Part shown: piece after piece, positions 1 through 64,000 of the stretch
How positions within the stretch are numbered: position 1 is the stretch's first letter
How the letters are laid out: every line of letters begins with the position of its first letter
Origin: Marsupella aquatica
Taxonomy: Eukaryota; Plantae; Marchantiophyta
Length of the DNA stretch: 64,000 nt
Direction of reading: 5' to 3'
NCBI GenBank assembly: GCA_973895155.1
Contig: OZ316894.1
Span: forward strand, 24,674,709-24,738,708
The notes under the pieces: generated by a model
What the model saw: only the letters and a program-made list of their open reading frames with translations
What the model was told of the DNA's origin: nothing
The model's database searches: none
Translations under genes and position numbers: made by a program

Positions 1-499
1 GTTGTATAGCTGAGACCAAATGAATTTTGTTCGTTGCGCTCGTCTCGTTGTCACTGCCTTCTTAAACACACCTAAGAGCAACCTTATCCCCTGGCCAGAC
101 CAATCCGGCAACAGTTTGCAACAACTGAGTGCGCTTCAAGACGAGAAGAGGCCGGCCCCTCGGCAACTACACGACGCGACAAAACATCATCATCAGCATC
201 TTCTTCTCCGAGACAAGATGGCAGATAAAAACTACAGGCCCCTCCTCAAGCCGGTAATTGGATCAAAACCATTCCAGTACTGAATGTACTATCTGCTTTA
301 TCTGATCATCAACACCCCTGGTGACGCGCCTGCTAACCCTCCCATTCTACGTAAGGGCTGAGAATTCAAATCAAATCAGATTTCCCTCAGACGCTACTCT
401 TCCTCCTCCTCCTACTACTACTACTCCCCGCCCTGCTACTGCTGCTGCTTGCATACATCTTCTCTCTCTCCCTTCTTCCAAACAGAAAATCTGTATATA

Positions 500-817
500 C
501 TCTTTAGGTTTCACTACTTCTGCTTGCCTGTCGATTACTGAGCACTTACTATCTGAAATCACTTGGCCATTGAAGCATAAAATCAATCAATAAATTAATC
601 AATCAGTCAATCAATCAAGTCAATTCCTCGCCACAAGACCAGCGAGCTAACCTTTTGCTCTTTAGGTTTCACTACTTCTGCTTGCCTGTCGATTACTGAG
701 CACTTACTATCTGAAATCACTTGGCCATTGAAGCATAAAATCAATCAATAAATTAATCAATCAGTCAATCAATCAAGTCAATTCCTCGCCACAAGACCAG
801 CGAGCTAACCTTTTGCT
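500..817. repeat. Near-exact 158-bp tandem duplication (2 copies)
   Basis: 500-657 and 658-815 both read ctctttaggtttcactacttctgc...gaccagcgagctaaccttttg; no differences seen by eye. Confidence 0.95.
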
Positions 818-1904
818 TCGAGAATTCCTCCACTACGATCCTTCCCAATCAGCCCTTCCAAATTGTTCCTCCTTTTCCACAATTGCCACTAATCTTCGAA
901 ATCCGATCTTCTTCAGAGTCCTCTCCTCCTGCTACTCCTGCTGCTTGCATAGATTCCTCGCTTCCTTGAGTGCACCGCACCCTTCCTTCCTTTTGTCCCT
1001 CCCTCACCACACAATTATTAGCTAGCCTAGCAGACAGACCCACAATTTCCTCAACTAAGTCTCTTTCCAAGCCAAGTTTCGCCTGGTCCGATATTTCGAC
1101 GAGAACGAGTAGCGAGAGCGGCAATGAGGTGGGTCCGACTCCTCCTCCTCCTCCTCCGCAATACAATTAACTTCCTTACCGGAGAGCCGGCCACCACTAC
1201 TCTACCGCCTATACTACTCCATCGGTCGACCACCTTCCTCCTCACCGTCGTACAATTCTCGCCCCTTGTGCTCAGCCACCGTTAATCTTCACAGTAAAGT
1301 AAGTCCACTGCAGTCCCGCCAACGAAATCGGCCAAAACCACTCGCTGCTGCTGATGGCTCGTCGTTCGAAGAATGTTCGGGCAATGATGGAAGGAGGAAG
1401 ACAGAAAAAAATCCACTGAGAGGGGAAGATTCCACCAAAGTTTTATAAACCAGGAAAAAAACAAAGTACAATGAAAGGAAAGAAAAAGTGGTCCAACGAA
1501 AAAGAGGTCCACTGAGAAAGAGTAAAAAAAAAGTCCAGAGAGGAGCACGAGAAGAACCAAAGTCAAGAATCGAAAATCATGAATCAATTGGTCTGCGCCA
1601 CAGCCATGAAGGTACGATGATCAATCGGCCAAAATAAGCGGCATTGCGAGGTTCTCCAAATTGACGCCCAACCGGGAGAAAACTTGGACAGCAAGGGAGA
1701 GAGATGGAGAGAGAGAGAGAAAGCGAAAGAGGGCGGAATGTTCGACTGGACTGATTGACTGATGCCCCACCAGAGTGAATCCATTTCCTGGAGTGGGGAT
1801 GGGTGAGCGGTGGAGAGGCCAGCGGACATAGCTTTTGCTTTAGAATCTGAATTGTCGTGACAAGAAGATCCTGGAATCCACGAAAAGTCTGATGTGGGAC
1901 TTTG

Positions 1905-2420
1905 ACCACGATTCATGTATGATAGCTTCAGGTGCAAGAGGAGGTACATTGGCCCCGCATCTACCTTTCACTAACCACGATTCATCTATGATAGCTTCAG
2001 GTACCACAGGAGGTACATTGGCCCGCATCTACCTCTCACTAATCACACACCAAAAAGTATCACACATCAATCTCACTAATCACACACCAAAATGTATCAC
2101 ACATCAATCTCACTAATCACACACAGAGTTAAAGAAAATAACGAGGTTTGGGCACTCATAGAGTTAAAGAAAATAACGAAGTTTATCATGGTATGGAGTG
2201 GTATGCACTCACCAATTTAAAAATAATAATGAGGTCTATCATGGTATGGAATGGTGTGCACTCACTATTAGAAAAGAATGAGGTTTATCATGGTATGGAC
2301 CATATAAACCTCATCATGGTATGGTATTTTGCAAAGTTTCACCCAATAAACACCCCATGACATTCAGGAAAACATTCAGCCATTTTTCAACTTTTGCACA
2401 GTTTCACCCAATAAACACCC
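1905..2420. repeat. Cluster of short tandem repeats, probably a degenerate transposon end
   Basis: ~70-bp unit x2 (accacgattcat.tatgatagcttcaggt...gcatctacct at ~1905 and ~1975); ~36-bp unit (tctcactaatcacacaccaaaa.gtatcacacatcaa) x2.5; units with aatgaggtttatcatggtatgg x3-4; agtttcacccaataaacacccc x2. The tatcatggtat motif recurs at ~34300-34560. Confidence 0.7.
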
Positions 2421-5400
2421 CTGCACATAGCAAAATGCACCACAAAAAGTACCAAATAGTTGAAAATTGTGCAAAATGGATATGCTTTACTGTGCAATGT
2501 CACCCAGCACTAAGGTGGGTGGGTACTAGGTAGATTGGGTCATGGTTTACACATCAAAATATGACATATATAGTATACAATATATTCTTGCACAGCATTT
2601 GCAAATTTTCTGAGTCATGCATAAAATGTTCTTTTGGGTGTTCTATTGGGTGACACCGTTTACAACACAAATGGGAATGCAGATCGGGTACTTTTCAAAC
2701 AGCGCTTTTCAAAATTTTGTAAGCCATGCTCAGAGTGTTTTATTAGTGGAGTTCAGCAAAACTTTCAAGCACTACACCAATATTAACTTTTTGGGCAATG
2801 CATGTGCAAACCTGCTTGACTGTAAGGTAGTAATTATAACTGTCATTACTTATTCCAGGTAGATTAGACTCAAATCTACCCGTCTGTCCACCAAAGTTCC
2901 CAAGATAGGGATAAAGATGAAAATAATGCAGCCCAAAATGTAGACAGGTGAAATGCAGCCCCTCATTTGACATCATCTTTAAAAAAATACTAAAAAATAA
3001 AGCCCCTCACATTCCTTGCTTGAGAAGGTTCTTGATTCTTTAATCCAATAAACCTCCAACCCAGTTTTCCAAGAAAGAGGGAAGGGTGAAACTTGGCCCC
3101 TAAATCTCCTGTTTCAGAAGGTTTTGAATCCATAAATAATATTAAATGTTTGATTTGTGTTTCTATATGGCTGTGGAGATTATAATTTTCTCCTCTTCTC
3201 TCTCATCATTCAGCTCCCCACCTCACAAAAATTGAGTGAACCAACAAAAACAGAATATACTCTTGTAAACTGAAGCCCCATGGACCTACCCATTAGACAA
3301 AATGCCCAGGTGGACTGCAGAAAAAACTTTTGGTAGCATGACAGCATTTTTCCTTTCCAAAACGTTTCATACTTGTTTTGGTCAATGGTCACCCGGTTCA
3401 TTTGGGTCGCAAGGTTCATGTGAGTGGTCCATCCAAGCAGTACTTGAGCAATACTTTCCCCAAACCTTCTTTGCCCCTGGGGATCCCTGAAAGTAAATCC
3501 CAAAACTCCATCTAGAAAATAACTTGGGGGGCGGGGCAGGTGAGGGAAGCAATACAGGGAAGCAACACATGGGCAAAAAACTAATGGGAATGACAGTTTT
3601 TCTCCAAAACATATAGCCAGGGCAGTGGCATTTTGGGATTTTCTTGTTGTTTTAAATCCATGTCAATTTTGGGTATCCACTGACCAGCCCAATGCCTGTG
3701 TATTGCATGATTGTCATTGCAGTCATGTGAGCAAAGAAGTGTGCAGAAAAGCATAGTCAGCAGAATTGCATGTTGGGTCAGTGACCGTGTGCGCCCTGCA
3801 TTGTGTGGTGCTGCTGAACATAAGTCAGGAGAGCGAGCCAGGAGGGAGAGATGCAAGAGCAAGGCATGGGCGAAGGGAGGCAAACTTGAGGGTTTAGGGT
3901 CTTGCTTGTTTGTCTTATGTTCTTCTTCTATTAGTCATTTTTAAAAAAATTTGCAAACACTCTTTGTACTCCTTCAGTGTTGTCTAACACTTGCAGTTTT
4001 AAAAATAGTTGTTGAAAGTTAATTGAGTCTTTTAAGAACTGTCCATAGAACAAATTTGTTCGGAAATTGGGAAACCTTTTAGCCAGTGACATGCTTCAGG
4101 TAGAGTCTAGCAAAACATTCTCTAGTGAAAGAACCCCCCTTCTTAGAATAACGGGGGAGAATAACTTTCTGTGTCTGAGGCATTCCCAGTTTGACATAAG
4201 CTTGAATTAACAAACTAAAAGCATGTAAACTCCCTTCCTGTTGGGAAGTCTCCCAAAGGATGCTTGAGCTGAAAGTCCTTGGGGATTTGTTTTGGAAAAC
4301 ACCTCCCAGGAGAATTTGAGCTTACACTCTTTTGATACTGTGACCAGGTGACCGTCTACTTCTGAGTCTTATTCATGACATCCACAAGCACATGTTGCTT
4401 GTTGACATCATGCAAAAACCCAATTCTAGATTAATCTCCACATTTAATCTAAAGTTGCAAGTTTTCTGAACCAGGCATCTTATAAGTGCCTAAACAACTT
4501 GCCAAATCTGTCCTAGTTATCAGAAACTGATAAGTGCCTGAACAACTGAATGTAACCCCGTGCACCTCTGTTAGACTCAGTTAGACAATCCATTTGTGAC
4601 AGTGTTCTAGAGTCCATCCAAGTTGTTTAGGCAAGGGCTGGGACCCTTTTAGCAGAAATTGCTTGATGAGGTTAATTGTCACACCAAAATTTAGTTTTGA
4701 TCATGGTTTAAAGTTTCAAATTTAAATTAGAGTTGCCCTTTAGTTCCATGTGGAATTTTGTAGTGGTTTAAACATACTCCTTCAAGCCAAAAACTATAAA
4801 CTCACTGGCACGATTAATGTTTTTGGGCTACGAACTCCCTTAAACATGAAAAAAGTTTTTTCATAAGATTTTTATCTTGACAATCTTGATTTAGTTCTTT
4901 TCAGATTCAATAGCATCCCCACTGGGGACTGTAGTGTAACCTATATTTTCACTTGGACCTGAGACCTGGTGGTCTCAAGTCCTAGTGAGAGTCCTTGCTG
5001 CTGGTCGCTTGCCAGCCCTTGTCATTTGTTTTGTTCTTTTCATGGCGATGACAGGGAAATTATGGGAACAGAACTGTTGCAAACAAGGAAGCAGACCTGG
5101 AGGAGAGTAAAACTAAGGAGCTGCAACCTGACCTCGACATTTGACCTAAGTCATCAAAATATCTTTGCAATTTGCAAAACTTAAATTATCATTTTTTGGT
5201 CCGTTTTGAATGGAGAACAAGTTTCATGCATTTTTGGAGTCTAAAAACTTCGGTGCATCATTTTTTCCAAGTCAGGCATGACAAGTTTGCAGATAGGTTT
5301 GTTGCAGAATTTAGTTTCACTTCTGCTGATGAAGATCTAGCATCCCCAGTGGGAACTCTTGCAGACTACATTTTCACCTAGTAAGTTTGGAGAAGATGAG

Positions 5401-5910
5401 GTCACTCACAGACTACATTTAGATTACACATGTCATGATGACTCCGAAATCTTTCACAGATCTGATTCCTCAGACATAGTCGTTACTCTAGAAGTGCTCC
5501 AGGTCGGAGTAAGTTTTAGGGAACCAGTTCCAAAGACACCAAAGTTGGGGAGAAAAATGATATTCCGTGAGGCAGAGGTCTTGTAGTAGGATCGTTGGCC
5601 AGATTTGAGAAGTGGATGCTCCAACGGGTTGTACCTCTGCTCATCTGAGATGAAGATACCCAGCTGAAGCATCATGACTCTTATCATCATAATACTACAA
5701 GGGGAAGAGATCAGATAAACCCCTGAGGAATCCCGCTTTGCAGCCCAGTTTTGATCATGCTGTAACGAATAAGCAACAAGACATGCCTCCGGCAAATTAT
5801 GATACAGGCAAAATTTTCGTTCTTGATCTTGATCAAGAATGTTAAAAATGTTTAAATAGCTATTAACAACGAAAGATTTAATTTCCCGTTGTCCTCGCCT
5901 TCCAATCCTG

Positions 5911-8900
5911 TTAGCTAACCTTTGAAAGGGCTGCAAAGAAGGCAGCAGTGTGTTCTGGCCTTCCCACCGAGATCCGAATATAGTTCTTAAGTTCTTTATT
6001 ATCATAATGACGCACCATCACTCCTTCTTTTGCCAGCTCCCCCTGCGCTAGAAACACTACTGAATTAGCAGTCTGGGACACTCTTTCCACAGAAGAGCAC
6101 AAGAAGCAATGATTTATGATAAACCGAGCTACCTCGCACGAGTCCAAAACCTGCAATTTTCTCAATGAGGAAGATGGTTGAGGACTTGTTACCTTCAACT
6201 GCTTGGCACTTTTGCTGGAGTCGGTCACAGAACAGAGGACGAAGTTGGAGTTGCTAGGGTACGGAGTAAGAAACGGAACATCTTGCAACAACTTGAATAG
6301 CTTCTCCCTTTCGTTCACAAGAGCCACTTTCACATCCTGTATCAGCACCGGATCAAGAAGATATTTACTAACTGCCATGGCTACAAAAGTACCAACACAA
6401 GTAAGTACCACATATAAACTTACGCAGCACAAGCGAGGAACTATTCGTTTGCTGCCTTCCTAAAGTCAATCAATGGTGGACGCTACTCAGAAGTAACCAG
6501 CCACACTTGACGGACTAAGGTGCTCCGTTAAGTGGCATTGATAAGTCAAAGAGAGAAACGAACACAATCACGAGCGTACCTCCAAGTAATCCGGGTTTTT
6601 CAGTGCTGCACAAGCTGCCACTTCGGCAGCAACTGATACATTGTATGGCTGTTTGGCCCTCCAGAGGAACTCAATAATACCCAGAGGAAAAGCACCATAG
6701 CCAACTCGAATACCCGCGAGGCCTGTTTTCAAAAGGAATGAAACGAAATGAGCGGCTGCAAAAGTTGCAAAGCTAAAACTACAACGGTCTGCTTCCTTAA
6801 CAAAGGGGAAGCACGTGTCGGACGACCTTTCAACGAAAATAAATTCATTTTGTGGATTCTTCTTGGCACCGGTTTTCGTACAAATTAAACTTGAAAGGAG
6901 CCAGGTTTAGGGTTTAGGTCGGTCAGGGGTCCAGGAAACCGAAACGCACACAATCAACCTCTTTTGAATTCCATATAATGCATACCCGAATATGGTCCAA
7001 GACTCCTTAAAAGGCAAAAAGTTAGAACGTTGAGAACCTGCACGCTTGCTGAAAGTTCGAAGGACGATTAGGTTTCCAAACTTTTTCACCCAAGGCATTC
7101 GAGAAGGCTCAGATGCAAACTCAATGTACGCCTCATCCAGAACTACCAGCACAGGCAACTTGAGAAGCTCCAGCAGATGTTCTTCGGTGATCAAGCTGAT
7201 CATGACAACTCCACGCAGTGTCAGAGATCCTCGTTTCTAGTTTAGTGAGAAGAAATTCACCACACAGGGTCACTCACATTTATGTGCTTGGCCAGAAAAG
7301 CTGATATTTACTTGCGAGTCGTACAGATCTCAATTACCTGCCGTCTGGGTTGTTCGGCGAAGTGACAAATAAAAGCTTAGGGGAATGCCGCTGTGCAGCG
7401 TCCAAAACTTGTGGCATATTTAAACTGAAGTCCTTCAGCCTCGGAACTGTCATAACCAAAAAAACTCAGATTAAAGAGGCACTGTTCGGGTCCCTAAAGA
7501 ATTGTGTCTAAAACTCAATCTGACTTGACCATGACAGTTTTCCGGTGAGGAAGAATCTAGTCAAAAAGCTTCTACATCAGTTTTGATGTTCTAAGAAAGA
7601 TTCTGACTAACAATGACAGTTTTCTCATAATTCAGCTTCGGTGTTAGTATCAGACCTTTGATCACATTGGCTCCATTGACTGCCGCATCGAAAGCATACA
7701 TGGTGAAGGTGGGTGGAAAATCTAGAATGGTATCACCCGGATCTAGGGTACATCTGCACGCACAAGTCACTCAGCAGCAGTTCAGAAATCACTGTGAAGG
7801 ACTTGCGAAATCTAAATCATGGCGGCGGAGAAGGAGCGAAGGAATAATACCTCATTATGAGATCAATAAGTTCGTCAGCACCACAACCGACCAAAATATG
7901 CTCAGCACCCAGCCCAGAATCTTCTGCAAGTGCTGCACGCAGCCTTCGACTCTCTGGATCAGGATATATGTTTGGAAACTCCATTTTGCCCAGCGCTTCC
8001 ATCACCTGCTCAATAGCAAATCCTGACCTAATATTGATTTGCGACAAACAATAGAGGTTCTATAATTCTCGAAGCAAAAGGTCCTCATTGACAGAACCCT
8101 ACATCATCAACTTTCTAGAGACTGTCCTAAATCTCATTGGGTGACCACTAGACTAATCCTCGACGTTGAGTAAGACTCCGTACCGCTAATTTACAATATA
8201 AGAATAAATGAAGAAGATGAAAAGTTCATCTGTAAATGAAATAAAAGTACGTGGAGGAAGCAACTATTTCAGGCGCTCGATATTCCATAGCTACGTTCCC
8301 AGATTTCTTGCAATTACCTCTGGTGGGGGCCCATAAGGGTTCTCATTAGCGTCCAGCTTTACAATATCCTTAGGTGATCTGCCGAGTCTGGCGGACAATA
8401 TCTGCAGGGCACATTGAGAATTTTCAATCAAAGCTCCCACCTATGTAAATCGTTCTATCTCACCAAATCGTTTTCCACCTCCCTTCCACTTCCACCTGGT
8501 TCCCAAGAACCACTTTAGACACATAGTACGAGAATGAGAGCACAAGACGGCAAGGAGTCAGAAATGACCTCGAATGGTTCAATGGGAGTGTAAGGAGCGA
8601 GCTCAAGTAAATGAGGCCGAATAAAACTCACTCCCGTCGCAGGCTCACGCACAATGGGAGCCAAAGACGCAGCACAAAGCGACCCATACCTATCAATGGA
8701 TCAAAAACGTCCTCAGCTCAAATATACCAAATCATACACCGAAAAGTCAAAATTTCAAAGTGGTAAGAAAATTCCTCGTTGTGCCAAAATCTCCCCCACA
8801 CATGGAAAACAGACCAAAGCCGAAACACCAAAAAATTCAAAGCGACCAGCAAACTTAAGGTTAAACCGACATCTCCGTTCATAAATTCCGAGGAATGTCA

Positions 8901-9058
8901 TACCTCCGTGAAGCGGGCTGTGAAGTGGGGACGGTACCGAACGAGGGGCGAGACGACGACAGCAGCTCCGCTTGCGAGAGGCGCGGAGAAGTCATGCTGT
9001 GAGACAGGGGGAGAGAAGGAGGAGCAGAGCCCACCGAGGGGCAGGACGCATTGAGCAT
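5911..9058 (-). CDS. HISN6: Histidinol-phosphate aminotransferase, plastid-targeted (10 exons)
   Basis: GT-AG exons with compatible phases: 9058-8904, 8689-8569, 8401-8318, 8005-7851, 7753-7656, 7446-7338, 7195-7038, 6722-6580, 6336-6193, 6042-5911. Ser/Pro-rich transit peptide [17 protein letters not shown]..., then [72 protein letters not shown] (PLP Lys), [11 protein letters not shown]. These match class I/II PLP aminotransferases of the HisC type. Confidence 0.96.
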
Positions 9059-9929
9059 CGTGAGTGATCTTTTTCGTGTGAGAGAGCAATGCAGAGCTCA
9101 CAGAATCAGATAAAACCTTCGAGTTGAACGACGAGAACGACGAGATTGCTAAAAGCTGTGCCACAAGTCCAGTGAACTCTGTGACGAGAGCTTTGCCAAA
9201 TTTTCACCAGAGGCTTTTCGAGCTCATCATGGACACAGAGGTCGAGCCGGTTGCCGGTAATCGAACCCGTTTACTAAAAGGGGGTGGGGGTGGGGGTGAG
9301 AATTGCAAGCATAGGGGGTGGAATGCCAACACAACCATCAGATAGAATGCTTTGTTTTCGCTTTATTTGCCTTGCAAAGAGTATTGCAACATTTAAATAA
9401 AATATGAGCTGTTGGTGACAACCCGGGCCCCCAGAGTACTGGGCTCCCATCACCGGGAGTGCCAGAACCCTTCTCCCTTTATCTGGAAAATGGCATATAA
9501 CCACTGGAAAAATGACAAAAGCGGCTCTGGGATTTCTAAGGGTGGTGTTGGGCCGCACCTTAATGTAAATCTGGCCAGACTTTGTTCCAAAGATAAGAAA
9601 CTTCTAAGCTAGCCTTTGGTCATATATCTAACTACTATAATATACAATCCCGCGTCTTTCTCATTTCGTAAGCAGACGATTCTCAAAAAGAAGCGGGATC
9701 ACATTGTGTCTGTTGGATTAAAATGCTTATTTTTTGCACCGTTAGATCGTATCATCAGTGTTCTGGAGCTCATTTTGGGAAAATTATGGTCCAGGCCTTT
9801 CTGTCGACGACAAGACCTGACTCCCTCTCCATCTTTTTATCACCTGACGTGGGGACGACAAGATCTGACATGTCATAGCCGCTCGCGGCGGCTTGGTCCA
9901 GGCGCTCTGTTGAGGCGCCCCCAAAAACC

Positions 9930-10900
9930 CCAGTGTCGATCATACTCCCGGGCGAGTCCACCCTTGCCAAGACCCCAACGTCGACCCTAGCCTCGCCTCC
10001 CTCTCGCCACTCTCTCCTTCCCTCCCTCGCGCGACTCTATCCTTGCCGTGGGCTGTGGGAGTCGACCACCCCCACCCTGACTCCCTCGCTCGCCATGCCT
10101 CTCTCGCCGTGGCCTGTGGGAGTCGACCCCCGCCCCCACCCCGACTCACTGCCCTCGCCTCCCCGGCTCCCCTCGCCTCGCCGGGGCTCGGAGTCGACCC
10201 CCGCCCCCACCCCGACTCACTCCCTCGCCTCCAAGGCTCCCCTCCCCTCGCCTCGCCCCGCGCCGCTCGCTGCCCCTCCCTCTCGACAATTTTCTCCCCC
10301 TCCCCCACGGCCCCACTCCGACTCCTCTCTCCCCCTCCCCCGACTTGCACATTTTTGCGAGCCCTCCTTTGACTCGCTCTGCAGTCCTCCCGACTCGCAC
10401 AGGGGAGAAAGTCCAGGCGAGGGGACGTGAGGGAGGGAGGGAGGTGAGGCGAGGCTCCTGCGAGGCGAGGGAGTCCTCCGTGGCCTGTGCGGTGCGAGGC
10501 GAGGGGAGCCAGCGCGAGGCGAGGCCGGCGCGGGGTGAGGGGAGCCGGCGCGAGACAAGGCGACCCGGGGTGCTGCAAGGCCGGCGAGCAGGGGCGCTAG
10601 GAGGGGAGCCGGGGCGTTATGAGGCGAGGCCGGTGCGTGGTGAGGAGGCGCGAGGCGAGCCGGGCCGAGGCGAGGGGAGCAAGGGCGTTGCGAGGGGAGG
10701 GGGCGCGGTGAAGGAAGCCGGGGCACTGCAAGGCGAGGGGAGCTGCAGAGGTCAGTCGACCTCGGCGTGGCAACTGGCTTGCCAGAGGGGATCAAACCCA
10801 AGACACGCATCGGGCCAGGCCGCTCACGCCCTCTGCCACGGCCGTTTTGGCGTGCCAGTGGGAATCAAACCCAAGACACACATCGGGCCTGGCCGCTCAC
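9930..10900. repeat. GC-rich, strand-asymmetric low-complexity block inside the Helitron
   Basis: C-rich half with cctcgcc / gagtcgacc.c.c.ccc.accc.gactc units (~9980-10345) followed by a G-rich half with gaggcgagg units (~10415-10745). Confidence 0.8.
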
Positions 10901-11489
10901 GCCCTCTGCGACGGCCGTTGGTTGACGCTCGCTTCATAAAAGTGCCTTTTTTCCAGTCCACATCATCTTGCTCGCGGCCATTCACTCCAGGCGTTTTGCC
11001 CTCCCAAATGGCCAAAGCCAACACACACAACCTGACGCAGGTGCAGCGCATAAACCTCCCGCACGGCCAAAACCCTGACGCGCGACACTCACTTGCGAGA
11101 CTCTGCCTATCCGCTCCCCATTCCCTTTGTATTTTTGGGTTTGACGCCAAAATATGGGTGGCTAAGGTGGTCCGGGGGTCACAGGACCCCAGAAGCATAT
11201 ATAAGGAGGGTGTGTTGTTCTTGGAGGTAATGGGATCATTACGGCAGCTTGCGTGACGGCTTTTGGGGTGACCAGTTTTGGGGAGGATGGCTTGGGTGAC
11301 CATTCTTTTGGGGGGATTTTGTGTTTGGGGTGACCACCATTGGTGATAGCTCGGGCATATTTTGGGAGGATTTGGATTTCATGGCAACCACTATGGGCCA
11401 TGGGATGGGTGACGGCAGACCATGGGCCATGGGACTGGGTGTCGGCCAAACCATGGGTGACAACTGAGGCAAGCAGATTTTGGCAGCCT

Positions 11490-11629
11490 CTATAAAATTC
11501 TCGGGTGACCCCAATGGATTTCGGGAGCCTCTCTAAAATTCTAGGGTGACCCCAATGGATTTCGGGAGCCTCTCTAAAATTCTTGGGTGACCCCAATGGA
11601 TTTCGGGAGCCTCTCTAAAATTCTCGGGT
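11490..11629. repeat. 41-bp tandem repeat (~3.4 copies) inside the Helitron
   Basis: ctctaaaattct.gggtgaccccaatggatttcgggagcct starting at 11490, 11531, 11572 and 11613 (partial). Confidence 0.9.
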
Positions 11630-12801
11630 CGAACCAGCGAGAGCTTGGGATATGCGTGTGGCATATATGAGGATACCATAGGAGCAAGAGACATTCTGGA
11701 TTGCCTTGAAGGTTGGGAGGGTGAGATGAGGGGTCCCGGTAAGCAGTATCCTCGACGGATATTGGGTCCCCATCAAAGTCTCAAGTCTCTTGCAATGGTG
11801 TGGCCCAGCCGGCGTTCAATATAGTTAGGGGTCTGTCGAGCTTGAATGAATTTGGATTTTAAAAAATAATCATCTGTTTTGTGGGTTGGATGCAGATGAT
11901 TAAAGGGGTTGAACATTTTGGGGCAACATGAGAACTCCGGGGGAGAGATCAGAGGCAAATCGCGAGCGATATGCTTAGAACAAGGATGCAATAAATGCAA
12001 GGCGTCGCCAGCAATACGCCCGCCGCCGATGGTCGCGAGTGGAGAATGGTGTGCCCCAGGTCCATGCCGAACCAGAACAAAGTGTCTCACCAAATGTGGG
12101 TCCCTTGGTTCCAGCAATAGTTCCCACACCATGTGTGCCAACTACGGTACAAGAGCCAAGGGCCAGTAGTGGGAGACAACTGCGACGGGAAGCAAGGGCT
12201 GTACAAGGGGCATTGGCCCCCATTGAGGAGAGAACTTTGGGACCAACTGCAGTGCCTGGCCGTGCAAGTAGTGTGAGACAATTGCTTCGTGAAGCAAGAG
12301 GGATGCACCAGGCATCGGCCAGATCCATGGCTATGAGGGCCAGTCGAGAGGGTGCCCCAAGTGCCTTGGATGCATGTGAGACCGAACACTGTTTGGAGCA
12401 ATTTGTGCCTACCCCTCCATGTGAGCCCATACCCAACAATGAGTCGAGAGATCCCAATGTCTTTGATGAAGATTGGCTCATTCATGGTGCTTTACAGGAC
12501 AGAGCTAACTCCATGTGTGTCATTCCGCCCTGTGAATCGATACCAAATAGTGTATGAGCTGACCCTGACATCTTTGATGAGGATTGGCTCATTCATGGTG
12601 CCTTGCATGGGGAAGTGGCCCTATTGTTGATGATGGTGGTGGTCACTTGACACATTTGTTGAGGGCACCTTACATTTGTCAGATCAAGAGGGGGAATAAG
12701 AGATTGAGCACATCCTCCAACAAGAATTTGGAGGGAGTGACCTTGCACCGGTTACCCCGGCTCAACCCAGTGCAGAAGATATTTTCCGAGAACGTCAGAG
12801 A

Positions 12802-15800
12802 TTGGAAGAGATCCAACGTTTGCCAAAGGCACGACAACCTTCGGATCCTGCCATGGGCCGACACCTTTTGGGACGGATGGACATTGAGTGTCCATGTTGC
12901 AAAGCTCTTCATTGGATTGAAGAGTGCAAGGCCGGAACGCACCGCCATCCGTGCTTCACAATGTGTTGTGCCGATGGGAAGGTGGATTTGCCTCCAATTG
13001 GTGCTCCTCCAGAGCCTTTGCAGAGTTTGTTGACTGGAGGTAATGTTGCGGCTACAACCTTTCAGAAGAATATTAGAGGGTACAATAATGCCTTGGCATT
13101 TACATCAATAGGTGTTAAAATTGATGAAAGGGGGGGCAATCAGGGTCCGTATTCATTCCGCATACAAGGTGCTTTATATCATCGGGCCGGAAGCCTCTTG
13201 CCGCCTGATGGAGAGGGTCCCAAGTTTGCTCAACTCTATATTCATGACACGGGGAATGAGTTGGGCAACAGGTATTCTGCACAACATGAACCTTTTTTCT
13301 CTTAAGATGCATTTTTAGTTGCAATAAGTTGAGTCTCATTGGATTTTATGTTGGGTTGCAGGATGAATCGCATGCCACAGTTGGATGAGGCGGTGCTTGC
13401 TTCTTTGCAAGAAATGCTCCATACACACAACCCTTATGTATGAATGTTCAAAAATGTCGGGAGCCGCATTGATGACACTGAGGTGCCAGAGGTTTTGCTA
13501 CGTATTGTAGCTGAGCGTGACACCGACCCAAGACGTTACAACAAACCCACAGCGGATGAGATTGGTGTCATCATGGTTGGGGATGAGGATATTGAAACAC
13601 ATGGTCGAGATATTATCCTGAGGACAAGGGACGGGGGCCTACTTAGGATTTTGGAGTGGCATAGGTCCTATGCTCCTCTCCATTATGTCTTACTCTTTCC
13701 GCATGGTCAAGACGGGTGGTCTTATGACATCCCATTGGTGGGCCATGAATTTCAAGATGGGGTCATTATGGCAGTTGAACCCCAAGCAAGGGGTGGACGC
13801 AATGGCTCCAAAAAGGTTACACAACTACAATACTATGCATACTAGCTTGCTACACGCAAGGCGAGGTGATGATTGGCTGCTTCGTGGAGGGCGATTGCTA
13901 AAGCAATATATTGTGGACGCATATGCATGCATAGATCAAACGCGACTAACCTATATTCGCAACAATCAAAAAAAGTTGCGCACCAAACTATATCAAGGGC
14001 TTCAAGATGCAGTTCAAGATGGAGATGCACGTGCAGGTGATGTGGGTAGGACCTATATTTTGCCATCGTCATATGGGGGTAGTGCTCGAAATATGATGTA
14101 GGCATACCAAGACGCCATGGCCGTTGTACGCACGTATGGCCCCCCTGACCTTTTTATCACATTTATGTGCAATCCTGAATGGCCAGAAGTCAGAGCGGAA
14201 TGCTACCCCTATCAGACCCCGGCCGACCGGGATGACATTGTTGCTCGAGTGTTCAAACTCAAGTTGAAGGCACTTTTGGTGGACATTCGTGCAGGGGTCT
14301 TAGGTAGACCTGTTGCCTCTATGTATGTCATCGAGTTTCAAAAGAGGGGTTTGCCGCATGCCCACATTTTGATCATATTGGTTGAACAACATAAACTACG
14401 CACGCCGGAGTTGGTGGACCAATTAGTTTCTGCAAAGATACCGGACGTGAGGGTATATCCGCAATTATTTCAGACTATAACAAAATGCATGACGCATGGA
14501 CCGTGTGGTCGAGGGTACCCCAACTCGCCTTGCATGGTCGACGGCGGGGTCGACGGACAGTGTAGCAAGGGCTACCCGAGACCATTCTCAGTTGAAACAG
14601 TTTTGGGGGATGATGGGTATCCCATGTATCGACGTCGAGATGATGGGCGCAATTTCACAAAGGACAGAAGCGGCTTTAAGTTTGATAATAGGTGGGTTGT
14701 TCCTCATAGTCCATATTTGAGCATGAAATACAACGCTCATATTAACGTGGAGATATGCTGCTCTATCAAAGCCATTAAGTACTTATATAAGTATTGCTAC
14801 AAAGGGCATGATAAAGCAACAGTGGAGGTAGAGCAGCGTGATGAAATAAAAGAGCATTTGGATGCTAGGTATGTGTCTGCTGCAGAAGGAGTATGGCGAA
14901 TTAATCAGTTTGAAATGTCGGAGAGTAGTACTTCGGTGCAATGACTACAGGTGCATTGTGAGGGGGAACAATCTATTATGTTTCATGAAGATTCTGAGAT
15001 AATTGATGTGGTCCAACAAGAATCTCATAGGGATACAACTCTAACTGGGTGGTTCAAAGCAAATGCTTTGCACGAACATGCGAGACAGATTCTGTATACA
15101 AACTTTCCTCATGACTTTGTATGGAATTCAACTATACGCGCATGGACTCCTCGAAGAAGGGGGTTTAGCATTGGGAGGATGTATTTTGTGCCACCTGCTG
15201 CGGGGGAACGATACTACTTGCGAGCACTTCTACTTCATGTCAAAGGTGCAACATCATTCCTTCACCTTAGGACTTTTGAGGGCATTGTATACCCAAATTT
15301 TCAGGCAACGGCTCTTGCTCGGGGTTTGTACGAGAACGATGAAGAATGGGATAGATGTCTTCAGGAAGCGGCAGGTATGCAGACGGGTGCACAATTGAGA
15401 CAACTATTTATCACAATCATGTTATTTGGAGGTGTTGCTAGACCATGCGACTTGTGGACCCAACATGCATCCAATTTGAGCGATGATTGTTGCTATCGTT
15501 TGCGGTCAATGGGTTTTTTGGATCCCACTGAGGAGCAACAACAGAGCTTTGCCCTATATTTGATCAATGAGGCTTTGAAAAGTATTGGTAAAACATTGTT
15601 GGCGTTTGGTCTTCCAGTTCCAAGTATGCAATTTTTTGAAGAACTAGAAAATAGGAATCGTTTGATACGGGAGGAGACATGCTACCCGATTGATGCACTT
15701 CTTCAACAACTTGCAGAACAGGAGCCGTTGTTAAATGATGGGCAAAGGGTAGCCTACACTGCAATACTTGCAGTGGTGAGGGCTCGAGATGGAGGAACAT

Positions 15801-17138
15801 TTTTTGTTGATGGGCCAGGAGGGACGGGAAAAACATTTGTCGAGAATATTCTATTGAGGAGAGTGCGTGTAGATGGGGATGTGGCATTGGCTGTGGCTTC
15901 CTCGGGTATTGCAGGTCTTTTGTTAGATGGAGGGCGCACTGCCCATTCGCGATTCAAGCTTCCGTTGAAACCGATCTCAACGTCAACATGTGCTGTTCAA
16001 AAGCAATCTGACCTCAGTTGGTGGGTTGTTACGGAGGGCATCTTTTATCTTATGGGATGAAGCACCCATGATCCATCGGCATGGAGTTGAGGCGTTGGAT
16101 AGAACGCTACGTGACATACGAGATTGTGACCAAATTTTTGGAGGAGTTGTGGTTGTGTTTGCAGGAGATTTTCGACAAGTACTTCCTGTGAAGGCAAGGG
16201 CCAGTCGTCCGGAGATTGTGGGGTCGTGTTTGAAGAAATCTTACATCTGGAGTAGTATACAAACGTACAAACTAACAGAGAATATGCGGGCAAGAGGAAC
16301 ATTGGCATCTCCTGAGTTTGGCAATCTTACATTTGCAGAGTGGCTTCTTGCATTGGGCGATGACAAACTCCCAAAGGAGGGACCTTCAAATAACCTTATT
16401 AAATGTCCGGACCCGTGTCCGGAGTCTATGGTGGTGGAGGGAGGACGTGTGGAATCTTTGATTAGTGCAATCTACCCATCTCTTTTGAACGTGGATGATA
16501 AGTTCTTAAGCGAGAGGACTATCCTAGCGCCAACCAACGATGAGGTGCTCAAAATCAACAATTGCATTCTAGAAGAACTTCCTAGGGAGTCAAAGGAGTT
16601 TTTAAGCGTCGATCGTCCGGATCAACTAGAAGGGGAGAATTTTTATCCTACGGAGTTCTTGAACACGCTGACACCGAGTGGTTTACCACCTCACAAGCTG
16701 GTACTGAAGGTTGGATGCCCTATAATCTTGCTAAGGAATATAGATCACTCGCTTGGATTATGTAATGGCACAAGGCTCATTGTGAGATCCATGAATCGTC
16801 GTGTCATTGAGGCACGAGTCCTTGCAGGAAAATATGTCGGAACTATTACGTTCATCCCACGCATTCCATTAACGTCTGATGAATCACTTCCTTTTATATT
16901 ACGTAGGGTCCAGTTTCCCATCCGAGTGGCATATGCAATGACCATCAACAAGGCTCAAGGTCAAACTTTAGAACATGTAGGGTTGCAACTTTCAAAACCT
17001 GTTTTTAGTCACGGCCAGTTGTATGTAGCATTCTCAAGAGCAACATCGCCTAGAAGTATTAAGGTTTTGCTTCCAGATTCTGAGGAGGGTCATGCAAGGT
17101 TGACCAAAAATGTTGTATATGATGAAGTTCTTTATTGA
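12802..17138 (+). pseudogene. Helitron RepHel (HUH Y2 endonuclease + PIF1/SF1B helicase), disrupted
   Basis: N-terminal CPCCKALHW...CCADG; Rep motifs PDLFITFMCNPEW, IEFQKRGLPHAHILI (HUH), YLYKYCYKG; helicase motifs DGPGGTGKT, WDEAPM, GDFRQVLPV, QFPIRVAYAMTINKAQGQTL, HGQLYVAFSR. One GT-AG intron 13272-13361. In-frame stops at 13441, 14099 and 14942; frameshifts near 13843 and 16020. The N-terminus may extend to ~12039. Confidence 0.93.
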
Positions 17139-17349
17139 ACACGAATAAAGTTGGCATGCATATGGTATCAATTATCTTCATGTATTTGCATTTAAGCATG
17201 TTATGTATTTCATCTTCATCATGTTTGCCATATCCCATGACATCTTTTTTCCAAACCTTGACCTTGACCTTTGTGCCTCGCTTAAACATCTTTTCTCTTA
17301 TGGACATATTTTGCTCATCTCAATATCTTTTGCTCATCACAACATCTTC

Positions 17350-17770
17350 TCATCACTCGACATCTTTTTATCACTTGAGGTCTTTTGATCACCTTGACAT
17401 CTTTTTACGCCTCGACATCTTTTATCACCTTGACATCTTTTATCACTCGACATCTTTTTATCACTCGACATCCTTTTATCACCTCAACATATTTATATCA
17501 CCTCAACATATTTATATCACTCGACATCTGTTTATCACTCGACATCCTTTTATCACCTCAACATATTTATATCACCTCGACATCTGTTTATCACTCAACA
17601 TCCTTTTATCACCTCGACATATTTATATCACTCGACATCTGTTTATCACTCGACATCCTTTTATCACCTCGACATATTTATATCACTCGACATCTGTTTA
17701 TCACTCGACATCCTTTTATCACCTCGACATATTTATATCACTCGACATCTTTTTATCACTCGACATCTTT
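17350..17770 (+). repeat. Helitron 3' subterminal minisatellite (17-18-bp units)
   Basis: About 20 copies of tttatcac(c)tcgacat(c/a), arranged in ~52-bp higher-order triplets, ending just before the terminal hairpin and CTAG. Confidence 0.9.
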
Positions 17771-20489
17771 CGTGCAACGCACTGGCATGGGGCTAGTTTA
17801 GTATATTATTTGACAACGAGCCCTATATTTAGTATCTTATAGTTTTTTTTAATGCAAATAGAAAGCATGACAAAAAGTATGTATGATTATCACATGTAGG
17901 ATGAGTCATAGAATTAGAATCTAGAGACTTCATTCTAAAAGCCTAGGTCACAACTCTAGCTTGTAGTTGGTCAAGTAAGATGTCCTCCTTCTAGCACGAA
18001 GGCATGTTCTTCTAGCAAGAAGACATTTTTTCCAGGTGTGAAATGGACCTAAAGATATGTGCACCTTTTCCATGCTCTACTTGTAGCTCTCCGTGCAGCT
18101 CGCATGTACTACTCAAACTACAATCAAGCTACGATTGTGAGTAGAACTCACCTCATTGCCCCTGACTACCTTATTTATTTTGCTCAACAACACTTGAGCT
18201 CGACATATATCACTCATGCTCAACAATGCTGTGCTTTGGGCCACTCAGAAGTACTTTGCAATAAGTAACTCACACTCTTTATGCTCAGTTGTACCCATCG
18301 ATCCCGTCTAGTCTCCAGTTCTTCATTTGGGTAAAATGGTCTGCAGAGCCTAGGATAAAGCAAGTCTCAAGCATTTACGGCAATAATATTTTTTGATACT
18401 GTTGAAATATATCCATTGCAGATGCTCGACTATTAGTTAGTTTCTAAACGAAACTCAAAAGCTTGGTAGAGCTCCAATGAAAAGTGCTGAGCTCCAACGA
18501 AATGTGCTGAGTGGGAGATGACAACGTGGAATCCGGCTACGTTGTTTTCAAGGGATTGAGTATGGAGTCCTCAGTCTGCCTTTGTTTTGTCGATCTGACT
18601 CACTCTGCACACAATCTCCAAAGTGCGAGCGAAAGTGTCGACCTTTCCGCCTTACTTACTTAGTTTGTTAACCCACTCAGTTTGTCATGTTAGTATGCAA
18701 TAAGTAGTGGAAGAGCAGACAGACCTGACTTTGACTACTCTGATCGATGGACTGAAGGGAGGACAGTGCAAGTTCTATCTCCGCACCCTTAGCAGCTCGT
18801 CTACATCCCTACGTTGGTGTGACATATGTCCAAAATATAGAATTCCAGATAATATTAAAGTTACTCCCAAGCAGAACTAGTCTCGATCTGCAGATAGACA
18901 TGAAAGGATTAAGCAAGTATTGACACAATGGTGATCGTTGTAACCATCAGATATCTAGAAAGTTAGTACGTAAGCAAAACTACGACTCTGGTATTGTTTC
19001 CCTTCAGTGGTCAGTTATACTTTCCCGTCATGATCGAAGGACCAACAACAAATAGAACGAGCAATCCATAAGTCATCTTTTTCAAGTCATTTGCCCGTAT
19101 GTATGTTTCCTGCCTTGTCACAATGTCAGATTGTCTCACACAGAGAAAGAGCACTCTGACGTCTGGAGTGGCACTTGTAATGAATTATTCTGTCTAGTAT
19201 TTATATATTGTGCATTTAGTGATAGTGCTGCACTATCAAATAATTGTGTCACATTTTAGAACTATTTACAAAATTTGAGGTTCAAGCCACTTCTTGAAAA
19301 TTTATATTCGTCTTCATAACTTCTTTCATTACAAACCCATGACCCATGAGATCCTGTACCGGTTCTCTTGTAGACCCCCTTCTCTAGAGGCTAGGGTTTC
19401 AAACTGACTACCAAAGAATGTGTCTCGAGGAATGTGTACATTCTAACTGGGGTCGGAAGTTTGGAAGCCGATGCATTTTTAATTTCCATATATGCATGCC
19501 TCGCATATGCCCTCTGCCAGTACTGACCTTGGTTGTTGAAATTCTGCATTATGCTTTTGCTTGTTCGTATCTCAATCGGGTTCTCAATTTGATCTCCCGT
19601 CAGCTTCGTCATCATTCGTATCTGTAAGGCTCGATATAAGCGCCGGAATCTCCCGACTTCAATGCAATATATGATATACCTAGTGGGAAGCTCCTTCAGA
19701 GAACCATTCAATCTCCACCACGCTTGATTTACTGAGTATGGTCCACAACTGAGACTCCAAGCCAGGACATGATTCTAGAATAATCCAATTCTATCGCATG
19801 GCAATTCGAACTTAGTGGTGATTCCTACGATGATGGCCGAGAGCTAGACAATCTAGAGTCAGACACAATTGAGTATGATTGCAGTTAGATTTGATGGGGC
19901 GGGGTTTCCCTTAGCTTCTCTATGTGCCCCCCCAAAATTGGAATTTGGAACAAGTACAGATAGACCACACCCCGTCCAAACTGTGTCGGCCAAATTCCAA
20001 GTCTGTCGTGACCCTTCCAGACATACAATTTAAGTGTTAATTGGACTTATACAAGTCGAAGTTTGAATTGAGCGCAGAGAGTGGTAATTAATCAAAGTTC
20101 TTTTCAGAGTGTACGTTTCATGTGTCCTCCTTTCTATTCTTTCTATTCCTGGTTCCACTTGGATTTTGGGTTTCCCGTCACTTACACTTCACTGGAACGA
20201 TCTGACTTGGCCTTTGGATTCTCCTCCTAAATTCAACTGGTTGTTTATTAACTGTTGTGTTCATTGACTACATAGCTAGCTGCCAGGTGAGTGTCACCTA
20301 AATAAGAAAAACATTGTCTCACCTAAATAAGAAAAACATTGTCTCACTTTTATAATGATGACCCACAGCATGTGTATGGTTAGTATGCATTTATCTGATT
20401 AGAGATTGAAGTGACTTTAAAGGTTTTTTAATGTTGCTACATTCTCAATCCACTTGACAGGTCAGACTAAAGTTTGATTAGGGATATTT

Positions 20490-21025
20490 AAAGATAAAAG
20501 ATGTCAAGGTGAGAAAAAGATGTCAAGGTGATAAAAGATGTCGAAGAGAGAAAAAATGTTGAGGTGAGAAAAGATGTCAAGATCCTAATAGAGGTGAGCA
20601 AAAGATGTCTACGGAGGTGATAAAAGAAGTAGAGGAGAGAAAAGATGTTGAGGTGAGAAACATATGTCGAGCAGAGAAAAGATGTTGAGGAGAGAAATAA
20701 ATGTTGAGATGAGAAAGAAATTGAGGAGAGAAAATATGTCAAGGTGAACAATGGATATTGAGGAGAGAAAAATTAAGATGTTGAGAAGAGAAACATCTAT
20801 CTGCAAATGAGACAAAAAGATGTTGAGCAAAAAAAGATGTAAAGTAGAGCAATATATTTCAAGGAGACAAAATAATGGCAGGATAGCATATTATAGAGCT
20901 AGATGGGAAGAACCTCACCATCACAAACTAAATGTCAGGGCAACTCATATAGCTGAAGTGTTGTAGCCCCATGCCTGTGCATTGTACAAAAGATTTTGAG
21001 ATGAGAAAAGATAGTGAGGTGAGGA
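20490..21025 (-). mobile_element. Degenerate Helitron 3'-end remnant(s) in inverted orientation
   Basis: Minus strand 20993-20963 reads cttttgtacaatgcacaggcatggggctac, versus ctttcgtgcaacgcactggcatggggctag at the intact Helitron end. 20490-20830 is the reverse complement of the ctc(a/g)acatctttt minisatellite. Confidence 0.75.
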
Positions 21026-21811
21026 ACCCTAAACCCTAAATCCATTTTCTCCTCCTTTTTCACTATTATTGCTTTACTTATTTTCTTTATTTTCATCATT
21101 CTCCATTAATATTTGTTCCACTTTGTCTCATCCCCTCCACCTACCATTTATGGGATGGTACGTAAAACCCATGGGTGCATCATTAATTTCTCCTCCCTAC
21201 TTTGAACTCTATGGCTTCTAGTGCTTGTCTCCTCATAATGGTGTCCCAAGTACTCCAGTCCCAATGACAACACATGGCACTCACATAGAGAGTTTATGCC
21301 ATATCTCCCTCCTAAAGAATCTTTGTGGTATACCAAAATAATTTGTCTTGTCTCCTTGGATTAGGTAGATTGTTTTTTGAATAATAAAATGCCTATTGGG
21401 TATAATCCTTATCCCGAGACACCATGCACATGTAAATACCATACAAAGTAATTGACACAATGAGTATGTGGTTCATCTCACGACTGAGGCTACGTCCACG
21501 GGAAAGCAAGAGACCTTTACTTCTCTCTTGCTCCACTCCAACAATGAGTTGAAGATCCACCAGGGGCTGGCAACAGCCCTGGTTATATGCAACATGCATC
21601 ACTACTAACCTTAGCTAAGTCCTAACTTGAGTTAGCCTAACTACGGTTAGCCTTGAAGTCACAAGACTAAGAGCAATACTCAACAAGGCCAACTGTAGAT
21701 ACAAGAAAGTATAAATTCAATGATTAGAGAATGTTCCCTTTAAAAGTGTGTTTGTAAAGCGACGATACACTATTTTTGGCAGGATTCATTATTGTAGTAA
21801 TAGATTCCATT

Positions 21812-22640
21812 TTTTGATTAAAAATACCCTAATGTTCTTACAAGCGTCAAAATTTGCATTTGAATGATCCTAATTATGTTCTTCCCAAAAAATTCTTATT
21901 AAGTCTTGAGTTCCCTTAGAACCAATAAAAGGACTCTATTCTTCGTCGCACATTATATGTCATTTTCATGCTTGGATATGTCGGGGATCTGCTGCCTTGC
22001 AATGTGCTTTTGTTTTACTATGAAATCAAAGGTTAAAACCTCAAGAGCCAAAAGGTTTCCGGCCCTTGCCCTTTAATTGGACTCTACAATACTGCCTTCA
22101 GGCATGGCATAGGACTGAAGGCATTCAATCAGGCATAATTATAAATTCTTGCTCACTCATATATAGCATGCTCATCCTGGAACATGCTTTACTTTTTGTT
22201 TGGTAGTGATATGTAAGTGGACAAAATTAGAGAGTAAAACTAAAATACATATTAAATGTGAATGGGATAAAATAATATTAGTAAAGCACGTGCAAATAAA
22301 AGCACATAGTGACCAATGAAAAGTACAATTAAATTTTATGACACAAAGATGCTACGAGTTGTGCACTCTCGGGGGTCTCACTATATGGGGACCTCCCCAT
22401 CACCTGCAACGTTTTAAGGCCTCGGACCACCTAACATGTAAGAAAAAAATTGTTTTTGACCCTATAAAATTAGAATATTCTTGGAATATTCCAAAAATTG
22501 GATTAAAAAGACCCTAATGTTCTTAAAAGTCTCAAAATTGAATTTAAAAGACCCTATTATTCTTCTACAAAAATTCTTAAGTCTTCCCTTAGAACCAATA
22601 AAATGACCCTATCATTTGTCGCACGTGAAATGTCATTTTT
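21812..22640. repeat. Diverged ~150-bp direct repeat pair of a dispersed AT-rich family
   Basis: gattaaaaa.accctaatgttctta...ttcccttagaaccaataaaa...gtcgcac...atgtcatttt at ~21815-21967 and ~22500-22640; a related motif occurs at ~41865-41990. Confidence 0.7.
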
Positions 22641-23630
22641 GTGGAAGTGAAACCCCCAAGTGTGCACTTACTTCAATGTGTCTTATTAATGACACTCATT
22701 TCAATTAAAACCATAAACTTAGGAAAGAAAGCCATGAGGGGAACTTAACATAGGATGTGTTGACATTATTTATCTGAATCATTCCTCTCACTCATGAGAA
22801 TACTTAAAAGGGCTAGAAAATGAAGCCCTTGGTTTCTCTCCAGGAGTTTACAAAGTTTAAATATCAAGGGGGCTGCCAAAATAAATCCAAAATATTATAG
22901 GATACCAAAGATTAAAGGGGTCCAAAAATGAATTAAAAGTCTATATGATACAAAGGATGTCCCATGTTAAGGTACATTCAAATAAAAATACACGATACAA
23001 AAATATGAATAAGACAAAACATATATGAAAGGTGGATTCATTCACCATATAGCAGTGTCATTATAATTATTTCATATGTGCGTTTGCATCTGTGAAGTGA
23101 AGAGCTGCTTTCTTTTGAAAGACCCTGTAATGCAAGAGTTGGCCTAAAGGTCCATTTCAATTGGCTTGAATCCTTAAGGTTAGGGCCCTTTCCACCTTGT
23201 TTTCCTATAGCTAGAGTGAGTAGCCCTCTACTCATCAGATCACCCTCGATCTTAATTTGTCCTCTTTGTATTATTATCTGACTTGCCTCACTCTTTTCAC
23301 CCTTCTTAATTTATTGAAGTATATATATATTGGTCGATATTGGGTCGGTATCTTCTGTTGCATATCACTACCATTGATCACTTAAAAATCAATCACTAAG
23401 TAATCAATCACGGATTAAAGACTATAATAGCATGTTGAATTGCGCCAGGTTTTTATAGTGGTCATCATTCAAATTTGCAGTGTCCAAAAAAGGTTAATCC
23501 TATCAAAGAGAATGAATAAACGCTATATTAAATTTAGTGTGCACCAAGAAGGGAATCATGAGCTTTCCAAACAAGAGGGGAATCAAATGGGGCACAAACT
23601 AAGAGGGAGCAAATGCACATCCACAAGGAC

Positions 23631-24436
23631 ACCGCGCGTTGAGTCTACAACAAGTTAATGCTCCCCACTTTTCTCAGGGCGGACCCGTACATTGCCCGTC
23701 TCGGTCCCCGATGCTGCTGCCCGCTACGGCCAGAGTTTGCAAAAACATAAACCAATGATACTCTTACTACCATGTTGTCATCCCCTCCGCCCCAACAATT
23801 CTGTGCCATCGACTTCAGGTTTATGTTCTGGCACCCGTCACTTGTTGTCACTCCCTCCGGCCCAAGTCCCCAATTCTGCTGCCCACTCCCCCGGCCCACT
23901 TCGGCCCAAGTTTTCTAGAACATAAACCCAAAGTACTAGGCTTTGCCTTAACACTTAGACTCTATTACTAAACAGACATGAATCCATTGGAAAGAAGTGT
24001 CGCCAAAACATAAACCACGACTTCATAGAGAAGAAGCATTTGGCAAAACATTAACCAAAACTCTATCAATCTTGACTCTTAACCAAAGTACTAGGCTATG
24101 CAACACTTAGACTCTATTACAAAACAAATTTGTCTCCGTTCGAAAGAAGTGTTGTCAGAACATGTAAACCAAGACTCCACAAGGAAGAAGTTGATGACAC
24201 AAAGTTGATCAGGCCGGAGCAGGTGACAACAAATGAAAGGTGCCAAAACATAAACCCGAAGTCGATGGCACAAAGTTGATTGGTCCGGAGCGGGTGACAA
24301 AATAGAAGAGTTTTGGTTTATGTTCTGGCAAACTTGGGGGGAGCGGGCAGCAACATTGGGGACTTGGATGAGCAATGACATACGGAGCCCCAAGAAAATG
24401 GGGGAGCATTAACTTGTTGTAGATTTAACGCGCAGT
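23631..24436. mobile_element. Non-autonomous long-TIR DNA transposon (Mutator-like MITE), 806 bp
   Basis: Left end accgcgcgttgagtctacaacaagttaatgctcccc matches the reverse complement of the right end (actgcgcgttaaatctacaacaagttaatgctcccc); imperfect similarity continues for ~230 bp. Perfect 9-bp TSD CACAAGGAC at 23622-23630 and 24437-24445. Internal direct repeat ccaaagtactaggct...aacacttagactctattac. Confidence 0.9.
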
Positions 24437-25369
24437 CACAAGGACTAAGGCGGTTAGTAATCTATACACAAGAAGTACACAAGTACATAATGAATATGGT
24501 ACTCTCTACTAATAATTATAGTACTGTAGGTACTATAATATTGCATTGCATAATGTGATAATGATAGTAATTTAATTGAAGTAGGTTAATTAAACACAAT
24601 AAGTTAGATGATAGAGAGAATATGGTAATATTATTAAGGGAATTCAAATTCATCCTCAGCATTCATGGATGACAAGGAGACCGGGGTGACAAGGAGGCCG
24701 GGGTGAGGCATCTTTGATGCTCAGTCCCCCCTTTGGCATTTGAGTCCTCTCCTTCCGCCTCAGTTCCTCAACCACAAGCTTTACCCTAGCTAACTAGCAC
24801 AAGAATATATATTATTAAAAACTATAATACACTCTTGCACCAATTTATGGCATGGTAGTCATTCAAAAGTGCCGGGCTGTTTTGGGTAAAAGAATCAAAA
24901 CGCAGAATAAAACCAAGGCTTAGTTAGCCAAAAAAAACTTACAGTCGTCCCTTGGATGCAGGTTGCGGCGACCTACCCTTCCATGCTGCCTCCGCCTCCC
25001 TCCGCCCTGACAACCCCGGCCCAATTCCCCTTGCTCCTGAGCTCCCTCCTCCATAGTGCGCTACCTCAAGGCAAGGCGAGTCAACTCCCTCAACTTCCCT
25101 CCCAACTCACCGTGGCACCACCTCCCTCCCTCACACGAAACTACTCTCAGAGTGCCCTCACAACTGGCTAGGAGGGACCACCCCGGGTCTCAGGTCCAGG
25201 CGCACCCAATTTGGACAGATACTCAGTGTCAAGTGAGCCATCAGTGGCCCTAACTCAACCCCTTGCCTTGGTTCCAACTCCCCGCCAAGCCCTTGGTTGT
25301 TGGTATGTCTTGCCACTCGGTTCTACGTGCACTTAAAGACGCATGGGTTGGGCCCCGGGTTGGGGGTCC

Positions 25370-25850
25370 CAACAACATCACCATTTGCACAACAACATTG
25401 TTTACTTGAAGACTTCTTTCACCTCAACAACATTTGTTACTGAACAACGTCTTTTACTTGGCAGCATCTTTGGTTAACAACACATATTACATCAACAATA
25501 TCTTCTACTAATAAACACTTTGTATTTAATAACATCTGACATTACTAACTACATCCCTTTACTTAGTTATCACATTGTTTTAATTACTTAACAACATTTT
25601 TGCTACCACAACATCTTTGCACTTGATGACATCTTTGACATAACGTCTTTTTATTTCCCAACATCTTTGACATATTTTGACATAATTACATTTTGACTTT
25701 ACAATCTTTGGCATCACCATCATTTTCGTTTTCCTTAAAAACATCGAACAACATTAATCTTTTGTGGACCATCTTTTGTACAATCTTTTATGGACCAACT
25801 TTTGTACAATCTTTTATGGACCAACATATATCTTTTGTCGCCATTGAACT
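25370..25850 (+). repeat. Degenerate (c/a)acatcttt-type minisatellite, Helitron-subterminal-like
   Basis: Repeated aacatcttt / gacatcttt / acaatctttt motifs resembling 17350-17770, preceded by a C-rich block at ~24955-25370. Confidence 0.45.
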
Positions 25851-26051
25851 CCACTCTAGTTCTCGACTCTTCATCACCCTCTTTCTACTCTTTGTAATAT
25901 TATCTAATTTTGCAGGAGTCTTTTCACCGTTCTTAATTTAGTTCGGTAGCTTGGTTCGGTAGCTTCCACCCACGCATCATCACTCTCATCACTACCACTG
26001 GATTCATTGCAGATCGGGGTGTTTTACTAAGTAATCAATCACGGATTCTCC

Positions 26052-26062
26052 ACATATAAATA
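26052..26062 (+). promoter_or_regulatory. Candidate TATA box of the secreted-protein gene
   Basis: acatataaata about 215 bp upstream of the ATG at 26272. Confidence 0.4.
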
Positions 26063-26271
26063 CTATGACCTCTCGCGGTTGTCTGCATTGAGCTCCTCAG
26101 TCTAAGTTCACTGATTAGCCAGCCATTTTTCTTTGTTAGGGCCGGGTTTTGGCTTGCCACCCAATTCCCCCCTTCTTGTAGATCTCTCTTCTCAACAGAA
26201 GGAAGAGCATCAGATTCTATTGTTTCGTACCAGTACCAGATACTCTTAGCTCGAAGACGGGTTCGCAGACA

Positions 26272-26655
26272 ATGAATCCTAAATCTCTCCTCGCCCCTCT
26301 CTCGGTCCTCACCGCGATGCTCATGCTCGCATCCACAGCACACGGCTGTGTCAATTTCGAAGCATGCTTCTATCCCCCTGGTCCGACTCCCACCCGCGCC
26401 ACCATTTCTCTATATGACAACGATAGCAACAACCCAGTGTGCTCCTTGGACGACTTTCCCAGCCTCGATAACCTCTACCACCTCAATTGCCCGACGGGCG
26501 GTGCAGCCACCTGGGACCCCGTCACGTTCGTCACCGTATACACAACCGTGGCCGGCGCCACCTTCTCGTTTCAGAACTCGACGCCCGACGAGGCGAACGG
26601 CATTTGCTCCGTTTCATGTCAATTTGGGTGTTCGCCCGCGGATTGCTTCGTCTGA
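26272..26655 (+). CDS. Small secreted cysteine-rich protein (127 aa, 8 Cys), intronless, function unknown
   Basis: ATG-initiated ORF with hydrophobic signal peptide MNPKSLLAPLSVLTAMLMLASTAHG|C, eight Cys in the mature part, C-rich third codon positions and ~58-60% GC in lines counted by eye versus more AT-rich flanks. Confidence 0.8.
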   Translation: MNPKSLLAPLSVLTAMLMLASTAHGCVNFEACFYPPGPTPTRATISLYDNDSNNPVCSLDDFPSLDNLYHLNCPTGGAATWDPVTFVTVYTTVAGATFSFQNSTPDEANGICSVSCQFGCSPADCFV

Positions 26656-29041
26656 TCGATCGATCAACTTCGTAGAGGGATCGACATTACTTATAATGTT
26701 TCGCCCTGCAGGCCAAGCCCAGGCGGGAGCACAGGACCAAACAAAATGTGCAACGTGAACGGGTATCTCTCAGGAATCGACGATTGTCTGTAGCTGCCAT
26801 GGATTTCGTCGCGGACGACGACACTACTTATTCTATGGTATGAGTTGAGAACTCAACGAGGCTGATCTAGCTGGGCGCGAGCACGAGTTGATAGCTGAAA
26901 ATGAGGCTGATCTGGGCACGGGCTCGGGCTGGAAGTCAGGCTTGGATGCAGTTTAGCGTTTTGAACTGGGCTTGCTTCGTTGGAAACTGGTCACATTAGC
27001 TGAAAGTTTCAGGCACATGTGAAGCTTCAATTCCAACCGTAGTACTTGAATTAGTGTGTGTTGCAGCATGCACCGATACAGTAGCTAGTGGATCTGGGTT
27101 TCTGTGAAGGGTAGCATACATAGGATTTCCCTTCACGTTCTTTTGTTATAGTTGATGCAATAATACAGAACTTCTGGGTAGGGCCGATTGTTGCATGTGC
27201 CCAAATTAAGGAACTAAGAAATAAAGTCCGTTTAGAACTTGTTACAAATTTGGCACTTTTGAAAACGTACCAGTTAGACCGTCTTGTTTTCATTTGCTAC
27301 TACTGTATTTTGTTTGGTTCGAGCATTTGGTGAGAGCTCAGAACGGAAATCTGCAGCCTTCTATATGGTCACTGAATATATGGGTGTGCACTGGCGCGCT
27401 TGGAGCAATCTTTGATCTGGGCTGTTGCTCGATGCTATATAGTGGTTTTGTCTTCTGCTGGACGCTGTTGGGACCCTCTATGCTGTTTACTTGTGCTGCT
27501 TCTCGCTGCTGCCGGATGCTGCTCGCTGTTGGTGCTCACTGCTCACTGTCTGGGTGCTCGTTTGCTCGCTGTTTGTCATAAATCTTAATTTACTCCCTGC
27601 CTGTGCTCTCTCTTGACCTCAAGCTGGGAGTCTCAGATTCGACTTTTCTTTAATGGCTCAGTCTGTGTTTTTAATTGATTGGTGTTGGGGACAGGAAATT
27701 AAGGTTAAACGAGAGTTCTGACAGTGCTTTTGACTCGATCCCGGGCTTGGAGCTAGATCTAAGCAAGAAGATGGTTGCTTGATTAAGGACACTAATTGAC
27801 TTGGCCAGCTCGAACGTGGCTTGGGGTTTTACTCTACTACTGGTCCATGACTGTGATTCGGTGTGCTATGTCTGGTTCCCGGAGTCATTGAGATTTCTAT
27901 CACATTGAAGGCCATGGACGCACTAGGAGTCGCTAGCTATCCCCTACTCGTGAGTTCATATCATGTTGGACGAATGAGTGAATGAGGTCTGTTCTGTGCT
28001 TTAATGGGCTGGATTGAGCTATATATTGAGCAATATATTGCAGGTTGAAGCTCTGAATCTATTGGATTGGAACCTGGTCGTGTTGGTGACAATTGTTGTG
28101 CTCTCACCTTCAGTGTATTGATTATGCTCGTTTTTAACTCTTGGCTATTGTCCTTGTCTTAGAGAGGGTGTGCAGAGCTCGCATTGCATCCTCGATTGCA
28201 TCTTTCTTTCTCTTGTACATTTGTAGAGAGAGCAGCGAGGCGTTGCATCTTTCGTTTAGTGTGCATTTGTAAAGAGAGTGGTGGTAGACGAGGTTACTTT
28301 GCTTGGACGGCTGGACAGTGCAAGGTACAATTCCCTGACAGAGTTTTAAGTACTTGGGTGTCAAGTGCCAAGTCCAGCCCAAAAAGCAATTGCAATACGA
28401 ATGTCCGAAAAAAATTCTGTAATTTGCGCGAATCTGGTTTGTGTGAATTTGGTTTCTTTCGAGGCAAAAAAAAAAGTCTTGTTGCTGCATTGACTCCCTT
28501 GTGGCCTAAGTCCATTGCATGTTGCAGCAACATCTCATTGCTGCATATATTCATGCTGCATTAGGTTGTGCCTTGCCTTTTCTTGACGTCTGTTGCGTGT
28601 GTACCAACATCTCGTTGCACCTTCCGTACCATCGCAATGACGGAGGCAAAATTAAGTACAACTTGTATTGGCAGCAGGACATCATGTGCGAATTGATCGA
28701 AAGCTCCATTATTTTGACAGGAGCCTCGTCCAGTTCTAGCTAAGAGCATTGACTACTGTACTTCGGTGGATAAGAAACTATAGTAATCATTCCTGAATTT
28801 CTTTGAAGTTCAATTTCATACTCAATCCTTCTCGAGTCACACGCCTGCCCAAGCGACTGGCCACAATAATTAACAAATAATTCAGGACCCACCTCAACGA
28901 CACTGTGGGATCATGGTCTTCTGGGGAAGGTACTAGTCCTGTGAACAGATCCTGCACACGCCTGAACTCCTCGACGAAGAGTTCCAACACAATTTCTCTG
29001 AAGTGCAAGAGAGGAGGCACCGTTTCGAAGCAGCTTGCGAA

Positions 29042-29129
29042 AGACGATGGTCCCTCCGTCTCACGCAGTTGATGAACGGTGTATAGACGATGGTCCCTCC
29101 GTCTCACGCAGTTGATGAACGGTGTATAG
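29042..29129. repeat. ~44-bp tandem duplication downstream of the tRNA
   Basis: agacgatggtccctccgtctcacgcagttgatgaacggtgtat x2. Confidence 0.9.
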
Positions 29130-29214
29130 ATGACCAAAAGTGATGTCAATTCTGCACGTAAGATTCTGAAAGCAATATAGATATATGGGCAAATAAGTTC
29201 CGTCAGAGAGACAC

Positions 29215-29296
29215 CGTCAGCTGCAGGGTTCGAACCTGCGCGGGCAGCGCCCAATAGATTTCAAGTCTATCGCCTTAACCACTCGGCCAAACTGAC
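29215..29296 (-). tRNA. tRNA-Ser (anticodon UGA), 82 nt
   Basis: Minus strand GTCAGTTTGGCCGAGTGGTTAAGGCGATAGACTTGAAATCTATTGGGCGCTGCCCGCGCAGGTTCGAACCCTGCAGCTGACG: acceptor stem GTCAGTT/AGCTGAC, A box, anticodon arm ATAGA-CTTGAAA-TCTAT, long variable arm GGGC/GCCC, B box GGTTCGAACCC, discriminator G. Confidence 0.97.
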
Positions 29297-31541
29297 TCAT
29301 GTCCGAAAGCTCAGCTATTATTAGTATAAATCTTTTATGCTAAGCTCAGGAATCACCACACAGCCCTGATCAGCCCTTAAGAGTCCGGTTGATGAGAGAA
29401 AATATATGGAAACCAGGCGATGATTCTATGTTTAGGCACTATAAAAATAGATCTAATTTATATAAAACAAAACTCTCTAAAAATGGGAGAAGGATGAGCT
29501 TTGTAGAGAAACAGAAGTAATATTTCTGGGACCCATATCAAGCAACAAGGACAAGAAAATATTACAGGGATGAGCCTCTCCTGCTTACCCTGGTTGCCAT
29601 CTTTCTTGGATCTATTAAAATTGTCCCCTTACTGGCTCAGCTCAGGATTCCTCTGGTGCCACACTTTCCCCTATCTGGCCATTCTACTTGCAGGTTTTAT
29701 TTGGCCTACTTGTCGCTGCTCTGGTCACAACCGACCGAGCAGCTTCATATTTGACGGACGTTGAAAGATGAATGCCCGAAAAGGACCGCTGTCATGTCTC
29801 CATTAGGTGTTTTGCTAGTAACAAGCATAATTGACTGACAAAGTTGACTGCTTGATACTCCTGCAGATGCTAAAGTCAAGCTTAGCATCAATATTCATAT
29901 GTATAAGTGGTATCTGATGACTAGTTCTACGGGATGGAAGATCTATGATGGATTCTAGTGGTGCAGGGATTCAGTAGTTAGATCTAGAGCAGTAATATGA
30001 AATCCAGAGAGAATTCAGAGATGATATTATTACCTCCAGTCATGCACGTGATGCGTGCAGCTGAGACAGAGAGTTGCACCTGGGATTACATTACCTGTAG
30101 GGTACGGCTCTTGGATTGACAGTCTCAAACTATGGTGTCTGATGGCGTCACACCTCGTACTTTCCAACCAGCCTTACAAGATTCATTTGCATCATAGTGC
30201 TACCTCTACTCTAGAGATGGTCATTATGACCAGAGCTGTTACACGTAGAAATTGTAAGTCTTGTTTTTATAACATAGTTAAGGTGCGTCAGCGGATATTG
30301 TCACAGCTGAGCACCTTGAGGATCTGGAAAACACACATGAATCCGTTCATTGAGATAATATATTTATGTACAAAACAGACAACAGCACTTGACAAAACCC
30401 TTTAGAGAAGTTGGAGCTCAAGGTCCTTTCCTGTTCATTTCTGGTTGCAATTAGTCCGTAGATCATCATGAGTAACACTCGAAACGATTGATCATATCCA
30501 ATTCCACGAGTATTTAGGAACCTATACTAAGTGCCAATGGCGAACCGTAAACAACAGTCACATCGGACACTATAACAGTTCCACTAAAAGCCATCTGAAG
30601 TAGCCATCAAGGGTGAGGAGAAAAGACTCTGACAAGTAAAATGATTGCCCACTGAGCAACTCTACAATCTCTCCAGGAGAAACCCTCGTTGAGCAAAGAG
30701 GCAGGTATCTTCTCATATCCTCAAGCCAGTACTTCTGTAAAAAGGCATGAATCCTGATCATCTGAGCCTCGGCCACTCTTCAAATGGATTCGTACAAACT
30801 GTCATGCAGTAACACACAACATAGTTCGCCCTCAAGTGTTGGCGTCTTTAATCGCTCAAGAAACCATGTCCTCTACTGTTTGCTCTTAGGCCTATGCTAT
30901 TTCTTTACTCAAATCTTCTAATCATAAAACAAACAAAAAATGAAATCATCGAGGGTAACTTGTTCAAACCCTTTGATTCCATGATTCCGAAACCCCAAGA
31001 TATCTGCTCATTACCTTGGCATAATCAATCACGGAAGACGCTCTCCCAAAGCCGTTCGATAAGAACCAAAATTTCTCACACACAATGCACTGTGCATTGC
31101 CTCTCTGCACAACTGGGCGCATCACCGTGTCTCAGTACTCCGGAGGCTGAGCAGTTTAACACCTTCCGAAATGACCTCACTTCCCGACCAAATCGTCGGA
31201 TCCTGTCCTTAATTATACATTTCTCATCACAAAACTGGTGCACTATTGCACATTTCCTAGAAAATTTGTCCACCTACTTGCAGAAGAAAACCTTCTTCTG
31301 GCAGAGAAAGCAACATTCTTCAAGCACAAGTGATGAGAATTTTGTGCAACTCCAACGTAGTGCTTCATCATCTCGGATGTCCACTCTTAGTTGGCTTGAA
31401 GTTTCAGGTCGGAAGATACTTAAACTCTAGATATTCTCCAGACTGTAAATCTGTCCTAAGACACCACAAGGGACATTTGTCCCGGATATAAGATTAGGTA
31501 GGCTGCTTCTTCACTCGCAAGCCTTCGGAGCCTTTGAACTG

Positions 31542-32948
31542 TTACGCAGTATCCTTCACCTCCTGCACCACATTTGCTGTCATCTGTACCGTCTGGCTTT
31601 CGGCTGGGTTCTCATAATGAACAAGGGTGTTGTAATGCAACACACTTCTCAGGAGCTCTACGTCAACGTTGAATTTCGTTGCAAGACTTTCCACATCCAT
31701 GGGCACCTGGTGGCCATTAGCTTTCCCTTGATAGAGGAGGAAAAGTTCTCTGATGTGGGCATGATTCAGTGTACCAGGAGACTGGATTCTGTCCTCATCC
31801 GGCCCCGTTAGCAAAGTTGTGTGCCGATCTGTAGGCATCGGCCTAGTATATTCTTCCTTTACGGTTGCCTGCGTACAAAAGTCCAGTGGGTTTAGAATTT
31901 ATTTCAAGTTGCAATCAGATATCATCAAAGTGACCTCAAACTTTGGTGAAAACCAAATTAGTTCCGGAAGAAAAAAATCTCGAAAGTAAGCTGGTTAGAC
32001 ACTACAACAAAACAAATATTCTTTCTTGAAAAGCTTTGCCGCAAAAAGACTAGCTAGCACACTGTAAAGCTCATCCTAGTCTTCCAATCACAGAGATTAT
32101 GTCAATGGGATGTGCGATGGTTCATTATCGGAAGATCACATTGAAATCAACTGATTATTTACTGCCGAGCGACGACAACTCAAATCGGCTCGCTGTGGCG
32201 ACCACCAGGGGTGCAAGCGGAGCAGTTAAGTTCAAATGTGTGACTGAGGTCACACACGCCTTGATAATAATCACGGTATACATGCAACCAAAAAAGTCGA
32301 GATTCCCTTACTGTTGGGTGCTCCTTCTCGCCAGCAGGCCGGGTGATAATAGTACCGACTATTTGCTGTGACATAGACAGGAACTTCGAATCAGGGCGGT
32401 TCGCCTCTCCCGTCATGTCTGGTTCAATGATCATCCCTGCAGCATACAGTTTCAAACAGGCATCGTGCGTTAACGTCATAAGTTTGGGTCGACGTATTTT
32501 GTCCTCGATGATAATAATCATGTCAATTAGCTTCCGATTTCCTACTTGCGTGACCTACAATTGCAGGTATAGTTAAGACTAGAATTTTTTTTGTCATCTG
32601 GTGCTCTTCATTACCAATATGGCGAATAACATGTAAAAGGGAAGAACTGCCTCGGAAACTTTTTTTGTAGTGAATCCATCTATAGGTCTTAGGTATTGGA
32701 CTTCCCCTCCCAGTGCTCCAATTTAAGTGATTGAAACTAGTGAAAATTAGATGATTTAAAATCCTGGAAGGCGTAAGGAAACAAAATATCTCGGTTCAAG
32801 ACCCACTCAGGAAACTATATCAAAACTCACGTGGCTCAGGAGGTGCTGGTTTTATATCCACTGATTGCCGCTTGATTTTCGGAATCGCAGATTCTGAAGG
32901 TGTTACTGGACGTGCTGGTGGTTTCAATTTGCCCACGGCCTGCCCCAT
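31542..32948 (-). CDS. NDUFAF4 (UPF0240)/At3g21400-like protein, putative complex I assembly factor (3 coding exons)
   Basis: Exons 32948-32831, 32436-32312, 31868-31542 with matching phases. MGQAVG N-terminus (possible myristoylation); ...FLSMSQQIVGTI..., EYTRPMP, PGTLNHAHIRELFLLYQGKA..H..PMDV..LA.KF..D. These resemble the plant family motif RPMP...PGTLN..QL..I.LL.QGK...H..PM, recalled from memory. A probable 5'UTR donor lies near 33777. Confidence 0.8.
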
Positions 32949-35044
32949 CTCGCAACTTTCGTCCTTGTTCCCCTTCCTCAAAACGCAGTCAAGTTCACAG
33001 CCTCATCCAGCCATCATTAATGAAGGTATTCTTCGTTGTTCTAACAATCTTGCGCACTTTCCACTTTTCCTTCAACCAGCAGCTCCTCAAACGTGTCCTC
33101 TGTTACTCCACATACCCTCGAAATTGCTTCCTGATCCGTCGATCTCTTTCACACCTCCCATTGAGAAATCCAATCCTAACTCTTTCAAGCATCTGTGCCT
33201 TATTTCCAAGAGTGCATGCAGGAGAAAACGCAAACGAAACCCTGTACAACAACAAGAACGAGCTCTCAGAAAACCCTAAAAGTTGACTCCCTTCAACCCA
33301 CACATTCAAGTTCCGGGATGACATCTCCATCTCCTTAATGTCTCTCACTTGAGAATTACCGCGCGGGATCTGTTGAGAAGCTTGAGATCTTAAAGAGTCC
33401 AAGCAAATTGATGTATGTGGGAATGACCTAGACCTCATTCCTATCGACCTAAACCCGAAAAGCTCTTTAAAATGCTGGTACCCGTGGTTTCAGATGATTT
33501 ACTTAAACCCACTAAACTACGGTACAAAATCCGTAACACAGAAAAAATTCTTAGCACTAAAGAACTCATCCACTACAACCCAGACATAAAATTATCTGCT
33601 TCATCGCCAAACCCAAACCCTCAAACCCTACCCATCAGAGTCTCGCAATCGAGTCAAAAATATGCTCCAATCCAGAGGAGAATCTCAAAACCTCCGGAAC
33701 ACTTGAGAACTCAATTAAATTTGTACACATAGCTGCAATCCAAGCAGCAGAGATGAATAACTAGAAATTAAGCATACCACTGGCCCTAATCACAATCTGC
33801 GAAAAGGCTCGCAGCCCTTTCTTTCTACATCTTCTGCTGCCCGTGAAGTGAAATGTGGAGTGGCAACTTACAATGGATCAAGCTCCTAGACGCTGGTTCA
33901 TCTGAGGACCACCATCTTTCTCTTCGAACCCTTCAAGCTGGAATCCACACAACCCACAAGATGTTCGATTCACCATTTCTTGACTGCTCTGTCACAGTAC
34001 AGTACAGTTCATGAGCATGGTGGGGATTGGGTGTTTCTTTCATGAGGACTGAGACCATTTTGCTCAAGATTTTGTGTAGTATACTGCGTGGGCATTGATG
34101 GGCAGACATCTGGCGAATGGCGTGTGCCAAACACAGTCACAGGTTGAATTTGCCTCATTAAAGTTCCAACTTCAGAGACTCAGAGTTGCATGAAACGTTC
34201 TCACATTATTTAGGGGCACTAGAGTTTGTTTCCCTCATTATTGCGTCGTGCTAATTGCACGTCACAATGTTACAATTTACTATGAATGATGAATATTGGT
34301 GAATCAATAGATTCATCATGGTATGGGAATGATACAGTAACATTAGGTGATTTAAACAATAATTTGATTTATCATGGTATGAAGAGATATAATATTCCCT
34401 GTAACTAGAATAATTGGGTATATCATGGTATAGAGTGACTTAGTAGATCTGTCACATCTTGATATGCAATTACCAGGATACCTATCTCAAGTGATTTAAA
34501 GAATAATTGGGTTAGTGACATAATACTCCTTTTAAACAGAATGATTGAGTATTTCATGATATAGAGTGACTTGGTACATCTTGTGTTGTCACATCTTGAT
34601 GTGAAATTTCCAGTATGCCTAGTTATTGTATCTCAGCCTTGTGTTGGCAAAAGAACATAGAAAGTTGTACTATATGCCCCTAATCCATGCACCACCAGTG
34701 ATATCAAGAATATTCAAATTAAGCTGAGTTGAAGTACACAAAATTCAAGCATACGGATTAAAGTATATAGCAAAGTCCTTACAGGGCATTGTGGAATATC
34801 ATAACCTCCTATTTATAGGCGCATTGTGTGATATAATGCCCCAAAAAACACAAGAGCTTCAGCTTGAGTTTTGAGTGGCTATTATTGCCCGTGTTGCTTT
34901 GGCAAGGGGACCATATTGCACTTGAAGCCTAAGAGATTCTTATTTTTACTAATTTTAGTAAGTGTCAAGGAGAATCTTCTTAATGCATTTATCCAAATTT
35001 TGATAGGGCATTCTTCTCCAATAATGCCCCCAAAATCATGAAGG

Positions 35045-35154
35045 TGTCAAGGTATGAATGAGAATGAGTACGTGTATAGTCAGGAATGTGAGTACATATA
35101 GGGTGGTCGGATGACCAGCTGGTCCGGTCGTCCGGTCAGAGGTAGAGTCTAACA
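35045..35154 (-). repeat. 3' LTR
   Basis: 110 bp, tgtcaagg...gtctaaca on the plus strand. Confidence 0.95.
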
Positions 35155-35466
35155 CTCCCCTTTGGATATATAGTGACAACTATATAGACAACATAGACTA
35201 TACTAATTATATCATGTTCATAAGAAATACATGATATAAGTACAAGCGAGGTAGACTGCCTCGTTAAAAAACTTTTATCAACTCTAGCTTAGTAAAAACT
35301 CTACCAGTGTAGCAGAGAAAAAATATGAGTGCTAAAGGAAAAAGAGTGCAGCCTAACAGTCCTCGTCGTAATAAATATCAATATTAACTAAAGTCAGATG
35401 CTATAGTAAATCTAGCTTTAATATTTGTCTCAACAGTAGGTCGTCAGCATCATGTCATCAGCAGCA

Positions 35467-38400
35467 TCAATCGTCATGTGGAGTAGCAGCTTCCACGGTC
35501 ATCATGCGTCGCACGCTCCGCAGTCCAATCGCCTGGCAGTGTCGGTGGTGAACTGATGGCGATAGTGATTTGGTGAAGAGATCCGCACAGTTGTCTGCAT
35601 TTGAAATCTGCAAAATGTTGATCTCTTTTCCGTGTAACTCGTGGGTGTAGAAAAACTTTGGAGCTATATGCTTCACGCGATCGCCTTTGATGAATCCTTT
35701 TGTGATCTGCTGTATACATGCTGCGTTATCCTCAAAGATGTTAGTAGGCTTTGTTAGTGGTGGTAGGCCGCATTTGGTGTTGATGTGGTTTATAAAGGAT
35801 CGTAACCAAACGGCTTCACGACTAGCTTCATGTAGAGCTAAGATTTCTGAGTGATTTGATGAGGTTGCTGTTAGGGTCTGTTTCACGCTTTTCCAAGAAA
35901 AAGCGGTACCCCCTATGGTAAAAACATATCCAGTTTGGGATTTTGCGGTATCAGTGTCAGAGAGGTATCCGACATCCGCATATCCTATGAGCTCGTGGTT
36001 TGCATCGAATGGGTAAAATAACCCGATATCGGTGGTTCCACGTAGATATCTAAATACGTGCTTAACTCCATTCCAGTGTCTGGCTGTGGGAGTTGCACTA
36101 TGTCTAGCTAGTAAGTTAACTGCAAATGCAATGTCTGGTCGTGTCTGATTTGCTAAATACATTAATGTTCCTATCGCAGAAAGATACGCAGTTTCTGGTC
36201 CTAATATTGGTTCATGTTCTTCGCGCTTGCGAAAAACATCAGTATTGTTTTCTAATGAACGTACCACCATTGGTGACGTCAATGGGTGTGCTAGGTTCAT
36301 ATTGAACTGTTTTAGGATCTTTTCGGTTTGTGTGGTTTGGTGGAGCATCATGCCAGTAGGTAAGATCTCCAGTTGTAATCCTAAGCAAAAGTTTGTATGT
36401 CCAAGGTCTTTCATCTCAAATGTTGATTTAAGACAAGTAATAGTATCTTCGGTAATTTGGGGTGTCCCAAATATGTTTAAGTTGTCAACATATATATAAA
36501 CGATGACATATTCGTCATCCACATGTTTAATAAATAAACATGGGATAATGGCATCATGGGAAAAACCCATGGCAATCATTTCATCAGTAAATCTTTGATA
36601 CCATACTCTGCCACTTTGTTTCAGGCCATATAATGCCTTCAACATGCGGATAGCTAGTCCACGGCGAGTATTCTGTACGGTTGACACAACGGTGTCGTTA
36701 TTATGAGTTACATGTGTAGATGACACATGAGGTGTAACTTGAGATAATTGTTTTATAACTTATGTAAATATGGGATATGCGATTTAGCGCCTTGAGCTAA
36801 AGCTCGGCGACGTTGCTCCAACTCGGGAGGTGATCGCATGTATAGACAAGTGTCTAGAGTTCCATATAGATATGTGGTCGCAACATCCAGTTGTCGCATT
36901 TGTAGTTTGTGAAAAATGGCAAATTCGATAAGGTATCGGAATGTTGTGCTATCCATAACTGGTGAGTAAGTTTCATCGTAATGAATTCCTGGTTGTTGAG
37001 TAAATCCTTTCCCTACCAGACGTGCTTTGTAGCGTACAACTTGGCCTTTATCATTTCTTTTGTGGACGAATGTCCACTTGTAGCCAATGAGGTGTACGTC
37101 TTGCGGTGTTGGTTCAATTGGACCAAAAGTGTGTCTGCTTAGTAGGGAATCTAATTCTCCGTTTATAGCTTTTTGCCATTCAGGCCAATCTGGTCTGTTT
37201 TGGCATTCTAAGATAGATATTGGTTCGGGTGTTTCGTCTGTGATATGTGTTGCCACCATTAATGCAAAAGCATCATCTATTGAAGTAGTATTTCTATCCC
37301 ACATCGTACCGGTGTGTGCGTAGTGGATAGAAATCTCTTCATGAGTTGTGGATTCGGTATGATCGACATCAGGTGAAGGTGATATAGATGAACCATGCCT
37401 TCTTGGTTGTTTATCTTTTGATCCCAAAGGTCTACCTCGTTTGGCACGAGGCTGGGATGTACTTGCTGGCTCACTTGATAATTCAATGAGAGTGGATGCT
37501 CTCGCAGCTGGAATATGTGAGCGGGTAACTTGTGATGTATCGATGAAACCGTCGGGAAGTTCTTCCACAATTTTGTGGAGTTGTAAAACTCGTTGAACTT
37601 CTTTCTCCCCTTGATTGGTTCGAAGGTCTTGCCAAAATGGCGAATGTCTTTCCCACTCCAAAGGTGGTTGTGGGTGTGCAGGGGTTATTAATGATGGATA
37701 AACGTGTTCATCAAAATGGCAATCTAGGAATCTAGATTTAAAGACGTAGCCAGTTGTAGGCTCCATATATCGGATTATGGACGGAGAGTCGAATCCGATG
37801 TATATCCCCAACTGTCGTTGGGGTCCCATCTTGGTTCGTTTGGGTAGAGTAATGGGGACCATTACTTGATATCCAAATGAACGAAGATGTGATAGGTCTG
37901 GTTTGATACCATTAGCAATTTGGTATGGGCTATAGGTATTAAAAGCCGATGGGCGGTATTGAATTAATGCATTAGCCTGTAATATGGCATGTCCCCATGC
38001 TGAGACGGGGAGTTTTGACTGCATTAGTAATGGGCGTGCATTAACTGAAGGCGTTTAATGACCGCTTCAGCTAATCCATTCTGAAAATGCACGTGAGGTA
38101 CAAGATATTGTACGTCGATGCCAAGTGATGTGCAAAAGTCGTCAAATGTTTTGGATGTGAATTCCCCTGCATTGTCCACCCTTAGTGCCTTAATGGGGTG
38201 ATCTGGGAATTGTGCCTTCACGCGCAGGATTTGCGCCAAGATGCGAGGCATCACCATGTTTCTCGTTGAAAGCAGGGTCACATTTGACCATTTAATGGAT
38301 GTGTCGATTAATACCATAAAGTAGCGGAAAGGTCCGCTTGGAGGGTTAATTGGCCCGCAAACATCTGCATGGATGATTTCCAAGAATTGGGGTATTTTAG

Positions 38401-40150
38401 TTGGCAATTTTGATGTCGTGGGCCTTGTTATTAATTTGCCGCATGAGCATGCAGTGCATGGGGTGCTCGCTGGAATGTGGCGTGTATTTAATGGAATGCC
38501 TCTTGAATTCTTAATGATTTTGGTTAGCATTGATTGGCCGGGGTGGCCGAGGCGTGCATGCCAAAGCGCATGCAATTCGCTTGTGTTGGCATTGTTATGC
38601 AGACATTCAATATGAGTTACATAAAACCCGCAAGGATACGAGAAAATGGTTTCTTTAATGGTTTTCCCCGTAGGGGTATTTTCAACCAAGTGTATCACTT
38701 CTTGGTCTCTGGTATCGCCCGTCTGGACGTGTAGTCCATTTGCTCGTATATCTCTAAAACTGAGGAGATTACGGGTTGCGTTCGGGGCAAAAATGGCAGA
38801 TTCTATGTGAATCGTTGTACCCTACGGGAGTCTAAGGGAAGCTAGGCCGAAGCCTTCTTCTATTTGGCTAGGGTCATTTATAGTGGTCAGGGATCTATGT
38901 GAGGGTGTGATCTTGTAAAAAAGGTGTCTATCTCGGAGGATAATATACGTAGTCGCACTATCGATAATACATGTGTTGTGGCTATTTAAGTCTGGTGTAG
39001 TGGAGCTACTTGCCACTAAGTGTGCCTCGGGTTGGGCGGGTAGGTCTGAAAAGTCTTGGAATGGGTCACTCGACTCCATAACCGCCCCGTGGATTTCACG
39101 GGGTGGTGCCCTAGAGGTTTGTTCATCCTGGATGGACCGTTGATATAGTTCTCTGAGGTGTTGCGGGATTCTACAGTTTCTCGCTAGGTGGTTTGTCATG
39201 CCACATTCATGGCATTTCGATCGTTCTCGTTGTTGTCGGGATTGTGACCAATCGTTTCTATGGTTGTTGTTATATGTTCTTCCACCGCCGCGTCCTCCAC
39301 GTCCACCACGTCCGCCACATCCTCCTCGTCCTCTGTGTCCTCCGCGTCCTCCACGTCCTTCGCGTCCTCCGCGTCCTCTAAAGGTCCGTTGGGAGTTATA
39401 TTGTGGATATTGGTTATAGAAACTCCCCCTGTTGTGGGTGTTTCTTTGGTTGCCATTCCTAGTACGCTTAATGCCCTGCCTGGATGTGGAGGGTTCAGCG
39501 TTTTTGATATTATGGGTTTCACTCTGTGATCCTGAGGGCATTGTACCCGCAGGGCATTTTCTAGAGTTAACTAAAAGAAGCTCTTGGTTTCTTTTTATGA
39601 CTAGGAGGTGGGCGATGAGCTCGGAGTATTGTTCGAACTTCATGTTCCGATACTGAGTTGATAGTAACACGTTCGAAGAGTGAAACGTGGACAAGGTCTT
39701 TTCTAGTAAGTCCTTGTCGGTGGCTGGCTCGCCACAGAGTGCGAGGGTTGAAGTTATTCTAAAGAGTTCGCTATTATAGACTAAAATAGAGGTAAAGTCC
39801 TGGACCCGCAGGTTTAGCCAGTCTTGCCTGGCTTTAGGTAGTTCGACCAGTTTTTGGTGGTCGAATCGGGTCTGGAGCGCTGTCCATAGTTCACGAGGGG
39901 TTGAGAGGTGCATGTATTGTCTTTGCAAGAATCTATGGATGTGGTGTCTGAGGAATACTAGAGCCTTGGATTCATTGGCTTTAGTTAACGGGTCTGGTTG
40001 GGGTTCGCCAGCTAGTATGGGTTGAGCTATCCTTATAGCTGGGAGTAGGGTTAGCGAGGTTAGGTTCTCTTTGAGGTTCATGGACCATTTCAGGTAGTTG
40101 CTACCATCGATTTCTAGGGCTGGAAAGGTTAGTTTCTCTAGGTTGGTCAT
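35467..40150 (-). pseudogene. Copia gag-pol polyprotein, disrupted
   Basis: Gag with RGG tract and zinc knuckle CHECGMTNHLARNC; PR CIIDSATT; INT WHARLGHPG, CTACSCGK, HADVCGP, RVDNAGEF, QNGLAE; RT YKARLVGKGF, LYGLKQSGR, YVDNL (catalytic YVDD mutated); RH GYADVGY, FEDNAAC, ADLFTK. In-frame TAG at 38824-38822, 1-nt deletion near 38035-38040, frameshift in RT near 36730-36755. Confidence 0.93.
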
Positions 40151-41169
40151 CGGGGTGGTGGCTTGATTCCTTTTAATGGTAATTGGGGCTTATTTACTAG
40201 TAAGTATAGTAAAAGTCGACAAAGCACATTTCTGCGGCATGCAAAGTGGGGCTGGGTGTAGAGAGCATGCAAATCCGAAATTCGATTTTAGGGTGTGCAC
40301 TTAGGATTTAGGTTTTCCTTGGTATTTGGTAACTGCAAAGTTTCCTTTGTATTAGTTCTTTCCTTTGTTAAACTGTGCAGTAATGAAGTTTTGCAGTTTA
40401 TGCAATTATGGGTGGTAATTTACTCGTGACCTGGTTAAGTGCACATGCGGCTTTGTAAGGTTAATTTTCTTTGTTACGAAATGCAGTTATGGAGGTTTTG
40501 CGGTTATGTGCGCTTATTTGGTTAAGTGCAACTTTTCCTTTGTGATTGAAATCTCTTTGACTGATTTTGCAGTTAAGGAGGTTTTGCACTTAGCAGCGGT
40601 TTTCGAGGTTTTCTCGACGTTTTGACATTTTTGTTGCGAGATTTGTCGACGTGCCGTCCTGCACCCGGGTCTCCTTTGATCAGGTTCATTTTTTTTTCTT
40701 CTTTGCCAGGCCTGCTTTTCTCTCCTCTGTTCACTTTGCTCTTGTCCTTATGGAGATCGGGCCTTCCATGCTCGTTGTTGTGTCTTCGATTCTTTAAAGA
40801 AAAAGGGTTCTTATCGCTTCTCCTTTCAATGCTGCCCTTATGCCAACTACTTTCTTGCAGTAGTCATTTAGGGTGAAATCGTGAGCAGACAGTTGTCATT
40901 TATGTTCTCTCCCGTTCTTCAAGGATTCTCCTTCTGTGCTTATCAATTGATGAAACTCTGATCCATCATCGGCTCTACACTATCCATCGATTCGCTCACA
41001 AGTCTTTTGTTATCTTTCGTTCGTTTTGCTCCAGTAATAACCAGACTCACGTTCTCCATCTCCAATCACTCATTGTCCATTCAGCATAAAAAAAAAATTC
41101 TCAAATCTTCCATGGTCTGTTCTCTCTTTTCTTCTTCACTCTGCTGGCTGAGACCTCGTGCTGATAACA

Positions 41170-41279
41170 TGTCAAGGTATGAATGAGAATGAGTACGTGT
41201 ATAGTCAGGAATGTAAGTACATATAGGGTGGTCGGATGACCGGCTGGTCCGGTCATCCGGTCAGAGGTAGAGTCTAACA
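41170..41279 (-). repeat. 5' LTR
   Basis: 110 bp, 107/110 identical to the other LTR. Confidence 0.95.
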
Positions 41280-41284
41280 GAAGG

Positions 41285-42920
41285 ACATTAAGGCCAAGAT
41301 ACTGCTCTGGGGGCTTTATATGAGGTCACTAATCACCCATAGCAAAAGTAAGGTCCATTTGATTCCCTAAACTTATGGTGAATTCACAAAACCTCACCGC
41401 CAATTGTTCTCTTTTCATTCCCTCTAAGATCAAATCTGTATTGTCTGAATTAAATAACATTTCACAATAGTCTATTTGCGTTAATCACAGGTATTCACTT
41501 AGACTCATGCAGTAGGGCACACAATTTTGATATAGCACCAGCTAAGATATTTCTAGGGACCCATCTATCTTATTGAATGTAACAACCGCTGGAGGGCAGG
41601 GTCCGTGAACTAATTGGTGTAGAGTACGTAAGACCCTGGAATGGGGGATTACAGTTGTATGCCACTGACACCCAACGCTGGAAGCCTGGGGGGGAGGGTG
41701 GGTTGCAAATGTTACCACCCTGGGCACTTGGGCCCAGGGCGTTAGATTACATGAACCAAAGTCTCGGCGGCCATCACGAATAAAGTTCTCAGGGTAATAA
41801 ACACCTCTAAACTGGGCTCCAAACATTAAAAAATGTTTTTTTCTGTTACTATCTTTACCCCTAAATTTGGTATTAAAAGCCCCTACAATTAGTTCTTATA
41901 ATTCTCTAAATTGGATTAAAACACCCTTAATCCTCACCAACAAAACTTTCAAATCTTCTGCTCAATCAATTAAAAACCCCCTAATTTATAAGTGCTCAAT
42001 GGGTAGGAAGAAAGAAATGAGGACCTGGGGACCAAAGTTTCAAATTTTGCAAAAAAAAGCAAAAGTCCAACTCACTGACCAGGCTGTCCAGTAAGTTACA
42101 AACAGTTGTCTCATTGCATCCACTCTCTAACAGGGTTCATGAGTATATTGGTGGGAAAACACAAACCAAATATAAGAAATTAAACTGGTTTAAGTATATT
42201 GTCAAAGTATTGTTTACAGCGCAATGTATGGCATAATGCTTCAAAAACAAGAGTTTGGAGGGGTTATCCTTGCCTATATAATGCTTTGGTAATAGGACCT
42301 TCATACATTTAAAGGCCTAAGAAATTTTAATTTTTTTGTACTTTAGTAAAAATAGAGGAGAATTTTACAATGAGCTGATCCAAATCTTGACTTTGCATTC
42401 TTCTCCAATAATGCCCCCAAGATTATAAAGTGAATATCCACAAAGGGCATTAGGATCTAGATGATGCATCCAAGTCTAACCTGTAGCAAAAACAGAGCAA
42501 GTCATCCAAGTATAATGGGTAGCCAAACCCAAAGCAAGAGTTGAGAGACTGGTTTAAGTATACAGTACTTCTCTTTAGAGGGCATGCCTCCTCTGGAAAC
42601 AAGACCTTTGTACTTCAAGGGCTGAAAGATTTTTAAATATTTTTCTAACTTTGTTACAAGTAGAGGAGAGTCTCGCTAAAGAGGTGATCCAAAGCTTCAC
42701 TAGGCATCATGCTCCCAAAATGCCCTGAAAAATACAAACGGAAAAAGCATAAAAAGCATCCTGTTTTACAAGGCATTGTGTGCCATAATGCCCCCCCAAA
42801 TGAGAGCATGGAGCTTGAGTTTTGAGGGGCTATCCCGGGGCTATTTTGGCCCCTAACACTCTGGTAATAGAATCTTAATACACTGAAGGGCCCTAAGAGA
42901 TTTTATTTTTCAACTTTTAA
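41285..42920. repeat. Degenerate ~300-350-bp repeat array that continues on the other side of the copia (~34780-35044)
   Basis: Recurrent motifs: cattcttctccaataatgccccca (~35009, ~42397; variant ~42705); gcattgtgtg..ataatgcccc...agcttgagttttgag.ggctat (~34820, ~42772); ctggtttaagtata (~42185, ~42549). Confidence 0.65.
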
Positions 42921-44007
42921 TTCCTTTGCCACTAAAGATGTTCAAATTGATAATGCTGAGATGGTTTTGGGTATATTTACAAATATGCCATGAATTTGTA
43001 TAAAGACAACAAGTTCAACAAAGTAACCAAGGTGAGAATATACTAAAAAAGTGGCAATGACCATATTGTAAAGTATAACATCTTTATTGGAGTTTGTCTT
43101 TAGGGGTTTGATTTTTTTTTATTAATTTTAGCAAAAGCCTAGGAGAATCTTCATATATATCACAGTGCCCAAGGGCAAAAAATGTCAAACCTGGAGACAT
43201 GATCCCAAAGGCAAAGCAACCCAGTGAAGAGGAGGAAAAGAGGAGAAAGGGCCTCAAGAAAAACAAGTCAGGCCCCCCCAACCAAAAGCCTACTAAAGAA
43301 CAAGGACCAAAAAGTAACCTATAAAGGAGCCATGAAAGCTAACACCCTATTGATTCGAGAACTGAAAAGCTTGGTATAGCTCCAGAGTAAACCGCATAGG
43401 AGGGTCATGAAGAGTTGATCCAGTTCTTGACTGTGCATTCTTTTCCTTTGCAAATTACATAGAGCAAAATCATCACCAATGGCCTCAAGCTAACTGTACT
43501 GGGTAGCAAAAACATAAATCCAAATTTGAGAGAGGGTTTAAGCTCTACACTACCCATCCAACCTATTCTGTCAAACATCATCATCTATGACGCGTTGAAT
43601 TGCTGCAACCAGCGAAGTACATCAGAACACTACTTTTTCCAGCTTTTTACACTAGACATATGTCAGGAGCTGAGCTCAGCCAAGCCCAATAGAGTAGTGT
43701 AGAGTAGAGTAGAGAGCAACAAAGCTGACACAATTATATGATCAGCAATAAGAAAGCAAACAAGGCAAGCTGGAGGGCATGACTGCACTCTCAGAGCATC
43801 CACACGACTCCTGCGAAACGAAAACATTGATGGGTCTGATGGTACTCCTCCGAATCTGACATCACAATTAAAAAAATGTCGGAAGAAGAAGAAGTGGTGT
43901 TGTTCAGTTGTTGAGACTGAGGACTGATGAGGACGGTGAATGAGGAGCACTGTCTGGACCTGTTCCCCTGGCAAAACAATTTTTGCCTAGCTTTGTGGTT
44001 GACTTCC

Positions 44008-44010
<3 letters not shown>

Positions 44011-44046
<36 letters not shown>
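44011..44046 (+). repeat. (CT)18 microsatellite, likely near the TSS / 5'UTR of the KONJAC gene
   Basis: Direct read of the sequence. CT tracts commonly mark plant 5' leaders; a donor-like GAG|GTTTGT follows at 44281. Confidence 0.85.
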
Positions 44047-44049
<3 letters not shown>

Positions 44050-46192
44050 GCTTGCCCGTCCGCTCATCTCGGAATTCGAAGACTCCCCATGTCCTCTAAA
44101 GCTTTTGTTGATGGGAGTGCTGCTCTCTGCAAGATCATCACTTCACCTCACCTCAGCTCACCTCAATTCACTGCCCTTCACACTCCATTACGTTGTGAAG
44201 AAACAAAGATCTGGAAAATAAATCCAGCTTACAAATCCGTGTTTGCTGAAGCACATCGTTGATTCATACTCAAGACTGAGGTTTGTGCTGAATGCTTACT
44301 AATTAATCGAGGGAGCAGCCACAAAAAAGGTCTGCTCTGGTACAGAGCACAGATCTGGTTCTCTATTAGAAGATCTGATGTGGAGGTTGGCGATCGGGGC
44401 GTTCTCTGAGACGTTGAGACTTGAGGGAGATTAATGGCACCGCACAATGCGGAGACTAGAGTCCAGATTGCAGATTCGGATTCAGATACACTGTGTGTAA
44501 TAGGTGGATGCCGGATATTCCTCGGGTGCTGACTGGGAACGGCGCCCCTGTCTCGTGGGGTTTGTGACTTTGTGGGTATGTCGGATAGGGACTGGTGGTC
44601 AGGGTGGGGGACGCTGAAGGAATGGCGAGTCACTGGTACTATCCCTTTTTTTGAGTATGTGACCGTCGGGAGCAAAGATCGGAGCACTTTCTGAGATCCC
44701 TTTTCCGCCCCTTTCTTTAGGGTCCTCATTAGTCTCCATCATTCTTCCTTGTCTTCCCTCCTGGCTGTCATCGCATTATGCTCACCTCGACAGCCCAATC
44801 TGGAGTTTTGACTGGAGTTAACGAGTGGAAACGCAGACAGCACTCTCCTGAGCGATCTGTTGCGATGCGAATTTGAAAATAATTATCTCGGTATGTGACA
44901 CTATCGCTACAACTACAACGGTAGTTTTTCTTCCGTCGTCTTTTGTTGGTCTGCCTGCACCTCACGGTTCACTCGAATCTGTGCTTTTACTCGAGTTAGA
45001 TGGGGACAATGCTGTGAATTGCCCCACCTTCATGAGCAGCAGTGAATAGGACAATTCAGTACAGTAGTGAACTAGTGGTCGGTTAGGGAGGAGCTTTGTT
45101 GCCAGATCTGCTTTGAAAAAAGTTCCTTTCCGAGTAGATTTTCGACTGTTGATGCATCCGTCCAGCATTGTGTCGTTCTGAGAGGGACGAATGAGCAGCA
45201 CCGCTGTCGTCGTTTGCCAAGTGGAGGTTGTTAGTAAGTCATCCCGGAGTCAAACGGTGAAGTTCACAGCAACTGATGGTAATAGCCGGATATTACATCT
45301 GTCTGGTCACATTGGATTGAGAAGTCATAGAGTTCCGGATCTGTCATTGTTCGTTACGTTGCACGGATCGAGCTTTACATTGCAGAAGTCGACGAGAGAG
45401 CTCCAGATCTCTTTCCTGTTGTCAGATCTGATCGAACTGATCTGTGTTTTGTGTTTGGAAATGTGTCGGAGAGACTCTCTTTTTGCTTAGGCGCGCCCGT
45501 CCGGCATTTTAATTAGGTTGAGGAAGAAGAAATGTGACAGATTTTTGAAGAAATGAACATCCAAAATTGGCCCACTACTTCGTGGTTCAATGTGATCTGT
45601 GAGATTCTCCTTCCGCGCTGTAGTGAGGGGAACACTACAGTTCCAGAACTTTCTCTGAACATCCTGATTCTACCTCTCTTGAATGGCAACACAGAACGTT
45701 CGCTCTCTTTTGCTTGAGGGGCATTCGTCAGCTTGAAGAAGAGCCCGACCTTGAGGAAAGAAAGGAGTGATTGAGGAGGACCATGATAGGATGATGAGGA
45801 AGTCTTGGCAAGGAGGAAATGACGATTTGGATTTTTATACGAGTTAGGGAGTGTTGTCTATTTGTCTTGCTGTTTGAGGTACTAACGCTACAGATGGGTT
45901 CACTGATCGTACAGTGCTGAAGGAAACAGGTGTCATCGTATGCATCGTGACTGGAGGATGGTCCTTGTGGACCAGATCTGTGGAATGCCGTCGTTGCTGG
46001 GATGCGTAGACTTGGAAGATAACGTTTTCTGGCTTGCTAGCTGGTAACAGCGAAGTGGACGAGCCATTGGAGCAACAGCAGCAACAGAAAAAGAAGAGAT
46101 TGCTTTCTTCGTCTTTTCCTAATCCAGTCGTACATTTCTACTCTTTAATTTGGGTTGGCCCCTTTCAAGACGAACTGCGAACGAATCTCACA

Positions 46193-49100
46193 ATGGGTCC
46201 CGAAGTATCTAACTCAACTGGGAGGACAGTGGCGGTGATAATGGTGGGCGGACCGACCAAAGGTACTGTTTGGGGAGGGATATTTGTCTTTAAGTATTGC
46301 AGTCTCTCTAGTTATCAGGTGAGGGACACAGAACAACGGACAGTCAGTGAGAGATGTAATAATGGGGTATAGTGAAAGATGGCAATAATAGTGAAAGATC
46401 TATGGCGTTTGGCAGTGGAGACATTCATAGCTGTTGAGCGCATTTTGGAACCGGGATGCCATGGACCACGCGAAGTTTTCAGGGACATCAATATTGAGCA
46501 CACATAGATAGAATGACCCAATTTACACACATTGTATACAGTTTCCGGTAATCGAGTGGAGGTATCAGAATTAAGAATCGAAACGTCTATTGACGGGTCA
46601 TGTAGTTTTAGCGTTCTTTCAATGAATGGAAAGAGACTCGCCTGCAGCATCGCTTAGCATCATAGGATAGCTCTAGAAGTGGACTTTGTTGCAATTCTCC
46701 CCATCGTGGTAAAGGCAGCTGGCAGATCTGCTTGGAGTGCTTTACTGGGAAACTTGTGTGAACAACTGAGAGGAGAAGGACCAGCATTGGTGCATCATAA
46801 GCTTTAGCTTGAGACTTCCGTGACCTCTCTTTCTGTATTGCAGGTACTCGATTTCGGCCGTTGTCATTCAACCTTGCTAAACCTCTCTTCCCACTCGCGG
46901 GACAGCCAATGGTCCACCATCCGGTCCTCTCCTGCAAGAAGGTCTGTCCACCGTTCCTTCCTCCAGATCTGGAAATATTCGCTTTGTACGATGTGTACCT
47001 TACTGACCTTACGATATGTACGATATCGACCTTGACAGTGATCTTATCATTTGTGAATTTCTGGATTCTTGATGCAGATACCAAACTTGGCCCATATTTA
47101 CTTGATTGGCTTTTATGAAGAACGGGACTTTTCTCTATACTGTTCTGCCATCTCCAGTGAGCTGAAGATTCCAGTGAGGTATGAAGTAACACTAATGTCC
47201 TTTATTGCTAAAATCATTACTACTAGCGCTGTCACAATTTCTATATCCCTCCCCATGTCCTTTGTCACAATGTGGCTAAGCAAACCATCCCATGGTTTTG
47301 GTGCCGCGTTAAGATGGCGGTTTGAAGAACGTTATGCATCCGGATATGCACTAATGGCAGCATATGTTTCATCCAACAGATATCTACGAGAAGACAGACC
47401 ACATGGATCAGCTGGTGGTCTTTACAGCTTCAGGGATCTTATCCTGGAGGATTATCCAGTAAGCACTTTATCAAATGCTGCTTAATATATTTCTCTCCGT
47501 CATATGTTTGTTTGTTTTTTTGGAACATAGTAATAATGTTGGGCATGCTTTGTCATAATTAAAAGTGAATAGACTTGACATGGACCCAGATGTTCATGAC
47601 AAAGATGATCTCTGCTATGATGAAACCAAAGGCAAGTCTCGTAGAAAATAACCCCGCGCAGTGAAGCAGCGTATGAATTATACTTTCTGTGGTTGTGCCA
47701 GGAAGATATCATCGTCTTAAATTGTGATGTTTGCTGCAGCTTTCCTCTTCGAGAAATGTTGGGTATGCTACACCATATGGTCTGGAAAGGATTCGTTTTT
47801 TCCTTAACATCGGATCTTTGTTCTTGAGTAAAACGAAAATCAGCATTGAGATATGCAGTTTGATGACATTGCACAAACTGTGTGGTTAGCTGCTTCGAAT
47901 CCCCTGTCACTAAAGTAAGATTTTGGCACGGAGTTTCTAACTCATGAGTGGTGCCTCCGTACCGTCCATACTGCAGCTGCACATAAGTCTTTTGGAGGAA
48001 TCGGCACGTTACTTGTGAAGAAGGTAATTTCTGTGTGAGTGCGTAGAGGTGGTGTAAGATTTCAAAGATCTGAATCGGACAATGATCTTCCTCTACTTTT
48101 TCATATCGTTGCAAGTAGCAATACCTGAATGTTGGCTTTTTGTTTGCTCAGGTGTCAGCAGACTTTGCCAGTCAGTTTGGTGAACTAGTGGCTGATCCAG
48201 TCACAAAGGAGCTGCTTCATTATGCTGAGAAGCCAGAGACTTTTGTAAGGCCACATCTCCAGTACATGCTCCAACCTTTTTGAGAACTTCAACTGAGCTT
48301 GTGATGAGTGTTAGATTTTGATTCCCGAGGCACTACTGGGACTTTGACTGAGGACTAATCACAACTGCAATCTTCCCTCTGATGAAAGTCATTACCGTTC
48401 TTTCAGGTGAGTGACCTCATAAACTGCGGAGTCTATATCTTCACACCAGAGATATTCAAAGCTGCTACAGATGTGTCAACATCTCGCATTGAGAAAGGTA
48501 GTCAGAAAGCAGTTGTCCACGTGCAGCATGTGCCCCATGGGTTCACTAACAGCTGAAATGAGATAAATGGATACATGAGGATGTTATGTTTGGTGAATTG
48601 AAATTTGGGTGGGATAAGTGCAGGCCCAATTGTGCAGACAGGAGCAGCTGTCAAATGACTGTAGGATGACTAAGCTCACCACTGTTTTTCCTGTGTCATA
48701 CCAGATGTTTTGCGACGTCTAACTAGCCTCGAAGCTCTACAGTCAGCAACAAAGTGAGTCTTAGATTCCTAAATGGCTCGTGTAGGTTTTTTGGGTGCTT
48801 ACTTCGGTTTGTGTGCTCTACCAGCTATTTTACGACGTGTATCTAGCTTCGAAGCTCTTCAGTCAGCAACGAAGTGAGTCTTAGATTCCCATCAATAATC
48901 AACGAGAGTATATGTGTTGTGTAATATTTTGCTCTCATCACACACTGTTCACAAAGCACCAAAGTGCAATTGTTGGGAAGAACATGGATAAGAATGTTCC
49001 CTTACCATTTTAAGGAAATACTGATCACAACCAGTGTGTCATCCTTGTTGGATTTTGTGGTCTTTCTCTCTTGACAAGTTTGCTCCATTGTCATATTTAC

Positions 49101-51128
49101 AATTGGGAGAGTGCATACTTTTGTGTCCAGAGCAATCCCTTCCGACTTTCTGAGACTTGATCAGGACATTTTGACACCCCTTGCTGGCAAGAAGCAGCTT
49201 TACACTTTTGAAACTACCGATTTTTGGGAGCAGATTAAAACCCCAGGGTGAGCGTTCGTCTCATGTTTTCAATTTTATGCCTTTGTGGCTGAAGAAGAAC
49301 TTCTACATACTTTTTCTATAGCTACTATCTATACTCTCCTCTCCAGCCCGTGTGAGATCTTTCTCCTTGCAACGAACCGAAGAACTCTAATACTCAGCTG
49401 TCCTCCCAGGTTTGTCACTGATAGTATGTAAATGTGTCAATTTGGATTTGTAAGCGAGTGGTTTTCGTAAGTAACGTTCGTCATAAATTTGACACTACCA
49501 ATTGTGCGTACTATGTCAGCATTTCCATACGGTGCTCGTCCCTGTATCTCCAAGAATATCGGCGAATCAATCCAGGGCTCCTAGCCAAAGGAAAGAATAT
49601 TGTCGGTGACGTCTTTATTCATCCATCGGCTAAAATTCATTCAACATCAAAGGTACTGGATTCTTGGTAACTTCAAGGGCCTATGGTTTACGATGTGGTT
49701 TGGGTGGAACAAATGTGTAAATTACATTTGCGATTGATGTTTAGTAATACAAGACACTAACTCCGACAGAAGGGAGAAACAAGTAACGACCGGAGATAGT
49801 TTTGTTCAATTCTCAACTATATTGGGTACTGTTTGATCTTATTCCAGAGGTTGGTTTTGGTTTATATACTCAACTTTTTGGTAGTCCTCAATTAATGTCT
49901 ATTGTAAAGGTAAATGTCAACAATTGACAGAATCTCTCATGTTTTGGTGCCAATGATTGCACAGATCGGGCCGAATGTGTCTATCTCTCCCAATGCACGA
50001 ATTGGTCCTGGAGTGCGGCTTCTTAATTGTATCATACTGGATGATGTGGAGATTATGGTAAGGTTACTGTGTGGAATGTTGCCTAGAGTTTGTGTTCTCT
50101 ATTTGACTATTTTATTCCAGTTTTTGCAAAGTATGTGGTCCGGTTCTTTCTAAATGATTTGGGGTTTTGGCAGGATAATGCGATTGTAATGCATGCAATC
50201 GTTGGGTGGAAATCATCCATAGGTCGATGGTCTCGAGTGCAGGTAAATGAGTCATGCCTTTTATTGATATTACATAGGCTTCCTTCATGAATTCCTTCTA
50301 ATCCTTTGTTCGTTATGTCTCACACGCCCTGGTAGACAACATAAAATCCAATCCACGACAGGTCGGGCTGTTAGAGCCTTTCAGACATGGACGATGTTTG
50401 AAAATGCTTTTGAAGATTTTACCTCTTTCAAACTGTGAAACTAGCATCTACAGTAGGGTGAAGGGGCTTAAGAGATCCCAAAAGAAAATTTCGAACTTGT
50501 CATATCCTTCTTAACATCTGGAAGTACGGAAGCATAAGAATCTAATGTGTAGTTGGCATTCTGCAAGCCAAGGTCATGTTAGGCCCATATTAGCAACTAT
50601 TGCCTATATTGATTTTAAAACAGAATAGATATAAGTAAATTCGCAGTTTTAGCACTCGGTGGTCGTCTTCAGACTGTCAGTTCTGATAGTTTTGCTTGCC
50701 TGATTCGTCTCATCGTCAACACCTCTCTTTAGATCTTGTTAGCAACGCTAGACCTCAAATCCAAAGATCTTAGAGGTTGTCTTGTTCTTGTAAGCAGGGA
50801 GGAGGAGATTATACTCAAAAACTGGGTATATCAATTCTAGGTAAGGCACTAAACTCTTGTCTAGTAGCAACGGCCGTACGATTGATTGGGTGTTGCTAAG
50901 CGCTTACAATACTCTTCACACGAGGAACTATTTTCAACAAAAAGTGTCCAGCTTTTTCAATTTAGGTAATGTTGAGAACCTGTGAACTCAAAGATTTACT
51001 AAGCTAGGATTTTTTGTCCATCTGCAGGTGAAGATGTCACAGTTGAAGATGAGGTTGTCGTTATAAAATGCATAGTGCTTCCGCACAAGCTTCTTAACGC
51101 CAGCGTGCTCGAGGAAATCATTCTTTAG
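46193..51128 (+). CDS. KJC: GDP-mannose pyrophosphorylase alpha / KONJAC-type (GMPPA) subunit; 15 exons per isoform with alternative exon 9a/9b
   Basis: Exons 46193-46262, 46844-46941, 47078-47178, 47380-47458, 47702-47762, 47977-48023, 48152-48244, 48407-48497, [48705-48753 or 48825-48873], 49131-49247, 49520-49652, 49965-50057, 50174-50242, 50798-50840, 51028-51128; all GT-AG and phase-compatible. [18 protein letters not shown] (the GGPTKG insertion typical of GMPPA/KJC), [54 protein letters not shown], hexapeptide repeats IGPNVSIS, C-terminus EEIIL. Confidence 0.95.
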
Positions 51129-51819
51129 TGAAACGCAACTTTCCATGAGCCATTTAAGTATCTTATTGGAACTCATTGCGTAGTTGTTCCATGTGAATCA
51201 TTATTATTTAACAGTCTTTGATCTAGTTTTCGTAAACGGAACTCTGTGCTTATGTAGTCAAGCATCCTACTTGCATCAATTGGAAACATTTGAGCCCTTT
51301 GTGGTCACATAAAATTCTTCTGGGCTTTCTCCTAGCCTGACAATTCATCATGGGCCATGTACTTCTCAAGGTCTCTTCTCTGGGAAGACCAGATTAGACT
51401 GTCCTACTTGAGGGACATGGAGCAAGGCGATTTGAATCCAAGGAGATGGAATTCACTTCACATTCTTGGTGCTGTCTCTAAAGCTTATCTGTATGTGGTC
51501 ACATGTGAAATGAAACGTCAAGCGCTAGAATTAACCACTCTTCTTGAACATAGTTGGTCGAGTTCTTTTTCACGTTTGCTGTCGTGCCTTCCAGATTAGA
51601 TTTGTAGACAACTATTTTGTAAACATGAATTATTGAGTTCCATATTTTCAATATATATAAACTAAATGATTTATATCTCGGGCACATTGTTGGGTGGTTG
51701 GATGGCTGGGTCGGGACTAAATATCAAATGCCTAGGTGCAGATTAAAAGATTCACACTTCAGCACATCGCTGAGTGTGGACTTTCATATCAGAAGCACTG
51801 CTATTAAATATTTCCATTG

Positions 51820-52180
51820 ATTATGATGGGGCATTGATCTTCCTCTACATTTTTATTTGTAGATTGGCGCATCAATGCAACTAGTAGATAGGAGGCCCTT
51901 CTACCATGCGCGGGGCATTATGGTTTGTCTTGTTGAAGATCTTTGACTCCGCACGACATTTCCATTTGCGACTAGGGGCAGATCTTTGACTCCGCTTGAC
52001 ATTTCCATTTGCAACTAGGGGCAGTATTGCAACTAGTAGCAACGAGAACATTCGATCATTCGCGGGGCATACTGGTTTTCGTCTCACTGAAGATCTTTGA
52101 CTATGTTCGACATTTCCAAATGCAAATAGGGGCAGCACTGCAATTAGTAGCAAAGAACACACTCTGTCATGTAGAGGCAT
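51820..52180. repeat. Degenerate direct-repeat cluster
   Basis: agatctttgact...gacatttcca..tgc.a.taggggcag recurs at ~51938, ~51981 and ~52092, with repeated ggggcat and gcaactagtag motifs. Confidence 0.65.
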
Positions 52181-52333
52181 TATCGTTTAGCCGGGCACAA
52201 GAAAATTCAGGTAAAGAACCAGAGCAAGTAAGCGCTCTCCCTGTACTCCCTGTCCCAATATTTCCAAGTGAAAGCCATTTGGGAAGTTAACCTCCGCTAA
52301 CAATAACACAGTATTATCAAGTGTAGAGAAAAT

Positions 52334-52440
52334 TTATCGAACCCTGCCACATTGGCACGGAGTAATAATTATTATCGAACCCTGCCACATTGGCACGGAG
52401 TAATAATTATTATCGAACCCTGCCACATTGACACGGAGTA
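52334..52440. repeat. 38-bp tandem repeat (~2.8 copies)
   Basis: ttatcgaaccctgccacattg(g/a)cacggagtaataatta at 52334, 52372 and 52410. Confidence 0.9.
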
Positions 52441-55400
52441 CTATAGTGAGAAGTTTTTGTTTAGTAATATTGTTCGTGTGGCTGCTGACCGATGAACTAG
52501 CACGACCGACTGACAGTTGCAATCGTAATAACTTTCAACACTGCACACCAAATTCAATCACAATGAGTTTGCTTTCCAATCGCCAACTGTAACCAAGGTC
52601 ATGTGAATCGTCATGGTTATTTTTGTGATAGGACACTGGTTATCAAGTGCAATTCTTATGATAGGACACTGGCGAACAAGCCCAACACTGGCTTGGGAGG
52701 AGGGACTGGCGAGCCTACATAGTCAGCTCCATAGTCACCCTTCAGGAGTGCTCTTGACTACGGTAGATTCTTCTGTCACCTCGTTATTTGGTGAATCCCT
52801 TTGTTAACAGAGACCTACCCAATCCCAAGGCAGAATTTGGCCAATTTTCGCCAATTAATAAAAGGCTGATCCGTCCACAGACAAGGAGATGCTACAAAAT
52901 ACGAGTGCAATCATCGTTGGGTCCCAACTTACTTACGTCCCATCACCGGCCAACGTACTGACATTAATGGAGGTCAGAGCTAAAAAATGGCAGCTTTTTC
53001 TGCTTTCGTAAGAATAAATTTGACGTCGATCCGAAATCCCACAACTCCGCCACATTTTCCTCGTGCTGATCCTGGTGTCCATCCCGTTTTAATGAAGTCC
53101 CACACGCAGCCTGCCAGCTGGCTTCCTCCCCTGCCGAAAGATATCACTTGTACTGTACTGTATGCTCTCGAGCAGATGGGATTCTCCTCAGCATTGGGAG
53201 TCCACAGTGTTGTGAAAGTCCATGGCCAAATTCATGCACCACGAGGTTTGATCAAAACGCTTGGATGAAACGATTGACTTTTGGCAGCATTCTCGTGTGT
53301 TGTGGCTAGTTTCTCGACTGAATTATGTTTCTGAAATTTTCTGTTTCGCCTTGAATGTATGCTTTTGTTGTGGCAGTAAAAACCCAAGGTGCTAAGATGC
53401 CAGCCCAGCCCATAGGATGGGACAGTACGTTTTCAAGCGACAGCGAGGTTTTGAATCAATGTTGTGTTTTTTGTTGAGATTTTTCATTGAGATCAAGATT
53501 GTCATTTATTTTCAGCCAAATAATTCTCCATCGTGCTTCTTGTAAAAGACTTCACCACTCCCACAAAACCGAGGAGATACAGACGAGATGCCAAGAACCT
53601 AGTAACATGAACATTCACAGAACACAGGTAATATGTTAGTGGAGGCAGATGGTTTCAAATTGAAGATCCCGTCCAAAATCTGTACTCAAATACTCTGTCA
53701 TTTTTATGAGTTGACGCTTCGACCCCCTTCGACCAGTTGCCTTCTTCACTTGCTCTACTTGAAAATTCGGTGATTACCCTGAGTTCTCTTCTGGTCCATC
53801 TGATGCAGGAGGTTCGTCTTTCCTATAAACTTAGGTTTTCTGACATGATCTTGCATTTATGGTTTCTGCTTAAATCGGCAATCGTACCAAAACAAATTTT
53901 TCGATCATGAGTTTTTGTCAGGAGTAATGGTCAAGACTCTTAGTACATGTAAACGAGCCAATTTTCTACTTTGCTGAGAGATTCCAGTATTCGTTCTATG
54001 TTTTCTTCTCCCGGGGACAAGCCGGAAGACAGTAACTGTTTTCAGACGAGTTTCATAACTTGGAATCCCGGATTTAGCCACAGTTCAATGCCTTCTTCAC
54101 CGTTTCACAGAGATCCGAGATTTCAGTGCGAAAAACTTCTATTTCTCCGACAAATTCCATTGGTTTCTAGAACCGAGTTGAATATCCGTTCAGTTGATGA
54201 CCTTTCGTGTCTGTGTTTGTTATAAACAATAACACAAGGCTGGGCTCGTATATGATGGCAATCACAAAAGTCGGTAAAGCTGATTTGACGATATCAGTCG
54301 TTTATAAATCAAGTTCAGGTAAAACCTTGGCTTGTTCAGTAAGGATGTTCTTTCCGTCTCAAATTTATAAACACATTCCAAGCTTCGATTTTTCGGTTAT
54401 TCGGCAGTTCCAACAATGCACATATACATGACTGGAACAGGGATGTGCAATCACGGTCCACTAGATTTCAAGTATTATTGGTAATGATAATGGAGAATCG
54501 TTCTCTGGTCCGTGAGGGAGAGGTCCGTTCTACGTCTATACCTTTCTTTCCTGTTTAATCTTCTTGAAATGTGGAACCTTAATGGAGCACAAGTGGCCAT
54601 GGACTGACGTACCCGGCAACGAAAGGCCCCGAAGCGATGACTGTGCAGAATGATGGCTAAAACAGACACCAAACTTTCAGCTTCTCACTGTTACTCTCCC
54701 AGGTTTGTAACGATCTTAGCCACGGGCACGACAAAAGTATCTGTCATGGGCATCGACCTGACCAAACATGGATTATCATCTAGTGTCAAGACACCGACAA
54801 ACTCCTCAGATAGCCGATCAATGCTGACGAAACAAATGACAAAGGAATGACAATGTTGCGATGACATACTCCATAGTAGATCCTAGGAACTCCGACCAAC
54901 AGCCAATCTATCGACCCGAATTCCAACATACGGCAGGACAATATTTGACCAAAGCAACCGACACCACATAAGTTCAACTCACTTCTTCGGACGGAAACTA
55001 CGGAAAAGCTTGCATGCTATGCACATATTGATTTAAAATCGTCAAGTCACAAGCGAAGCAGTCCTCATTCAAATGGGCCACCTCTACGACAATCTCCTGA
55101 GAGATACATAGGACCTGAGTTCTACTTCTGAAGCTTCCAAGGCGGGTCATAGTTTCTGTATCCACGATACTGTTCAAAGAAACCCTCGGAAAACCAGTTT
55201 CTACCATACAGTGCGCACGGCCCAGCACAGATTGCAAACAGGTAACAACAAAGATATCTTCATGTTCGAAAACACCCTAGACTCGAATGACGCGACTCCT
55301 TCTCCAGGAGATATGAACACCCAAAACCCAGTTGGAAGGTAAGAAAGGGGGGAACGGCACGGGTCCTCGAATCTCTCAAAGAGACTTCGCTATGGCCTCC

Positions 55401-55885
55401 GATCGAGATCCACCTAGGTTGAAGCCGTCTGCCGCGCAGCAACGGATAAGAGAACAGCACCGACGACGATCTAAGTCGAGACAGCGGCCATCTCGAGCAA
55501 CAACAACAACATCAGCAGCAGTCGAGGACGATCGTAAATGCAAGTGGTCATCTCCAGCAACGACAACAACATGAGCAGCCACTGCAAGGAATGACAGTAG
55601 AGTCGCAACCCCCGGAACCCTCTGCTCTTCTTGGCCGAATGCAAGGTCTCGTCGTTCGGCTGACTGTCTTCCTAAACCCTGAACAGAACAAGCAAGCGGG
55701 GCCCTCCCTCAACACCAGGACAGTCCCACACTCCCGCTTGCTTGCTACCCGTACAGCACTACCCGACGAGGAAAAAATAGTGCTCTTTCCCCCCCAAAAA
55801 AGAGGAAAGGAGCTAGAGCTAGAGGACTTCTTGAGAGAGTATAATGCGGTGTAATCATGAACCCCCGACGCCATGCCTACATTAT

Positions 55886-58800
55886 CTAGGCTGCGGGTTC
55901 AGCCACCTCTTCCATCACTGGCCGTTGTGTCCTGTCGAACTTAATGTACCGCTTGTTGGGAGCGTCGTAGAGTTGGCAATCGCCTATGATGGTGGAGATG
56001 AGTTCCGGCCCGAATGTGGCCTTGTTTAGGTGCCGGTCGAAATTCTCCTGGATTGAGGCATAGGCCTTGCGGAGGTTGTAGCTGGGAATGCGGGATGAGA
56101 CGTGGTGGGGAATGTGCACGCTGATGTCGTGGCATAGAAATTCAATCCTGTGGTAGACCAGTAGAGAGAAAATCAGTGCTGAATTTTCACAAATCTCCAA
56201 TGTGGGTCTCTGGATAATTCCAACCATGAACGGAGAAATACACAACATTGATTAATGACTGGACCTTTCCTTTCAAAAGCAAGAAAATGTATATTCGGTT
56301 TCTCTAATTAAATAATTTACCCACATCGACAGGGGTAACACCTACCAAGCAGGATAGTCGCAATGGACAGTTCCGGCGAGCTGTGCGGCGGCGGCGTTCC
56401 ACTCCCGAGATTGTTTGAATGGAATGTGGGGTGCGGTGTGATGCACCATCGTGAACGTGCTCATCCAGAAGTGGAATCCCAACCACGGGAGCACCCACCA
56501 TTTCACAAATCCGATAGGCCCGGTGGTAACGAGCAGGGGTAACAGAACTCCGATGGCAAATACTCCGACTGCGGCCCAACTCACCTGGATAAAATCGAGC
56601 AACAGCGGCCAGAGTCAATTTTTACTGGTCTCCCATGCAGTGAACAATACGGACAACTTTTCTAAATTTCCCGTTGCTTAGATTCATTGAGTTGTTCTCC
56701 ATATCATATTCACTAGTAAACAAATCCATCAGGTACCACGCGATAATCACCTCGCACCGACGAAAACAGACTGAGTTACCTACCTCCCGAGCGCCAGAAA
56801 AGGCAGAACAATTGTGGGCCACGGAATTTAAATTACGGAGTTCCCGAGTCTAACGAATGCTTTGCAGGCAAACGCGACCAAGTAATCCCCTCTCAAGTAC
56901 AAACGCATTTTCAGAGCCATAGACTTCCTCAGATGACAAGCCCAGGGACAGAAAGAAGGGGGACAATTCTGCGCAGAACCGGTGGGAAACAGTGGAAATT
57001 ACCTTCACTCGGGTATGCTCTTGGGGCCTGTATTTACTCAAGTCGAAGTGCCAGAGAAGCCAGTGGCCCACAGACGCTGCCCACCAAAACGGGCCCATCA
57101 TGGCCTCCATAAGTAATTTCGGCACGCCTTTTGCCCTGTCATACATATGAGGCCGGAACGGCTGCCATGCTGTATCAACTATCAACCTGTATCAAGCCAG
57201 AGAAGTAACACCCAGTCAGTAGTGGCTCCTGACCACCCAAACACACCCAAACACTATTGTAGAACTATGTAAAATGAGACACCGATGCTTATAACTCCCA
57301 GACTCAGCAGCACCTGCGATACACCACAGGAAGTCCCCACCATGGCTGGGAGACCTGACGCGACAAGGGTTGAAGGGTGACCCGAGTCCGAAAAGGACCA
57401 CACTACACAGGCTACAGCAAAGCCGAGTCCGAGCAAGTTCCCCGCCTTGTCAGGAGAGGCTCGATCTACAAACACTGTTTGAATCCGACGCATACTGTAG
57501 ACTAGAGATCTCTGTGGCGACCACGAGCCGTAAACTCACTGGCTATGGCCGTGGCATAGAGGTGAGTGAACGTGTCCACGACGGGAGGATCGTGTGCCAG
57601 TGATCTTAACGGTCAGCGAAAGGCTATCTGTAACGTATTGAAATCCATATGAACCAATCTTAACCATTCTGTAGTTCCTCGCGACCACATTGATGTTACG
57701 GGGAACAGGATTTACTTGTTGGTGTGCGCATGATGCGTGTTGTGCTTGATGCGCCATGGCTCAAACGGGTAAATGAGGGGGGCCATCATGATCGTACCCA
57801 CGACATCATTCACCATCTTATTCGTCGAGAAAGATAAGTGCCCGCAGTCGTGTCCAACCACGAACAAGCCCGTCATAGCTGTTCCTAAATAGGCATAAAC
57901 CAATGGATATAGGTACCACGGTGCCACTGCGAGCGCCGCGTAGCCAAGAGCAACTGAAGTCACTGTGATGACAACAGTTCTCCACGCTTTTACATTGTCA
58001 ATTTCAAATACCTGCAGAATGAAATTCACCTGGTTCGATTACGATCTCAAACCACATCCACTCTGGCCGACATTTCAATTTCAGCTGAATTCACAACTAA
58101 AGAAATTGCGTTACAAACAATGTCACATTCTGCTGTTGATGTAACGCATACCTCCGGGGGTAGAGTTTTGACGATGTCGTTTAACGTCAGATCTTCAGGG
58201 ATCTGCAGTTGATCATGTACCAAATGGTTCAGTTCCCGTCGAAAACAACTTCAGCTAAGAAGTCGGTAGGGCTACAGCAACGCTAAACTAAAATGTGAAT
58301 AAAACCCGTCGATGACAGATGTAGGCAGGAAAGTGTCAAATCTTGAAGGATTTCCGATCATCCTATCCCCAGTTGATAAAAAACTATCGCGCCACTGCCA
58401 TGCTCCAGCATTATAACATTTCAGCCATTGTCCCACTACCAAATTTGAATCCCGCAGCTGTAAATCATCGGGACTTGCAGGGGAGGCCAAGTGCGGATTC
58501 AATTTGCTGTACTAAGATCTTCAAGAGGTAATGAGAGTATTCGCCTATACAAATGATAATCCCTTCGTATGGTCCACGTAAGGTTCAGTCACAATGAAGC
58601 AGTAATCGTCTCGCTTCCTCGTCAGCTTAATTCCTTCTATCACCATGCAGAACGCTACAACATTGAGGTTACGAAGGCGACAACTCCATCAACAGAATTA
58701 GCGAACAGACGACAGGTCAGCGAAAATTTACAGGTTCGGCGATCTGAGAGAATCCTGGAACTGTCTGGAATGTTCTCTGCGGGGCAGCGACAGCCCTCAC

Positions 58801-59596
58801 CGACAAGGATCGGGCCCTTCTCTCGGGTTGTAAAGTCTACCATCACGACAACACAGACAATCGTCATTCAACACGGACATCATTCCAATACTCTTGTCAA
58901 TTAAGACACACGATCTGTACGAGAATCCAGCGAGACATACTTATGACGAACCGCCGTTATCGACGACAGACGTACAGCTCAGCAAAAAAAGAGATGATAT
59001 ACACACCTTCGTGGGAAGAGTGAATCTCCTTGACCCGAGTCCTGCAACCGAGGAAGCACCTCGGCAATACGTCCACGGCGTTGCTGCAGGCATATTGAAG
59101 CACATTGCGGAGTCCACAGTGCTTTTAGCTCTTGGTACCTGCGATTATTGAACATGTCAGCAGCAGATTTCGAAACAGAGAGTCCGGGATTAGAGAGGCA
59201 GAGGAACTTTGCAAAGACTAGTATGATCCGTTTTGTTCCGTTGTTTACGTCTATCACGTATATCGCAGCGGAGATATTCTTAAGCATAACACGTCGACGA
59301 TTTCCAGTAAGAGCCTCCGCATCTCCTAGCTACAAAGCTTATTCCCTTCGAGTCAAGCTTATTGGAGCCCCCGACAGCCTGGGAGGTCGCAAGTCAATTG
59401 CGATCAAGTGATACAGGGACGAATGCGGCCTAGCAATCTATAGAATAATTCATGCTAAGAGTCCTCGACGTTTTGAACGAATGCAACCCGCCATTTGAAA
59501 TAAACCGTAGAGAGATCAAGTGAACCAACAGACCCGCCGGGTGACGAGCTGCCTTGAAAGTGACGTCGCGCTCATATTCGCGCACGAGGCCGCCAT
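55886..59596 (-). CDS. FAD6: Plastid omega-6 (delta-12) fatty acid desaturase (8 exons)
   Basis: Exons 59596-59534, 59138-59007, 58836-58732, 58202-58152, 58011-57716, 57186-57003, 56584-56346, 56147-55886. Transit-like N-terminus, GFSQIAEP-IPEDLTLNDIVKTLPPEVFEID, histidine boxes HDCGH, HNTHH and HIPHH, FWMSTFTMVHHTAPHIPF, GTVHCDYPAWIEFLCHDI, RIPSYNLR. The first two exons are less certain. Confidence 0.93.
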
Positions 59597-61989
59597 CTCA
59601 AGGCCGGCACGAGAAATGCACGCTGCACTCAACACAAAAAGATGGACAAAGATCTCACGACAATGAATAAGGAAGGGAAAGAAGAAGTGCGAACAAAAGA
59701 TTCGAAAACGCCATTCACTGATGACATTGATCACAATGATGATGCCGACTGACCAGAAAACTACCGCGACTGGGACTCAGGAGTCTACACCGACAGATCT
59801 TAAAGCGCTCGACTCACGTCCTTGCCCCAAAGGCATCTCGACAGTACAAAGACCAAAAGCTGACATAATGCAATCCTCAGCAATCACGAAGAACATCTCC
59901 TCTACCAGTCCAGAAAATGCACTAAGCATCCACCAATTCACACGACATATTTTCCCTCCACCCGTCTCAACGTCAGGTACCAAGACAACAATCCACACGT
60001 TTCAGCACTCAGCATGCAAATAATGTACCAGCTCCGGCAGCGTTGCCTCCTCCTCCTCCTCGTCGGTGCCTTCCTACCGCTGGCCGCTCCTAGTGAGCTT
60101 CCAACTTCACAAGAAGCACGGCATTCGAAATGCTCGAGCACCTCAGCCAGCAACACAGAGAGAGTTTTTTTGCCGTGAACTGGGGTGAGTGCTTTCCACC
60201 GCTCGACAGCTTCAGTGCCTCGCGCAACAACAGAGCCGGCCTCTCCTGCTAATCCCCCGAGCTCTAATGTGAGGATTTATAATGGTCAGCGCAAACAATT
60301 TACTCTTTCTTCAGTTCTTCTGCCCGCAAGGAAAGAAAAAAGCTCGCACTACCGTAGATTTGAGAGGAGGAGCTGCTGCTGCCACAGGGCACATCTACGC
60401 CGACCGAGATGGTGAGCTTCACAAGGAGGGTGGGAGAGAGAGAGAGAGGGGGGTCCTAAGTTGAGTTGAGGTGGAGGGGCAAAGGAAGGTCGGGGCGGGG
60501 GCAGGTGGGAGGAAGGGACAGAATGGTCGAGAAACAAGAGGAGGAGGGGAGGAGACGTGTGGTGACTGAATGCAATGCAGAAGACTTTCGGAGAGAATCG
60601 GCACCATCCCGCCTGTAAATCAAAGCAAAATCAAAGCAAAATCAAAGCAATTCAATACTGTAGTATAATTGGAAAGTTAGAGCTCGACGTACCATTGTCA
60701 TGAATGAATGAATGTAGTGTACAGTATGTAAGGGTGGCTTTTCAAGGATTTTATTTGTCACAGAAGGAAATTGGAGGGACGTTTCTTGTCCTTTTTTCTT
60801 GAAAGAAGCACTTTACTTATGGGAAACGTAAAACCTAACAAATACCAGGAGTGACAGGCATGATTAGAAACAATCAAAGGCCAAAAGCCATGACGAGAAT
60901 GAACTTGTTCAAAGAGGGATGTTTCTTGTTCTAACATAGATTAGGGACCAAATATCTCTTTTGGACAGCCTTCTACCAAAAGTCATTATTGTATTTTCTT
61001 TGCGTTTCCGGCCAGCTTTAAAATTTGTGGCCCATGGCGGAGTACTAGGTTTCGGGCGGGTCCTTTGCGAAGCAAATAAAAGCTCTGCTTTTTCGTTCTG
61101 GCCTGTCTATTGGGTCTTGACATGTATCTATTTTGGACTAGCAATCAGGGAAAATCATTTATTGTTGTCTATTGGGTCCTGCCATTCTATGTTGTCCCTT
61201 GTTGCAGTAGCCCATTGTGGACAAAAGGTGTAGACATGAGAATGTATTCATTTTGTGGAATGTTACTTACAATGTGTGGATACACATATGTGCAGAGCTT
61301 GCTTGATAATAGTTATCCCAACAAGCCTAGCATGAGGGTAGCAGTATTCATAGCGCAAGCAACATTCCAACTTAGAGTTTAATATGTTAACCAGCTTTTG
61401 CATAAACCTTTATCCCAAAGTGAGGTTCACTAAATCTTTTTGCACACAAAAGATTCTACACTTAGAAAACTTGGATGTCACTCTCTTACCACCTAAATGG
61501 GCCCGTCAACTTGAATCCAGATCTTTTGAAATGGACTTCAATAAATACAAATCCCTTCAATGAAATAACCAAAGTTTGGAAACATTTGGATGACCTCTCA
61601 AGGTGGGCAGATAAAATAAGCACTCCACTTCAGCATTTACTTGGGTTCACTGCTTGGATGTGGGATCGGTAGACACCATGGGATCGTAGACACCATTCCT
61701 GAATGGACCCCTGAGCTCTTATAAAGCCAACTGCAACTCTTGCGACTCATTTTACGGTCCACACTTAATCTTAGAGAAAATAAGAAAAGGCAAATGAATG
61801 ACCCTGGCTTCTTGTAAAGCCAACTTGACTGTAGGGTCCTGGGAAGTGATGTTGAACCTAGTCTACCATGTGAGACACCTCGAGGCTAGTCTGCTGTGGC
61901 TAAGTGCAGGCTTGGAAGAGACCCTAGCCTGCAGTGTGCAGTATGTTATAAGTACTTGGGAAAATCACTGATGCACTTTTCCAGCTGGA

Positions 61990-63980
61990 CAAGGTCTTCA
62001 TAAACCAATAACTGCATCTAAAATTGTTTCTTGAACTTCTCCATATGATTGTGTTGTTAGGTCACACACATCTGACTCCTCAATTCCCAACCCTTGTACT
62101 GCATGATTGACTGGATAAGTGCATGGAAGTACTCTTTGTACTTGTCCATTGCACTCATCAATAAATGCTTCTTGTGTATCCATTGCACTAAGTGATAAAT
62201 GCATGTGTGTACTTACAAGAAAAATAACTCTAATTTGAGGGGAATCTGCCCACTGAACCATGGTACACTAAATCAATGAATGAGAGGAGGGTTTCATTTG
62301 CTGATGCTGAGCAGAGGGATCTCTGTTGGCATTGTTGTGGGGGAGTCCTCAAGTACAGTAACATAGATTCATTGGATAAGTGCTAACATTGGATAAGTGC
62401 TAACATTCCCTAGCCATTCCATGAAAAATTAAGTGTTGAGGCAAATTATTGGAACTACTAATAAATGTGTCCTTGAGACAGGCCTAAGATTTGCCTAATT
62501 ACAAAATCAACTCTCTTAGTTGTAAGGCATGCCACTGTTCCTTTGTCATTGCATGGTACCATAGGGGAGAGTTGAAAGCACTCAAGCTATAACAAAAGTG
62601 CTGCAAGTAGATCCCTGTGTAGAACATTTTATGTGAGAGTCTCATTCAAAGCATTGTTTGGGCTTGAAGGGACCAATTCAATCTGACCTCAAAGATTTTC
62701 CTAAGTTAGTAAGAGATTCCTTCAATTGTAGTAGGAAGGAATTTTTTTTATCTCAGACTTTCAGGTCATTTATGTAATTTTGTAAGGTTGTTGATATCAT
62801 TTTCCCTTGATTTTACGGGCTTAATGTTATGTTCATGTCATAATGATTTACCTCCAAGCTTGTGTGTGAGTTATCACGAGCAAGAGCCTCTCATTGTTTT
62901 TTTTTAATGATTATCAGAATTTGCATTCATCTGTATCTTCCAGCTTTAATTGATAACACGAGGAAGGCTCACAGTAGTGCTTTATGCAAGACTCCCATTA
63001 ATGGGATATGTTGCTTTGAGGTATTGGGAGTGCTGAATCCTATATGTTTTGTTACATCAAAAGTTATTGAACACAACTTTTAGTGGGTTCAACAATAAGA
63101 ACTGGAATCTCAAAATTCCAACTCTTGACACTCCATTAGTGCCTTGCAAATCACTTGGGGATGAAATAATCCAACTTCCCCCCAAAAGAGTATAATTCCC
63201 AAAATTGATTCTGGCCTTGCAGCAAAGCCTTCATTTTGCTCAAATGATACATATTACATTGAAGAGTGAAATATGACAGAATAAGAGAGGATTTTGTATA
63301 TGGAAATGTGTAGCTCTCTCAATTCTTAATGAAAGTTGGCAACATTTGATTCCCTGAAAAAATCTTTCCAAGCCACTTCTAACAAAACCAAGAACAATCA
63401 AGTTCACTTTCTATCAAGGGAAAATTAATGGGAAAATTTTGTAAATAAAAACCTTTCTGAATTAAGTGGAAAGAGTGTATAATAAGTGAAACATGGTAGT
63501 CTTTGAAAATTATGCTCTCAATTCTTAACAAGACTTATGACATGAAACTTGCTGGGAAGATCTTTTCAAGTTGCTGCTCATGAACCCAAGTAAGCTGCGT
63601 GTTGGCCTGCAGACAAATTTAAGGTCAAAGTTTGCTGACAAATTTCTTTAAAAGTGAGGCGATGACAATGTAAAGGGTGTCACGGTCCATGGGGACTGTA
63701 TAGCTCACAAGCTTAGTCCTTCTGGGCTTCAGGTTCAGTCACTCAAGTAGTAAGGAGAATTACCCAGAGAATTATTTTCCTGCACAATTAAAAATCTCTG
63801 TAGAAAGGTAGACCTTATTGTCTATAGTCCAGTGCAAGCACCTCTAGGAGTATAGAGTCCATATGTGGCCAGGATGGGGCCTTAACATGCCAACTCCTGC
63901 CAAACTTGCCAAAGTCCACAGGCGAAATACACTGTCATCCCCAAATCCTCCTGCAACTTTACCTATGTGCAATCAACCAA
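61990..63980 (-). pseudogene. Probable decayed transposon-borne coding sequence in a CpG-depleted block
   Basis: Very few CG dinucleotides. One minus-strand frame (~63080-62850) reads KVVFNNF*CNKTYRIQHSQYLKATYP...ANSDNH*KKQ*EALARDNSH, where every stop could derive from CGA/CAA by C-to-T. No family recognised. Confidence 0.3.
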
Positions 63981-64000
63981 CACAGGCGAGAGTTGAACTT

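Follow-up and report, generated by a model that had tools for sequence, protein, structure and literature searches.

The stretch of DNA analysed here, the window, comprises 64,000 nucleotides of contig OZ316894.1 of the liverwort Marsupella aquatica. It carries a KONJAC/GMPPA-type gene with 15 exons on the forward strand (46193-51128), and in the gene model all introns begin with GT and end with AG. Further features of the window are the coding region of a Helitron-type Rep/PIF1 helicase (14102-17138, forward strand; PF14214, PF05970), which is broken into three frames, a Ty1/copia retrotransposon (35467-40189, reverse strand) with gag, integrase and reverse transcriptase in four separate frames, and an 18-nt unit repeated about 23 times in tandem (17342-17770), to which an array at 20496-20793 is related. 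Splice junctions were taken from contigs of the sequencing run X1; this run stems from another organism and was assigned to RNA by guess, but in its contigs exons are joined where the GT..AG introns were predicted. The KONJAC gene and the elements around its ninth exon are located as follows.

46193-51128, forward strand: coding span of the KONJAC/GMPPA-type gene, 15 exons and an alternative exon 9, encoding 414 aa; its introns coincide with joints in spliced contigs of run X1.
48407-48497, forward strand: exon 8, constitutive, upstream of the pair, ends in phase 1 (gene model; X1 joint 48244>48407).
48675-48679, forward strand: candidate branch site of exon 9a, CTCAC with the A at 48678, homologous to that of 9b (motif scan and alignment; predicted).
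48705-48753, forward strand: exon 9a, 49 nt, 17-letter peptide of the liverwort-type class (L-N/T-S) (gene model; X1 joints 48246>48703 and 48753>49133); the class is matched by P0121, a spliced liverwort transcript, and by Calypogeia, Marchantia and Riccia records.
48754-48824, forward strand: intervening intron, 71 nt, with an in-frame TGA at its start if retained; kept in a second gene copy (gene model, run contigs).
48798-48802, forward strand: candidate branch site of exon 9b, CTTAC with the A at 48801, the 48th intron base (motif scan; predicted).
48825-48873, forward strand: exon 9b, 49 nt, 17-letter peptide of the land-plant consensus class (V/I-S-S-F) (gene model; Marchantia record P0004; X1 joint 48870>49131).
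48845-48846, forward strand: cryptic AG within 9b; 9a joined there gives an in-frame form longer by 9 aa (sequence scan; same stitch in both Calypogeia fissa models).
48874-48889, forward strand: 9b donor and 16 nt identical to 48754-48769, end of the duplication unit of about 120 nt (repeat and alignment).
49131-49247, forward strand: exon 10, constitutive, downstream of the pair, starts in phase 2 (gene model; among solved structures closest to Arabidopsis KJC2, 8YRE_A, E 1.2e-16, followed by human GMPPA).

The assignment to the KONJAC/GMPPA subunits, proposed in a preliminary description of this DNA, held. The window protein has a two-residue insertion in the pyrophosphorylase signature (GGPTKGTRFRPL), where VTC1 and GMPPB show a two-residue gap. 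Nucleotidyl-transferase and left-handed beta-helix domains (PF00483, PF25087, PF00132) were found in all four liverwort relatives scanned, one of which is 91% identical to the window protein. With the liverwort relative P0121 as query, KJC2 was matched with an E value of 2e-191 and GMPPA with 7e-102, compared with about 1e-57 for VTC1/GMPPB. A tree of 25 rows groups the window protein with Calypogeia fissa and a Calypogeia-like transcript (100/100), as sister to Marchantia and Riccia (100/99), which places the source among the leafy liverworts. The structure matched best by exon 10, PDB 8YRE, bears the title VTC1-KJC2; human GMPPA (PDB) follows. The gene is supported by these comparisons as a KONJAC/GMPPA regulatory subunit, that is, one involved with the supply of GDP-mannose, the precursor of vitamin C and cell-wall mannans. 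The text of PMC11066809 describes the two extra signature residues relative to VTC1/GMPPB as a KONJAC/GMPPA feature. According to PMC11066809 and PMC9168903, Arabidopsis KJC1 and KJC2 are without catalytic activity of their own and bind and modulate VTC1, whose activity was raised by 100% with KJC1 and by 50% with KJC2 (PMC11066809).

Between exons 8 and 10 the gene contains two versions of exon 9. Exons 9a and 9b both run from phase 1 to phase 2, differ at 8 bases (3 synonymous, 5 non-synonymous) without indels and have the same type of splice sites, a TACCAG| acceptor and a |GTGAGTCTTAGATTCC donor. Being adjacent, homologous, equal in length and phase and provided each with its own splice sites, they have the features by which homologous mutually exclusive exons are recognised. 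Both belong to a repeat of 78 nt with 86% identity and a spacing of 120; it matches at 67 of the 78 positions, whereas 100 shuffles of the 2.5-kb region reached 43 matches at most. The whole duplication unit takes in the branch region and the 16 identical bases past the donor. Re-derivation of the gene model returned the two exons, their coordinates, splice sites, phases, eight differences, peptides and stops exactly as first described. The statement that the surrounding intron had diverged needs qualification: about 55 nt upstream of 9a and 9b, with the branch and acceptor region, can still be aligned between the copies, the 16 nt past the donors are identical, and the 71-nt intron is kept in the second gene copy. 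An assembly stutter as source of the pair was rejected, because contigs of two other DNA runs span the 9a-9b junction and cross the copy boundary; the contig of X3 shows 0 differences over 48731-48879 and that of X4 8 differences over 48731-49273.

Translation of the gene model with either 9a or 9b alone yields 414 aa. Inclusion of both exons leads to a stop at codon 237, omission of both to a stop at codon 221, and retention of the intron between them to a stop immediately at the 9a donor. The claim that only one or the other exon gives a full-length protein stands in so far as double inclusion and skipping stop early, but in-frame hybrids are also possible: joining 9a to 27 nt of 9b at the cryptic AG results in 423 aa, and a second form of this kind would arise from an AG inside 9a.

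The DNA runs X3, X4 and X5, which represent two organisms and come from two studies, contain a diverged version of the entire KONJAC gene (46150-51400) as its second copy. In the four exon pieces listed this copy differs at 77 of 486 positions, and its introns are mostly unalignable. A contig of X4 with a depth of 51.8 contains its exons 10 and 11 (20/125 and 27/140 differences) and a differing intron between them (203 letters versus 263). By its depth, the same contig was assigned as also spanning the 9a-9b intron, where the depth amounts to 67.6 + 51.8 = 119.4. For record 1 of X1, the alignment covers 48724-48894, 171 bases of which 92 belong to introns, and contains 21 differences and 2 gaps. 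In contrast to the conserved 9a-9b intron, the remaining introns of the second copy drop off as loose ends. Judged by these alignments, the 9a-9b block is conserved at least as well as the coding exons, and the pair appears to be older than the divergence of the two gene copies and no recent accident. That one copy is a dead pseudo-exon from a recent duplication is extremely improbable, given that indels are lacking, that splice and branch signals are intact, that the pair is kept in the diverged gene copy and in Calypogeia, and that both types are spliced or annotated. The preliminary description had named two outcomes that would speak against it, a lack of junctions with 9a and the loss of the pair, or its decay by indels, in related species; neither stands against its conservation in other liverworts.

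Evidence for the use of both exons comes from relatives. Run X1 holds up to four spliced KONJAC copies, and its junctions are not assignable copy by copy. One contig runs into the whole of 9a with the joint 48246>48703 (side 51), and two more contigs have exon-8-like ends before 48703. The joint of 9a with exon 10 (48753>49133, GT..AG) rests on 24 letters, in which the copies differ at 2 places, and the joint of 9b with exon 10 was found at 48870>49131. None of the X1 contigs fitted two places equally, and a joint of 9a with 9b did not occur in the 15 of 32 X1 joint rows listed. P0121 provides an uninterrupted frame of 416 aa of the 9a type on a contig of 1,947 nt. Taking the X1 joints, P0121 and the Marchantia records P0004 and P0124 together, each copy is seen spliced between the same flanking exons in relatives, which bears out the earlier proposal of two live exons used as alternatives. 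We regard either-or use of 9a and 9b as highly likely.

No other intron of the gene is as short as the 71-nt one; the remaining 14 spacers measure 116-581 nt. A motif scan detected a single YTNAY branch motif in it, with the A at 48801, in agreement with the branch site suggested before. Frameshifted transcripts with downstream introns are cleared by nonsense-mediated decay (NMD), and double inclusion or skipping, which shifts the frame with six introns still downstream, would be removed in this way. With about 48 nt between the 9a donor and the predicted 9b branch point, the two sites would be too near each other to be occupied together, which could enforce exclusion; for animal mutually exclusive exons the text of PMC7969005 gives a steric threshold of about 50 nt. 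The combination of steric exclusion and NMD favoured in the preliminary description is a plausible mechanism. Competing RNA pairing of the docking-site/selector (Dscam) type was looked for in 24 probe-target duplex tests, with a lowest p of 0.025 and no intronic value below 0.075, and the local RNA fold around the pair has a z of -0.07; none of the pairing and folding results is significant after 25 tests. A duplex between 9a and 9b (p 0.03) was rejected as regulatory pairing, as it is explained by a palindrome that was duplicated along with the exon.

The same reading frames would also allow a dosage switch or a three-way choice, in which double inclusion or retention of the 71-nt intron sends the mRNA to NMD and the hybrid formed at the AG within 9b has a loop longer by 9 residues. 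Retention does lead to an immediate stop, unspliced X1 contigs cross the pair at depths of 47 and 18, and the in-frame hybrid is found in Calypogeia fissa, where both gene models have the 9a peptide followed by the tail of the second copy instead of two isoforms. However, the X1 contigs may derive from DNA or pre-mRNA, and single-exon forms are what P0121 and the Marchantia records show. The normal 9b acceptor is the one preceded by the only good branch motif, and a gene predictor would presumably build the hybrid if both exons were covered. We therefore take the 423-aa hybrid annotated in Calypogeia for a probable gene-prediction artefact and consider a dosage switch or three-way choice improbable.

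In Marchantia the records P0004 and P0124 of the gene Mp6g00070 are identical outside the exon-9 segment, which reads ATFRRISSF versus AALRRLNSF. The swap records include the consecutive accessions BFI16759.1 and BFI16760.1, and also BBN13009-13012. An allelic difference was rejected on account of the consecutive accessions, which indicate that both isoforms come from one gene; the tandem layout and the exon order in Marchantia we infer from the protein records. Among 281 proteins with both anchors, no multi-residue swap other than that of the Marchantia pair is limited to exon 9. Two of the Marchantia records, P0124 and P0125, differ by one alanine in the 9a-type exon, as would be expected from a tandem NAGNAG acceptor; the form lacking the alanine is also that of the Riccia and M. 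paleacea records.

An asparagine before the serine was present in 6 of 166 distinct loops, all of them from liverworts and from both liverwort classes, a restriction that favours one origin. The split of the leafy and the complex-thalloid class is about 400 million years old. On 14 sites, 9a and 9b have diverged by a synonymous distance of only about 0.26, which is little for a very old pair, so that one ancient origin presupposes that the copies were homogenised or constrained. As the pair is older than two gene copies that have diverged far more, we regard constraint or conversion as the more likely cause of the low distance. Independent or later re-duplication in the leafy and the complex-thalloid liverworts, which would make the pair younger than it appears, could account for the same low distance and for the 16 identical intron bases past both donors, and the first residues of the exon differ by lineage (DV versus AA). 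It does not readily explain why the asparagine at the variable site is confined to liverworts and is accompanied by an S-S-F partner in each of the two lineages, and a pair that predates gene copies differing at 77/486 positions implies that the slow change in the block is real. Re-duplication is distinctly unlikely for these reasons, and one origin of the pair in early liverworts is probable.

Outside the liverworts, a metagenome scan covered at least 59 loci, of which 15 of 59 were dropped because an anchor was missing and 44 were scored; these are redundant and represent 15 distinct peptide sets. A second copy of exon 9 was found in none of the 44 scored moss, algal and seed-plant loci; 42 have one exon 9 and 2, which are KJC2-like, have none. 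The at least 59 loci listed include no liverwort genomic locus. Likewise, no exon-9 swap occurs in the listed members of the moss clusters, from Physcomitrium (three genes), Ceratodon and Sphagnum (at most 15 members listed per cluster). The RRxSSF motif has been lost from the loop in KJC2-like genes of Brassicaceae and in one Physcomitrium paralogue (L013, L014, P0108, P0234).

Exon 9 sits in an insertion that is absent from the catalytic subunit: between the anchors we counted 48 residues in liverworts, 47 in a KJC1-like locus, 40 in GMPPA and 19 in VTC1. With 48 versus 19 residues, the long eta6-alpha6 insertion is present in liverworts. The eta6-alpha6 loop of KJC1 is reported in the text of PMC9168903, which cites Zheng 2021, to be 7 residues longer than that of GMPPA and to take part in allosteric control, and the counts of 47 and 40 match this difference; the way in which KJC controls VTC1 is called unclear there. 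The exon-9 peptide contains a phosphosite in Selaginella (LTsF), Arabidopsis At1g74910 (RVsSF) and rice (RVsSF) (PMC4022089). In Selaginella 34 of 38 rows of these data, from two accessions and apparently the same spectra, place the phosphate on the serine before F, and one table row of PMC4969306 gives localisation values of 0.76/0.24 for the first and second serine. The 12-letter phosphopeptide of Selaginella is similar to peptides of the liverwort 9a class; each of the 38 rows has this type, and the 9b type does not occur among them (PMC4022089).

The first acceptor is S in 9b, and in the 9a class T in the window and N in Calypogeia, Marchantia and Riccia; neighbouring residues differ too. 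Both liverwort copies keep the second serine in the frame L-R-R-x-x-S-x-x-x-L, which we take to be a SnRK1/CDPK-type consensus. Because this frame and the serine that is best localised in Selaginella are retained in both copies, the swap would leave the site itself in place and alter its surroundings and one adjacent acceptor; kinase preference or double phosphorylation would probably change as a result, without loss of the site. Of the phosphorylation-loop swap put forward in the preliminary description, the loop as a real phosphosite in vascular plants stands, but an exchange of the site as such does not. Its second suggestion, control by 14-3-3 proteins, was rejected: a canonical 14-3-3 motif has a proline two residues after the phosphoserine, and at either serine of both copies the +2 residue is L, F or E and the canonical proline is absent. 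Structure predictions of the proteins were poor (pLDDT 44 and 59), with unreliable contacts; in the second model (pLDDT 59), which has VTC1-KJC2 and GMPPA as its matches, residues 219-230 are predicted with values below 50.

The two proteins may also be equivalent, the pair being spliced in a mutually exclusive manner and persisting because deletion of either copy disturbs splicing or because the choice affects mRNA yield only. The shared main serine with its L-R-R-x-x-S-x-x-x-L frame and the mostly conservative substitutions would agree with this, as would the fact that most land plants manage on one exon 9 and that threonine at the changed position is also found in single-exon vascular plants (3 proteins; Selaginella). 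The dN/dS of 9a against 9b, a comparison proposed at the outset, is 0.62 on 16 codons and uninformative. The two classes, however, stay distinct in the same direction (L-N/T-S versus V/I-S-S) in both liverwort classes, and the differences between 9a and 9b cluster in the 5' half of the exon (6/24 versus 2/41 positions, p 0.04). We consider equivalent proteins unlikely; a phosphorylation-linked difference between the isoforms is about as likely as not.

Taken together, the pair is real, conserved and very probably functional. Our preferred reading, to which we give a probability of roughly 0.75, is that exon 9 was duplicated in tandem and that the duplicates were inherited as a mutually exclusive pair, which would supply two subunits with a predicted difference in phosphorylation. 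The duplication would have taken place in an early liverwort ancestor, before the split of the leafy and complex-thalloid lineages, and constraint or conversion would have kept the 3' halves of 9a and 9b alike. Mutually exclusive splicing would then produce two full-length KONJAC subunits: 9b offers two adjacent acceptors (S-S-F, as in Arabidopsis KJC1), and in 9a, which reads T-S-L in the window and N-S in other liverworts, the first of them is altered or missing, which could change the kinase input on a loop modulating the VTC1 enzyme. A stronger version is tentative and rather doubtful, namely that the pair has been a splice-encoded phospho-switch since before the class split, with tandem serines in 9b and a removed or weakened first acceptor in 9a, so that the choice of exon would set the kinase gating of VTC1 and one gene would do by splicing what KJC1 and KJC2 do in Arabidopsis. 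On this version, the pair would count among the oldest plant examples of homologous mutually exclusive exons.

Either-or exons of equal length and common descent are among the most reliably functional splice events of animals and are barely documented in plants. A pair common to both main liverwort classes would demonstrate that such exons are retained in plants through very long spans of evolution. The case further draws attention to the loop, and to the residues, through which KONJAC may be regulated. Marchantia polymorpha carries the same swap, already public in the Mp6g00070 records as unnamed isoforms, and is easily edited, so that the reading is directly testable there. We found no published description of the swap and no paper naming the Marchantia gene; subscription papers and the splicing tables of PMC13642808, a paper on splicing in Riccia whose text lists the gene as expressed, may hold it.

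The mechanism is known, mostly from animals, and is unusual in plants. For Arabidopsis, the text on Kassiopeia reports 99 internal candidates for mutually exclusive exons, none of them annotated (PMC3923563), and in a proteome study 11 of 2,442 events were of this type (PMC10942332). The closest animal case is OGDH with exons 4a/4b (PMC7969005, PMC9741552): there, too, the exons are adjacent homologues of one phase; as proposed for the liverwort pair, they are swapped one for one, are old and tune a regulatory segment of a metabolic enzyme complex, and the branch point predicted for KONJAC would also lie under the steric threshold of about 50 nt (PMC7969005). In contrast to the OGDH type, KONJAC is a plant gene, would owe exclusion to a very short intron instead of a distant branch point in a longer one, and its exon is not a multiple of three, so that NMD can back up exclusion; the text of PMC9741552 mentions neither plants nor GMPPA. 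Arabidopsis FLM/MAF1 is similar as a plant gene with an internal either-or exon that alters an interaction surface (PMC3266260). The FLM exons, however, are unequal (19 and 15 aa) and young, the second being confined to the MAF1-3 clade according to the same source, whereas the liverwort exons are equal-length duplicates in both main classes. Arabidopsis KONJAC1/KONJAC2 and human GMPPA belong to the same subunit family and have the same exon-9 loop (PMC11066809, PMC9168903; PDB 8YRE, 7D72), and the peptide of this loop is the phosphopeptide of KJC1 (At1g74910). The angiosperm and moss loci examined contain one exon 9, and Arabidopsis varies the loop by paralogue, the KJC2 chain in 8YRE being without RRxSSF, whereas liverworts apparently vary it by splicing. 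The parallel between the KJC1/KJC2 paralogues and the liverwort splice pair is suggestive only.
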